From NCBI GenBank assembly GCA_010909165.1, contig MU008166.1:930001-994000 (forward strand): DNA of 64,000 nt. The letters are read 5' to 3'. The stretch's first letter is position 1. Each line of letters opens with the position of its first letter. Origin of the DNA: Anthoceros angustus (taxonomy: Eukaryota > Plantae > Anthocerotophyta). Below are positions 1-64,000 of this stretch, piece by piece. The position numbers were made by a program, and so were the translations under genes. Below the pieces are notes generated by a model. That model saw nothing but the letters and a program-made list of their open reading frames with translations. It did not search any database and had not been told where the DNA came from.

Positions 1-1632
1 AGCCATGATCGTTGCCTGCGCAGTTCACGTACGGCGTCATCCTGGATGTGCTCTTAAGCGTGAGATCGAAAGAAGGGTTCCAGAAATACTTCTCCAACAT
101 CGAACGAGTCGTCCCCGGTGCGCACAACGTGCCGCTCATGATTCCGGGAACACCATACTACAAGGGCATGAAGGTTCGTGCCTTCACATCACTCCATACC
201 CAGCCACAGCATGCGCTTCATCACCTGCAGCTTCTGCCCCTTCACATGGCCCCTCCTGTGAGTCCAGGCGCGGAAGGACATGCACGCAGCAATCGGCGCG
301 GAGATTTCGTGGAGGAGGAAACTGGAGCAATGGCAGTGGCCCAAGGATGTGTTATCGCACATGATGGCAGCCGTAGACGAGGATGGCGGGAAGTTCTCCA
401 TCGCCGACCTCAAAGACACGGTAGTGACCATGATGTTCGCAGGCTACGACACAACCTCCACAACCCTAGCATGCCTCATCGAATACGTGTACCGGCACCC
501 GGACGTCCTCTGCCGACTCCAGGTACGCGCTCCTCCATCCCCCGGCGTCCTTGAAAATCCAGAGACGCAACCAATTTTCGTCAATCCCATCCACCATGTC
601 TGCCTGCCTGCCTGCGCAGGAGGAGAACGACGCTCTCCGAGCGGAGCTAGGGCCGGAAGGAGCTCTCTCATGGGACGTCATCAAAGGCCCCCAGATGCGC
701 TACACCCACATGGTCAGTCACGTTGTTGCCCCCGTCGTCTATGTGCCAATCTTATATAGCTGTACGATGCTACTTAGTTCATTCGAAATCTACTTGCATA
801 CAGTTGTGGCCAATCCCAGTGGTAGTCGTGAGCCAGCAGCCATTACAAAAATCTTTGTCTGCTTCTTTTCTTCCTCTGTCACGACACTTTCTTCCACTTC
901 AGTTCAATCTTCAGTCGTGAATACTCAACAATATTGCATCCTTGACCTTGCAGGTCATCCAAGAGGCCCAAAGGCACCTCAGCCTCGCTTACGCCATCCT
1001 AAGGGCTGCCAAGCACGACATGGAGTACGACGGTAATGTTTGTCACATACTGTGCATGACTATTTCATGCAGTAACGGTATCTCGGTGTCTCGTTCGGCT
1101 ACTGAGATGTCCCTTCCCCACTGCAGGCTTCCTTATCCCCAAAGGCTGGTATGTGCTGCTGGACGTGACTTCCACCCACCACGACCCCGCCATCTTTGAA
1201 AACCCCTCTCAATTCAACCCTTCCAGATTCGAGGTGGGTCAACTACCTCCCCTTGCGTCACTACGTATGTCTCTTCAGTGGGAGATATATATTTTTTTAC
1301 CTGCTCCGCACTGTGCCTGCAGAAAAAGCCACCTCCGTTTTCTTTCATTCCCTTCGGCCTGGGACCTCGAGCGTGTGCGGGGCAGGAGCTGGCCAGCGTG
1401 GAGCTCGTAATGTTCCTTCACCACCTTGTCACCAAATACAGGTATGGTTTTGCCTGATGCAGGTTTCTGGGCTGTATGAAGCAGACTCCGCACAGTTGTA
1501 CGATTGAATCGTTGGGTTGTTGTCTGCTGCAGCTGGGTGGTGACTGCTGAAGATCAAGGTATAGATTTCGGTCCTTCCGTCGGGAAGCCCAGGAACAAGG
1601 TGCCAATTCGGATTCAGCGACGTTGCCAGTAG
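1..1632 (+). CDS. Cytochrome P450, CYP85-clan-like; multi-exon, 5' part lies outside the window
   Basis: Spliced exons give [13 protein letters not shown]-helix MFAGYDTT, ExxR (QEAQR), FNPSRFE, heme motif [11 protein letters not shown], and last exon [10 protein letters not shown]...IRIQRRCQ* (TAG 1630-1632). GT-AG introns keep the frame. Confidence 0.93.
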
Positions 1633-2557
1633 GCAGCATTGGGGAGCTCTACTCCTGAGGTCCAGTCCAGCCTAGTGTAAATTAGTCAGATGGGTTGTAC
1701 ATCGCCACTTGTGTGACTTCTCCATTGAAATATACCACGTGTTTATTTGCGTGCTAGTGTACCTGTATCGAGGGATGGGGTGGAGTCTACTTGTACAAAA
1801 GGATGCTCCCAGCTGAGCACGGGTTATGGAATCCTGCTTTGTCCAATGCTCTGAAGAATGTTGTGCTCACGAACTTTGGAAACTGCTAGGCACATGCACA
1901 TGGGGCGCGAAACCAGCTTCTTCTTGAATTTAAAGAACCAGCTGATTGTGTCTGTAGCCATACGCAGGAACGGCACATTGTGGCATCGAATGGGCTGGCA
2001 GATGAGTCGGGAAGCGAGGAAGATCTCCAGAATCCGTTTCCCCACCGATTGGTGCGGTGACGGGAGCCATGCCTTGTGTATTCTTTGCCCATGTAGTGCT
2101 GGACATGGAATGCCCTGACATCCAGGCATCCCACTCGTATACCAGATAGTCTTCAAGCCTGCTCTACTTGTGCAAGCGTACATACAGGGTGGCCACAAGG
2201 TCATCTGGCTTGACGCTGCGTTTGCATTCAGGGTTCATGCCCTGAAAGCCGCGAGCCCCTCTACATAGAAAGTGGAGAGTTACCGCACAGGGAAGATAAA
2301 CTAGCTATCTGCCTTCACGGTGCATCTGCTTTCAGGGCATGATCCCTGGAAGCCGCAAGCTCCTCCACACACAAAGTGGAGAGTTACTGCATAGAGAAGA
2401 CAAAAATAACCTAGCAAGGTTGAACGTGGGTGTTTCAGGAGCAGACGGCCTGGCCCCGCAGGTGGGAGATTCCAAAGCGAGGTTTGACAAACACGCAGAT
2501 CGACAACAGATTTCAGGATATCCTGCAAAAGCACCTGCTCAACTTCCAAGACAGCCA

Positions 2558-2623
2558 ACGGAATTCTGGCTGCAAGCCTGGAATAAAACGACGGAATTCT
2601 GGCTGCAAGCCTGGCATTAAACG
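2558..2623. repeat. Two-copy 33-bp tandem repeat (ACGGAATTCTGGCTGCAAGCCTGG...) upstream of NAD synthetase
   Basis: Units start at 2558 and 2591. A more diverged direct repeat of about 100 bp also lies at about 2229-2305 and 2330-2416. Confidence 0.8.
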
Positions 2624-2781
2624 AGGTACTGTACTGGGACTGTATAACTCGCATCGATGGTTTTGTTGGTGTAAGATCAATTGACAGAAGCGCTTGGGGT
2701 GAAGTCAGGACTGAAGGCATCGGGAGTAAAAGACAGGGACACCATCAATCGACAATCGACGTGACGTCTGTGAACTAAAAA

Positions 2782-5700
2782 ATGAGAATAGTGAGGCTGT
2801 CCACATGCAGTCTCAATCAATGGGCTATGGAGTTTGATGGCAACTTGAGGCGCATCTTAGAGTCTCTGCAGCAGTCAAAGGACGCGGGTTCAACTTTTCG
2901 AACGGGGCCTGAGCTGGAAATTACCGGCTATGGCTGTGAGGACCACTTTTCGGAGCCTGATACTCTCACGCACTCGTATGATCATCACCCTGTGCTTGCA
3001 AGTTTTTTTTGTTGTGACAGCGGCACGGTGGGTTTTAATGCACTGATTCTTCTGGAGGCTGACCATGTTTCATGGCTTCCTGCCAGGTGGGAATGTCTGG
3101 GAAAGATTCTGGCCTCGAACCTGACTTTCGGCATGGTGTGCGACATCGGCATGCCCGTTCAGCAAGGAGGGGTTAGGTATAATTGCAGGGTTGTCTGTCT
3201 TGATGGTCAAATTCTTCTCATCCGGCCTAAGCTTTTCTTGGCAAATGATGGGAACTATCGGGAGTTGCGATGGTTTTCTGCTTGGAAGCATCATAACAAG
3301 CTGGTAAACCTGCAACTTCCTGAAAGTATCACGAATTTGTATGGACAAGCATCAGTGCCCTTTGGAGATGGATATCTGTCCTTCACCGACACGTAAGTTC
3401 TTCTGTGCCTGTGGAGCTCCATGCTGGGGTTTCTGACGAGCTCGTATTGAAATGCTGACCGCAAGGGTGCATGCTTGTGTCACACCAGAACTCTGGCATC
3501 TGAAACATGTGAGGAGCTCTTCACGCCAGCTTCGCCACACATTGCACTTGCGCTGAACGGAGTTGATATCATTGCGAACGGAAGTGGGAGTCACCATCAG
3601 CTGCGAAAGCTCAACACAAGGCTTGAGCTCATGCAAAGTGCAACCAGTAAAGCTGGTGGTATTTATTTGTATGCTAATCAGCAAGGGTGCGATGGTGGAC
3701 GACTATACTATGGTGATTGATCTACATTCCCTGAAATCTTGTCATAGATGCACTAGCCTTCTTAAAGGATGCTCGTGGTTAGCCTTCTGTTCGCCACTAG
3801 AAAACGCTTTCTACTTCAGTGGCCTTGCTTTTGACTACCTGCTAAATGGACCGAACAGATGGCTGTGCGTGTATCCTTGTCAATGGAGATGTGGTTGCTC
3901 AGGGCTCCCAATTCTCTCTGAACGATGTTGAAGTTGTGACAGCTTCTGTTGACCTGGATGTTGTACGGTCTCCAACGTGAACCTTTCATTGATTGCCTTT
4001 TGCTGTGCATTGCATGATATATTTCTGCTTTCCTAGCTATGTACCACGTAGACGTTTGACTTGTGGCTTGCAGGTGGCAAGTTACAGGGGAGCTGTGAGC
4101 AGTCTGAGAGAACAGGCAAGCCAGGAAGCTCCTAAACCTTCTGTCAAGGTGGACTTTCGGCTATCAGACGCTGTCTTTGACCTGACGAGTTTTCCATCAC
4201 TGCCAATTGCAGTAAGACCCTTCCCCAGCTTGTTGAGTGATGGGAAGATGATAACAAACTCAGGTTGCGTGTTTTCATGGGTAATGAGATTTTTGGACAA
4301 CAGGTGAGGTACCATCTTCCCCAGGAAGAGATTGCTCTCGGACCTGCATGTTGGCTGTGGGACTATCTTCGTAGAAGTGGTGGAAGTGGCTTTCTCCTTC
4401 CACTTTCTGGTGGTGCAGATAGCTCAAGTGTGGCGGCGTTAGTGGGAAGCATGTGTCAACTTGTCCTGAAAGGTCCTTGCTTTATGAACTTGTGGTAACC
4501 TATGCATGTCTCCTATCTGGTCCTGTCTTTTATTCTTTGGACTGCTCACACTTTCGTTCTTGTTTTCCAGCTGTGAAGGAGGGGAACGAACAGGTATTGG
4601 CAGATGCTGTACGCATTGGGAACTATGAGAAAGGGATGGTACCTGTCAATCCCTGTGAATTTGCCAATCGGGTTCTGCATACTGTGTACATGGGAACTGA
4701 TAACAGGTGCTAAAATCCTAGTCTCACTTGTTTCCTGGCATTTGTAGCTTCGGTTCTCTGTTTCTGTAGGCTTTGTCTCTAACTTAAATCAACCATCTGA
4801 AGCTCTGAAGGCACACGAGATCGGGCCAAGAGATTAGCAGAAGAACTTGGAGCATCTCACTTAGATGTGAAAATTGATGTTATTTTTTCAGCCATGCTTT
4901 CCTTGTTTCATACAATGACAGGGAAAACTCCAAAGTACAAGGTAAAGGCTAATCAACATTCCTGAACTTGAATCACCTTCTTCAGCCCATCAGGCCCAAA
5001 TACATGGCTGATACATGGTTATTTGTTGTAGGTTGATGGCGGAACAAATGCAGAGAATCTCGCGCTGCAAAACCTCCAGGCTCGTATCCGTATGGTTCTT
5101 GCTTATATGCTAGCATCACTACTACCGTGGGTGCGTGGCAGACCAGGGTTTCTCCTTGTTTTGGGCAGTGCAAATGTGGATGAAGGACTTCGAGGATATC
5201 TGACAAAGGTAGGAGTTGCTCTTCTTTGTTGTTACCTTTTGCAGTGCTAAGGAAGGGAAGCGTCTTGATTGTTGCGCACTTTTGCAGTATGACAACAGTT
5301 CTGCCGACATCAATCCTATAGGAGGCATCAGCAAGCTGGATATCCGTGCTTTTCTAAGATGGGGAGCTGAATATTTAGGCTATTCAACTCTGGCTGAAAT
5401 AGAGTCCGCTCCACCCACAGCAGAGCTGGAGCCTATTCGAGAAAATTATACCCAGGTGAACTGCTGAGAATGCATTGTCAATGCACTGGCATTAGGGGAG
5501 CATGCTCATGCCTTTCTTGCAGACAGATGAAGCCGACATGGGCATGACATATGAGGAGCTTTCAATGTATGGTCGCCTTCGGAAAGTCTTCCGCTGTGGT
5601 CCTGTCTCAATGTTTCAGGTTAGAGCTCGATGGTTGAAGTCCGGCTTGACAGTGTGCTGTATGGTGCTGGACATGTACAGACTGTACTTTTTCCTCCACA

Positions 5701-6251
5701 CACATCTTGTCTGTGTTTGCAGCACCTCTGCCATCGTTGGCAAGGTCGGCTTACCCCAGCTGAAGTTTCTATAAAGGTGAAGGACTTTTTCAAATATTAC
5801 TCCATGAACCGCCACAAGATGACAACTTTGACACCCTCCTACCATGCAGAGGTTAGAGACTCTTGATGTTGGTGCGTTGTAGTCCAGTATTGCTGCTAAT
5901 TTGACTATCTTATAGTCGAGTCTCTAGTGACTGAAAGGCACAATTTTGAAATCTTGTGTGTTCAATTGTTTTGTTTCCTTGTGGTATGCACTAACTTCTT
6001 GTTGCTAACAGAGCTACTCGCCAGAGGACAACCGGTTTGATTTGCGACAGTTCCTATATAACACGCGCTGGCCTTGGCAATTCAAGCGCATAGACGAGAT
6101 TGTGCTGCTAGGTGAGCAAACCAATCGGTGTGACAGAGATCGAGCAAAACCTGGTCATTTGACAAGTGCAGAGTTATCTGAGGCTCATGCAGCTGGCTTC
6201 GGAGTCCCGGCTGCAGATTCCGGCAACCCACATTCTGCAAGGGCAACATGA
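2782..6251 (+). CDS. QNS1: Glutamine-dependent NAD(+) synthetase (nitrilase-like glutaminase plus NAD synthase domains), multi-exon
   Basis: [120 protein letters not shown] are all typical of eukaryotic NAD synthetases. Confidence 0.97.
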
Positions 6252-6626
6252 TATGGTGACTAGTTGCAAATAGTCTTTCCAGCTTAACATCTGACATCTG
6301 GAAGCCTGCCCTAACTTACAGGCAAAATCTTTTAAGTAGAAAATGTCAAAGATCCAGAACCCTCTTGTCGGAAGCGAGAGAGCACCTTGTTGTTTAGATG
6401 TGTAGATTCAATGTCGTAGAGAGAGTTCCTTGGGCTTTGGCTTTTGCCTTCCTTGGGCATTCGGTAATGGCCTTCCGTCGTTCGAAGTTCAACGACAAAG
6501 AAAGGGATCTCTTCCTCTATATATGTGAAAGAGTTGAGCATTATTTTAACCGAAGCTCAAGGAGGACGACAAGGATAAATGCCTCTACATACGGGAGAGA
6601 CTTCAGCATTACTTTCATCTGCAAAC

Positions 6627-7745
6627 ATGGAGTCCTCTTTGGGCAAGTTTGTGCTGGGTCAAGTGCTTGGGAGGGGGACATTTGGCACTGTCATTGCTGC
6701 AAAACATGCGGACACTGGCCACTTGGTGGCAATCAAGATCCTGGATAAATTGAGGGTTCGTGACGGAAATAGACTGCAGCTTCTTACACGGGAGATTTGT
6801 ATCATGTCACAGTTGAGGCATCCCAACGTTGTCAGGTTGTTTGAGGTGATAGAAACCGAGACCCATTTTTGTTTGGTAATGGAGCTTCTTCCTCACGGCG
6901 ACTTGCTTCAAAAGCTATGGCTTCAGAAGCTAAGAGGGGAAGATTTGCCCGAAAGCCAAGCTAGGAGATATTTCCAGCAACTCATCAGTGTCGTGCACTC
7001 CTGCCACAGGAGAGGGGTCTTTCATAGGGATATCAAGCTGGAGAACTTAATGTTAGATTCAAAAAGTAATTTGAAATTAGGGGATTTCGGCTTAAGTGCT
7101 ATGTTAGATCAGGTCAGTGAAGATGGGCTGCTCTACTCATTCTGTGGATCACCCAGATACCTTGCTCCGGAAGTGTTGGACAAGGAAGGATACGACGGAG
7201 CAGCTGCAGATCTCTGGGCGTGTGGCGTGGTACTTTATCGTCTAATAACTGGTAAGTTCCCATTCGACGACCAGAGCGTTATCCGCACATACACGAAGAT
7301 ACGGAATGCCAGCTTTGATATCCCTCCTGGAGTATCGCACGGGGCCAGAAGCATTATCCGGAGGTTGCTAGTAGTCGATCCCAAGAAGCGACTGACTGCA
7401 GCTCAGATTTTCGAAGACGAGTGGTTTAAGCAAGACTACGTAGCTCCTGACTTTCACGATCCGGCGGAACATGCCATTGTGACATTGGACGACTTCCTTA
7501 AGGCTCCACTGTTTCAAACCAGCCTTTCAGAACAGTTAACCGTACCGCAGGATGGCATCCCCAGTGCTCCGGTGGCTCTGAACTTCAGGGCACTGAACTT
7601 CTCAACCCCTCTCCAGGGCACTGAACTTCTCAACCCCACTCCGTCATCATTTGTGAAGAAATGTGGAGCAGCTGCCAAACGGCTTGGCGCCACCGCCAAG
7701 AGAAAGATGCGGGAGCTGTGCAAAATCCCCTGCCAATGCTTTTAG
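6627..7745 (+). CDS. Intronless CIPK/SnRK3-like Ser/Thr kinase, copy 1; no recognisable NAF domain
   Basis: ATG 6627. Motifs GRGTFG, VAIK, HRDIKLEN, DFGLSA...DGLL, CGSPRYLAPE, GYDGAAADLWACGV, WFKQDY, followed by a short C-tail. Confidence 0.9.
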   Translation: MESSLGKFVLGQVLGRGTFGTVIAAKHADTGHLVAIKILDKLRVRDGNRLQLLTREICIMSQLRHPNVVRLFEVIETETHFCLVMELLPHGDLLQKLWLQKLRGEDLPESQARRYFQQLISVVHSCHRRGVFHRDIKLENLMLDSKSNLKLGDFGLSAMLDQVSEDGLLYSFCGSPRYLAPEVLDKEGYDGAAADLWACGVVLYRLITGKFPFDDQSVIRTYTKIRNASFDIPPGVSHGARSIIRRLLVVDPKKRLTAAQIFEDEWFKQDYVAPDFHDPAEHAIVTLDDFLKAPLFQTSLSEQLTVPQDGIPSAPVALNFRALNFSTPLQGTELLNPTPSSFVKKCGAAAKRLGATAKRKMRELCKIPCQCF

Positions 7746-8589
7746 GAAACGATAGCTTTTGTTTTTTTTTATAGTGTATACTTCTCATTGATCAGGTCAT
7801 ATGTACAAGCTGAGGCTTTACCAAGCCTTCAGCAGATCCACAAAGTCTGTGTCTGCTATGTGCAGTATCTAAGCGAAACCAGTGAGACGATTGCTTTTGT
7901 TGCAAATGTACCTTGAAGGCATGTGTTTTCCTATCGTTACTGTTCATTCAAACCATATCAGCAAAAAGGAGGTCTCGTTTGAACTGCGCAATGGCCAAGG
8001 CCGTGGTCCATGGACAGTCCAGAGTCTTCCTGTCAGTCTCACAGCACACCTCTGGCCATGTTTGTTCATCACCGTCGAGAGATGGCTTGCATACATGCCC
8101 TGCGAAGGAATTTGGGTCTGGAATCTCCGGAGAGGAAGGATATTTGTCAACCAAAATGTGGTGACCATGGCTGATCTGCTGCCTGCATTTCCTTACTTTC
8201 CAGCCACCACTTTCAAATTGCTTATTTTCAATCACACCGCTGCAGCTTACCAAAAAACTTATCTCAGAAGTGAGAGAGCACCTTGTTGTCTATGTTGTCT
8301 ACAGAGTTCCTTGGGCTTTGGCCTTTGCGTTCCTTGGGCATTCGGTAATGGCCTTCGTCGTTCGAAACTCAAGGACGAAGAGGGATTTCTTCCTATATAT
8401 ATGTGAAAGAGTAGAGCATTAATTCAACCGAAGCTCAAGGGTCGAGGAAGGTAGAACGTTCGCCAACATCTTTTTCTCGACAGTTGCTGAAAGCGTTTAG
8501 CATTGTTTTCAACCGAAGCCCCAAGGACGAAGAAAAAATAAACGCGTCTACATACGTGAGAGACTTCGGCATTATTTTCAACTGCAAAC

Positions 8590-9714
8590 ATGGAGTCCCC
8601 GATGGGCAAGTTTGTGCTGGAGCGAGTGCTCGGGAACGGGAAGTTTGGCACTGTCATTGCTGCAAAACATATGGACACTGGCGACTCGGTGGCAATCAAG
8701 ATGCTGGATAAAGACAGGCTTAGTAACGGCCATGGATTCAAGCTTCTTAGACAGGAGATTTGTATCATGTCACAGTTGAGGCATCCCAACGTTGTCAGGT
8801 TGTTGGAGGTGATTGAGACAGAGACCCATTTTTGTTTGGTAATGGAGCTTCTTCCACACGGCGACTTGCTTGAGAAACTACGTCGGGATGGTGTGACCGA
8901 AAGTCAAGCAAGGAGATATTTCCAGCACCTCATCAGTGCCGTGCACTCCTGCCACAGGAGAGGTGTCTATCATAGGGACATCAAGCTGGACAACTTATTG
9001 TTAGATACCGAGGGCAATTTGAAATTAGGGGATTTCGGCTTAAGTGCTATGTCAAATCAGGTCAAGGAAGACGGGCTGCTTCACACATTCTGTGGAACAC
9101 CAGAATATCTTGCTCCGGAAGTGTTGAACAGGCAAGGATACGATGGAGCACCTGCAGACCTCTGGTCATGTGGCGTGGTACTTTATCTTCTATTAGTTGG
9201 TGAATTCCCATTCTGCGAAGGGAACGTTCTCCACACATACACGAAGATCCGGAATGCCATCTATGATATCCCTCCTGGATTGTCGCCAGGGGCCAGTAGC
9301 ATTATCCGGAGATTGCTAGTCGTCGACCCCAAGAAGCGACTGACTGCAGCTCAGATTTTCGAAGATAAGTGGTTTAAGCAAGACTACGTTGCTCCCGACT
9401 ATCACGATCCGGCGGAACATCTGACTGTCACACTGGACGACTTCCTTGAGGCTCAATTCTTTCCAGCCAGCCTTTCAAAACAGACAGCCGTACCGCAGCA
9501 TGGCATCCCCATCGCTCCAGTCGATGAAGTTATATTTCCCGATGCCACAAGCCAGGCAGACTCAGGCACTGAACTTCACGACCCGATTCCGTCGCCCACT
9601 TTTTGGCAGTTTGTGAAAGAATGTGGAGCAGCTGGCAAACAGCTTGGTATCACGGCCAAGACAAAGATCTATCAGCTGTGCAAGATGCCTGTCAATGCTT
9701 TTAGGAGACGATAG
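8590..9714 (+). CDS. Intronless CIPK/SnRK3-like kinase, copy 2 (tandem paralogue of copy 1)
   Basis: GNGKFG, VAIK, HRDIKLDN, DFGLSA, HTFCGTPEYLAPE. Coding region and flanks align with those of copy 1. Confidence 0.9.
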   Translation: MESPMGKFVLERVLGNGKFGTVIAAKHMDTGDSVAIKMLDKDRLSNGHGFKLLRQEICIMSQLRHPNVVRLLEVIETETHFCLVMELLPHGDLLEKLRRDGVTESQARRYFQHLISAVHSCHRRGVYHRDIKLDNLLLDTEGNLKLGDFGLSAMSNQVKEDGLLHTFCGTPEYLAPEVLNRQGYDGAPADLWSCGVVLYLLLVGEFPFCEGNVLHTYTKIRNAIYDIPPGLSPGASSIIRRLLVVDPKKRLTAAQIFEDKWFKQDYVAPDYHDPAEHLTVTLDDFLEAQFFPASLSKQTAVPQHGIPIAPVDEVIFPDATSQADSGTELHDPIPSPTFWQFVKECGAAGKQLGITAKTKIYQLCKMPVNAFRRR

Positions 9715-9992
9715 CTTTTGTCGCAAGTGTACCTTGTAAGCATGTGTTTCCATATCGTTAATACTCATTCAAACCATTTCATCAAATTCAAGGAGGTCTC
9801 GTTCCACCTGCTCGACGGCCAAGGCCGCCCACAACGCACCTTCGCCTCCGCATGTGTTCATCACCGTCGACAGATCATATGGCTTGCATGCATGCCCTGC
9901 GAAGGAGTTTTGGACCGCCACGTACATTATTGACTTGGAAATTTGCTGCGGAAGAAAGCTCATTCTGAATAATAGAAATCGCTTTTAAACTA

Positions 9993-11728
9993 TCTAAAAT
10001 AGACTTCGGTTATAAATCATTAAAATAGGATTTTTATTTCTATTACTTCCATTTTAATTGTAATTCTGATCTATAAATACTCAAAACTTGTTTGAGACAT
10101 CTCAATTATTTACAACTCATCTTTCTTGTCAAATTCATATATAATATCTTTTTCTTTTCATTCTCTCTTAATGTAATTTATAACTGGGACAAGACTCTAC
10201 GTCAACTATTATATCACACTCTTCTTCCAATATTGTATAGAGACGTTTTAATCAATCATAATAACAACTAAGGATGGAGTTCGAGAGCACAAACACAGGT
10301 GTGGGCAAATATGAAATTGGACAAATGCTTGGAGAAGGATCTCCTCTTGTTCTACTTGGGAGACATGTACGCTACGTGAACTTCGGCATTGAAGATGGTT
10401 GACGAATAACTATTGCATTGAAATATTTGAAAATGAGTGGTTCAAGCAAGACTACACAAATATCAATAATGAGGGTAAAAGACAACTTATCTTGGTCTTG
10501 GAGCTCCAACAACATGTGCCGCCCACGCAAACATGACAATTTACTAACAAAGAGTGATGAAGATCCTTGAGTTCACGAAAAGTATATGTGTTGCACTTCA
10601 TCTGAAGTTAAGTAACCACATTCCTTAAAAATAAGTGAGGAGGCATGCATGAGAGGCATGATAATCTAATGTAATGAACTGAGTCATACTTTTTAGATAC
10701 AATGATTGTGATACACTTTGTGGCATAAAAGTAGGTTCAAAAGGATGGGCGATTTGCGTATATACATTTTGTGGAACACCATATTATATAGCTCTGAGTA
10801 GGTTCAAAAATGGTTATGATGGTGCCATTAGATATATGGTCATGTGGTGTGGTACTATTTGAACTTCATGCCATTTGAGGAGAAACTAATCCCAATTGTA
10901 CAAAAATGTTGAGAAAGGTGAGTACCAAATGCCTTTAGATTTGACCCCAGTGCCCAATACATGATTAGAAGGCTCTTAGCATCAATCCATTTGAGAAATA
11001 ACTATTGCTGAAATATTTGAAAAAAGTGGTTTAAGCAAGACTACGTTGCTCCCGACTATCACGATCCGGCGGAACATCTGACTGTCACACTGGACGACTT
11101 CCTTGAGGCTCAATTCTTTCCAGCCAGCCTTTCAAAACAGACAGCCGTACCGCAGCATGGCATCCCCATCGCTCCAGTCGATGAAGTTATATTTCCCGAT
11201 GCCACAAGCCAGGCAGACTCAGGCACTGAACTTCACGACCCGATTCCGTCGCCCACTTTTGGCAGTTTGTGAAAGAATGTGGAGCAGCTGGCAAACAGCT
11301 TGGTATCACGGCCAAGACAAAGATCTATCAGCTGTGCAAGATGCCTGTCAATGCTTTTAGGAGACGATAGCTTTGTCGCAAGTGTACCTTGTAAGCATGT
11401 GTTTCCATATCGTGCCACTTGGCAAACTAGTGACAATTCTACTAACAAAGAGTGATGAAGATCCTTGAGTTCACGAAAAGTATATGTGTTGCACTTCATC
11501 TCTGAGTTAAGTAACCACATTCCTTAAAAATAAGTGAGGAGGCATGCATGAGAGGCGACAGCATCTAGTATATTGAACTAGACTTCAACTTTTCTAGATA
11601 TCATGAACTAAACTAGATATCGACTTGCTTCATAAACAATGTAGGGAGGATTTGTTTGGAAGTCTTGGAGCATCTTTTTTCTTCAAGGTGCAAGAACTTC
11701 ATAAATTGAGGGCTCTTCTTCTAAAATA
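9993..11728 (+). pseudogene. Scrambled, frameshifted mosaic of kinase copy 3 (promoter, CDS pieces, 3' flank) and the 3' end of kinase copy 2; pseudogene or assembly artefact
   Basis: 9993-10400 copies 11720-12133. Later pieces copy about 12759-12840, 12246-12272, 12870-13020, 12500-12800, 9368-9756 and 12860-13199. Many 1-nt indels. Confidence 0.75.
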
Positions 11729-12001
11729 GACTTCGGTTATAAATCATTAAAAATAGGATTTTTATTTCTATTACTTCCATTTTAATTGTAATTCTGATCT
11801 ATAAATACTCAAAACTTGTTTGAGACATCTCAATTATTTACAACTCATCTTTCTTGTCAAATTCATATATAATATCTTTTTCTTTTCATTCTCTCTTAAT
11901 GTAATTTATAACTGGGACAAGACTCTACGTCAACTATTATATCACACTCTTCTTCCAATATTGTATAGAGACGTTTTAATCAATCATAATAACAACTAAG
12001 G

Positions 12002-12976
12002 ATGGAGTTCGAGAGCACAAACACAGGTGTGGGCAAATATGAAATTGGACAAATGCTTGGAGAAGGATCTACTGCTACTGTTCTACTTGGGAGACATGTA
12101 CGCACACGTGAACTTCGGGCATTGAAGATGGTTGAGAAATTTGGAAATAATCTATCAACGCAAGGCGAAATAAACATTATGAGAAAGTTGAAGCATCCAA
12201 ATATAGTCCAACTGTTTGATTTCTTTCGAACCAAGACACATATTTACTTGGTCTTGGAGCTCCAACAACATGGTACGCTACTCGATAAATTACGAATTGA
12301 AAAAAAGCTTTCAGAAACAAAAGCCAGGCATTATTTCCAGCAGTTGTTATCTGCTATACGTTATTGTCATCGCAATGGTATATGCCATCGAGATATAAAA
12401 ACTAATAATCTTTTTTTGGATACAAATGATAATTTGAAGTTGGGAGATTTTGACTTGAGTGGCATAATGAAAACAATGCAAGGTGTGGACGGTAGATTGT
12501 GTCATACATTTTGTGGAACACCATATTATATGGCTCCTGAAGTAGGTTCAAAAAATGGTTATGATGGTGCCATTGCAGATATATGGTCATGTGGTGTGGT
12601 ACTATTTGAACTACTTTCTGGGGACATGCCATTTGAGGGAGAAACTAATCCCGAATTGTACAAAAATGTTGAGAAAGGTGAGTACCAAATGCCTTTAGAT
12701 TTGACCCCAGGTGCCCAATACATGATTAGAAGGCTCTTAACCGTCAATCCAGCTGAGCGAATAACTATTGCTGAAATATTTGAAAATGAGTGGTTCAAGC
12801 AAGACTACACAAATATCAATAATGAGGGTAAATCAGACAACATATCTCCGATTCGCAGCATTCCATATCGTGCCACTTGGCAAACTAGTGACAATTCTAC
12901 TAACAAAAGAGTGATGAAGATCCTTGAGTTCCTGAAAAAGTATATGTGTTGCACTTCATCTACAGAAGTTAAGTAA
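12002..12976 (+). CDS. Intronless AT-rich CIPK-like kinase, copy 3, with DFD in place of DFG
   Basis: GEGSTA, RALK, HRDIKTNN, LGDFDLSG, HTFCGTPYYMAPE, GYDGAIADIWSCGV, WFKQDY; 324-aa open frame. Confidence 0.85.
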   Translation: MEFESTNTGVGKYEIGQMLGEGSTATVLLGRHVRTRELRALKMVEKFGNNLSTQGEINIMRKLKHPNIVQLFDFFRTKTHIYLVLELQQHGTLLDKLRIEKKLSETKARHYFQQLLSAIRYCHRNGICHRDIKTNNLFLDTNDNLKLGDFDLSGIMKTMQGVDGRLCHTFCGTPYYMAPEVGSKNGYDGAIADIWSCGVVLFELLSGDMPFEGETNPELYKNVEKGEYQMPLDLTPGAQYMIRRLLTVNPAERITIAEIFENEWFKQDYTNINNEGKSDNISPIRSIPYRATWQTSDNSTNKRVMKILEFLKKYMCCTSSTEVK

Positions 12977-13984
12977 CTTCTGTTCCTTAAAAAATAAGTG
13001 AGGAGGCATGCATGAGAGGCATGCAGCTTAGCATCTAGTATATTGAACTAGACTTCAACTTTTTCTAGATATCATGAACTAAACTAGATATCGACTTGCT
13101 TCATAAACAATGTAGGGAGGATTTGTTTGGAAGTGCCGGAGCATCTTTTTCTTCAAGGTGCAAGAACTTCATAAAATTGAGGGCTCTTCTTCTAAAATAT
13201 GTGCATATTCGTGAGGGTTACCGCATACTGTCCTCGGAACTAATTTGGATTAAAAAAAAAGAGTAGCAACATTTCGCTAGGTGAAAACGAATACTGGTCC
13301 ATCGCTCTAGGGTTAATCTATTGTTCCGCATTGATGCTTAGAGCAAGTACCCTCAGTTCTTATTAGCTCATATGTATTGGAAGATCCACCAAACACGAGA
13401 GGATAAAAAATCTCCAATTAAACGCTAGGTCCCCAAAAATGATCAATACTAAGATGGTTGTGATTGAATGAGAGATCAATAAATTGAGAAGTTGATCAAA
13501 CACCATGATGTAGGTTATATCAAGGAATGCGTTTTCTCTTCACATGGACAAAGGTAGGGTTGAGATGGACGATGTTATTATTAGGGAGAGAAGTAGAGTC
13601 TATGTAAACTATGATTATGAGCAGGTTTGAATGAACTATGTTATGGGAGACGAGTAGAGTTCTGCAAAACTTTTGGTGTCCGGTTTGGTAACCCGACCAA
13701 AATGGGGTAGCCCAAAGGGGATGCACCAAAGCAGCCACTTCGCGGTCACCGGAAGACAGAAAGGGAACTTTAGGGTTTTTTCCCCCGCACTCACTGTGTT
13801 TTTTTCTCGCGCACGCATCAAGAAATTTTTTTTCCGCGCGCGCAGCGTTCCAGTTTAGGGTGCGCTAGGTGGCATAGGCAAGCCCCCTGCCCGTTTTTAG
13901 GGTTCATATCCTAAGAGGGTGGAGCAACAGGGTTTAGGGCAGGGGCGAGGAACATCGCCTTGGCCGGGCTGCTGGCGACTCACG

Positions 13985-14051
13985 ACGGTGCAGGCGGCGG
14001 GCGGGAGGAGGGCAGGCGGGGCAGGCGGGCAGGCGGGCAGGCGGGCAGGCG

Positions 14052-14089
<38 letters not shown>

Positions 14090-14173
14090 TAAGCGGCAGC
14101 GCCTTTTGCCAGTAGCTTCGGCTGGTAGGCGCCTTGTGGCCAGGAAAGCGGGCGCTGCCACTGCGTTGGCGAA

Positions 14174-14207
<34 letters not shown>

Positions 14208-14525
14208 GCGGGCGGGCGGGAGGCGGGCGGGGCAAGGTGGGGCGGGCGGGAGGCGGGCGGGGCAGGCGGGGCAGGCGGGCGGGGCAGGCGGGCGGGAGGA
14301 GGGCAGGCGGGCGGCCGGCGGGCGGAGGAGGGGCGAGGCGGGCGAGCTGCCGGTCAGTCTGAGGGCAGGCGGGCAGGTGAAGGAAGAGGCGGGCGGGCGG
14401 GGCAAGGTGGGGCGGGCGGGAGGCGGGGCAACAAGATGCGGCGGGCGGGCGGGCGGGAGGCGGGCGGGCGGGAGGAGGGCAGGCGGGCGGCGTTGTGGGG
14501 CGGGGCAGGCGGCGGGCGGGGAGGC
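13985..14525. repeat. G-rich low-complexity tract ((GGC)n, GGCGGG, GGCA units)
   Basis: (GGC)n runs near 14049-14085 and 14175-14205. GGGCGGGGCAAGGTGGGGCGGGCGGGAGGCGGG occurs twice. Confidence 0.9.
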
Positions 14526-15559
14526 ACCACAGTATCGATCCTCCCATCCACACCAAGCACCAACTACCCTCGTCCCCATTTCTTGCTGCCCATGGTGATG
14601 CCGAATTGTTTGATGCTCCTTTTCTTGCAAATGGCTGACATCCAGACGGCTGCCTGGTGCCACTGCAGGTAGTGTTGCAGGCATACTGCGGTTGTGGGCG
14701 GAATGGCAGGCACCGGCCCACCCTCTCCTCCTCACATGCCGCAGGCCCCGCATCATGCAGCCTCATTATGTGCGGGCCAGCAGTGGAGGAGGGTTCCACG
14801 CTCTCCTCCGGCTTCACCCGATCCTAATATGTGGAGTGAGTTGTTTTACAGGTCTTATGACCCGAAGAAGCCAATGCATCCTCTGTCGTACGAGGAGCTT
14901 GATGCACTCTTGCAGCATGCGGAGGACCACAACGACCTCATCTGCCACATAGAGAACTACCCCTTGGACTTTGAAGTTCTTTTCGGTGAGGGCGTGGTCG
15001 CGGTGTATTTGGGTGGACTGGACTTCATCTTTGCGTTGTCTTTGCGGCTTTCGCTGATGACCTGGTCAAGTTCCATTACACTCACAATCCATGTGCCACA
15101 TGTACATGGGTGTTTTGTTGGTGTATTGCACCCGCCGGATGCGCAGCTGCGACCGCATTTCCATGGCCTCCGGCTGCATGGCTCGCGATCTTTGCCACCG
15201 CCTCCTCGACACGATCGGCCGCTAGCCCGCTTTGCGCACAATCCTCACTCCCCGGTTCACACCCTGCCACGTGATGGGCGTTGCGGGATGAGGTTGCAAC
15301 GTCTTCGTGTTCTCGGTGGACCGCGCAGCGCCTCTCCATCCGGGCACCATGCGCCCACCTCCTCAACGTCCGCGGTGCACATCCCAACTCTCCTGCGAGC
15401 CCTTTCAATGTCCGTCCCGCCCTCCTCCGCCCCTCTGCGATGTTCCTCAAAGTCTCCACTTCGAAAGGGCAGCCTCCCGACCGTTCCCTATCCACACCCT
15501 GCCGCACGCCCTTTGTTTCAGTATCAGAGGGCTGTGTGATCGTCTCCACCTCCGAAATT

Positions 15560-16000
15560 TCGCTTTCCACACCTTCGTCCTCCCCATCCCCCCCTCCCGT
15601 CCTCTCCGCCTCGGCCCCCATCTCCCCTCCCTTGCGGCCGCGCCATCTCACCTCGCCAGCCACCCGCCATTCGCTCGGCGCCATCGCCCGGCCACCTCTC
15701 CTCCGGCCCTCCTGCCATCCTCTCATCGCCCTCTACCGGCCCCTCCGCTTCCCACCGCTTTGTGCCTCGGCCTCGCCCCTCCTCATCCCTACGTCGGGCG
15801 CACATGGCCCCGCCCGTCCGCCCATTCCTCCCACCGCTCCTCGGCCCCGCCCCCTCACGCCCGTTCCTCCCACCGCTCCGCGAGCGGGCCGGGTCCTCCG
15901 CCCCTCCCATCCATCCCGGCCCATTGGCCGTCCCCATCCATGCACGCCATGCACTCCGCCCCTCCTCCCACCCCCACCTCCACCTCCCCTCCACTGCCCT
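15560..16000. repeat. C-rich low-complexity tract
   Basis: Strong C/T skew on the + strand, with repeated CCTCCCACCGCTCC units. Confidence 0.7.
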
Positions 16001-18604
16001 CCAGGACCGTTGTGTTCGCCGACATGTCCACGCCCCCTCCACTCCGCGCCATAATTCCGTGCATTGCCCTCACCTCGATCGAACCGCGTCCGGTCGCTGC
16101 CGGCGTCCCCCATGACTGCTGCACTTCTTCGGCGCCCTCGCTAGTAGCCTCCGCACACCTTGTCCTCGCCGGCGCACGGTCTCCCGGTGCTTGGATTCCC
16201 TACTCGCATCCCCGGGCGGGTTCACCACCCCCTCATGCCACTTAGCCTCCGACATGTCGTGTTCTACCGAAATGGCGGGCTTCTCCTCCCAATGTCAAAT
16301 GTCAAGTTTCGGCATCGCGCATTTTCGGCGACTGGATTGTATTGCGCCGCCTCCTTGCCAACACTCCCCCTCCCCCCAACCTCCCCACCGCCTGCGCCAC
16401 CACTTACGAGGAGGTGGCTTTTCTGTATGACCAGCTGCATGCGAGTGTGGGGAAGGTAAAAGGTGGATTTGTGTTTGGAGCCTGCAATACTGTGAGCTAA
16501 CTTGGCCCGCTCTGGATGTCCATCTGGTTGTGAGGCATGTATTCCTTGAGTGTCGGCATGTTTCTGTGAGCTATCATTTCAGTATGCTAAGGTTGCTCCT
16601 AAACCACTCGCCGAGCCTTTCTCATGCATCGGATTGGCGTGATCCTTTGACGTACCATTTCTGGCCCTTCTCCTCTTGATCACAGCATTCACGACCTCGT
16701 CATCGGTGGAGATGGTGGAAGCCCAAGTCGGGCTGTGCCAAAGGATGCAGCTTGGGATCGGCTGATGGCCAGGTGCAGTAAATTGAAAGGTCTGTATGTA
16801 TAGCGGACTTGGTAGTATGGAAGGGCTGCAATCATGTTTTTGTTGAAGGTCTTGGGCATGATGTGGGGATTTTCGTTCTATGCACGATGTTTAGTGCACC
16901 CATCTGTAATGAGAGGTTTGCCGCCTCCTCTGAAGGCCCTGCATGTGAAGGTTGAAGGCGGCTTTCATGTTACTGCTGGCCATCCCCTCTTCCTGTTTCG
17001 AGCCGGATCGTGCTTCTTCTTGTTTGAAAGAGGATCGTGGTTCTCATTGTTTCCAGCATCGCGGGTTCCTTAAGGAATACACGGTCGCAAAGTCCATAGC
17101 TGCGAAGATGGGGACACGGCCGTGGGCCTGTGCATGGTTCGCAAACCATGGCGTGCCCATGACGTCGTGCATCACGAAACCCATGCTAGCGGCTGAGTAG
17201 GGTTTGTCAAGCGGATGGAGGCGTGGTAGCGCCGAGGTTAATTGGCGGCCATTGGATGCCATCGAGAAAACTTCATGGCACAAGGTAGGGGCGGAAACAT
17301 TCGAAAACATAGTGTCCGTCTCTTTGTTTTCAAAGGTGAAATAAAATTTTCAAGGACACCCGTTTCGAGGACACAGTGTGTCTCCCCTTTGGTGCTTGGC
17401 CGCTCTTGGTTAGGGCGCCAAAGCGGCCATCTGACCATGTGCTGTGAAAAAAGAAACCGTACTGGAATCTAGGGTATATTCCTCAAGATCCCTACGCCTT
17501 CCACGGGTTTCGCGAAAAAAAAAATGGCCCATCCCCTCTATCCCCTTTGGTATGCCATATACGATACCTATGCTTTTCTTGAAAACTAGGGTTTGTGTCT
17601 TGTGATAGCTACAAGCCTAGAAGTTATGTTCTTTTTTTCCGGCTTCTCACCACTTTCTTTTGTTTTACTTACAAATATCACTTTTTCTTGGAAACAAACA
17701 CACAATAGGGCTGTGCCTTCAATTCTCTCCAGTCCCTTCCTCTCGCTGTCGCTTTCTCCCATCCAACTCCGCTTCTTTTCCCTCGCTCCCCCGGCACCGC
17801 TTCCTTTCATCCCTCCTCCGATTGCTCCTTCACTCACACCTTTCTGGGATTTAGGGTTTCGTTCATGGAAGGGTTAGGTGGGACAACAAGTCACCCGAGA
17901 AACAAGCAAAGCATTTGCAACAATTTAGCTTCCTTGACGGAGGCTGTTAGAGTTTAGGGTTGTGTGCATGATTGGTAAGCCGATGAATGATGCTTGCCAT
18001 ACTGATGCGTAAACTTGAACATTGGGATTGGCAAGGACAAGGCTTCCGACTCAAGCTCAATTCCGACTCAGCACAAAGTCGATTCATTCTGGGGTACTTT
18101 CTATGTATTATTTTGTATGTGGGGTGTGTACTAGGTATGCATTGCACGTAAAATTTGTTTTTTCCTTTGTCCTGTTTGGTACGTCATAAAAACCCCGGCT
18201 TCTTGAATATTCATCGACGAATTGTACAAGAATTTTTTAAATTTATATATAAATAATATTTCAAATATACCAAACTGTCCATACAATTAGTTGCATTTTT
18301 TCTATCTCGTAAACAACAGAGAGCTGGGCAAGGTGACAAAGTGGTACTGGACGCATGAAGAGTTCATTTGACAAGTAACTGTAGTTTAAGAATTGTCGGT
18401 GATGTAAGACAGCACAGCTTTCAAAGCTGCACAGAGACACAAGATTAGGACACCTGAAATACTTCTAGAAATCCAACAACAACATCTAGATTGATCAAGG
18501 TAAAAAGCATGGGCACTCACGCACGCCACCGATGTTGAAGTCTCCGAAAAGATTACTACCTATAGGACCTGCAAAGCACACAGCATGGTAATATTTTCAA
18601 ATTA

Positions 18605-18838
18605 TCAAGAGTAGCGTTGAATCGATCGGCTCGGATTCGGAGCGACTGCAGTAAATTTAACCTTCGGGAACGAGAAAAGCAGAGCCGAACCTTGTCTTGT
18701 GAAAATGGGAATACCAGAATTCCCTGCCAGAATCTGAAGTTGGGCTAGTGTGAAGGGCGATTCCGCCATTACAGTATCACTGAAAGACGCTACCAGCAAG
18801 CTGAGAATTAGAAGCAATGCCAACTTGCCTGGTGCCAT
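18605..18838 (-). CDS. Putative small secreted protein (77 aa), function unknown
   Basis: MAPGKLALLLILSLLVASFSDTVMA has a basic n-region, hydrophobic core and small-residue cleavage site. A 52-aa Cys-free mature part follows, ending TGA TAA. Confidence 0.6.
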   Translation of the reverse strand: MAPGKLALLLILSLLVASFSDTVMAESPFTLAQLQILAGNSGIPIFTRQGSALLFSFPKVKFTAVAPNPSRSIQRYS

Positions 18839-19507
18839 GGTTACTAACTGCAGATCTGGCAGACTATGACGAGGAGTCAACACTCCCTAGGGCCAGGGCA
18901 GCTTAAGAGGTCTGAAAAAGTGCACAGTACACTGTAAACGATACTTGGCTAAAGTTGGACACTACTCTGCCGCTGAACGTCCTCAAGGAGCCCATGTTTT
19001 CATGCCAAATGATTCCAAAAGCTATTCAAGACGACGTCAGTTGATGCTCAAGACAAGGTGTCCTGGAAGATCTTTTATACGTAACGTTTAGAAAGATCAA
19101 ATAATCCAGTTACCTGAAGATTTTGTTCCCAGCAACCGCGGTGTGGCATGATGGGTCATCCAAACCACAGTTTGGTTCCGTCTTGTTTAGCATCCTCTGA
19201 TTCAGAATTGACATGGGGAAGGCACTAGTATATCAATATGAAAGCAAGTTTATACTAGAAAGAATGTGTTAAGGGGTCCCTGGTCTTGAGAGTAGGTATC
19301 CACTATGAGCCGGCCAATAGCTCTGCGTGGATGACACTTAGCTTATTACATGCACAATCCCACGCGAGCTTGCCGCTGCTGTAGACCCGTGGACACCTTT
19401 ATGAGAGGACCGAGGGCATCCGGAGCTAAAAGTGGATGACAGGAACCATGGCTGCCGATCATCCCGTCCTATCGTTGCAGAGCGCCATGTTGACGGAAAA
19501 CACACGA

Positions 19508-21925
19508 TCAAGGGGGGCCTGTAAGCAGTCTTAAGTCGTCCAGTATTCGCTTATATTCATAAAACAAACTGGAGTGCTCACCCGCCAAACCTGTTCGAGA
19601 CACCCTGTTGTTGCCTGACAAATTGTTGCAAGGGCTTCCACCAATTAGAAGGTCAAATTTTCCATATCTACGCTGAAGGTCTACTAGCTTATCCTTTGTC
19701 AAATCCTTCACGTCATGAATGTGATGAACCAGAAGGCCCTTCTGACCTGTGACTTGCCACCAATTAGAAACTACCTGCCTAACCTTATCGTTCAATTCTA
19801 TGCTTACCACCACATTGAGCTTGATGCCATTCTTGTGCAACGCAACCTCAGCACCTCCTATGCCCGCAAATAGAGAGATGACGTTTATCCCTTCGGAGAA
19901 CAAGGGCTTCAATACTGAGAGATGATAAGCAACCGTGTTCACCTGAAAACAACTTCCTAAGCACTTCCATCGGTCGGTTTTATTCACCACACCTCTGGTA
20001 TGATTAGCGTCATACCCCAAAACGACCTCCATCTCTTCAGCACTCATGGGCGAGACTTGATTTGGTCCTGTCCAAACTAAGTTCCATTTCTTCAGTTCTA
20101 TCAATACCTCCTTCCGGAAGTCCTCATCCTCCACAAGTCTAGCTCCGTTTTGTTTGATAGACTCAACAATGGGCTCAACAACAGTGTGGCATGCTGATCT
20201 AGAATCTATGCAATTGAGCTTTCTCCTGGGGTCCCAGGCAGGCCAGTGCTTCGAAGTTTCTGGAAAAAGCTCTTGAATGGTCATAGGAGGCTGAGGAATC
20301 AGTAGCTGTCTTCCCTCTACTGGAAGGTTGTGGACATAGCCTCGTGCCCTTCTGCAGGCCGAGAAGTGCAAAGCATCCACAAACTCTGGCTTGATGCCAT
20401 ACAGCTCATTGGAGATCTTGTCCCATTCGAACTTTGGCATCGTTGCCACATTCTCAAAGTAGAAATACGGAGGTCTAGCCAAATCTTCCGGTAACCTCCG
20501 AGGAACAACAGGCCCACCAGGAACTCCAAACCCTGTTCTCGAATCTTCTCCGAAGGTGTAATGGTCTTCCCTCTGCAGAGTATAAACAGTAGACCTACCA
20601 CCGCGCTGCTTCGTTTTCCTCTGCTTTCTGATCATGCTAAACTCTTCCTCCCAGCCAGGACCTGTTTGCCCCATGTCATAGGAATCCAGATCCTCATCTG
20701 TACCGATGACGTCCGGGTCCCAGTCACGCGCAGAAGCACGTCTCCGACGATTAGAAGTATCTGACTCGTTAAGCTGGTCATCCCCTTCCACTAGTTCCTG
20801 CAATTCCAAAGCTTTCTGCAGGTCCAGTGCTTCCGTGACATCTTTGCAGTCATGCTTCCGTATAGCTTCTTCCAAACGAGGGCTAAGCTGCACCATGCTC
20901 TTAACTTGCTCCACAACCAAGTCCACTCCCTCGGTTCTAGGCTTGCTCGGAGTGTCAGACAGTAAGTAGGCATCCAGCCAGTCCACCACCTTCTCCACAG
21001 GGTCATCAAGTGCATGGTAGCTGACTGCAATGGTGACGACGTCGAAGTCGTAACCCAATTCTACTAGCTGCTCCAACCGGGAATCGACATTACGTTCACC
21101 AGCAGCATCAGCGACATCCTTGACGTCCACGTCCATGTCGCAACTTCTCCCATCCCGATCATCTTCACCACCTCGAGGTTCAGCTTCCTCTCCAGCTGCA
21201 GCTGCATCTTCGACCCCAAGGTTCTCCAAGATCACGTTCGCCACCACCTCTGCTGTCACCTCTCTCCCTGCATTCTCCAAGCTTTCCACAGCTCTTTCCA
21301 CCTGAGCCTCAGAGAACCCTAGCGACGCGAGGTCACACCACCATGCTGGCTTCGAGCATCCTGCTTCGTTACTTCCAAAACGTGTGTCACTATCCGGAGC
21401 ACACCCCGTGTCTCCACCATAGCCTGCCGACTCCTGCTCGCTTATCCCTAACCCCTCCGAAGACTCACCATCCGTTTCCGCTTCAAGCTCCCGGCTCTGC
21501 TGCCTTTCCGCACAGCACATTTCCTCCTCCTTGCAAGAAAAAATGGCAAGCCGCGGGCTCGAAGGAAGGTGGGAGCGGGGACTCGAGGCGCGGGCATCCA
21601 GCAAAGAATTCACGAGTGCACCCAAGGTGACTTCCTCGCCCCGCTTTTCCAAGTCCTCCACAGCTCCCTCCACCTCAGTCTGCGACGCGGGAAGACCAAA
21701 ACACTCCAGATCATGCAACCAGTTCTGCTGCGGCCCTGCAGCCATAGCTGGCACACGGACAGCCTCCTCAATCAACAACGTGGAGCTCCCCTCGGGCTCC
21801 GCCATGCAGGGAACACAAAGATCGAGCTCAGTCTTGCATGATTTCCTGTGTACGTCTCCTTTCTTTAATTGCCCCTGATTTTGTTTCGACGTCCCGCCGC
21901 CGATCGATGGCATGACCGTTGCCAT
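19508..21925 (-). CDS. DRM2: Domains-rearranged DNA (cytosine-5) methyltransferase with UBA-like repeats, in one uninterrupted reading frame
   Basis: Rearranged motif order: YFYFENV precedes SLFAGIGGAEVAL and catalytic GGSPCNNLSGNNR. Three UBA-like helical segments lie N-terminally. The track's first M at 21994 is a GTG; the first in-frame ATG is 21925, so the true start is uncertain. Confidence 0.93.
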   Translation of the reverse strand: MATVMPSIGGGTSKQNQGQLKKGDVHRKSCKTELDLCVPCMAEPEGSSTLLIEEAVRVPAMAAGPQQNWLHDLECFGLPASQTEVEGAVEDLEKRGEEVTLGALVNSLLDARASSPRSHLPSSPRLAIFSCKEEEMCCAERQQSRELEAETDGESSEGLGISEQESAGYGGDTGCAPDSDTRFGSNEAGCSKPAWWCDLASLGFSEAQVERAVESLENAGREVTAEVVANVILENLGVEDAAAAGEEAEPRGGEDDRDGRSCDMDVDVKDVADAAGERNVDSRLEQLVELGYDFDVVTIAVSYHALDDPVEKVVDWLDAYLLSDTPSKPRTEGVDLVVEQVKSMVQLSPRLEEAIRKHDCKDVTEALDLQKALELQELVEGDDQLNESDTSNRRRRASARDWDPDVIGTDEDLDSYDMGQTGPGWEEEFSMIRKQRKTKQRGGRSTVYTLQREDHYTFGEDSRTGFGVPGGPVVPRRLPEDLARPPYFYFENVATMPKFEWDKISNELYGIKPEFVDALHFSACRRARGYVHNLPVEGRQLLIPQPPMTIQELFPETSKHWPAWDPRRKLNCIDSRSACHTVVEPIVESIKQNGARLVEDEDFRKEVLIELKKWNLVWTGPNQVSPMSAEEMEVVLGYDANHTRGVVNKTDRWKCLGSCFQVNTVAYHLSVLKPLFSEGINVISLFAGIGGAEVALHKNGIKLNVVVSIELNDKVRQVVSNWWQVTGQKGLLVHHIHDVKDLTKDKLVDLQRRYGKFDLLIGGSPCNNLSGNNRVSRTGLAGEHSSLFYEYKRILDDLRLLTGPP

Positions 21926-23015
21926 TTGCAGGTTAGGGCTTCCCGATTGTCCAGGGGCAATCGAATCTGCCACTCCTTCACAAGAGGAGGACACTCTCGT
22001 TCACGATTCACTCCTCTGTACAGACCATGCCTGTGGGGGACGTTTTCTCCATGGCCAGGGTGCATCAAACACCAGGGTGTGTGAGGCATTCACTTCCACC
22101 AAGTCCGCGGATAACAACGGCAATTTCCAAACTTGCAAAAATTGGACAACATCTTACGAGGGAATCAGCGTCTTCCACTAAAGGTTTACATTTTCGAACA
22201 GAAAAGGCGAAAAAGAGCCTGTTTACGGCCCGATCTTCACACACAAACAACACCCGATCCAAGCTGCGATGCCAGCCAACTGCAATTCCTCAAACTTGAT
22301 ATGGAATCTTTCAATCTTTCGAGCGCTATAAGTTAGGTGAGATGGTAATACCACCCAGGCCACACGCAGGGCTCCATCTGCACATCCTGGGTTCAGAGAG
22401 GAGAGGTGTTAGAGACCTTACAATGATCCTCATCCAGCGCATATCTACGCAACCTGATGGATTTAGAGCTCGGAATTCACCGATGCAAAGCTCATCATCT
22501 CCCCAAGTTCGGCCACACTCTGAATTAGACAAGAGAGAATACCAGCGTTGGAGGAGCGAGAGCGGCACCTGCGCGCTAGACCTAGGCAATGTCGGCGTCA
22601 TCGAAATCATCCTCGAAGGAATTGAAGAAGTCTGAGTCAGAGGGCTTGTTGTCTGAAGAAGCGTCGCCCATTACGTCAACAGCGTCGCCATCCAGATCCA
22701 CGTCCATGGCCGCTGCCACACTCTGGTCATCCAAATCTTGGCCCATCGGTACTCAAAATGCCTTCATTACGGCTAAGATCTCTCAAGTACTCGAAAGAGC
22801 CAACCGGAAGGGCTTCACAGCTCCCGTAGGTTTCGTCAAATTCGTTGCAATGATACTAAAGAGAATCTGGCACAGCCCTCTACATATGCCGCATACATAC
22901 ATGATTTACAGGGGTCCCAATCGTGGACCTTTGAATGTATGTGTAACCTAGCCTTTGTACACTCGAGAACAACATGTAGTCGAACTGTAAGACGTTGAGG
23001 TGTGAGAAGTAGGGA

Positions 23016-26000
23016 CTATTTCCACACTTTCACTGCCCCATCCCTGCTGCTGGAGATTAGGAGCCGCTGATTTGTTTGAGCCAAGGCAAGGGATGTGATG
23101 CAGTCGCGGTGACACCCTGCTGTATCTGTTGCTGCCGCTACAATGCTGGGTTTCGATGAGTTTTTCACCTTACTACTGGTGCTGCCATCCAAAGGAGGAT
23201 GCTCCTACGGAAGACAACAAAGAGAGAGATCAGCTGAGAATTTTCCCCTAGAAAGTTTTACCATAAGATGTACAGAGATCACGAGTCACCTGAACGACTC
23301 GGACACCTGAGATGACCGTCGTACTGTAGACCTGGGAATCGGGTGCTGTAGGTCCCTTTACTGTTGGCCCACAAACGCAGTAGCTCTTCCCAGGCCTTCA
23401 CAACACCAAGAGAATCAGAAAAAGGAAGGACCAGGAAGAGCAGGTATCACTTTCCTGCTTCAAAAACTTTAACTGTACCTGAGGCGATCCCATAGACGAA
23501 TCCGCAGATCTGTTCCTCCACATATGATGGAGGCACCACCTGAAAGGGGCAGAAGTGCACGAACTCCAGGAAGTTGAGGTGGTGGATCAATGAGCTCCTC
23601 AACTTTGTACCGTTCTTTTGGAGTAGCGATTTGATCTGTACGGAACCGACTTTCTTTCAAAGCGGCAGGAAGCTCATGTGTCTCGGAAGCTGCTGTGTCT
23701 CCTTGCATCTGCAACACCTGCAACCCGACAAATTTTCAAGAACTGGATGGTGATAGACAAAACTACCCACGAACTAATAAATGACACGAAGTCAGTCAGG
23801 CTCTTCCTCACAACAAGGCTCAGAGACTGGGCTGAGACAAGTCACCTGAAGACAATTCCCGTCTTCAGCATTCCATAAAGCCAGTTCGTTCCGTCCTGCT
23901 GCAACATACACCAATGGACGTCTAGAAGGTTTTAACGGATCCCAAGACCAAGGTTGCAGGGGGGACATACACTTGATGAAGCATCCAGAGGGATGGCACC
24001 AAGTATTTACTGGAATCAGGAACCTTAAGTCCCACAGAGTCAGGAAGCCCCTAGATGTTGCAGATACGAGCCAGTTACAGTTGAAGTCGAGCGCAGTTGC
24101 TGTAACATAGCCTTGTGCAGGTTCCACGCTCAATGACCAAGCATCCACCTGTTTTCGCACGTCCCAGAGGTGAATATTATCTTTCAGTGTGCTGTATAGC
24201 AGTAATAGAGTGCCTTCCCCACAAAAGTTCTGCAAAGATGTTACTGGCCCCTCCTGCGATTCTAGCTTCCTGATCTCTGAGAAGCCCGAGTATTTCTCTG
24301 CACTGTTGCCCTCACGAGCAACATAATCTACATTAAATACATGAATCACACCATCACTTGTTGCAGCTGCTACCTTATGGTCACTGCCAAATGTTTGCAC
24401 ATGAAGTACACGCCCAGCTTTACAGCTATATGTCAGTCTTGACCTGAATGAAATATCCCTCTCCAGACGTCGGCAATCCCAAACTTTCACTGTCCCATCA
24501 TCTGATCCACTGAGAAAAAACACATTATCACTAGACACAGCCACTTCATTGACCGCTTGTTGATGTTCTTGCAGATGTGCAATCAGGACTCCTCTTGGTC
24601 GCCAAGAAGTATCCCAGTTAGAACCTTCAAGTTCCCCTCCCCCAAGCGCCTCCATGGTTGGGTCTTGGTCAACCAAAGCATCTGCACTTGGTCCACTCTG
24701 ACTTTGCACAAAAGAATCCAAAGATGCTACAGGCACAGCCTGAATGGATGTGCGTAGCACATTGCCATCCCCATCTCTCCTGTAAGCGTCCTTTGTCACA
24801 TCATACATGAAATGACCTCCATTGTAAACAGATCCAGTCATGGAAACTGAACTTTGGTATGGATCTGCTGGCACCATGGAAGAGTGGGTAGCTCCAATCG
24901 TGGCCCATTGAGATGAAGCCACAGCTAAGGAGCTCCCCATGGGTGTGCCTGCAACAGCTGTCATGAAATAAGGCACATTACCCTGACGTGCACCAAAGAT
25001 TCGGCTCCATTCCTCGTTACTAGATGGGCTTGCATCAAATACAACCGCTTGCCCATCTTGCTTTTTTGGGCCATCTTGCTTTTTCTCATTAACGGAAACC
25101 CAGTACAAGGGGATACCTTCCGATGTACCATCATAGTGTGAATAATAACCTGTTCCCACTCCAGAGGCCAGTCCAAGAGCCGAACTCTGTAGCTTCTCCG
25201 TATTTTCCACCTCCCAATTGTGCATTCTAGTTTGCATAGTGCTTGATAAGTTGCGAATATAGCCTTCCATTGCTTTCAGTTTTTCACCATCCCCCGATTC
25301 AGAGCCTTCCACTTCATCACTAAAGCAACTTGTGAGCCCTTGCAAGGAAGGCAGCTTTGATCCCAAGTTCTTCATACCCCGTGAGTCTGCTGTTGCCGAG
25401 GCAATGTCAGCCTCTTTCCCAAACCGACTTCTTTCCAGTGGCTTGACTTGGCTCTGCGACGGTGACCTCTGCCTACCTTTTCGCTGCTGGACAACTTTGG
25501 TGCACAGCTGCTCAGAAGAATTTCCTTTCCGTTGGTGCACAACTTTGGTGCACAGCTGATCAGAAGGATTTTCTAATAACATAATGTCACTCAACAACCT
25601 GTTAAAGGCCTCTCTTGACATAGGCGGCTTCAAGCAAGGCATAAGAGCTTCCTCTGAGCATAATGAGGCAGGTTCTCTTCGAAGGAAGGGAGATAGAATG
25701 GGAGATAAAAGTGAATAGGCTTCTGCAATATCCAAATTGCAGCTGGTCCCAGCGACAAAAGTAATCGCTGCCTTCCGAACCCACTGGCTTGGGTGACAGA
25801 GAAGTGGAGCTGCCCGTTCTACTGCTTCCAGCAACACACGCTTCCGCAACATTCTATGACAACATAAAGCAGCTAGGCAGTTCAAGGAGTTGACAACGAC
25901 AATCTCTTCAACATCACTCAGAGCCTGTTCTACATAAGGGAGCAGATAAGCCTCTACACTCATTTGGCCTATGAATAAGCACACATGAATGATATGCTCA

Positions 26001-29000
26001 AAGAAAGCAGAACGGAGCTGCTCATCCCGATCATTCAAAAAGGCTGGCAGTATTGGGAGAAGGAAGTCATTGCTCTGTTTCTGGCCAAAAAACTTGCAAA
26101 GTGACCCAACATGTGTCAGGAGTGCCCGCCTGATCGTGGGTGTTTGCTTTTGCCCAATGACCAACTCTTGAATAACTCGAGCTAATGCCTCACGCAACTG
26201 AGAAAGCTCATTCTCAATTTTGCTGGCAGTATGCTGATGAACACTGGGAAGAGGTGGCTTCTCAGTTGTATGGACCCTAAAGGCACGACTCGGGCTGTCT
26301 AGGCCTCCTAAATCACTGATATACTGGGAGTTTTTGAGACACCTATCAGCAGTCTCTGCAATCAGACTGACGTTATCTGAATAGGCTATGCGGACACTTT
26401 CTTCTGGATCATCTGGCAACATGGAAAGAAGTGGGAGGATGTACTCGGGAAAAAGCTTTGCATCACCTGGAGGAAAGCTCGAAACCTTGGACACCACATT
26501 ACAGAGGGTCTGTAGAGCTGCACACCGTACTATAGCTGCTGAATCAGAAAGCAGGGCAGCAACATATGGAATGATTTGTTGCAGTCTGCAATCATCATCA
26601 CAGAATTCCGAGGCATCTTGCAGCAACTGAACAGCCCCTCTCCGTGCCTGTGGAAGCCTAACATTCCTCAGGCAAGAGCATAACAGGGAAGCAATAAGAA
26701 CCATGCCGTCACACCTTAATACTTTCGATCCAGAACCCTGCTCTGGACTTTTTGCAACCACCAATGAATCAATGCTTCCACCTGCTATTGGCATAGACCC
26801 ACTCTTGATTGCACCTTGAACTGGAGTGGGAAGTCGCCTCCTACGTTTCCGTAACCAGCGCCTTCGTCTCAATGTGCAATCAGGCGTACATGCTGCTGTC
26901 CACGTTTGAGAAAGCCCTTGGCGCACTCCCAGTTTTTGTTGAGTTTGTTTCTCACCTTGTGCAGCGGTTGCATAACCTCTTACAGCCTTTTCTAGGTCTT
27001 GTGCAACCACCTTTCGATATCTCCATCCTTCCCTATCAACTCCAACACCTGCAAAAGACAGACATGTCACACAGCACTTGAACTGAGTTCGTTGTAAGGC
27101 AGCAGCTGCTGGAGCATAACAACATACACTTCATACCATTCATTAGCCAGTTTAAGTCAACCTCCCAATCGCCCTCCCACATCCAACCACTCTCTAAAGG
27201 AAGAGTGACGTCGCCCTTTTGCCGCCCGCCTGCACCTTTCACACCACTTTCACTCGACTCTCCAGTTGAGAAGGGCCATTCACTAAACGTACCACCAGGC
27301 TCTCTAACTTGATTCTCGTAGACCTGCATATAATAAAGCACACTCTAAGTGAAGGGCAGTTAAGAACTAGATCCAGCAGTCAGGTGAATACATGCAAAAG
27401 AGTGTCCACATAGACGAGCAGGATCAAGACCTCGCATATTCACCTGCTCAACTATAACCTCCTCCACTGCAAGAGCTGCATCTGCCATTGCAAGTGATGC
27501 TGGTTTTATGCGAACTTGGGATCCTGAGGTCGTGGGTACTTGGACATCAGAGATGACGTGGTCTCCATCCAGGGAAAAAGATTCTTCCACAATCCCCAAG
27601 TTTCGTATCACACCTAGAGGGAGCTTTGCTTCTGAGCCTTTAGTTGGAATACCTGAGAGTGTTATGTTCACGGACCTAGCCCTACCCAGACTCCGTTTAC
27701 TGAATTTATCCAGAACATCATCCCGTTCACCATGCTCGTCTTTGAAGGATCTGACTTGTGAAGGAACACCTGTAGAAGGCAGGCCTACATCACTGGCCAT
27801 CCGCTCATTTCTCAACTGTGCATTTATGTCTGACAGCAGACTCACATGGGAATCCCCTGAGATGGTCTTGGAACGTCCATATCTCCGACCAATTGCACTG
27901 CCATCAGCACCATGCGTACGGTTGGATCCTGCAAAAGCGTGCTGGCCTCCTGGGCCATCGTTCTGACGACCACTAAATATCCTAGCATGTCTTTCTCCTG
28001 TTTGCTTTCTTTCCACTTTACGCTTTGCATCTGCTAACATTTGCTTTCGAATTTCTGGGAACGCACCTTGTGTGACTGCCACCTGTTCATAAGATGCACT
28101 AATAGATTCAATCATCTGGCAGCTCTCAAGTCCATGCTCTGGAAGTGATCAAACGGGCTCCAAGGACATCTACATAGAGGGGCATTTCATGACACTGATG
28201 CCTTACAAATGTGCATTGTAAAGAAGGAGAGCTCACCCTCGTGTCTGGGTCCAGGGGAACTATACAAGAGAAGAAATTGTGCAGAAGTGGTGAGAAATAG
28301 CTTGGGAACAATGTAGGTGCCCAGCTTTCCAGATACTCATGTGCCGACAGACGGGATTCTGGATTCCGCTGTATCATGTGCAAAACCATCTCGCATATTC
28401 CAGAATCAGGAATCTGAAGCAAATTATCCCACCAGTAAGTCGCTCTGCGCAACCTGACATGTATTCACACTCACGCCTTAAGAAAGCATGAGTACAAGAA
28501 AAGCTTTAGTTCACCTTTTCCAGAGAAGGCCTTGGGTCATATTCTCCCCTCCGATACATGAGAAGCTGTGAAAGAGTGAAAATAGCTTGACCTTCAAGGA
28601 AGAGCTCTGCAATTACACACCTATAAATACCCGACAACCAAAGAACCATTACACATAAGTGGTATCAGATTTTTGATCTACGCAGAAATACTTGACTAAC
28701 GTACCGTATCTAAAATCACACAAGCAATCACTTGCTGCTCATGTGCAGACACTTCGACACTATCTACTGGAAACCAGAGGGAATCAAGATGTCGATACCC
28801 AAGTGAGAACACATCCATTGAAGGTTGCAGAGGGCCATCGCCCACCGGAACCTGATCACAAAATCGCTGCAAAGACAAGAAGCACAATTGGCTTAAATAC
28901 AAGGCTGGGCTACAAACTTCTCACTTCACTTTGAAGACGTAGGTAGATATAAGGACGATTTACCTCAGGTGCAAGATAGCAGCGACGGCTGCCACCAGTG

Positions 29001-30093
29001 TCAAAGAAAAATGAGAAGTCTGCAGGATTATCAGCTGGAAGATATGTTGGCTTGAAGCAGGCATAGTCCGCAAGGTAAACCCAGTTCCAGGACGTTACCA
29101 GAACATTCTCACATTTTATGTCACCTGCTCAGGACAACCATTCTCAACAACAATAAATAGATGGCAAAGGTAGCATTATCAGATCACAAGCCTAGCCACT
29201 TGTAAAGGACTCACCGTGACAGACTTTGTGCTCATGGCTCTGCTTCACTGCATGCAGTAGCTGCAAAACCATAGATTCAAATTGAGATCTGGCACAATCC
29301 TTATTTTGACACATCACCATGCTCTATCCTCAATCAAACTCCTGTATCATAATCTCAAGACTGAAACTGAGTGCAAATTCAGGACTTAATCCAAAAATCT
29401 CTCTTCCATGTTCCCAAGACTGAAGGTAGTTTCTCCAGCTGGAGAAACTCACTCAAGCCCACATCATTAGACTCCTGGCAACCTAAATCTCTGGTATATT
29501 TTAACCTGAAATGCCAGCCATTTCTTTTCTATGATGCTCAGGAAAGGGCGTGTGCTCATGCGATCATGGAGATTGCTGTAGAAGTACTGCCGTATGAGGT
29601 AGGCAGCCTTGTCTGTGTCCATCCAATGCTGCCACATAGGAAGCTCAAATTTCAGCAAAAGATGCAAGGAATGAGAAAGCTGATATTAGCTGATCAAGCT
29701 AAGTCACCTGAAAGGGCCAAACATGTGAATGCTTGATATCCTTTAGTTTCTCCTTGATTTCTTTCAGCTTCCGTTCATGAGCCTGAAGGAATGAAAGACG
29801 CAACTGGTTGATCAGCTAGAAAAAATTGCAATACCGTTGAGGTTAGACAGAAACAGGGCATTTCTTCACATGAACCACATATTGACGCAAATCACCTTCA
29901 CATCGGGAAATTCGCCACGCTTGAAGTAGACCTTGACAACAAGCCATCCCTCATCATGCGCACAAACTATGGATTTTAGAAAGCGGCCTCTGCCCAGCGA
30001 TTCCTTCAACACCAAATTTAAAGTGGTTGGCAGATCCTGCAGGTAGTACTCCGAAGCCGATGCCTGGGTTGTGCGGGCTAATTTGTTCCCCAT
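23016..30093 (-). CDS. VPS15: VPS15 / PI3K class III regulatory subunit: kinase - DysF-like insert - HEAT - WD40; multi-exon
   Basis: Starts [18 protein letters not shown] (myristoylation Gly). [41 protein letters not shown] region, [17 protein letters not shown]40, and C-terminus HRDCITSLA...[12 protein letters not shown] (TAG 23016-23018). Confidence 0.96.
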
Positions 30094-30241
30094 CTTTGAT
30101 CTCCAGTCATCTGCTCTGATGGTTAATATGCAAAGCCCTAGTGCAACTCATGCTCTGTGTCTGACACTACATATGGAATGTTACCGAATGAAGCAGCTCG
30201 GAGACTTGTCTTTGTAAGCTGTATTTGTAGTCTTCGAAGAG

Positions 30242-32350
30242 ATGGCTTCCCGGGTGCCCACCTTCCCTTCACGTGTTTCCTCTCGCGAATTGGGGTCTTC
30301 AAGCACCCTCTCACCTGGATCGATTTCTGTGCCTGTTTCTGGAGGAGATTTCGATTCCGACGACACCAAGAAAAAGAGGAGGAGGAAGAGGTTCGCACGG
30401 GTGCCGGGTGACTTATGTGAGGGCTTCTATCTGTGACCGCTCTGTTAACGACAGTTGAGATGCTAAAGTCTAGTCTCACCACGGCTTCCGGATCTGCGCA
30501 GGTTTAGAAAGGAGAAGTTGCGGGGCATGGGGATTGGGAGCTCTTATAATCCTCTTTTGCTTTTGGTTTGTTTCCGTTCAGGTTCCTCATGCCAGACCAG
30601 GTGATAAATCTCTTGGGCAATTGCCAGGGGCAGCTAGTAGCATCTGGTCAATCAGCTGAATTTGCGGATGGGCTCTTGCAGGTGGACGTGTAGACTCTCA
30701 GGACGCGAAGAAGCCTGGCAGTACAAAGTCTAAGCTGAATAATCTGGACATGCCAATGAGAAGGAGAAATGGGACTCTGGAACGTAGGTGTTGGGGGCCG
30801 CAGGGAAGGGGGCGGGGGTGGGGGAAAGGGAGGTGGGGAGCTGTCAGCTAGTTGGCCCTCTTTAGCTGTCTATGACCGTGGTCTCGTATTTGCAGCTTGC
30901 CTGAAGCTCCTTCCTGTTAAAGAACTTGAGAAGCTTTCGTTTCCTCCCCAGACTGGTGATGACACCATCAAACACCTACACTACATGAACTACTATGAGA
31001 ATGAACTATTACAGGTCGACGGGTCTGATGGTCAATCCCTGGTTTTCCACAAAAATAGAAGTACGAATCTCTTTACTGGGAACCTCACAGGTAGAACGAG
31101 AAGCGCGAGCTTCAAGGTCCGTTCGCTGTGCTTGCCCATATATGCGTGTTTGTGCTAGGAGCTTGGAAGGAACTCGAGCTGTCGTGAGGCGTAGCTGATG
31201 TTTGCCCTGTTGCTGTCAGATTGGTGAAACTGTGGCTGTTCATTGTGGGTTCTGCCATGAGCACGGTGGATTTGACATCTCTGCACCAGATAGACAGTTC
31301 CTGGCTAAGTGTGAAGCAGTCGTAATGACTTGCATATTTGGCGGAGGAGATGACCTGTACCAGCCTGTTGGGATGTCCAGTGCTTCTCTTGATAAGGTGT
31401 TGATCTCTAGGTTGCCGACCATTATGTCATCCAGCTCCTGGATCTCGAATTCTAACAGGACAAGTACCTATATGGCAGGTATGCTATGTAGCGTTCTGGG
31501 ATAACGTGACAGTACAAGCTATGCAGGAACGTGGAATATACCCTGACAAAGTGAGCAGGAAAATAGGGCATTGGAGAGCTGTCTTTGTTGACAATCTACC
31601 TTTCTCTGATCAGCGAAAAAATGGAAAGGTTCCAAAGGTTGGTCTTCCCTTCTATGGATGTTCAGTTTTTTGCGTTTAATTCCAGGATTGCAGTGTTTTT
31701 CGTGCCGGCAAATTGCAACAATTCGAATTTTTGTTTCATTCTTCTACAGATGTTGAGTCATCGACTGTTTCCAAACGCCAAGTATTCTGTTTGGGTAGAT
31801 TCAAAATCACAGTTTCGTCGAGATCCTCTGGGAGTGTTTGAAGCCCTTCTCTGGCGGCCACAAGCTACTTTTGCCATTTCTCAGCATGGGGCACGGGATT
31901 GTGTTTATGAAGAAGGAATTGCAATTGTGCAAAAACATAAAGCAACACCTGGGGAGGTTGCAGCTCAACTTGGCCAGTACGAGTCTGAAGGATTGCCAAG
32001 GAAAGCACAGATAGAAGGCCACAAAGGTGAGTCTGAAAGCCTGGCAGCATTTGCTTTGGACAAATCATTCTTGTCGTCTTGAAAATGTCTTCAGTACCTT
32101 CTAAGGACCTGGTTGTGTTGCAGCATTGGCTGAAGCCTCCGTTATCATTCGCCAGCACACACCAAGGACCAATTTGTTTATGTGCTTATGGTTCAACGAG
32201 GTTGCGTTGTTCACTGCCAGAGATCAGCTTAGCTTTGTTTACGTTTTGACCAAGCTACCCATCCCCAACATTAACATGTTTCCTGTGTGCACTCGGAGGG
32301 CTTTGGTGAACAGCCTTGGCCACAAAACCAAAGCAAAGCCCTCACTGTGA
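30242..32350 (+). CDS. DUF616 (TOD1/MUCI70-like glycosyltransferase/ceramidase-like family) protein; 5' exons uncertain
   Basis: VHCGFC, TCIFGGGDDLYQP, CYVAFWD, HRLFPNAKYSVWVDSK, FAISQHGAR, EASVIIRQH, CLWFNEV...RDQLSF. The ATG at 30242 is tentative. Confidence 0.85.
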
Positions 32351-32936
32351 GGAGGAAAGAAGGCTAACGGTGAGGGACTCAGTCCCACATTTTGGTTTTG
32401 GAATTGGGCGCTGGTAGCTCTGTGCAAGGTACGTTGTGCTCGCTTATAATTCCCATGCTCGGCGGACATTCTTTGTATATGGGCCCGTTTTGGTAGCAGT
32501 ATGAACAAGATCCTCACCTGATTTTCGCCTGCTGTTGCAACAGGTGTAATAATAAGAGTGCGGGATTAAATCTGGACTGTCTTCGCATCCCAAATCCCGT
32601 TTGTCAAGTGAGTGCTTTTCTTACTTTGTGAACTGTTGCTCAATATGCGATGTGATGGTTTCAGAACTGTTACACCGTCAAAAAATGTTCCATTGTCTAT
32701 TGGGGTCAGGTAAATTCCAAGCATTTGACTGGAACTCAACCTGCGGCGGATAACCAACTGCTAACACAAGCTAAAACATCAAGGCCCCTTCACCAGTCGA
32801 CAATTCGAAGTTTGATACCATGCTAGTTGGTAGCTCGTCCTCATTGTTTCGTAGGCTTGTTCATTACAGGATATTCAGTGTAGCCGAGACACAACGTTCG
32901 TCCCTGAGAATTCAAACATATTCAGTGCCCCTTCAA

Positions 32937-33614
32937 CTACATCGGCGTAGCATCCTGCTTGCTAGCTACGACCGGGCCAGACGGACTTTGACCCTGTGAA
33001 CGGGAATAAACCGGATGCACAGGTGCGCCCCCTGCAGGCTCAACATGAACCCATTTGCGGCCAGTAAGCTTGTTCTTGGCGAAGCGAACTTGCCCTGCAG
33101 ACAACGCGTAGAGCGTATGATCCTTGCCCATGCCAACAAAATCTCCTGGATGAAACCTGGTGCCTCTTTGCCTCACAATGATGTTGCCGGGGATCACTCT
33201 CTGCATACCGGTCACAAAATCTCAAAACACTGTCCACCATCGACAGTGGCAGGCCAAAATACACCCTTGGGAGAAGGCGTACCTGGCCGCCGAATTTCTT
33301 CACTCCTAAATACTTCGGCAACGAATCACGCCCATTCTGCGTGGAGCCTCCAGCCTTCTTAGTGGCCCATCTCCTGAAGACGAGACTCAAACCTCCGACC
33401 TCTCCCCCTGGAACGTCTGCAACCGGCAAGGCCGCAAGCTGAGTAACTACGAGGAAGGAACACTCCACCAGTGCTGAAGCTGGATTGAAAAATCCAGCAC
33501 TTATGCAACGGCTGCATTACCTTGGCAAACGGCCTGTCGCAGAGGGGACGGAGACGAGGACAGAGTGACGCGTGACAGCAGGCTGCTCAGGCTGTGCGAC
33601 GCATGCCTTGCCAT
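32937..33614 (-). CDS. RPL27: Mitochondrial-type ribosomal protein bL27, 3 exons, with a Ser/Arg-rich presequence
   Basis: [18 protein letters not shown]...[27 protein letters not shown]...GKDHTLYAL. First exon [16 protein letters not shown] from ATG 33614. Confidence 0.93.
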
Positions 33615-33811
33615 GACCGGGTCCAAAGAGAAGAAGAAGAGAAGAAAAAAATCCAATTATGTAACTCCTTGTTAATCGCTTCTTAAACCCCTGGCAGGGG
33701 ACGCGGACTTTTAGGGCTGGAGAGCCTCGTAGATTTCATTTCTCCTGTACATTCTCCGCCGTCTGTCCCTCGAATCCCCGCCTGCTAGTTCCCGTACCCT
33801 CCCCGGTCGTG

Positions 33812-34526
33812 ATGAATTCGACAATGGCGTCTCCATCGGCAACCAAGGTGATCACTCGAGGAGCGATGGCAGGTGCGCGGGCCTGCTACGCGGCCAGCTT
33901 GAAGCCCCGCGGCGTTGTCATTCGCCGCCACTACATCCCGGCAGCTTTGTCTGTTGCTCCCTCTCGTAGCGGCAGTTACAGGGGTATTAGCCATTCCCTC
34001 CCCGCTTCTTCCTTCTTGTTTCTGGTTCTTGGAGCTTAACTTCCGATTTCCTTCACCGACTGGTTTTCCGTGTTAAGGTGTTGCGTACCAACCTATCCGG
34101 GCTCACATGCCAAAGCGGCCAAGACCGTAAGTGGATTTCGTTTGCATGTCTTTTGCAAATCCTCTGTCGGCTGGTTGAGTTGTGTGTGTGTCGAGGTTGA
34201 TGTTGTGCTGGTGACCGTGTAGGCCAGGGAGCCCTGAACTCATTCCTCTTCCGGAGGTTACTGACTTTTCGCCAGAAGCTGTGGAGGAAAGGAGGAAGGA
34301 GGCAATGGCAGATGAGGAAGAAGTATGTCCTAGGTTCAACGCGCCTGGGAAGACTGTGGACGAGTATTTGCAGATTATGCAGAAGCTCAAGGAAATGCAG
34401 TTTAAGATGCAGGAAGACATACGTAAGCGGAAGTATGAAGCAAAGATGCAGCGGCAGGCCGAGGCCCGGGGTCAGGGTCAGGGTCAGGGTCAGGACCAGG
34501 GCCAGCAGGCCCGTGGTGAACGTTGA
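33812..34526 (+). CDS. Hypothetical protein of about 135-140 aa, 2 exons: transit-peptide-like N-terminus, charged coiled coil, (GQ)n tail
   Basis: Splice AGG G|gtattag...ttcgccag|AA GCT joins ORFs 33809-34039 and 34281-34526 in frame. No family recognised. Confidence 0.5.
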
Positions 34527-36089
34527 CCACGGCTGCTTCTCCACTACCTTCGTCGACACTGCCGGCGGAAGGAAACATCTCTACCCACTGTCGTGCTTCG
34601 GGATCGTAACCCTTCGTAACTGTGAGAGTTGTTTGGTAGATTGCTCAGTATAATCGTGTTGTACAGCAAAACATCCAAGCTCCCTTTCTCGTGATTTGGG
34701 AGTTTCACGTAGTATTGAAAATGTCTGGTGGAGACTGGCGTGTCGTTAATGTCTGCAATGGTTTAATAGAGTGTTCAACATCTGCAGATGGATGTCGAAA
34801 ATGTAGCTACACAAACCTTAGTGCTTAAGGATAATGCTGCAAGCAAGGGATAGCCGTAGTGGCAATATAGAGCGTTTTGTATTATCTGCAATTCCAACTC
34901 AGACGTAATCACTGGAATGTGGAATTTGCCACATTGTTCAGCAGCCAAATAAGCTCCCTTGGGGAACTGCGTGACCTGTTTACATGGCAAGCCAATTTTG
35001 TTATCATTTTTTTCCTCGTAAAGCCTGCAGACCGGCTTGAGATCGCCCGCAACTGAAAACTAGGACAATCGTGCTACCTATGGGCAGACTTACTAATGTC
35101 TAGTGACTTCAAAACGAGCCACCCAAGTTCATGGCAAGTCTCTAGCTATATACTGCTAGGGGCAGTCCCTTCAGCCATCCCTTCATGTATATAAGCTACT
35201 AGGTGAGTGCTAGCTACAACAGTAAAGCTGGAAAATCCAGTTCTGACAAAACAGGGTGATAGAATCCAGCATGTTTACAGAAAGATCCCTAAGCAACCTC
35301 GTTGCCTGAGCTCCCTAACCAAAACACCATCTGACTTTCCTCCCACAGGTGATTTGCGATACAGCTCTGCACTTTGATATGACAGCTTAGTTTCAAACAA
35401 GAGTCGCCACCAACCACCATCATGGTATGCACAACAACGCACCTCATCTGTAGAGTGTTGCTCTGCAACATGTACAAAAACTGAGTTTGCAACGTCAACA
35501 TAGAATCTGTCAATTTTCAGGTCCAAGCACATCTTGAGCCTGCAACTGTAGCTTTCTCGGTAGAAACAAGAAGACTTTCTTCAGATATCCAAATTCATGA
35601 GTGCACTCTGTGGGTGTCACTGCCGTTGCTCAGGCTCACCCCATTATACTGAAGTCTTCCGAGAACTTTTATCTGAAACAGAAACAACCAGACAAAATTT
35701 TTTGAAGCTGAGGAGGTAACATTACAACCTCCAACCCCATTACCCTCGTAATAATCCTCTGCTGTACCAACATCATTGACCCTCAGGCCTTCCCATGTAG
35801 GGCATCCAATCAAACCAGGCCTTTCACTGTAAGGCATCCAGTCACACCATCCTGTGTCTCTGGAAGTGAATGGCAGTACTCATCTCTCCAAATTGGCCAG
35901 CATCAAATAATGAACAGCAGTGAGGAAGGAGGTAGCATGGGTTCTTAGACCGATTTCTTATCTTGAACCCAGGTAACAATGCAAGGTTATGTAGGGGAGC
36001 ATAACTTCCCCACCCGTCATAGTGTCACTTCAAAAAACCGTGACCCATGTCTACAAAAACCTAGGGCTCTCCCTTTGAGGCATTGTTAT

Positions 36090-39000
36090 TTACGATGAAA
36101 GAGCCCCACGACTAAACAATTGATCGAGAAAGTAAAGTGGTCGCCTCCGCCCAGGTCCCATACCAACCCTTTCACTTGGGGGAAATATAGGTACAAGAGG
36201 AATCTGGGACAAAATGCTGAGCATTTCCTTCAATGCTCTCTGCAACCACCACAAGCCAGGCAGTGAGTACATCAAAGAAAAAAGCCGTTCCCACATAAGA
36301 CCAACCGCCTGCTCGGAGAAATCTCACCTGTACTTCATACATTTGGAAGGAGCCTGCCCCAATATTGTTTCCTGGTCTCAGAGGATCATCAATCCACAAA
36401 AGGGTGCACCGGGCACGAGCCAAATCCTTCACAGGGATGTACCCACCTTGACCACTTTTTCCCTGTGATGTTGATTGAGATCAGGCCAGATTAACAAGAG
36501 CTGAAAATGAGCACACCACATGCCTTTCAGAGACAGAGACAAGAACATACAAGTTTGCAAGTGCTTACCTTCAGCATAAGTTGGACGCGAGAAAAATCCG
36601 TACTCTCAAACCACCGAAGAAACCCCAGCAGAAGCACACCAAGACCAGGTGCAGGCACAGCTTCCATTGCGTTCAGCAGTTCCTCCGCTATTGCTGCTGT
36701 TCGTGATGGTCTGCTTTCCCTGGAGACATGCGAACAGTTACCAACAGCCGCATCAGGGCGAGACCCATCAAGTGTTCGACTTGAGGTGGCGCTCGTTCCA
36801 CTCATCGTAGTGCTCTCATTAGATAAACTTGAAGCTGAAGTATTTGTCGAACAATACGAAGAAATCGAGGAATCGTCATCAACTTCATCAGCTTCATCAC
36901 GAGATGAAGCAGAATGGGTGGTATCCACAGAAGCATTTGTTGAGCATAAAGAGCGGGCTAAAGGTGTCTCCTGCGGCAGTCCCCAAATTGGTGCCCACTG
37001 CAGACAGAGAGCCAGACAAGATTGTAAGGTTCCACAAGGCCAAAAGCAACTGTAACAAATCTTCCAACACTGACCTAGCAGAAAGCATTCAGAACCTCAC
37101 AATTACCTCAAGATAGAAAACAAGCATGAGTGTCAGCGAAAATGACCCCAGGCCCCCAGAGTACACATCATTCAAGGAGCGCTGATGGAGGAAGCTTTTC
37201 AACAGAAGAACCTGGAAATCCACAGCACAAAATGCTCTAGTAGTTGACAATCATTGCAGAGCCACAAACAAGAAACGTGCAAAGACACCTACCAGAGGAG
37301 CCAAAGCAGGAAGCTGCCTGAGTCTTTCTATCACCCATTCTCTAGCTGCTTGACCGTTGTGATAATTGATGGTTGAATTCTCTGCAGGAGACAGGCCCCC
37401 AGAAGGATTTTGCTTCCTTCCAGTTCCAATAGTCACATCAATTGAAACAGGGGTGCCCTTATCCGTCGCGCCATCTGGTGTACAGCGCAGCTTCACAACT
37501 GGAATGGCTGCAGGAATCAGAGCTACGCTTGCAAAAACCTTTTCTTTGGTATTCTTCAGTGCCTTATAAAGCGAGTCTGTAAGAGCAGCTGCAGGCCCCA
37601 ACTGCTGACCTCCTTCCAAATTTTCAGTGCTGGGTGGTGGCGCATTCACCACTGCAACATCCACATCAGAGTGGGAAATGCAAAGGCCAGTCGCAAATGA
37701 GCCATACACCTATTAACAAAGTGGACAGGTGCACCCAAGATCAACACCAACAAAAAGCAATATTGCAGAAGAGGCAAAGCCAAAAACAGAAGCAGATGAA
37801 TGGAAAGTGGTGCAGACCTCAACATCTCCCCCTTCCCATAATTCCTTGACAGCCCGCCTCACACAATCAACTGCTGCCTCAGCCCGCCGACGGGCCTCAG
37901 GTGAGGGTCCAACCGACCGAGCGAACTCAAGAACCTCTGCATGAAGGGCGTCCACGTTTGGATGGGGAGGCGAGAAGACCAACTGTTGCTGATGCACATA
38001 AATTCCTGGAGGATATCCTGGTAGGGAAGTATAAGGTGGTGATGCCAGGACAACTGGCGATTGGTAAGCCCAGCCATTTGCTAAAGGGCTTTGCATTCCT
38101 AGTTCGCCCTCAATAGCATTCCTGTTTATTGGCCTGTAAGTCAGACCCTGCAAACCATCACCAGTACCATTACCTGCCCGAACACGGCGCTCCCTGTAGA
38201 GAGATGAGGAGGTAGGTGGAGGGAGTACATGATGCATATTGGGTGGTGGAGGTGACGTCGGTACACGCATGGTAACCAGGCTTTGGCGTGCATGAGCCAT
38301 TGGTACACTGTGCTGCTGAAGCTCAGCAGGTAGTGGCTGCTTCCTGTGATGGGGTTGGCGATCCTCCACATGCCTATCGTGCTTCGGATACTCAAACTGA
38401 GACCTGCGTGGCTCATGTACAGACCTGCTATGCTGAAACTGTGGATGAATCTTTGCATTGTGAGAAGAGGTGGGGGGCACCTGGTTCTGATCGTGCTGGA
38501 TCTGCTGGACCTTCGGCGTAGCCATCTCATGTCCACTCAGAGGCTCATCTGACTCTGCTGCTTGAACCGGGACATCCTTTGTAGCAGAGTCCGTCTTCTC
38601 TTTCAATACCTCGGCTGTTGATCTCAAGGAACCATTCAAAGACGTACTGGACACGGCAGGATCAGAATCATGTAACCTCCGAAGTACTGCTGCATCATTG
38701 CCTTGCCATGCACTCTTTTTATCTCCAGATTTGCTATGATGTAGTTCAACTTCTCCCTCCTCCAGGGGGCTACCCCTTTCTACCGAACCTCTTGCTTCAT
38801 CAACAATCACTTCACCCAGCCTTTGAGGCTCATTGGCTCCTCCAACAGGGCCATTTCCGGCAGAATCAGGAAACATGGACTTGGGCAAGGCCCCAGGCTT
38901 GCTCCAAGGCTGCGATCTGTCTCCTCTCTTGGCATCTCCCTCCGAGGCAGTTTGCTTGTCCTCAGCCAAAGGCAAAGCAGATGGCAGTCTGCTAGCATCC

Positions 39001-41220
39001 TCCACGCCTCCTCTTTTGCTAGGAGTCTGGAGGGCATCCACCTTCAGCTTTGGATGAGCCACCCACATGCTTTGTGGCTCGGCCTTGGGGCTGCGACTGG
39101 CAGCAGGAGACTTCAGCTTGCTCTTGTCAGTTATGCTGTCCACTAGGCTAAATTCTGTAGTCAGGTCAGGTATCGGTTTGAGGCTCTCTAACCTGCTGGC
39201 AGCAAGGCCAGTTCCACCATCTGCACCATACCCTGATTGGATCTCCCCACCAGAGGTCTCCAGCAAAGCTGGTGACATGCCAGCCTTTAAAGCTGCGCTG
39301 TAAGAAGCAAAGCCAGCTCTCCCATTGCCCCTGCTATGGCTCGACATAGAGTTGGCCTCGCTGCCAACCCCTGAGCCATTTGAATGTGACGTGTCTGTGC
39401 AACTCGACCCCACTTCACCACAATGGTTCACCTCAGAGTTCCCATTTGGATGCTCCATTTTCTTGAATTTCGCATCCTGAGGTTTGTCTTCTGTGCCTGA
39501 ACCATTGGCATCTACATGGATGCCATTCGCAACATAAACCTTCTTGGGTTTATCTTCCTCATGCCCCATCCAGCTTGACACAGTCCCTACACTGGAGGAG
39601 CCACTGCAAGAATCTGAGTCATCCCTGCGCATCCATTTAGCACAGCTGTCCACCCTGCCTTCCCTCTCCCTCCCACGAGCTGACGCCTCAGTTGCAAGCA
39701 TATTCAGAGTCATCAAGGCTGGAGAGCCGTTCGTAACGGTGCCATTGGCTAGAGGAGCTATCCTCCGCCTGATGCCAGCAGGAGAGTTAGGCACATGATG
39801 GCCACGGTTTACTTTATTACTCTTGGTAGGCACTGTTTGCCAGCCACCCTTGTCGTCCAATAAACCAAACAACCTGAGTAATGCCTCCGCCTGTCATTCC
39901 AGCTCTCACTCGGTAAGAATGCAAAGCCATCAAATACCTACCTTGATACTAGCCCACAACAGTGACAAACAGAACAGACCAAGACACAAGAGACAACCTT
40001 ACCTCGTCCCTGGAGAGGTCAAGCTTTACCTCCTCATTAGTGAGATCAAGCTTAAATTTCGAATATTCATAATGTCGCAAAACTGGACGGAAAGCCTCCT
40101 CGTCTAGAGGTGGCCGCTGCTCCCGGAGCCGCATTCTAACCTGAAGAGAGGCAACCCAAGAAACGTTACACAAAACAATCTCTCACATTACCCCCCACAG
40201 AGGAGACTGATGGTGATGAAACAGCTGGACCGTTACCTGTCCAAGAATAAACAAAACACTCTCTAACATTTCCTCCCAGACAGGAGATTGATGATGATGA
40301 AACAGCTGGGCCGTTACCTGTGCAGGATACTTCGACCCAGGCCTCCCATTCCTGGAAAGATCCTTGCTTTCTGCCGCCCATGCATCTGGTTCTATGTTCA
40401 AGGCCCCATTACTTGAAGCCTGTGCAGTCAGTCGTAAGCCCAGAACGGAAAGGACGAAAATCAGGGTAGCCGGAAGGTCAGGCACCGAGTCCATCAACGG
40501 GCTCAGGAAATGTAGAACAACACAGCCGTACGTACCCCCAAAAAGCCCATACATACATACGTACATACATACATACAAACATCCAGGATGCAACCACTAC
40601 AATACAACCAGTGCGTACAAAGACAGAAACCCTAGAAAGCGAGACAAAAGGGGAAAGGACAATGCTGCCACAAACCTCGTAAACACCATGAAGCTTCCTA
40701 GTCGAATAATTATAGAGGAAAAGCGGCAACCCTGGTTGTATGGCACGAACAACGTCCTGGTACCTCTGCGGCAGCCCTGTACCCACCAATTGCACGGACA
40801 GTGAGCGGAGGGCAGAGAACCCGCAGACTGAATATGACAGCAAAGACGACGGGCGAACGCTGTGGATCCGACCCAAGGACATGGGTTCATGTGACCTCAA
40901 ACAGCATTGCAGCAGCAGCATCCAATTGACGGCAGCAGATGCAAACGGCTTCGCGGTCAGCTCAGCGGGCAAAATGCAGAGGAAGCAGAGGGAGGGAGAG
41001 GGAGGGCACACATACCAGGGTCAGAGAAGTCAAACATACCAAACAGGTGCCGGTCCAAATCCATGGTTTCGTTGCTACACATGAAGATGAAACCTCCCAG
41101 TTCCTCCCTGGGATTGGCCGGGACCGTCCTGGAGTCGACGACGCCGCTGGTGCCGCCGCCTCTGCGGGCATCCCTCTCGAAATTGCCCTCCAGATGAGGG
41201 CTCTTTTTGGTGGCAACCAT
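36090..41220 (-). CDS. Predicted DCD-domain / Trf4(PAP2)-like terminal nucleotidyltransferase fusion, 10 exons, about 1267 aa
   Basis: Exons 41220-41040, 40776-40676, 40419-40318, 40140-40030, 39890-37818, 37709-37293, 37211-37107, 36997-36569, 36462-36328, 36239-36090 are all GT-AG and in frame (3804 nt). DCD motifs: GGFIFMC, GLPQRY, PLFLYNYSTRKLHGVYEA, KYPAQV, FRPVL..YEYSKFKLDL. NTase motifs: YGSFATGLCISHSDVDV, SIDVT, LKSFLHQRSLNDVYSGGLGSFSL, IDDPLRPGNNIG. Confidence 0.85.
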
Positions 41221-42639
41221 GGTTACACGAGCACAACTAATTCTGCCTCATGTACATGAAGCGAAGCAAAATCCGAGACCAAGGTGGACAGGCAGGCCCG
41301 GGGGCTCCAAGCCCAAGAGCAAGAGCAACCAGCGAGATGAAATGGCGAGCACGCACGCTAAAGGAACCTCCTGCACGGCAACATGCCACAATCAGACTTC
41401 AAAAGCTTGCACCTTGGTAAGCAGGGCGATGAGGCCCCAGAATTGCGCCAGCCCGACACAAAGCCCGGGCTGGCAAGCAAGCGCGGACCTGGCGCGCGAT
41501 CCTACCCGCCCCAACACCCAGCAACCCTAGAGGAGCCTCACCCACCGCAATTGGGCAGGCCCGAGGCAGCAGGCCCACCGCGACCAGCCAATGCAGACGC
41601 TAAGCCGGCAATTGGGTGCAACATTCAATCAGCAGCAGGCGGCATGGCAATTCAGAGGGCCAGGCAGCAGAAACAGGCGTCCGGGGAGGCGCCCAGAGCT
41701 CCCTCCTGGGAGAAGAAATCGCCCACCACGCTCCACGGTCCAGGCGCCCTCCCTCCTGGAATGGCAGCAATCAGGAGCCCCGCGAGGCGTCGATGCAGGC
41801 AAACCCACCGCAGCGGCCCTCCTGCCGACCATCACCGGGAGGCACCCACAAGCACGCCCGGGGACCCGGCGCCCGGGGGAGGGGCAGCAGAGGCCGCTGG
41901 GTTGCTGCGCGGAACAATCCTCTGCCGATCGCAGGCGGAAGCAGGGCGGAACACCCTGGGCAGGCAGGGTGCGGAGCAGTTGGGAGACTGGCTCGGGAAT
42001 GTGGCGATGGGGGGAGTGGCGAGTAAAGAGGGGGGGAGGCCGCACGAGCACAAACAAGCAGGGGGGCCCAGGCAGCAGGGAGCGGGGACGGAGCACGGGG
42101 CGGGGCAGGGCAGGGCAGGGCTCGGCTCTGAAGGGCGAGCAGGGGAGGGAAAGGGAAGGGAAGGGCAGCAGCGGGGGCCCGGAGCCGGAGCAGAGAGGCA
42201 GTGCACAGCCCACAGCCCAGCAGCACAGCGCGCATGAAAGAGGCAGCGAAGCAAGGAAGGCAAGTGAAGGAAGAGAGGATGAAGAGGGAGAGGCGGCAGG
42301 TAAGCGTCTCGACGGAGACAGACGAGTAGCAACACAGCCCTACCCTCCAACTATGCCTGTCCTCTTCTCCCACCTCGGCCTTGGCCTCGGGCTCGGGCCT
42401 GGCCGCCTTCCTCTGCCCGTGGTAACTTCACGCTCTGCCCACAGTAAAGCCGCTCCTGGGTCTCTCGCATGGGATGGATGCCTCGCCTTCGATGGATGCA
42501 TGCTTTCTCTACCTGCTGCAATGTTACATATGTAGCCTTCAATCATGCGGCACAATCTTTGACGATTAGCTTTTCCTCAAGGTTTTTTTATATCTATAAA
42601 GCTAGATATCTGTATCATATATTTTACGTCCTAAGCGAA

Positions 42640-42734
42640 CTAGGTTTGTCTTTGCGCCGGCATACCGGCGCATAAGCATCATTGATTGGAGAAATTCATA
42701 ACAATGATGAAACATGCGCCGGCATACCGGCGCA
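42640..42734 (-). mobile_element. Helitron-type 3' terminus (GC hairpin plus CTAG|T); hairpin duplicated; body and 5' end unresolved
   Basis: Palindrome TGCGCCGG-CATA-CCGGCGCA at 42653-42672 and 42715-42734. On the minus strand the first is followed by AAGACAAAC-CTAG then T. Confidence 0.6.
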
Positions 42735-43054
42735 CTAAACATTTTCTATTAGAAAAACTGGTAACAATGACAAGAAATTGACACAAGAGATATTCATAGT
42801 AGCTAATATCGCTCATTGATAGTCTCATGTTTCTAAGTCCTGTGACATGGTAGTACATATGGTGTTTCCTAGTTCCATGTCACGACATCCATCCATGGAG
42901 CAATTCTATAATACTACAATTTTCACTCAAGAGTTACATGTACGTCGATTTAAGATAAGGCAAAGCTGACAAAGCTCCCATCCACAAAAACTCTGGCACT
43001 CTGATTGTGTTTCCATCACAGTGCAAGGAATATGTTACTGTTGTCATGCGCGTT

Positions 43055-43265
43055 ACGTCCAACCTCCACCTCCATTTAAATACAAGCAGAAAGAAAGTAC
43101 TAGAGGTTCTCGGAATCCATCCAGCTAACACAAGCACTGTTTGGGACGTCCAACCTCCACTTCCATTTAAATAGAAGCAGAAAGAAAGTACTAGAGGCCG
43201 AATCCATCCAGCTAACACAAGCACTGTTTGGGAGAAGGTACTAGAGGTTCGCTGCATCCATCCGT
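43055..43265. repeat. Tandem repeat of about 90 bp, 2 copies plus a partial third
   Basis: ACGTCCAACCTCCAC...GTACTAGAGG...CACAAGCACTGTTTGGG at 43055 and 43146, partial at about 43233. Confidence 0.85.
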
Positions 43266-43523
43266 CTGTGTAGATGTGGCAAAGACTTGATGGTGGGGTC
43301 GGAGGATGGCGCAGGCGGATCGATCACTCGCCGACCGACATGGTGGTGGGAAGCGAGTCGACAGTTAGATCGCCAAAGGCATCGGATGGGGTGGAAGAGC
43401 GATCCACTCACACGCCAATGACGTGGTGGGGGGAAACTCGCAACTTATATCATTGGATGCTCAACCTAAGTACGCGAATCATAGTCACGTGGGGAGTCGT
43501 GTTGCAAAGTGTCCTCGACTGGA

Positions 43524-43670
43524 GAGTGAATAATCTACTATTAATTCCTTTAGCACCCGCCTCACGACCACTTGAGGCTCTTAAATGCGTGGGGGTTCCA
43601 GTCGAGTGAATAATCTACTATTAATTCCTTTAGCCTGTAGCCTGCTGCCTCACGACACCGTGTGAGGCTT
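43524..43670. repeat. Direct repeat with an 80-bp period
   Basis: GAGTGAATAATCTACTATTAATTCCTTTAGC at 43524 and 43604. Confidence 0.8.
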
Positions 43671-44563
43671 GCGAAGCATAACCGTGCGTGTGGGGGTTGG
43701 TGTAGAGGACCATTTACTCAGCTGCGCAAGCAAGCTCGTGGCTTTACAAACCCAGGACAACATGGAGGTGGATGAGCGTGTGTACAAGTGTCATGGATTG
43801 GTGTAAATACATGTTGGATGGAGAAGAGACTGCTCTCTTGTGTATACAAAGAGACCAATGTTACCATGTTCCATACACGCAAGAATATATCCATACAAGG
43901 TTGGAAGCATGGTCCGATCCTTCGTGTGGGCTCGTTTCCTTGACCGATTGCATCTTGACCGCTGGTATGGGCATGGGCAACCGCGTCGCGGGTGGCAGAA
44001 TGGGGGCAGGCCTGGGCCAGGGCTGGCCAGGGCCAGGGCCAGGGCCAGGGCCGGGGCTGGGGCCGGGGTCGGGGTGTGGAAGGTGTGGAATGGATTCTAG
44101 GCGCATGCACGTTTGTTCATCAAATGCCGGTGGAGCTCAGGTAGCCGTATGAGTAGTTGGCATCAAATGGGAGGCTCAGCCTGACGCCAGGCTGAGTCAA
44201 CATGACGAGGGGGGGGGGCCAGGAACTGTGTCCAAACACACCGGCGTGCGCCGCGACCCACTTGAGCTCGAGTAAATCTTTCCATGTAGGTAATTGCGGG
44301 TTGACCCACGACACTGACACACAGCTCCAGTTCCCGCGCATTGCATGCCCCCGCGGTGGCCCGGCCTCGGCCTCGGCCTCGGACGGGTGACGGGTGCCGG
44401 ATGCCGGCTGCCACCACTATGGCATGCCATGCAATGCCCGGGAACTTTGCCCACTCCGGATCACTCGGACGCACACTTGCGGGGGCACCCCCGGGACCCA
44501 AATAATGCAAAAATAATAGGGAGCAACTTATTCCAACCCCAACGGCCGGGGACCATGTTCGAA

Positions 44564-45836
44564 TCATTTGCACGTAAACCCTCGGCAGATGGACACCCAG
44601 ATTACAAGAGCTAGCACCGCGAGGATGAGCAGGACCACCAACTTTATCTTCATATTCTGGAGCCAGAATTTGTTCTTCAGCTGTTTCGTCCGAGTTTGGT
44701 ACAGATTGGCCTGGGAAAATCCAACGTGGCACCCGTCAAATCCGACTGCACCAATAGGAACGCTACTTGCCTATACAGGACTCGTCACGTGCCACAGACT
44801 CTGCCTGATAACTCATGCGCAACACGTAAAGACCTAAATCAAGCAACCCGGGCCCATGACAGTAAGTGCAGCAGATTAATCGGAGAGCTCACTTGATCCT
44901 GCAGGACCTGTGACTTGTCCACCAAGATCTCGATCTTCTCACCCCGTTGGAGAACCTAACTCGCACAAGTGGAATCCGTCAGATACGGTTAACCTGGCGC
45001 CTTTGCTTCATGCATTGGTTCCCTCCTCCTTCCAAGACACCCTACTCGAACATTTGTACCAAAGGGCACGGAGAGGAAACGTACCTTCTCTATGTTATCC
45101 GCCATCACTCCCTTCACCTGTTCAACTTGAGCTTTGATTTTCGTCAGCTTGTTCATCTCGTCTGGATGGTCCGTCACATACTGCATGTGCTCTTTCAGCT
45201 TGGGTCTGCCAGTTACACACACTCTAGTTACCAGGCTTTCCACCAAAGATGGCGTTTCCACCATGACACGGCTAAGACGCTCACTGCCTCAAGTTACTTT
45301 CTCCTTCTTACCCAAACTCCCTGTCAAGGCTGTGAGCCTGGGCCGTGTCAGCCTTTCCTCCTCCGTATCGCTTCTTGAAGTCATCCTTCACACGCTCCAG
45401 GAAAGCATAGGGCAACTGTCTTCCCAGTGATTCATCGGCAACAACCAGGTACGCTGTGACATAGCAAACAGCCGGAATCAGATCATCGCACATGAGGAGT
45501 CATCTAACTTTGCATCACACTGGCGCGCTACTCGTTCAAACCAGCCAACTGATGGCAACAACCAGCTGGCATCACAGGTCTGTGTACGACACCCTCTAGT
45601 GTACAATTCTGGAAGGAAACAGGAGGTCACAAGGAGCAAGCCGTACCGAATCCACCTTCGAGTAGATAGTTGAAAGTGTGCTTGTCGGAGGTGTATGTCA
45701 CCTTGTCGGCAGAGGCTGGCGTCTTCTCCAGGCATTGCTGCGCAATCTCATTTGCGTTTCCAGGGAAGGCTTTGTATTCAGCTAGCACCACAGTGCCTCT
45801 GGCCACAAAACTATACACAAAGGACTGCTGACCCAT
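44564..45836 (-). CDS. VAMP72: VAMP72-type longin R-SNARE, 5 exons
   Basis: [21 protein letters not shown] longin domain, [46 protein letters not shown] (R zero layer), and TM anchor [30 protein letters not shown]. Confidence 0.95.
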
Positions 45837-47184
45837 GGTTATATCAGACTATCAGCCTCCTGCTCACTTATACACTTGGATATGTAGCTGCTTAGTGCTG
45901 GGCCCAAATCCTGTAGCCTACGGCAAACAGACAACAACCAGAACATAGTCCTGCATAAGGGCAAAAGAGACGGACGCAACAGAGTTTAGGAGCGAAAGTA
46001 AACATGTTAAAAAACTTCCTTCACAGGCTTACGACCCCAGCACATCCGCAAACATGGAGCCGGTACACTAGCAAACGGAGGGCTACAAACACGAAGTGCA
46101 GCATCCGTGAAAAGCATCCACGGATGCATCTTACATCAGTAACCGAGGAGCAGGAGAGACATCCTATACATAAGAATGAGCCCTCCGAAATCAACATAGT
46201 AAACAACCGAGGAATCTTGCCCCCGGCGGTACTCAGAAGCAAGGTCAGCAAGGGGCCGTCACTAGGCCCAACAATGCGCACTCCGGCACCATACTGTCTC
46301 AATCGGCCAAGCTCCGATTGTTTTCAGGAACAGAACGCACAAAACCAGCACAATACGGCAGCGCAAGCAACAAGCTGCACAGGGACAGGGCAGCTCGCAC
46401 CAGTACCTCAATCGAGAGCTTGCGGTGCATCCAAATGCCTCGTGAAGCTCCCTTCTCCGCAGATCGCAGCTGCAAGGACGCAATTTTCTCAAACTACCCG
46501 GGGAAAACAGCGTGCACACCGGCTCTGCAGGATCCGCTCGGAAACAACCACAAGGACGGTCGCAGGAGCGAAGCTTCCACCTGACCTATGCACAAGTCCG
46601 CACCTGGCGCAATCCCCGCGACCCGCCGCTGCCAGATCTGCAATCCGGAAAGGAGTAGCGGCTCCTGCACGCCGCTGCAGCAGCTTCTTCAAATCTGCGG
46701 AGGGAAGGTGGAGGGGAAGGGAAGGGAAGGGAAGGGGAAGGGGAGCGAGGAGTGCAGGGAGAATGCGGGGAGAGAGGAAAGTTGTGCGCGTTGATTTTTG
46801 GGGGGAATTTTGGACGAGTCTGTGCGCTGTTGATGAAACCCTTGTTTACATTATTCAAACGTTCCTTTAGCGCGTCGTCCGTCCGCAATTACCAGCTGCG
46901 GTTAGAAACTAAGCCGTCCCAAAATTAACCGCGGTGGTCGGAGTATATTCCTCATGTGCTTCAGATTGCAATACACACTTGGCGATTCTCATCACAATAC
47001 GTTTCTAACGTCTCTAAACCCATCATTTCTTATAGCAGAACCTAGTAATACGTTTGTTCGGCAGACTACGTTGCAACCAGTGACGGTGCTGAAGACTAGG
47101 TTGCAGTCAGTGCTGAAGGATGTCAAGTCCGCAAAGAGGATCGGTTGTCACTCCCAGACCATGTTCTGATCCCGTTTGTAGTTA

Positions 47185-49454
47185 TCATTTCATGCCAATT
47201 TTCCAGGCAACAATTCCCAATAAACCCCCCACAATCACCACAAGAGGTTCGAACCAGTGCAGTTGGTCCACCGCGACGAAGGCAAGGATGCCCAGACACA
47301 GGCTTGTCACAGGGAAGCTGGTCTGCTCCAGAACTCCGAAGGTGAGGGTGAAGACACTGACTGTGATGAGACCCACTCCGGCTGCATTGAAGCCTGGCAG
47401 AGCTCTCCTGTACATGGGCCATCTCCGGAAGCGGCCCCAGAATGGCATGATTCCGAAGATGAGCATGATGCCAGGGAAGAAGAGGCCACACCAGGCCAGG
47501 GCGGCACCCACAATGAAAACGTACCCGGCGTTGAGAGCGATGATGGTGCCAAGGTAGGTGGAGAAGTTGAAGAGAGGGCCGGGCAGTGCCTGCAAGATTG
47601 AACAGGCGATAATTGGAAATGCTGTAAGGAAGACAGATGCTTGCTGCAGTCTTGGAAAAACAGCTGAGGGTGAGTGCTGCAACACACCTGTACGACTCCC
47701 AGGCCAGCGTAGAACTGCTTGCTGGTGACCCAAGTGTCGGGATTGTCTACACACAGCCCATCTTTATCACATGTCGTTTGCACCACACCGTTGTATAGCA
47801 TGGGCAAAACCACCTGCACGGATGCATAACACGACAGAGAAGGTTTAAGGCGACCACAGAACTAGCAGGGCGTGTGGAAGACGTGATCAAGCTCCAGGCA
47901 GCACGGCAGGTAAACGACAATCTGGCACGCCCAGTACATGACACGATACATGCTCCTGGACCAGCCTATCCACATACCTGACCGCCTCCAAAAATGACAG
48001 ACCCAATTCTGTAAAAAACCTCCCACCAGCGCAGTGGGGCAGGAGCATCATCCAGGAGTCTGACGAGGAGGATGGAAGTTATGAGCACTACCACCCAGAG
48101 GAGCAGAAGGCTCCCTCCAAAGAACATGTTGAAACCATGAGAACGCACAGACTCATCCCTTGCCTGTGGAGATCACCACGCCATGAACATTCCATTCATC
48201 ACTTATCGTTAATCCTCCATTCCACGCCACCACCGGGCTCACACAGACTACAGGGCCGAGAAAGCTGCAATCCACGTGCACAAATGGCGACACCGTGACA
48301 ACCTTCATGGCAGGAAGCGGCTCCTTCCTGTACGAGCTGGAAAGCAGGGTGATGAGGCCCCCGGCAACGATGAGGCACGGGAATGTGTAGGCCCTGGGCC
48401 AGTAGTAGGCGATCACCACGGCTGCCGCAGAGATGGACGCAAGCAGAGGCCCCGCGCAAAGCTTGTAGGACATGGACTTGGCTGCAGACGCCACCAGGGC
48501 CACGCCCACAGCCGACACTCCAGAAACCAGCCCGTTGAGCGCTCCTTTAGGATGCTCCAGCTGCTTGTACGCAAACACCCCGATACCAGTCATGATCAAA
48601 GCCCCGGGGTACTGGAACAGCACTCCAGACAGCAATCCAGCTGCGAGCATTCAGCAGGATCGATACCATCAGCCCAGAACGCAATCTTCGTCACAGAGAT
48701 CTGGCCCGGTGGTCAATCAGAGGTTACGCGACTCCATCTAGGTACATGGAGGTATGAACTATCTCACCAAGACCAGAAGCACAACGAAAACATTCCCAAT
48801 CCTAAAACATTCTGTGTTTCTCAGTCGACGGCGATGAACTGTAAGACCAACAGCACAACGAAAACATTCCCGACGCACAGCGCGGTGGAGGGAACCGCGT
48901 ACGCCTGGAACACTCCATATTTGCGACCTACAACGTTCCATATTGAATTCCAACCCGCAACAGGGATGATCACCCACCAGGCACTCCTTTCTTGATGGTC
49001 CCGATTGCAAACGACACCTGCGTAGACGTCGGCCCCGGCATGCACTGCCCCAAAGCAAAGAGCTCCGCGTAGATTTCCGTGCTCATCCATCTCAGCTTCT
49101 CCACCAGCCGCTACAGCAAGAAAACACCTCTCAGACACCGCTCCCACAAAAACCACACCAACCATTACGCAAACAGCTCCGCACAGATCTCCGTTCTCAT
49201 CCATCTCAGCTTCTCCACCAGCCGCTGTACCAGCCACCAACACCTCTGAAACACCACTCTCACAAAACAACCATCACGACGCGCACCTTCTCGAAGAGAG
49301 CGATGTGGGCGCTGGGGCCGCCGAACGCGGTCCATCCCAGCAGGGTGAACTGCTTGACGATGTCCAGGTACCCGACCTCCACAACAGCGAGCGGCTCACA
49401 ATCCGCCTCCGCCGTCTCCACGTCGTGCCCGCTCGCAGCCTCGCCTCCCGCCAT
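47185..49454 (-). CDS. chrA: Long-chain (two-domain) chromate ion transporter, CHR/ChrA family; multi-exon
   Basis: LGWTAFGGPSAHIALF, GQCMPGPTSTQVSFAIG, second repeat FYRIGSVIFGGGQV and QALPGPLFNFSTYLG, many TM segments. An alternative upstream ATG is at 49508. Confidence 0.9.
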
Positions 49455-50315
49455 GCTGCTGTTCTCCGCACCACTCACGCCAGAAATCTGATGGCGGATT
49501 AATCCCATACTGTGGAGGAAGGCTGAACAGCACCGGAGGCCAGGTCATTTTGGAGCGGGCCATCGCGCGGGGGTGTGCAACTTTTGGGCTGCACGTGGAC
49601 TGCTTGGACCCCGAGGCTGGCTTTCCCATGACACCAGCCTGCCTGGCCCCGGCCGTGAACCGTATCTGGTCTAATCTTGTGGCACTTGCAGTCCCCACTC
49701 CCCGGACCCCCAGCCCTAGCGGGAAGCAAATACAGCTGGCTGGTGGGCGCATCCGTATAAAGATGTGCCGGATCGACTGTGTGCACATCAAACATTCTTT
49801 GCCCCAGCCGTACTACGGTCCGTGACGCTGTTATTCTCTGTTCACCTGATTTCATTTTCATGCGTGGACTCTCTTGGCACAACCACAAAATTATCAAACC
49901 ATCTTGGAGGAATATTGATGAACATAAACATATATCCCTGAAGCAAATATGTTCCTATTACCAAAACATGAACACATTTACTATAATTTCTCATAGAATC
50001 ATGTATAATTTTTTAATGCATAATTAGTTCACCTAATATATCATGTGATAGAGATATAGCTAAATAATTAATAAAAATTTAAGAATATTTTCTTATAACA
50101 AAAAAATTGAATGAACAAGAAATTAACAATAATAATTGAAGTTATACTCTTGGATTACGTATAGATTCATTTTCCAACAGAAATATTCATACTAGCTTCA
50201 CTAAAATATGAATCTTCTAGTAGTTATTTATCGATCAATTAAGTAATTAGTTTTTTTATCTCAGTAAGAAGTATTCAATTTTTTTAAAAAAAATCTTGAA
50301 TACCTCTCATGGAAC

Positions 50316-53300
50316 ATCATTATCATTATCAATAGGAGAATATCGCCTCTAGAAAACCACGATACATGAAAGAGGGAGGCCAACCCCATTCCTGCGGCTG
50401 TGGGTACTTCCTGGCACAGGTCTTAAGGAACCTAGAAAAGGCCTTGCCCATGGCCCAATGGGTCTCAATGACGAGGGGGATTAAGGCGTGCCCCTGCTGC
50501 ATCGGAGAGTACTTACAAACCTTCGTCATGGCGCATCCCTCCGCCGCCCACCCCGGAGGGTTGAGGATCACATGCTCACTAACGGAATCCCGAATAGGGT
50601 CAGTGCCAACCACATCTGCAACCAAAACTTGGTCCCTTTGGATCAAAAAAAGGTTCGCCCGAAGAGAAACCCCATTAGACAGAGTGTAAGGGCGCTCCCT
50701 ATAAGGAAAGAAGCCTCCCTCCTTAGCCAACGTGAACATAACGTCGCGAACAGTGTCATGCATAGCAATGCGGCTCGGGACACGAGCAAAGTGGGTCACA
50801 GGGCCTCCATGACTGGCGGAAACAAGCATAAAGGTTGGACTAGACCCAGGCGAAAAATCATCATAGTAGAAAAAGAGGCTGGTGCGATTCGGAAAGCCTG
50901 GATGCAAGGCCGAGCAAGAAGTCATGAACATGCTCCCATACCTGAGCAAGAGTGGAGACAGGCACGAGCTGCCCAGTGGATGGACGAGTCCCGAAGAAGA
51001 GCTACCTGCGCTTGCCGATATTACTTCTCCAGGATTGACGCTTGAAGCCCACAGAATCCGACCTCGGTGAACAAAGTAAAAGAAGGCAAGGCAGCCCTAG
51101 CCTCTGTAGGTAGGAAACTCTAGCCAAATGGAGGGACACCTATAGGGGAAAAATGCCTTCCTCCACTCCCGTGATGAAGGACTCCAAAATGCGAGAATTC
51201 CTGATGGCGAAACGGGAGACCAGGATGGGAGCAGAGAGGGCCTAACTCCCAAGGAAAGCCACCGGCGCAGATGCCTCCATAGCCAAAAGACCAATGCCCC
51301 CAAATGCGACAGGGAGGGACAGCTGTCGCCTCGCCAAGTCCTCGACAGTGCACTCGAAGGTGCCCGGGCCAATGATGTTGACCAGCACCTGCATAACCTG
51401 CCTGTCAAAACCCCTCAGGCTGGACAAGAATCCCGTGAAAGGCGGAACTGTGCGGAGGAGATAGACTGGCCGGCGCACAAAACAAGAAGATAGATTACCG
51501 AATACCACCGGTGGATCCCTCGATTGGGAGAGATCGCCGATATGTGCTAGGTCCTCCTGCAAAGCCGCATCCAGGAGTTCTTGTACGAAAGTTGGGGGCC
51601 CCACTGGGAACCCTAAAACCCGAAGGCCCTATGCGGAAGCAATATCCCCCTCAGGATATTGAAGAGAGGGCACCACGCCGAAGGAGGACCATACTTGCAC
51701 TTCAAAATCTTCACATTCAGACCGAGGCGGGAGAGCTCCAGAGATAAGAGTTCAAAAGCCCACTTGACCCAGTCACCAGGCCCCATGATATAGGTGTCAT
51801 CCGCCATCGAGGGATACAAACAATCCTAAAACGAGGAGCCAGTTATGGACAAAGCCCGGAAATGAGCCATGACAAAAGGGCGCCCCCCAACGGATCCTCC
51901 TGCATGGTGCTTGCTGCTGAGGCCAACACTGAAACCCCATTGATCGCGGGCCTATGCTCATATTAGAGATTGGAAGGATACCCGTAAAAGCAGCAGACAA
52001 GAGGGATAAGGTTGGCAAGCTGCCCACCTGCATCCTTGAGCTAGTCAAAAATGGTCGCCCTAGAGACCGCATTAAAAGCATTTTCGATGTCCACTTGTAA
52101 TGCGACCCAAGCGGGATGGGACTCCAAGAAAGCCCCCACTCCGAAAGCCGCGGACTCACACCCGAGTAGCAATGCCAAATTGGTGTGGGCTGAGGTGGCC
52201 CTAGAATTGCTTCCGAAGTTGGATGACAATGTTGCGACTAACGTTAATAGAAAAGGCAGCAACCGCAAAACGCCTCCCCTACTGCAATAGGGAGAACCCC
52301 GGCAGTGGGCTTCTCCATAGCCAACAAGCAACTGGCCCCCAGCACTTGAGCAATGTGGAAGGGGGTCTCCCCCCTTGCCACCGCAGCCACCAAAAGAAAC
52401 AACTCAGAGAATTCGCTAGAGGAATCCTCGGGGGTAGAGTAATCTCGGAAATGGTCATAGACCATCCCGGCATCTCCTCCCGAAAGCGCGGGCGGATGCC
52501 GGGGCAGCTGACTCCTATCAAGACAAAAAGGCTCCTCAGTGAAGTAATCCTTGATGTCCGACGAAATGGGGTCGCTCGACATCAGATGGAGGGCATGAAG
52601 TGCGCTAATAGTCTCCTCTGAAGTTGGCGCAAGTAGCTCCGGTCGGAGAGCTCGAGCAACCCGAGCAGACTCCCCAGTGCGACCAAGCAAAAGACACCGC
52701 TTAAGATGCGCCTTCCCACGGTCCGGACAAACACCATCTACCTTAGCGGAGTCTGACCGAGACCTCGCTGGCACTCGTACTCTTCTTGTAGAGCCTCCCA
52801 ATCCCTAGCATGAAAATGGCGGAGATGGGAGGTGACCTCCCAGTGACCTGACAAACCATCGCGGGAACACCGAAGACACCACCTGAGGAGAAAAAGAAAC
52901 AACGCCCATGCAACCTCATCCCGGGGATCTTGTGCAAGACACTCCAAGGGGAGGCGATAGGCAAGACGGACTTCATCTTGAAGGCGCCTCAGGAGGCACC
53001 AAAATAGGCGAGGTCCAAGAAAACGGGCTTTGTAGAGAGCCAAAAGGTTATCAGCTTGTTTGTGAAGCCACCGCCAGGGCCCCGAAGAAGGCCTAGACTG
53101 AGAATCTTGGCTTAGAGCCGGGGGACCAGGAACATAAGAAGAAGACAGCCGTAGTTAAGCCTCCCACATTCTCCGGTCGAGGTCCTTGTGAACTAAGCCA
53201 ATGTGGCTCCTAACCCCCCGAGCTGTGAAAATTTTCCACAGACAAGGCAAGGGGTGACCCGAGCAGAAGTCCAAGAAGGCCCCATGGCAGAGAATACCCT

Positions 53301-53790
53301 GAAAGAGAACCCCGATTTGAACCCGGGCACCACTGTACTCGGCCAATGGTGGGCCCTACCCGGTCCCTGTCCCTATGATGGGCCGCCACTTAACCTGTCC
53401 TTGTGGAGAGCCCCACCTAACGTGTCCCTATGGTGGGCCCCCACCCGACTATCCTTGTGGTGGGCCCCACCAGACTTGTCCCTGTGGAGAACCCTACCTG
53501 ACTTGCGGATGCCCCGCGCAGGGCTTACGCATCGCTCGCAAACCGCAGCCCCTTTGTTCTCCAAGCCCAAAGCGCCTTTAGCGGCGTGCCTGGCGGCCCA
53601 AATGCCCACGCCGCGCGCCTACGCCACCGAGTTGCTACTTAGCTTGCAGGCTCACGACGATAGCCATTCCTGGTAAACTCGGACAAACCTCAAAATCCGG
53701 ACGACGAGGCGAGGTCGGCTGGCCTGATAATGATTATCGCACAGCCTATCCTCCTTCGGGAGACTGGACCTATGTCTCTCTAGCTCATTC
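50316..53790 (-). mobile_element. Degenerate CRE-like non-LTR retrotransposon (C2H2-like finger, RT, restriction-like endonuclease), copy 1
   Basis: Frameshifted pieces: PIAVGE, QVDIENAFN, QEDPLGG, SMADDTY, LPVAFGGIGL, HDTVRD, ADVVGTDP, TKVCKY, PLVIETH. Short (GATAAT)n-like 3' tail near 50316-50335. Boundaries approximate. Confidence 0.8.
53368..53504. repeat. About five units of a 27-bp tandem repeat in the 5' region of CRE-like copy 1
   Basis: TGTCC(C/T)T(A/G)TGG(T/A)G(G/A)GCCCCACC... units at about 27-nt spacing. Confidence 0.8.
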
Positions 53791-54676
53791 TGCAAGGGGT
53801 TGATGGCCAGCCGGGTCTGTGACAGATTTTCGTTTTAAAACACAACGTCATCAACAACCCACAAAGAAAGATATGAAGCAGCTCTAACTAGCAAGCTAGT
53901 TATTTATTCTTACATAAAAAGCCTATATGGGTCATTACCCATTAGATAGGGGTGGGCTGGTTTTCCTTGAGCAAAGACCTTAAAGTGCGTAGCATCAACA
54001 ACAGGAAAGATACGAAGCAGCTCTCACTAGCTAGCTAGTTATTATTCTTATATAAAAGCCTATATGGGTCATTCCTCATTGAATAGGAGCGCGCTGGTTT
54101 TTCTTGAGAGAAACCTTAAAGTGCGAAGCCTTGTTTAAGTATTCAGTATTCAATCTACCGATCAATACATGTCATGGTATGTACCCAATTCTTTGGCAAT
54201 ATTTATGTACCTTTAGGGGGGCATATATGTGCACTTGATGTTGTTGGATAATATATCTGTATATTCCTATCTTCAAGTAGTACTATTATGTTTTTGAACA
54301 TAAAGATATTTGCAGCAATTTCTGGTGAAACGCCAATCTACGTTTATTCCTTTAATTGACCATTGTTAATGAGCTTCTTGAGAACCAACCAATAACTACA
54401 TTGATATAGTTAACAAGTCAAAGTTCACAACTTAGTAGCTCTTAGAATGTTAATGAGGACAAGAATTGGCATTTACCATCCTATAGATGATATACATAAG
54501 CTTGATTCTGCAACAAAGCAACATATTACTATGCATAGGTTTTTATACCACAATGTATGCATTCAGGTACAAGTATCACTGAGATCTTCAAATTGACAAC
54601 AAAATTTAGATGCTCTTGAGGTCTTCGCTTCAGTACATGGATGCCATCCAAAAAAATGTCGATTAAAAACCCAACT

Positions 54677-55269
54677 TCAAAATGCTGCTCGGTTGGGATT
54701 GGCGTTTTTGCGAGACCTGCATTGCATTGAAATATGGATCATATAAAAATTGGTACCAATATCACATCTAATTTTGAATCATATGTCACCATGAAACTAA
54801 TTAAATGGCATAACTGAAAGGAATAGAAAGAAGGGGAAAAAATGAAACTAGTACTTGCCTCTTTTTTGAATCGCGATGGGATGTTATTTGTTTGCTCGAA
54901 AGTAGAGCATTCGCCGTCGTCTTGTTTGTACTAGAAGGTGCAAGTACGTCTAGTTCTTGTGGTGTTTCGGAAGATGATACGTTGATACGTCCTTCGTCGT
55001 GTGGAAGCAAGGGCACAACTAATTCTTGTCCTACAAGTGATGTTCCTGCAATTATATCATCTGCCAACACCCTCCCATTAAGATTGTTAGGATTCATGAT
55101 AAGAGATAATCCTTCATATTGGCCGGTACTTATAACTATGGCTTTGCAATTGATGCTGCAAAACCACGCCGTTTGTCGACCATGTTGCTTCATCAAGGTC
55201 CTCTCACATGTTTTGCATAAATTGTGCCTACCATTTGGTTTTTCTAATTGTTGCTCATTACCCAAAAAA
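54677..55269 (-). pseudogene. PLATZ: PLATZ 3' half, copy A (second Cys cluster and C-terminal basic motif)
   Basis: LGNEQQLEKPNGRHNLCKTCERTLMK...WFCSINCK. A GC-AG intron (54858-54717) then gives SRKNANPNRAAF*, matching the PLATZ terminal RRKGxPHRAP motif. Confidence 0.75.
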
Positions 55270-56560
55270 AGAAAATATTTTATTGAGGTGAAAAACGATG
55301 GAAAAAGCCCATCTATGAGGGGACAACCAAAGAGGACCAGGGGTCAAGGTGAAGAGGAGCAAATAAGCTCCCTACCTAAAGTCACCCTCACCCACAATGT
55401 CATATGGGAAGAATAAGCGGCACCGCAAACCACGGAGATAGAGGAAGATCGTCACCTCACGCCGCCTTGTGGAGGATCGCGTTGAGGCGCGTTGAAGGGC
55501 AATTGAAACCCGTTATCGGAGTATCTTTGTAATCGGCCCCACGCCACCGAGTGCTACTTGCGTGCTCACGACGATAGCCATTCCCCGGTAAACCTCAAAA
55601 CCTCAAAATCCGGACGAGCGAGGTCGGCGGCTCGATAATGATTATCGTGACGCCCATCCTCCTTCGGGAGATCGGACCTATGTCTCTAGCTCATTCCGCA
55701 AGGGGTTGATGGCGGTTCTGTGATGATTGCTTTTAAAACACAACGCCATCAACAACCCACAAAGAAAGATATGAAGTGCTCTAACTAGCAAGCTAGTTAT
55801 TTATTCTTACATAAAAGCCTATATGGGTCATTACCCATTAGATAGGGGCTGGTTTTCCTTGAGCAAAGACCTTAAAGTGCGTAGCATCAACAATGTGAAA
55901 GATAATGGCGCCTCCTCACTAGCTAGTTATTATTCTTATATAAAAGCCTATATGGGTCATTCCTCATTGAATAGGAGCCGCTTGGTTTTTCTTGAGAGAA
56001 ACCTTAAAGTGCGAAGTTTGTTTAAGTATCGTGATTCAATCTACCGATCAATACATGTCATGTATGTACCCAATTCTTTGGCAATATTTTATGTACCTTT
56101 AGGGGGCATATATGTGCACTTGATGTTGTTGGATAATATATCTGTATATTCTATCTTCAAGTAGTACTATATTATGTTTTGAACATAAAGATATTTGCGA
56201 ATTTCTCTCGTGAAAACGCCAATCTACGCTTTATTCCTTTAATTGACCATTGTTAATGAGCTTCTTGAGAACCAACCAATAACTACATTGATATAGTTAA
56301 CAAGTCAAAGTTCACAACTTAGTAGCTCTTAGAATGTTAATGAGGACAAGAATTGGCATTTACCATCCTATAGATGATATACATAAGTTTGATTCTCGCA
56401 ACAAAGCAACATATTACTATGCATAGGTTTTATACCACAATGTATGCATTCAGTACAAGTATCATCGAGATCTTCAAATTGACAACAAAATTTAGATGCT
56501 CTTGAGGTCTTCGCTCAAGACATGGATGCCATCCAAAAAATGTCGATTAAAAACCCAACT

Positions 56561-57137
56561 TCAAAATGCTGCTTGCTTGGATTATGCTTTTATAGACCGC
56601 ATTGCATTGAAATATGGATCATATAAAAATTGGTACCAATATCACATCTAATTTTGAATCATATGTCACCATGAAACTAATTAAATGGCATAACTGAAAG
56701 GAATAGAAAGAAGGGGAAAAATGAAACTAGTACTTGCCTCTTTTTTGAATCGCGATGGATGTTATTTGTTTGCTCTAGCAGAGCATCCGCCGCCGCCTTG
56801 TTTGTACTAGAAGGTGCAAGTATCTAGTTCTTGCATGGTGTTTCTGAAGATGACGCTGATACGCCCTTCGCCGTGTGCAAGGGCACAACTAATTTTGTCC
56901 TACAAGTGATGTTCCTCGCAATTATATCATCCGCCAACACCTCCCATTAAGATTGTTGATTCATGATAAGAGATAATCCTTCATATTGGCCGGTACTTAT
57001 AACTATGGCTTTGCAATTGATGCCGCAAAACCACGCCCGCTTTGTCAATATGTTGCTTCATCAAGGTCCTCTCACATGTTTTGCATAAATTGTGCCTACC
57101 ATTTGGTTTTTCTAATTGTTGCTCATTACCCAAAAAA
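56561..57137 (-). pseudogene. PLATZ: PLATZ 3' half, copy B (more indels; acceptor damaged)
   Basis: Collinear with 54677-55269 but frameshifted. Lies directly next to the 3' end of CRE-like copy 2. Confidence 0.7.
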
Positions 57138-60100
57138 AAGAAAATATTTTATTGAGGTGAAAACGATGGAAAAGCCCATCTAGAGGGGGGACAACCAAAG
57201 AGGACCAGGGTCGAGGTGAAGAGGAGCAAATAAGCTCCCTACCTAAAGTCACCCATCGCACCCACAATGTCATATGTGAAGAATAAACGGCCCGCAAACC
57301 ACGGAGGTAGAGGAAGATGCGCCACCCACCGCCGCCGCCTTGTGGAGGATCGCTGAGAGCGCCAGCTGAAGGGCAATTGAAACCCGCTGTCAAGTATGCC
57401 GTGAAGTACGAGAGGGACACCAAGACCGCGGTTCACGCATGGTAATGGCACAGACTTGACAAATTTGTCAAAGTCCTCACCATTGCCCCATACGCTTCTA
57501 GTGCAAGCGGAATAAAGAGGTGGCCCGCTTGCATCCCGCAATATTTATGACCTTGAGAGTCACCGCCCGGCAGTCCCAACTCGACTGCTAGTGATGACCG
57601 AGCGAGATGGTGTCTCGTAGGATCGAACCACCACATCCGCCATCAAACCGGTCGCCAGACAAGGCAGTCACCGATTGAACGACCAGACGGAGAGAGTATA
57701 CATCCGCCCTCCATGCCATGTAGCCGCCGCGATGGCGGCGAACATGACATCGCTGGATGGCGCCGTGAGTGGGCGCGGCGACCGTAGGGACAACGAGCAA
57801 GGTGTACCCGTAATCATCGAGGCCGCACTCGCAAGTAAGGAGCGAAGAAGCCACAGTCCGGAGCAGCCCGAATCGCATCGCAGAGTGAAGGTGGTTGGTG
57901 CGATGTGAAAACCCGTATGCATGGGCGGCCAATAGCACCCGCGCCTTCCTGTAACAAGAGCGAGCCGCGCCTTGTGGACCTGGGATGGAGGGGTCCCGGA
58001 GGGATCGGAAAGCCCGCCGAGCCGCTCGAGCAGATGCTCGCAACCCCTCGAAACCATCAATAAATGTCGAGAAAGGAGGGAAGTCCTTCCGAGCATCCAC
58101 CGATAACATGTCCCTAGCTTGCCTCAAGGACGCTTTGGAGAGAAGGTTCCTCCTCCACACTGATACGAGATCCTCCAAAGGGCCTGCTATGGAGGATGAA
58201 CCGAGAAGCCAAAGCAAGGGGTAGAGGGCCCAATCCTGTGAAAGCCGCCGGGAAGAGACTGAGAGCGCACTCTCCAAATTGGTAGGACGCTTGCGGGCCG
58301 ACGCCTAGGGCACTCAAAAGCCCCGAGCCTGTGGATGTCCCCGAGAGTATCCATAATCTTCCTATCAAACCGCACCGGACAAAAGTGTCGTGGGATGGAG
58401 GCAACAGACGGATGAGGTAACTGTGGCGCCTAGCAAAACAGAGGAAAGAATTCCAAAGGCCACAAGGGAGGTCCTCGACATGGAGGTCCTCGACAGAGCC
58501 CGTCCAGAAGCTGATGAAGTCGGGAACCGGGGACCCCTAGAACTGCAGCCCCAGAGCCGAGCAATCTCCCGAAATTGCAAAGTAGGTAGAATCCCGACGG
58601 AGACCTGACAGACTTGGATGCTTGACCTTCAAGCCCACCAGAAAGCTCATGAGAGAAGAGCTCAAAGGCCTCCTTAACTTTGTCCCTGTGCCCGAGGATG
58701 TGAGAGTCGCCAACAGGGAAGACACAACACAGGCTGAGAAGGCGGCCCTAGATAGGGCCCTATAGTGAGCAATGGCGAAGAGAGCACCGCCTAGGGGTCG
58801 CCTTGCCCGTACCGCGATTCCAAGACAGTAGACAAGAACTCAAGAGACGCGTTCAGGGTAGTAGAGGTTGGAGGACCTCCGAGAAGCACCGGACAAAAGG
58901 TATAAGGCTCCCTAACGCCGCCAAGATCCCTAAGCTCCTCAAGATGACGCCCTAGAGATGGTATTGAAGGCATTCTCGACATCAACTCGTAAGACCACCC
59001 ACCCGGTGGGTATCAAGGCATGCCTTCACTCCAAGCACCATGCACTCACGAGTGGCAATGCCAAATTGAAGGGGTTGAGGTGTCAGAAGAGAGCAATCAA
59101 GGGCAATAGTGCGGGCCGAGTAGTCGCATGAAGGCTTCCGACCGCGAGTGGGCGCCTGACAAGGCGCTTGTCCATAGCGACAAGCCCGCTAGCCGCAAGA
59201 ACATGGGAAATCCGGAGGCCTCACCCCGAGCCACCGCAGCCAGAGAAGAGCTGGAAGCCGCTAGATGGATCTTCGGGAGAAAAGGTCCCCGAGGTGTTCA
59301 AACACCATTCCCGACAACCCGGCAGATGAAAGACGTGGGTCGAGAGAGAGCGAGCAAAAGCCGCCTGTCCAGAGAAGGGATCCTCCGGACGTAGTCGATA
59401 TGTCCGGGGATGGCATCCTTGGGAGCCGGATGGAGGCACGAGGGCAACAATGGTCTCTAAGCGGGGCTAGGGAGGGGTCAAGAGCCTCGGCAACATGAGC
59501 ATACCACCGCCGCTCGCCTTGCAACGACGCAGTTTGTTGCATTACCCGGACTGCTCCAACCGGGCGGATTCCGCCCGAGCCTTGGCAGCACGCAAAGCCT
59601 CCTCCTGGAGGGATGCCCACCACCAAAGCGCTCAAGACGGCTAGCAACTTCCCGATGCCCAGAAGCCCCACCCCTAGAACACCGAAGGCACCACCGGGGG
59701 AGAAGCAGGAGAAGGCACCAAGCTAACTCGCCCCTGGGATCGAGCGCAAGGCGATCCAAGGGAAGACTAACGCCAAACGGCATCATCATGAAGGTGGCGG
59801 GAGCTCATGAAGATGCGCGGCATGGAAGCGGGTTTCAAACATCCCAAGTATGTGATCCACCGCAACCATTCCTGTGAAGAGAGAGGTACCCCACGATGGA
59901 CATCGACGCCGGAGCCTCGTGATCATGGAATCGGAGGAGGTCGCAATGTGCACTTGGGCAGCCCAAGTAGAGTCGAAATCTTTATGCATGTGCCCAATGG
60001 GTTTTCACCCCTCGACACCGCAGAGAGTTGAGCATGCATGTGACACCCGTGTCCTTAACTGGCCATGGAGGTGTAGACCCCCATTGGGAAGGGTACTAAA

Positions 60101-61357
60101 AGAACCCGCAAACGCCAATGGAGGGCGACGAGGAGGTACCGGGACCGGGACAAAATGACTCACATACTGAGTGTGAGTCTGTGATGGCGAACCCCAAAAG
60201 GCCGCCAAAGAGCTCGCCTAGAGGGACGCAACCCACGTAACCACCGCCGACCCACCAAACTAGCGCCCGCACCGCAACTCGCAAACCCAAAAGTCAGGAA
60301 ATCCACCACCATCAAAAGGAATCGAACAAAATTGGGAAAAATAAATTCCCACCACCGCCAAAGAACACACGATCGGCAGAACTCGTGGCACACGGCGCGG
60401 AACTCCGCCTGGCCCCACCGGAGCCGTAGGCAACCGCTACCTGCACTGCTCGCCACTGCCAACCCGCCTACCTACCCGGAGGCACACTACCACCGCAGCC
60501 GGGCCTTGCCTCGCCCCGGACAGGCTCGGCACTGGCCTCGCCCCGAGCTCGCCGCTCACTGGCCCTCGCATCGCCACGGCAGACACCGCAACCGCCCGCA
60601 CAAATCGGGCCGGTACCGCACTGCGCTCCTACCGACGGCACCGCCCACTCCGCAACGCCGCCCTGCGTGCCCGGCTGCCTCCGCCCGCCCGCCCGCTCGC
60701 ACCAGACGCCTCCCGCAGCCGCCTCCCGCGCCACTCGCGCTCACCGCGCCGCCCGCAACCGCGCCGCCCGCCGCCCATTTCGCCGCCCGCGCCAACCGCC
60801 GCACTGCTCGCGCCTCGCTGCCGACCAAGGCTGCTGCCCGCTGCCTGGCTACCGCCGCCACTGCGCCGCCTCCGCTGCACCTGCCTGCCGCCGCCTGCCT
60901 CCGCTGCTCGGCCGCCGCTCGCTGGCCGCCCGCCAAGGCTGGCCAAGGCCCGGCCACGCCTGCTGCCGCCTGGCCGCCCCGCCTGCCCTCGCCTCCCGCC
61001 TCTCCCCGCCACCGCCTCCTCACTGCCCCTCCTCACCGCCCGCCCGCCTCCTCCTCCTCACCGCCCGCCTGCCTCCTCACCGCCCGCCGCCTCCTCCTCA
61101 CCGCCCGCCCGCCTCCTCCTCACCGCCTTCGCCCGCCCGCTGCCTCCTCCTCACCGCCGCTCACTGTAGCTACCTGCACTGTGGCTACTCGCTGCCACCC
61201 GCCCGCTCCGCCTCCTCACCGCCGCCTCCCTCCCTCATCCGCCCGCCCCCGCTCCAGCTCCCTTGTTGCATTTGCAATGTCACTCTTCTCTTGGTAGCTC
61301 TCATGCTTGCAAGTTCTTGGTGTGAAGTCATCATTCCCAAATATCATATTTTTTGGT
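57138..61357 (-). mobile_element. Degenerate CRE-like non-LTR retrotransposon, copy 2; apparently inserted in PLATZ
   Basis: GGIRPVG, DVENAFNT (about 58963-58985), GQGDP* (about 58790-58810), LLTCECG, HLFIPLALEAYG, QRVSIALQ (about 57370-57390). LPRWCLRCSR segment is shared with copy 1. Flanked by TTACCCAAAAAA at 57126-57137 and 61358-61369. Confidence 0.75.
60640..61260. repeat. C-rich low-complexity tract (CCGCC and CCTCCTCACCGCC units), G-rich on the element's sense strand
   Basis: Repeated CCGCCTCCTCCTCACCGCCCG units are directly visible. Confidence 0.85.
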
Positions 61358-61758
61358 TTACCCAAAAAATATACTTCCAATGTATTGGATCGACAGGTGA
61401 TGATATGTGAAAGATCAATATTTTCAGCTCTAAGTAAGTCCTTATTCTCCTTGATGTCTATGGATGCCCTGTACGTACATCTTCGAATATGAATTATCTT
61501 ATGATCGGCATGACTCTGCTGTACCCAAATCGCACAAAGTGGTCCTTTGTTACAAGTAACACAGAATTTTTGCAAATTCAGCTCTCTCTTTTAGTGTTCA
61601 GAACCAAGATGTTGTACATGATAATTGCAAGGCCTTTGCTTCTTGCTCTCGGAAATTTCTCCAGGTTCGGATGGGAAAAAATCATTTCGAATGTCCACCA
61701 AGTGCATGAGCCAATTAGGAACATGTATGTTGCTTAGAGCTGCATTATCTTCCGCCAT
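61358..61758 (-). pseudogene. PLATZ: PLATZ 5' half with an in-frame stop
   Basis: MAEDNAALSNIHVPNWLMHLV...FF...CNYH...H*KRELNLQKFCVTC...SHADHKIIHIRRCTYR...VYFLG matches the PLATZ N-terminal Cys/His region. TAA at 61593-61591. Confidence 0.75.
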
Positions 61759-64000
61759 TATCTCAACTTAACTGTCATATAAGTCAACCTCTATTTCGTA
61801 AGCTCCATTACTTCAACAAGCCATAGGAAAAATTCACCTAGCACAGATATAAACTGCAAATTTATGATGCTCAAGTAAATATCGGCTCATAATATCAAAA
61901 TACTTCAATCATAAATGTACAAAAGTAAAACATCATATGACTCATGACTTCAAACGCTGATTTTTTAAACCTTTAAACGAATGATTGGGCCAACAGTAAT
62001 TATAATCACCAAGCCAGAACTATGAAGTGCTCATCCAATAATAGTACTCATACCAACCAAGCTTGTTTACTCTAAAGTGCTCATCCAACTTTTGCAGCTG
62101 AGTACTTCATACCGTTTTTAGGAAACACCCTCACATATATATAGACAAATAACGAAGATGAATAGCGATGTCTTTATGTTTCTTCGATAATGATTTTTAA
62201 AATTTATTTTAAATATATATTATTAGAATGAATTTTATAATATAAAGTAAATCTTGATACACTCTTGATGAGCTTAAGTGCTAGTTGAATCAACATTATT
62301 CATTTCAAGATGATTGAAAAATCTACTACATAAAGTTATCAAGTTTCGTTTGTTGTTGTGAAACTTTTTAAACAACATGAAAATATAATATAAATGCTAT
62401 ATGAGTGTACAAAATTCTGAAAAATAATTTGAAACAAGAACATCAAGACAAATCGTTGTATCAAAACATTCGTGAAACATGTAGGTGATCATGAAAGGCC
62501 TTTTTGGAACATGATCAAAGAGAGCTTTAGGGGGTTATCCCCCCTCGGTTCAGGGTAGATAGTTTTTCTCATCTCTTCTTTTTAATAAAGTCTCCATTGC
62601 CTTTTGGAACATGATCAAAGAGAGCTTGTATAACTGATCTAGTCACAACGATGGGGAGTGCATTAATCTACATCTTGGAATTCAAGATGGGGATATTGGA
62701 TAGGGTGGTCTTAGCGATGTGTTATATACTATAATTTTAAAACAAAGCTTTTCCAAGAATATGGGGTAGGAAAGGTTTTATCGATTGGTTCTATGCTATA
62801 AGTTTAGAACAAACATTTCCGAGTATATGGGGTAGGAAAGGTCTTAACGATGGGTCCTATAGTATAACTTAGAACAAACCTTGTTGTTACTAATATGCTT
62901 AACAAATATATATGCATACATGAGCGCATACATATATAAATGCATTTGCAACTTATGGACACATCCTAACATTGAACAATGAGCACAAGGTTCAAAGAAC
63001 ATGAACATGAGCGAATGTGTTTGTAGTAGGCTTGAATATATGCATAAAATAAACATATTTATTGCAAAGTCCATGCGATGTCCAAAAAGATGAGTGTATT
63101 CCATAGACTTTCCTCTTTTGTATATTGTACAACTCTACTTCATGAAGAAATATATTATATAATGACATTACAAGTTCTAAGTTCATGAGCACTTATCTCT
63201 AGACGTGGTCGTGCAGATACATTTTGGAGGAGGGTATCTCCACGTACGCGATGTATGGCCTATATGGGTGAACTCGGTAGTACGTACTCGCCGAATGGCT
63301 TAGACATGCGAGAATGTTTTGTTCTCGTATTCTGTTTTTTTGTTCTCGTATTCTGTTTTCAGCCTCTAAATCTAAAGAATATTAATGATACCACGAAAAC
63401 AAAACAAGCGAGATTCAAAGGACTTGAGAGGTGGATGGAGGCCACGTACTGGCGAGAGGTGGAAGAGTAACTTTCTCCAACTTAATCACAATCCGTCATA
63501 ATAACAGTTCAATTTAAAACCTAAGGAATTGTAGGCACTTGCACACAAATATTAAGATGTGTAATACATATCACAAGAAGACCAGCCAGCTAGGTACAAT
63601 CATCATATCGATGTCCATTTCACTATTTTTCATATGTTGCTTCCCCTTCTACAAGGGGATGGTGCCGTTCAGACCTGAAGTGGCTTCAGACCACCACACC
63701 TTAACCCTAGAACGCTGAATCAACTCATTTTGAGTCAATCCGTGTATGTTTCCAATCACTAATTTTTTTTTCGTGATGCGTCTGCATTGGGGACCTTTAA
63801 GCGAAGTATGCTGCATGGAAGTGGACCATGCCGGATTTTACAACGGAAAAAAAGAACCATGCCTCTCAACATTCAGAGCACATGGATCACAAAGATTCCA
63901 AGATATGCCAGTCAACAAGGCTTCTCTATTCCTAGTTCTACTTGTGCACTTATTTTTTTATAAGGAGATATGATGTTTCAACATGGTAGGGAAATCGGTT

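Follow-up and report, generated by a model that had tools for sequence, protein, structure and literature searches.

VPS15 (PIK3R4) has a role in autophagy and vacuolar sorting as the regulatory subunit of the kinase that makes PI3P, and is commonly portrayed as a kinase-HEAT-WD40 scaffold that does not vary. Canonical members of the family (yeast, human and seed plants) share an N-myristoylation start, a pseudokinase, HEAT repeats and WD40 repeats and have no DysF domain; work on plant VPS15 has been based on Arabidopsis, which belongs to a DysF-less lineage. DysF domains have been described in other hosts. In ferlins, the DysF domain is nested, with an inner domain in an outer one, and its host is a membrane-anchored protein with multiple C2 domains. 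Pex30 proteins are reticulon-like membrane proteins of the ER, and the DysF of Pex30-family proteins and of human dysferlin binds phosphatidic acid, the most general among the reported lipid specificities of DysF (PMC12101078). TECPR1 is a sphingomyelin sensor for ATG5-ATG12-dependent LC3 lipidation; its DysF binds sphingomyelin, for which W77, L88, L89, K152, K153 and W154 are needed, and such binding is reported not to be a property of other DysF domains (PMC10476172). In Viridiplantae, VPS13M carries an inserted DysF that was inferred to be ancestral and to have been lost in some lineages, including Arabidopsis (PMC10683392).

The window, i.e., the whole 64-kb stretch of DNA that was analysed, bears on its minus strand a gene whose sequence identifies it as the VPS15 (PIK3R4) orthologue of a hornwort-like bryophyte. 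In a search of a protein collection it matches bryophyte VPS15 proteins at 51-58% identity, and the full-length protein itself is absent from that collection, where the best match shows 58% identity. One spliced contig spans the MGNKLAR start, the pseudokinase, the HEAT/helical solenoid and the C-terminal WD40 region. Pfam finds VPS15-like_hel (1.2e-24), HEAT and WD40 on the large exon, and the orthologues have a Pkinase domain at the place matching the 5' exons. In the VPS15 tree, the window sequence stands beside liverwort sequences (SH-aLRT 96, quick search) within the land-plant clade. By orthology, the protein would be expected to assemble with VPS34, ATG6 and ATG14/VPS38. The start lies in the ORF at 29866-30093, and the exon borders of 28234..30093 were taken from the spliced contigs, namely X1 (identical to the window) and X2 and X15 (from relatives about 96-97% identical). 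Contigs cover the large exon without a break, and the 3' end of the gene lies beyond the mapped part, below ~23840. The features along the gene are as follows.

28234..30093, minus strand: 5' part of VPS15, with the start codon MGNKLAR (N-myristoylation-type) and 8 short exons that make up the pseudokinase domain
27444..28079, minus strand: linker exon of ~212 codons with no Pfam match; its last 8 codons open the first long DysF strand
27324..27443, minus strand: intron, 120 nt, GT..AG; joint 27321/27442 (cut +2) in X1, X2 and X15
27137..27323, minus strand: DysF N-half exon, 187 nt; YENQVRE, then the tip loop
27049..27136, minus strand: intron, 88 nt, GT..AG, phase 1; joint 27046/27135 (cut +2) in three runs
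26831..27048, minus strand: DysF C-half, the first 72 codons of the large exon; VDREGWRY, then a variable loop
23840..26830, minus strand: remainder of the large exon, with a 39-residue linker, the helical/HEAT domain (CDGMVLIAS, 26713, onward) and the first part of the WD40 propeller

An earlier note on this DNA had proposed that the exons 27323-27137 and 27048 onward lie in frame within VPS15, and both the minus-strand translation and the spliced contigs confirm it: reading from 27046 downward, the DysF C-half continues into the helical/HEAT and WD40 regions of VPS15. At the RNA level, the two DysF exons are present at exact borders in the spliced contigs of three runs, and the introns 27443-27324 and 27136-27049 are removed at exactly those borders in X1, X2 and X15. 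In the DNA run of a relative (X18), the introns are kept and indels occur inside introns only, including a 16-nt deletion within the 120-nt intron. The 187-nt exon leaves one extra base at its end, which the following exon completes to a Gly codon with its first two bases; the frame is therefore kept only when both exons are used. In each of the three spliced assemblies, the VPS15 transcript carries one DysF domain of ~145 residues, which is not nested. Three Physcomitrium-like ORFs (P0121, P0123 and P0128) depart from VPS15, or gain sequence, at the site of the 88-nt intron, which we read as intron read-through or retention.

The DysF motifs cited in the earlier note are present in the minus-strand translation of both exons. 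We scanned the six-frame translation of the 64-kb window with an HMM of VPS15 inserts of other species, from which the window rows had been taken out. Only 2 of 1980 fragments match, the N-half exon (E 5.4e-19, HMM positions 9-67) and the C-half (E 1.6e-14, positions 68-118); because nothing but the DysF exons was matched, and at adjoining HMM positions, these matches are not due to chance. A profile of the window exons and land-plant orthologues (profile A1) matches the DysF of TECPR1 (1.4e-5) and dysferlin (1.7e-4), and a second profile (A2), searched against the PDB, matches dysferlin (2.8e-20), myoferlin (2.3e-18) and TECPR1 (9.8e-18) with the whole domain covered, the dysferlin match running over profile positions 7-118 and hence over both the DysFN and DysFC halves. 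Alignment and orthologue models place the onset of the domain ~8 codons upstream, in the preceding exon, where VEEVIVEQ (27467-27444) aligns to dysferlin VEEVFENQ and to strand E4-16 of the model.

Pfam on its own would leave the DysF call undecided. No Pfam model other than PF06398 (Pex24p) detects the insert; the alignment is limited to the final third of that profile, and most VPS15 inserts remain below threshold. Taken alone, the first exon reaches 14.1 bits (E 0.025), short of the gathering cut-off of 26.8; the linker exon and the second exon piece, each scanned singly, give no Pfam DysF match. Among the orthologues, Physcomitrium P0002 exceeds the cut-off (29.0 bits), and Physcomitrium P0001, Chlorokybus P0129 and Diphasiastrum P0009 score 22.5, 21.0 and 16.5 bits, respectively. 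The core residues L, P, W, W, W, G, W, Y, W, R, R, W, R and R are near-invariant in 20 VPS15 inserts and all present in the window, whose RRRRWLRKR has R at -4, -2, +2 and +4 from the Trp. These residues correspond to the Trp/Arg stack of the TECPR1 DysF (W116/118/122/138 and R159/161/165/167; PMC10476172). Judged by them, the insert retains the stacking core that defines DysF.

The fold was modelled on orthologous inserts, Physcomitrium P0002 and Chlorokybus P0129, which are 44-58% identical to the window exon pieces. The AlphaFold models (pLDDT 79.7 and 84.0, respectively) have long N- and C-terminal strands, in keeping with the central long antiparallel strand pair, wrapped by a long loop, that characterizes the DysF fold. 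In Foldseek searches against the PDB, the top 12 hits of the moss model and the top 13 of the Chlorokybus model are all DysF (probability 1.00), with TM-scores by target of up to 0.69. The DysF domain suggested in the earlier note is borne out by the profile match and the fold of the orthologues, and it lies, as the note had it, between the kinase and HEAT regions of VPS15. The tip loops, which bind lipid in TECPR1 and Pex30, are weakly conserved in VPS15 and partly of low confidence in the models.

The inner DysF domains of dysferlin and myoferlin (PDB 4CAH, 2K2O) are the top profile and structural matches of the VPS15 insert (TM-score by target 0.66-0.69, 26-31% identity). Ferlin and VPS15 DysF have in common the VEEV-ENQ start, GW-W---W, D-EGW-Y and RRRRW-R-R, whereas the VPS15 domain is single, sits on a soluble kinase-HEAT-WD40 scaffold and has, in land plants, a ~45-residue loop between its halves. 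TECPR1 N-DysF (PDB 8P5P) has the same fold (TM-score by target 0.69) and the Trp/Arg stack, and TECPR1 and VPS15 each place one single DysF module on the autophagy machinery. However, their host proteins differ, and so does the step that each serves, Atg8 conjugation for TECPR1 and PI3P synthesis for VPS15. Unlike VPS15, the Pex30 proteins are themselves membrane proteins. Like VPS15, VPS13M acts in green-lineage membrane traffic and has an inserted DysF that has been partly lost, but the VPS13M domain has another host and lies within the VAB domain, and closest kinship to the VPS15 DysF is not indicated here.

Besides the window, the same insert occurs at the same position in VPS15 of five green algae (Chlamydomonas, Volvox, Tetraselmis, Coccomyxa and Chlorokybus), two mosses (Physcomitrium and Sphagnum) and one lycophyte (Diphasiastrum). 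It was not found in VPS15 of liverworts, Selaginella, ferns, seed plants, fungi or one diatom, these absences being judged from annotated or assembled proteins, in which exons can be missed. Among the VPS15 proteins retrieved, DysF is lacking in 134 long ones and in every one from seed plants, which number more than 100 and do not include Arabidopsis. Solved chains of yeast and human VPS15 give no DysF profile match, in agreement with the earlier note. The matches include no identified Klebsormidium, Chara, Zygnematophyceae or non-green Archaeplastida. A word-based search with the Physcomitrium DysF region returned 3 proteins only and missed Sphagnum and all algae, and is hence too insensitive for distribution. 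A metagenomic fragment (P0124) also carries a DysF.

The window insert is orthologous to those at the same position in VPS15 of chlorophytes, Chlorokybus, mosses and the lycophyte. Its presence in chlorophytes and streptophyte algae as well as in mosses and a lycophyte means that it likely originated at the root of Viridiplantae, with several later losses. The VPS15 tree, computed with the insert columns left out, agrees with the species tree, which likewise points to one ancient gain. We infer that DysF entered VPS15 once, before the chlorophyte/streptophyte split, and then disappeared on four or more occasions: from liverworts, Selaginella, one of the Sphagnum paralogues and euphyllophytes. 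That it was lost repeatedly with no obvious effect shows that DysF is dispensable in many plants.

An artefact of annotation or assembly, or a degenerating remnant skipped in the mature mRNA, has practically no probability: nothing was found in its favour apart from the sub-threshold Pfam score of the first DysF exon alone, whereas the spliced contigs of three species include both exons, loss of the 187-nt exon would shift the frame, the C-half belongs to the HEAT exon, every core residue is intact, and the DysF exon differs from the relatives at only 5 of 187 bases, with indels confined to introns. We therefore reject exon skipping or artefact. The earlier note had taken the module to be lineage-specific, and the missing DysF in seed plants, ferns, liverworts, yeast and human would fit a recent gain in the lineage of the source plant. 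This claim is contradicted by the homologous inserts of the algae, mosses and lycophyte and by the insert-free VPS15 tree, which together refute it; moreover, the 88-nt intron lies at the same position as in moss VPS15. A recent gain is rejected.

The remaining alternatives concern what the domain recognizes. The earlier note had drawn an analogy with TECPR1, by which the VPS15 DysF would sense exposed sphingolipid on damaged endomembranes and recruit PI3KC3 for repair or Atg8 lipidation. The fold and family shared with TECPR1 N-DysF speak for this, as do hydrophobic residues at the L88/L89-equivalent tip positions of VPS15 inserts, which are LL in moss; in the window only the L88 position is hydrophobic, with F (and a W two residues earlier) followed by S. 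However, W77, K152, K153 and W154 align to R, C, T and P in VPS15 inserts (profile A1 alignment), and plants and green algae have GIPCs and glucosylceramides in place of sphingomyelin. Because the residues of the TECPR1 site are not conserved, a sphingomyelin sensor is unlikely and such a site is rejected, which leaves the analogy weak and the sphingolipid reading as a whole quite improbable. A protein-docking or autoregulatory module, packing against the pseudokinase or VPS34 or binding a green-lineage partner, deserves more weight, though we consider it rather unlikely. DysF directly follows the pseudokinase that controls VPS34 release, the best conservation is in the structural core and the flanking VEEV..EEV strand rather than in the tip loops, and the conserved C-x3-C (CTPDC) of the land-plant loop is not a known lipid-binding motif. 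On the other hand, all tested DysF domains with a defined ligand bind lipid (PMC10476172, PMC12101078), and no partner is pointed to by the present data.

The VPS15 DysF, which sits in the linker that joins the pseudokinase to the HEAT solenoid, was probably gained once and long ago and, by analogy with other DysF domains, is probably a peripheral membrane-binding finger. In human PI3KC3-C1, the VPS15 pseudokinase holds the N-myristate and gates the release of the VPS34 kinase domain onto membranes (bioRxiv 10.1101/2023.09.28.559894). A DysF beside the pseudokinase could give the catalytic arm a second contact with the membrane, one that depends on lipid, and our best guess for the lipid, from the ligands of other DysF domains, is phosphatidic acid or another anionic lipid. 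Such a contact would bias the place or timing of PI3P production, and lineages without DysF presumably use other targeting inputs.

Conserved across green algae and several early-diverging lineages of land plants, a VPS15 DysF would supply PI3P production with an additional built-in input, for membrane targeting or regulation, and would touch autophagy, vacuolar sorting and possibly membrane repair. More tentatively, the class III PI3-kinase complex ancestral to the green lineage may have borne a lipid-reading DysF finger on VPS15 that steered PI3P synthesis, a possibility we hold as less probable than its converse. If so, PI3P synthesis in algae, hornworts, mosses and clubmosses would be steered directly by a membrane lipid cue, for which phosphatidic acid or a lipid exposed by stress or damage are candidates, and seed plants, ferns and liverworts would have rewired PI3P control once DysF was lost. 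The parallel with VPS13M hints at a wider, partly lost layer of DysF-based lipid sensing in green-lineage membrane traffic. Chlamydomonas, Physcomitrium and Anthoceros are tractable carriers of the domain, and Marchantia offers a natural DysF-less comparison. A literature search for VPS15 with DysF, dysferlin domain or Pex24 found no study of this architecture; its only prior traces are a Pfam match on record for a single Physcomitrium isoform and the listing of a candidate Volvox VPS15 as 'Pkinase+Pex24p' in a table (PMC3407069).

The window's VPS15 gene is read on the reverse strand and was mapped down to about 23840, its 3' end lying beyond the mapped part. In a protein search, its nearest relatives are bryophyte VPS15 proteins (51-58% identity). 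The parts of the gene relevant here are as follows.

30093 (-): VPS15 gene start, beginning MGNKLAR
27443-27324 (-): intron within VPS15, 120 nt, removed in three spliced contigs
27323-27137 (-): DysF N-half exon, 187 nt, translation opening VYENQVRE
27136-27049 (-): intron within VPS15, 88 nt, removed in three spliced contigs
27048 to ~23840 (-): VPS15 large exon, with Pfam matches to the VPS15 helical domain (1.2e-24), HEAT and WD40

Both 27323-27137 and the sequence from 27046 down translate as claimed in the earlier note, and both exons lie within VPS15. Reading from 27046 down gives the DysF C-half, a 39-residue linker and then the HEAT region, from CDGMVLIAS at 26713; the intron splits a Gly codon between the final base of the 187-nt exon and the first two bases of the next. 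The HEAT-to-WD40 linker of the same protein carries a 16-residue tandem duplication (25564-25475, -).

Contigs from four public sequencing runs were mapped onto 24200-30150. Three of these runs (X1, X2 and X15), which the read tool guessed to be RNA and which the splicing pattern shows to be so, each gave one long spliced contig over the VPS15 stretch, the X1 contig being identical to the window and those of X2 and X15 coming from relatives with about 3-4% differences. All introns of the stretch, including eight more in the kinase-coding part, are absent from all three contigs; every intron removed in X1 has GT..AG ends on the gene's strand, and two splice joints in the relatives (X2/X15) are set a couple of bases differently. 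In the fourth run (X18, DNA from a relative), the stretch still has its introns, and indels occur in introns only. Because the three spliced contigs contain both exons, the DysF exons are present in the mature transcript in three species. Skipping of the 187-nt exon would shift the frame, and the C-half shares its exon with the HEAT region. Of the 187 bases in this first exon, 5 are different in the relatives, which is not above the rest of the coding sequence.

The identity of the insert as a DysF domain, also claimed by the earlier note, is borne out by HMM matches to the two exons, by profile matches in the PDB and by the folds of orthologue inserts; the folds are those of the orthologues, and the window itself contributes evidence for each exon separately. 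With Pfam, the first exon alone matches Pex24p below threshold (14.1 bits, E = 0.025); the VPS15 protein P0002 of Physcomitrium passes it (29.0 bits vs a threshold of 26.8). In the PDB, a profile of land-plant inserts and the two window exon pieces, the latter entered as separate rows, aligns over both domain halves with the TECPR1 N-DysF (1.4e-5) and the dysferlin inner DysF (1.7e-4). The matches of a deeper profile (28 rows) span the whole domain in dysferlin (2.8e-20), myoferlin (2.3e-18) and TECPR1 (9.8e-18), with no other PDB match under E = 0.6. When the window rows were removed from the 28-row alignment and the resulting HMM was run on all 1980 six-frame window fragments, the two DysF exons were the sole matches, and their HMM positions adjoin, one per exon (9-67, E = 5.4e-19; 68-118, E = 1.6e-14). 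AlphaFold2 models of the Physcomitrium (pLDDT 79.7) and Chlorokybus (pLDDT 84.0) inserts both show two long terminal strands, and their best 12 and best 13 Foldseek matches in the PDB, respectively, are DysF without exception (top matches 4CAH and 8P5P; TM-score by target up to 0.69, probability 1.00), followed by a gap and then noise. The near-invariant columns of 20 VPS15 inserts (L, P, W, W, W, G, W, Y, W, R, R, W, R, R) are the Trp/Arg ladder described for TECPR1 and ferlins (PMC10476172), and the window insert has the full set. Directly ahead of the Arg ladder in the C-half lies CTPDC (26890-26876, -), a C-x3-C motif kept in the window, mosses and some algae (CTAEC, CTADC; alignments A2 and A4). 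The DysF domains of dysferlin and TECPR1, in contrast, lack this motif, which might serve as a disulfide, metal or redox site.

The earlier note had called the domain lineage-specific, which fails: the insert is found in VPS15 of green algae, mosses and a lycophyte, and is better described as ancestral in the green lineage and lost in seed plants and others. Profile A1 (window exon pieces and land-plant orthologue inserts), searched exhaustively with HMMER against 1.84 billion representative proteins, found 29 in all at E ≤0.001. Pfam scans of 10 of these showed VPS15-type domains in all five longer than 700 residues and in three shorter ones, with the DysF placed after the kinase or before HEAT in these eight; the other two, both short, gave no Pfam match. 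Bearers include both Physcomitrium paralogues (P0001, P0002), Sphagnum fallax (P0022), S. troendelagicum (P0008), the lycophyte Diphasiastrum (P0009), and the algae Chlorokybus atmophyticus, Tetraselmis striata and Volvox reticuliferus; several of the DysF-bearing matches are metagenomic or Logan sequences. A region search with the Chlorokybus protein as query added Coccomyxa sp. Obi and Chlamydomonas schloesseri. Among the long VPS15 proteins fetched, a local scan found 23 with DysF (including isoforms or near-duplicates) and 134 without. In these gene models and transcript assemblies, no DysF was found in VPS15 of the liverworts Calypogeia, Marchantia and Riccia, the second Sphagnum paralogue, Selaginella, ferns, gymnosperms, every angiosperm listed, fungi or a diatom, and the solved yeast and human VPS15 chains gave no match to the DysF profile in the PDB search. 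Where land-plant VPS15 lacks DysF, the KAAAVAM helix beside the insertion site and the beginning of HEAT are retained, and a short unrelated linker joins them.

From 33 VPS15 proteins, a maximum-likelihood tree was computed on those columns in which 60% or more of the rows are filled, a filter that excludes the insert columns. It groups chlorophytes, Chlorokybus, mosses, lycophytes, the window with liverworts, and ferns with seed plants, with strong support for most groups. Because the tree came from a quick search and has some long branches, it does not firmly fix where exactly among bryophytes the window sequence falls. DysF-bearing and DysF-less proteins interleave as orthologues rather than forming two separate paralogue clades. 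The simplest history has the domain gained once, before chlorophytes and streptophytes parted, and lost at least four times: in one Sphagnum paralogue, in Selaginella, in liverworts and in euphyllophytes. The two Sphagnum paralogues lie near each other in the tree (P0012, P0013 vs P0004, P0022), and the DysF-less one shows an apparent clean internal deletion between ..HHLLEG and ..EKQLLSE, which may reflect either a recent loss or a gene model that skips an exon.

Moss and window appear to share the position of the domain-splitting intron, because the Physcomitrium-like ORFs P0121, P0123 and P0128 leave VPS15 sequence, or gain extra, exactly there. Of these and P0125, all short Logan ORFs, P0121 has about 45 additional residues directly after ..DWEVD..SW..SG, and the others depart from VPS15 there; this looks like intron read-through or retention at the DysF N/C boundary. 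Weaker matches to the VPS15-DysF profile (P0136, P0138, P0145, P0146, P0149) begin in the YENQR manner usual for other DysF families and have no VPS15 context; these DysF proteins might give a hint of the family that donated the insert.

TECPR1 N-DysF binds sphingomyelin via tip residues including W77, L88, L89, K152, K153 and W154, a property that, as the authors state, other mammalian DysF domains lack (PMC10476172). In the profile alignment, W77, K152, K153 and W154 are replaced by R, C, T and P in VPS15 inserts; the L88 position stays hydrophobic in the window (F, with W two residues earlier) and the L89 position is S, both being L in moss. On this pattern a TECPR1-like sphingomyelin site is absent, and the earlier likening to TECPR1 sphingomyelin sensing is dropped. 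Green plants are not known to make sphingomyelin.

The DysF domains of the Pex30 family and the human dysferlin inner DysF bind phosphatidic acid by means of aromatic and basic residues that lie at one of the domain's ends (PMC12101078), and the ligands reported for DysF domains are lipids. In VPS15 the DysF follows the pseudokinase, the domain that in human PI3KC3-C1 binds the N-myristate and controls when the VPS34 kinase domain is let go onto membranes (bioRxiv 10.1101/2023.09.28.559894). The DysF would give the catalytic arm one more membrane contact, dependent on lipid, a reading to which we give about an even chance; the main rival is that it serves as a protein-docking or autoregulatory module.

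The DysF fold, VPS15 and DysF lipid binding are already known separately. A Pfam PF06398 match is stored for one Physcomitrium VPS15 isoform, and in a survey from 2012 (PMC3407069) a table gives 'Pkinase+Pex24p' for a Volvox VPS15 candidate, with no remark on it; our literature search found no paper discussing DysF in VPS15. Among published cases, the nearest is the DysF in VPS13M of the green lineage, for which an ancestral origin is likewise inferred, with loss in Arabidopsis (PMC10683392).

Two further exons in the window belong to other genes.

32937-33215 (-): organellar-type ribosomal protein L27 exon (PF01016, 1.2e-21)
31585-32082 (+): TOD1/MUCI70 glycosyltransferase-like protein exon (PF04765, 5e-29)

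The gene directly downstream of VPS15 has a single long ORF of 828 aa (19508-21994, -), with a long acidic N-terminal region ahead of a C-terminal end that aligns to the beginning of the C-5 cytosine DNA methylase profile (5e-14-level); it looks like a DRM-type (domains-rearranged) methyltransferase exon.

Follow-up and report, generated by a model that had tools for sequence, protein, structure and literature searches.

Plant homologues of the poly(A) polymerase Trf4 have been named TRL (At5g53770) and MEE44 (At4g00060). In the available part of the same source no clear homologue of Air/ZCCHC7 is recognised in Arabidopsis, and plants have no reported TRAMP-like complex (PMC8894942). The absence of such a homologue puts the mechanism of RNA choice by plant Trf4-like enzymes in question. 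A 2026 review of plant tailing (PMC13030794) mentions neither the DCD domain nor Marchantia or Physcomitrium. The DCD binding data in the accessible part of PMC13570309 concern protein-protein interactions, the DCD of NRP binding CRY2 with a KD of 4.34 µM and PevD1 with a KD of 0.19 µM. Nucleic-acid binding by the DCD is called unclear for plants in the accessible part of Bell et al. (PMC7641849), which lists DCD fusions to YTH, KH, CCCH fingers, Tudor and cap methyltransferase in other eukaryotes. No report of nucleic acid binding by any DCD was found in the literature searched, and the PDB search returned no DCD structure.

The locus described here lies in a window of 64,000 nucleotides of Anthoceros angustus DNA (contig MU008166.1) and joins a DCD to a nucleotidyltransferase. 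The ten-exon gene model on the minus strand runs from an ATG at 41220 to a stop at 36090, and all its introns are GT-AG:

41546..42088, minus strand, 5′UTR exon, GC-rich, possibly longer upstream (X1 contig piece)
41371..41545, minus strand, 5′UTR intron, 175 nt, GT-AG (joint in X1)
41040..41370, minus strand, coding exon 1, ATG 41220, DCD from about residue 42 (contigs; start agrees with liverwort orthologues)
40777..41039, minus strand, intron 1, splitting the LF|GLP motif of the DCD (spliced in X1, X4, X10, X16)
40676..40776, minus strand, coding exon 2, DCD (Pfam PF10539, E 9e-11; contig joints)
40318..40419, minus strand, coding exon 3, DCD (Pfam match; contig joints)
40003..40140, minus strand, coding exon 4, DCD, including a 27-nt duplicated end (joint in six of eight runs)
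37818..39890, minus strand, coding exon 5, 691 codons: last DCD helix, linker and first enzyme helices (contigs, alignment)
37293..37709, minus strand, coding exon 6: catalytic palm, GS motif, D880, D882, D956 (Pfam PF22600, E 2e-8)
37107..37211, minus strand, coding exon 7: central domain helices (contigs; aligns to Trf4)
36569..36997, minus strand, coding exon 8: low-complexity insert and start of PAP-associated domain (contigs, alignment)
36328..36462, minus strand, coding exon 9: nucleotide-recognition motif, Asn1214 (alignment)
36090..36239, minus strand, coding exon 10 up to the stop (gene model, X1 contig)
35300..36089, minus strand, 3′UTR, running on past the stretch compared (same contigs in X1, X2, X3)

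Contigs from eight runs were compared with this model. The run records carry no RNA label and the cDNA nature of the runs was read from spliced GT-AG joints, whose presence indicates that they contain cDNA. Of the six spliced runs, X1 possibly derives from the source of the window itself and the remaining five come from relatives that are ~90–99% alike. The X1 contig (6,813 nt) spans all nine coding introns and the 5′UTR intron, with no mismatching letter over the six coding pieces listed. The joint into coding exon 5 (40003/39890, intron of 112 nt) is crossed by spliced contigs in six of the eight runs, which represent six studies (X1, X2, X3, X4, X10 and X16; the short side in X4 measures only 27 nt), and X21 and X23 are unspliced between these positions. 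The preliminary description had the DCD exons spliced in frame into the long exon: the frame and the single transcript stand, but the donor is 40003 and not the 40030 proposed there, which is used in none of the eight runs. Whichever of the two is chosen, the reading frame has no internal stop. A tandem repeat at 39999–40053 corresponds to a 27-nt duplication of the exon-4 end and thereby gives the protein nine extra residues (VKLDLSRDE). Transcripts ending or restarting between the exons, as expected of two separate genes, were not seen; that reading is rejected because contigs bridge the DCD and enzyme exons. DCD and nucleotidyltransferase belong to one gene, one spliced message and one protein. 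In X2 and X3 the main contigs still contain intron 1, as does one minor contig in X4; retained in the window sequence, it leads to a stop after 87 amino acids. A 15-residue insert shared by two mosses may likewise reflect regulated splicing of this intron.

In the encoded protein of 1,276 amino acids, a linker of ~630 residues separates the DCD from a nucleotidyltransferase that has its three catalytic aspartates intact. Exon 5 measures 2,073 nt, in agreement with the 691 codons first counted, and the last DCD helix is indeed encoded at its start. The linker is rich in S, G and P with few short conserved blocks in the alignment, and that of an orthologue is modelled at pLDDT <50; it is likely to be disordered, long and flexible. 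EEGEV-type motifs have an ARS2/SERRATE-binding role. The EEGEV found in the linker was rejected as such a motif, being present in only one of 49 aligned rows. Upstream, the in-frame ATG at 42235 was considered as the start of an N-terminal extension and dismissed, since its frame closes after 154 codons. An Rfam search of 33500–43000 gave no match at E 0.1. In X4 the DCD exons and the 3′ part are about tenfold apart in contig depth, a measure unfit for ranking parts of the gene.

Exons 2–4 match Pfam Dev_Cell_Death (PF10539) with E-values of 9e-11, 0.03 and 0.003, and the orthologue DCDs match the profile over its full length (1–126 of 126) at E ~1e-40. The FGLP, LFL, PAQV and PLxE motifs that characterise the domain are all found in the alignment. 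Identity to a liverwort orthologue is 72% for the DCD versus 52–88% for the enzyme; on this measure conservation of the DCD equals or exceeds that of the enzyme. The fused DCD shares 64% identity with unfused ones from angiosperms. The grouping of the DCD with EVE and YTH domains, noted in the preliminary description, is borne out by the model of the liverwort DCD (pLDDT 85, pTM 0.80), which matches EVE and YTH structures with Z-scores of 11–14: 14.0 for the EVE protein PH1033 (rmsd 2.9, 124 aligned residues), 11.6 for the EVE domain of VcaM4I, 11.2 for the Mmi1 YTH domain and 11.0 for YTHDC2. Foldseek also pairs the model with EVE/YTH structures (E 2.5e-7). The domain is thus predicted to adopt an EVE/YTH-like (PUA-like) barrel. 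Conserved residues that might line its pocket are F60 (39 of 46 rows), P63 (36/46), W108 (40/46), F/Y125 (46/46) and F157 (44/46). F60 aligns with a Trp of PH1033; the putative equivalence to the EVE/YTH pocket was derived from this weak sequence alignment (E 0.17) and from residue spacing, not from superposition.

The poly(A) polymerase core first seen in the sequence is complete: D880, D882 and D956 are present (Asp in 49, 49 and 48 of 49 aligned rows), as is the PAP-associated DDP..P.NN motif. The GS motif, the DxD and the third catalytic Asp identify a Pol-beta-fold nucleotidyltransferase; MTPAP-like_central (PF22600, E 2e-8) and NTP_transf_2 match exon 6, and the central/PAP-associated domain with its nucleotide-recognition motif aligns to Trf4. 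Pfam PAP_assoc scores in orthologues are slightly below the cut-off, and exon 9 by itself has no match in the PDB. By sequence, Trf4 (3NYB) is the best solved structure (E 3e-37 versus 3e-11 for Cid1 and 5e-7 for GLD-2). Structurally, the Selaginella orthologue model matches 3NYB with Z 26.4 (rmsd 3.1, 296 aligned), tied with GLD-2 (26.0) and TUT7 (25.6). The selectivity position, located by alignment with URT1 and TENT4A, is Asn1214 in this gene only; its counterpart in relatives is Ala (22), Val (17) or another residue. No His occurs there in any of the 45 rows with a residue, so the pattern is not that of the uridylyltransferases Cid1, URT1 and TUT4/7; in Cid1, H336 has a uridine-selecting role (PMC13702519, available part). 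The enzyme is probably active with a preference for ATP, which we infer rather than assert since the selectivity residue varies among relatives. The full-length model (pTM 0.55) is uninformative on docking of the DCD to the enzyme.

A search in other plants and algae found the DCD plus nucleotidyltransferase architecture in 45 of 48 close relatives, distributed over the Zygnematophyceae (Closterium, Spirogloea), liverworts, mosses, lycophytes, ferns and conifers; none of the 34 named relatives is an angiosperm. The DCD is carried by 48 of 54 clade-like rows versus none of 129 other nucleotidyltransferases, and is degraded or missing in some members (P0027, P0040, P0058). The preliminary description knew of no earlier account of this architecture. 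None was found in the literature searched, of which one key figure was not covered, yet sequence databases contain it from a wide range of non-flowering plants, with entries labelled just 'DCD domain-containing'; this bears on the condition, a wide listing in plants, under which the preliminary description would give up uniqueness. The ESM Atlas search returned clusters of DCDs and of generic nucleotidyltransferases and nothing else. Assignment of the enzyme to the Trf4/PAP2 type holds for the closest solved structure but not for descent: it forms its own streptophyte clade (support 100/99), left out of the core Trf4/TENT4 clade (100/100) of fungal Trf4-type and animal TENT4 proteins. A position as sister to that core is not rejected (p-AU 0.375). 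The DCD proteins are also separate from the clade of Amborella P0151 and Riccia P0148, which from their architecture we take to be MEE44-like; a constrained union of the two gives a borderline p-AU of 0.041, the groups having been designated in the light of a first tree. Both types occur in Riccia fluitans. The branch of the window enzyme is long (0.53 versus 0.10–0.36 for other DCD-bearing rows).

We propose, with somewhat better than even confidence, that the protein is an enzyme likely adding A residues whose DCD picks the RNA substrates. The DCD, with its predicted reader fold, would be tethered by the disordered linker to a Trf4/TENT4-related enzyme, and would use its conserved hydrophobic pocket to bind RNA. 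RNAs picked by the DCD should then gain tails, in the form of short A-rich additions to 3′ ends. The domain might fill in cis the role that Air1/2 and ZCCHC7 have in trans. The tails would not stabilise the RNAs but target them for trimming by the exosome or for decay. The pocket may not need a methylated base, since some domains of the YTH fold, such as that of Mmi1, read unmodified RNA. A more specific version, in which the DCD reads m5C or m6A in RNA, the fused polymerase tails that RNA for turnover, flowering plants lost the system and regulated intron-1 splicing, by breaking the pocket, would inactivate the reader, is doubtful as a whole.

The same enzyme might instead have its RNA chosen by other proteins, the DCD being a protein-binding adaptor that recruits it to a complex or to stress signalling. 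We regard this as unlikely but worth serious thought: it has as precedent the interactions with CRY2 and PevD1 of NRP, the closest DCD type studied so far, the identity between fused and unfused angiosperm DCDs means that a binding surface may be shared, and a long flexible linker suits tethering to a complex. It fits less well with the predicted nucleic-acid reader fold and with the RNA-related fusion partners of DCDs elsewhere, among which an RNA 3′-end enzyme is at home (PMC7641849, accessible part). A different objection accepts selection by the DCD and changes the outcome, mixed or long A tails stabilising or re-activating the selected mRNAs. Animal TENT4 and GLD-2 can act in this way. 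The tie between Trf4, GLD-2 and TUT7 in structural matching agrees with such an outcome, as does the position outside the core Trf4/TENT4 clade, from which it follows that a TRAMP-like decay role is not transferable by orthology; protection nevertheless seems improbable, the sequence being far nearer Trf4 than GLD-2 and the studied plant relative TRL adenylating rRNA intermediates for degradation (PMC8894942, available part).

That the DCD recognises methylated DNA and anchors the enzyme to chromatin, to act on nascent or silencing-related transcripts, is suggested by the EVE domains being its top structural matches, that of VcaM4I flipping 5mC/5hmC out of DNA (PMC7897488, available part). We hold it very improbable: nothing in the present data ties the family to chromatin and the eukaryotic DCD fusions in the accessible part of PMC7641849 point to mRNA. 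Hardly credible, finally, is a fusion that is a historical accident or gene-model artefact, with two genes or a DCD without role for the enzyme. Members with a lost or degraded DCD are few, and they and the failure to find the family in angiosperms are what speaks for it. Against it stand the spliced contigs over the joint, which refute the two-gene form, the last DCD helix in the long exon, and retention of the architecture from algae to conifers with high DCD conservation; so wide a distribution makes an artefact very unlikely.

A DCD and an RNA 3′-end enzyme in one chain would provide a built-in read-out for DCD targets and, if the methylated-base version is true, a one-protein link from RNA modification to 3′ tailing in non-flowering streptophytes. 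Plant tailing studies based on Arabidopsis and crops would miss the family. Physcomitrium and the genus Marchantia, both of which are routinely used for knockouts, have orthologues.

Among described proteins, the NRP/B2, DCD-Kelch and ParB-DCD proteins share the FGLP, LFL, PAQV and PLxE motifs, but none of the four DCD subgroups in the available part of Tenhaken 2005 (PMC1182354) has an enzyme domain, whereas here a nucleotidyltransferase follows the DCD in the chain. In the MEE44-like proteins compared, too, the enzyme is the C-terminal part of a long chain, but they have no DCD and form their separate clade; TRL itself was not identified among the rows compared. EVE/YTH proteins (PH1033, VcaM4I, Mmi1, YTHDC/DF, AtCPSF30) resemble the DCD in predicted fold (Z 9–14, TM 0.6–0.7) and differ in sequence (10–18% identity). 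In TUT4/7 and TUT1, with their built-in RNA-binding modules, and in Mmi1-MTREC-Pla1, where the reader recruits tailing by separate proteins, a reader likewise brings a tailing enzyme to chosen RNAs, but by zinc fingers, RRMs or separate proteins; we know of none among them with a PUA-like domain in the same chain. Yeast Trf4/PAP2 (3NYB) and animal TENT4A/B of TRAMP are the best solved matches by sequence and Foldseek, with the same catalytic triad and a similar nucleotide-recognition loop without His. The DCD protein differs from them in lying outside their core clade and in its long N-terminal linker, and it has its own reader-fold domain where Trf4/TENT4 use separate zinc-knuckle proteins (PMC8894942, available part).

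The region holds one minus-strand gene, whose 10 coding exons run from an ATG at 41220 to a stop codon at 36090. All of its coding introns are GT-AG and the joined frame, free of internal stops, encodes a protein of 1,276 amino acids in which Pfam places Dev_Cell_Death (DCD) in exons 2–4 and a nucleotidyltransferase palm in exon 6. A single 6,813-nt contig from the public run X1, without differences from the window in the coding pieces listed, spans all nine coding introns and a 5′UTR intron, and so establishes on one transcript the fusion of the two domains proposed in the preliminary description. Transcripts were compared in the eight of 23 listed public runs that were placed on the region. 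The joint 40003/39890 into the 691-codon exon 5 is spliced in six of them (six studies, four coded organisms) and unspliced in the other two; independent support comes from five runs of relatives, because X1 may be the source of the window itself. A spliced joint had been correctly anticipated here, but with its donor at 40030. Of the two donors weighed for exon 4, 40030 is ruled out as unused in all eight runs. The donor is 40003 because a 27-nt tandem duplication copied the splice donor; use of the downstream copy adds nine residues that are absent from all 48 relatives.

Tandem duplications that copy the splice donor in frame are found at the start of three introns:

40993–41041, 24-nt duplication, intron 1
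40170–40321, 81-nt duplication, intron 3
39999–40053, 27-nt duplication, intron 4

They lie within about 1 kb and form a cluster, since we counted only about 14 tandem repeats of this kind across the 64-kb window. Intron 2 has a near-copy of its donor stretch at +95, and no donor-copying duplication was found at introns 5–9. Among the copied donors only that of intron 4 is in use in the contigs.

Several features of the DCD exons may point to regulation; all were noted post hoc and are leads only. Intron 1 (40777–41039) splits the motif LF-GLP. In its 3′ part (40777–41020, minus strand) the frame of exon 2 stays open over about 80 codons, perhaps by chance, and offers an ATG near 40921. The intron is retained in relatives (main contigs of two runs, minor contig of one), and its retention in the window sequence leads to a stop after 87 residues. 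Isoforms of Physcomitrium and Ceratodon (protein rows P0010, P0013, P0015 and P0016; 4/49 rows) have at the same place, precisely between LF and GLP, inserts of 15 residues that resemble each other, and three fern-like models begin at the next Met. The intron 1 site is possibly a conserved off-switch for the DCD; to judge from the reading frames, transcripts that keep intron 1 could yield a protein without the DCD start. Exons 2–4 (40003–40776) are almost invariant, 1 of about 341 nt differing from relatives in each of three runs, where the rate seen in the introns predicts about 5.9 synonymous changes (P about 0.02). Introns diverge by about 6%, and exons 6 and 9 (36328–37709) exceed them with 9–10% (exon 6: 36–39 of 417 nt, in other runs than those used for exons 2–4). 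The 5′UTR (41221–42300, minus strand) is long, GC-rich and interrupted by an intron, and its six upstream ATGs, opening ORFs of 4–154 codons, suggest translational control.

The flanking ORFs, whose identities we presume from their translations, are:

29866–30147, minus strand, VPS15-type kinase
31567–32082, plus strand, glycosyltransferase-like protein
32937–33516, minus strand, organellar ribosomal protein L27
44520–45848, minus strand, VAMP7-type SNARE
47185–48172, minus strand, chromate transporter

These presumed labels give no sign of a functional cluster. A 72-residue ORF without Pfam match (34306–34526, plus strand) faces the gene; their 3′ ends may overlap, because the X1 contig extends 1,268 nt past 35300, enough to meet it.

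The DCD–nucleotidyltransferase architecture is shared by a whole family. A search with exon 6 retrieved three liverwort proteins (831 candidates), all with both domains, and the Calypogeia enzyme region gave 52 matches (7,350 candidates). The first 48 of these (E 1.5e-46 or better), defined as the family, include 45 with a precomputed DCD match. None of the 34 members with a species name is an angiosperm; they comprise algae (Closterium and Mesotaenium, the name read off the model id), bryophytes and lycophytes (Marchantia, Riccia, Calypogeia, Sphagnum, Physcomitrium, Ceratodon, Selaginella, Diphasiastrum), ferns and conifers (Adiantum, Ceratopteris, Taxus, Cryptomeria). Searching 1.84 billion representatives exhaustively brought in a Spirogloea protein with DCD and enzyme, and a partial Psilotum protein. 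With local profiles derived from the family's own sequences, DCD was detected in 48/54 clade-like rows versus 0/129 other nucleotidyltransferases; of the six exceptions, three are fragments or partial sequences and a fourth starts at the last DCD helix. The DCD query returned 25 matches (132 candidates), 23 of them family members and two angiosperm proteins whose DCD is 64% identical and stands without the enzyme. No angiosperm fusion is among the matches listed (a length-limited search; the best 150 rows, with 30 representatives named), and from its absence in these two limited searches we infer loss in flowering plants.

From the 152 rows that a first FastTree run contained, 56 were taken into a maximum-likelihood tree (271 columns); seven further rows, too short or odd, were left out. 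Three groups are well supported: the DCD clade (support 100/99), a core group to which animal TENT4A and a fungal Trf4-type protein belong (100/100), and a group of plant proteins that we take to be MEE44-like (100/99). Riccia fluitans has a protein in the DCD clade and another in the MEE44-like group. Forcing these two groups together is weakly rejected (p-AU 0.041), while the DCD clade as sister to the core group is not (p-AU 0.375). TRL was not identified among the tree rows. The window protein sits on a long end branch without resolved sister. The nearest relatives outside the DCD clade (rows P0106, P0123, P0061, P0094 and P0168) are long DCD-less protist nucleotidyltransferases (a cryptophyte cluster, Pigoraptor) and a DCD-less row at the clade base. 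The sequences hint at an enzyme lineage older than the fusion.

The catalytic core is complete, as had been claimed: among 49 rows, the three aspartates are kept in 49, 49 and 48. Of the solved structures, yeast Trf4 comes closest in sequence (E 9e-25 with a single sequence, 3e-37 with a profile; Cid1 3e-7 and 3e-11) and also with Foldseek; structural Z-scores are tied (Trf4 26.4, GLD-2 26.0, TUT7 25.6). The earlier Trf4-like label holds for the nearest solved sequence; in the tree the clade lies outside the core Trf4/TENT4 group. The uridine-selecting His, whose role is described for Cid1 H336 (PMC13702519), is replaced at the URT1 position by Asn in the window protein and by Ala or Val in most relatives; a uridylyltransferase is unlikely because His never occurs there in the family. 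A preference for ATP is predicted.

Structure was modelled from orthologues. In the Selaginella protein two domains are predicted with confidence, and the linker between them with low confidence. A model of the isolated Calypogeia DCD (pLDDT 85, pTM 0.80, four-row alignment) matches EVE structures (PH1033, Z 14.0; VcaM4I, 11.6) and YTH structures (Mmi1, 11.2; YTHDC2, 11.0; AtCPSF30, 9.6), as it also does with Foldseek, in line with the grouping given in the preliminary description and with the profile-based assignment in PMC7641849. Five hydrophobic DCD positions are conserved, and F60 lies opposite a PH1033 Trp in a weak sequence alignment (E 0.17); any equivalence with the VcaM4I pocket, formed by P24, W82 and Y130 (PMC7897488), is tentative. 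The linker (exon 5, residues 184–815) contains short conserved blocks, SDSxSGSSS, SYxAALK and, just after the DCD, W-x-x-V-K, kept across bryophytes and lycophytes, which may be partner-binding motifs.

No description of the architecture was found in the literature searched, where subscription journals are mostly missing. Co-mention of "DCD domain" and "nucleotidyltransferase" concerned BREX only, and "nucleotidyl" does not occur in the main text of PMC7641849, whose Fig. 13 covers plant DCD architectures and could show the fusion. The architecture was not found in the available parts of PMC1182354, PMC13030794, PMC8894942, PMC13570309, PMC7897488, PMC13702519 and PMC4943007. In databases the proteins bear automatically assigned labels, for example "DCD domain-containing protein". 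They apparently form a subfamily of Trf4-related enzymes, fused to a PUA-like domain, that has not been described before; the earlier observation stands after one splice correction, and its interpretation in part.

The data establish the gene, its transcript, its motifs and its distribution, and both folds are predicted; enzymatic activity, RNA binding and the fate of the RNA are inferred. We lean somewhat towards a reader-guided tailing enzyme. Its DCD would bind target transcripts, its linker would be flexible enough for the catalytic part to get to their 3′ ends, and the short A-rich tails added there would pass them on to the exosome. Its main rival, a DCD serving as protein adaptor, appears distinctly less probable; it draws on the plant DCD binding data found, which are protein–protein (PMC13570309) and count against a reader role. 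Tailing guided by the DCD would resemble the action of TRL, whose tails pass rRNA intermediates to the exosome (PMC8894942), the same outcome as proposed for the DCD enzyme.
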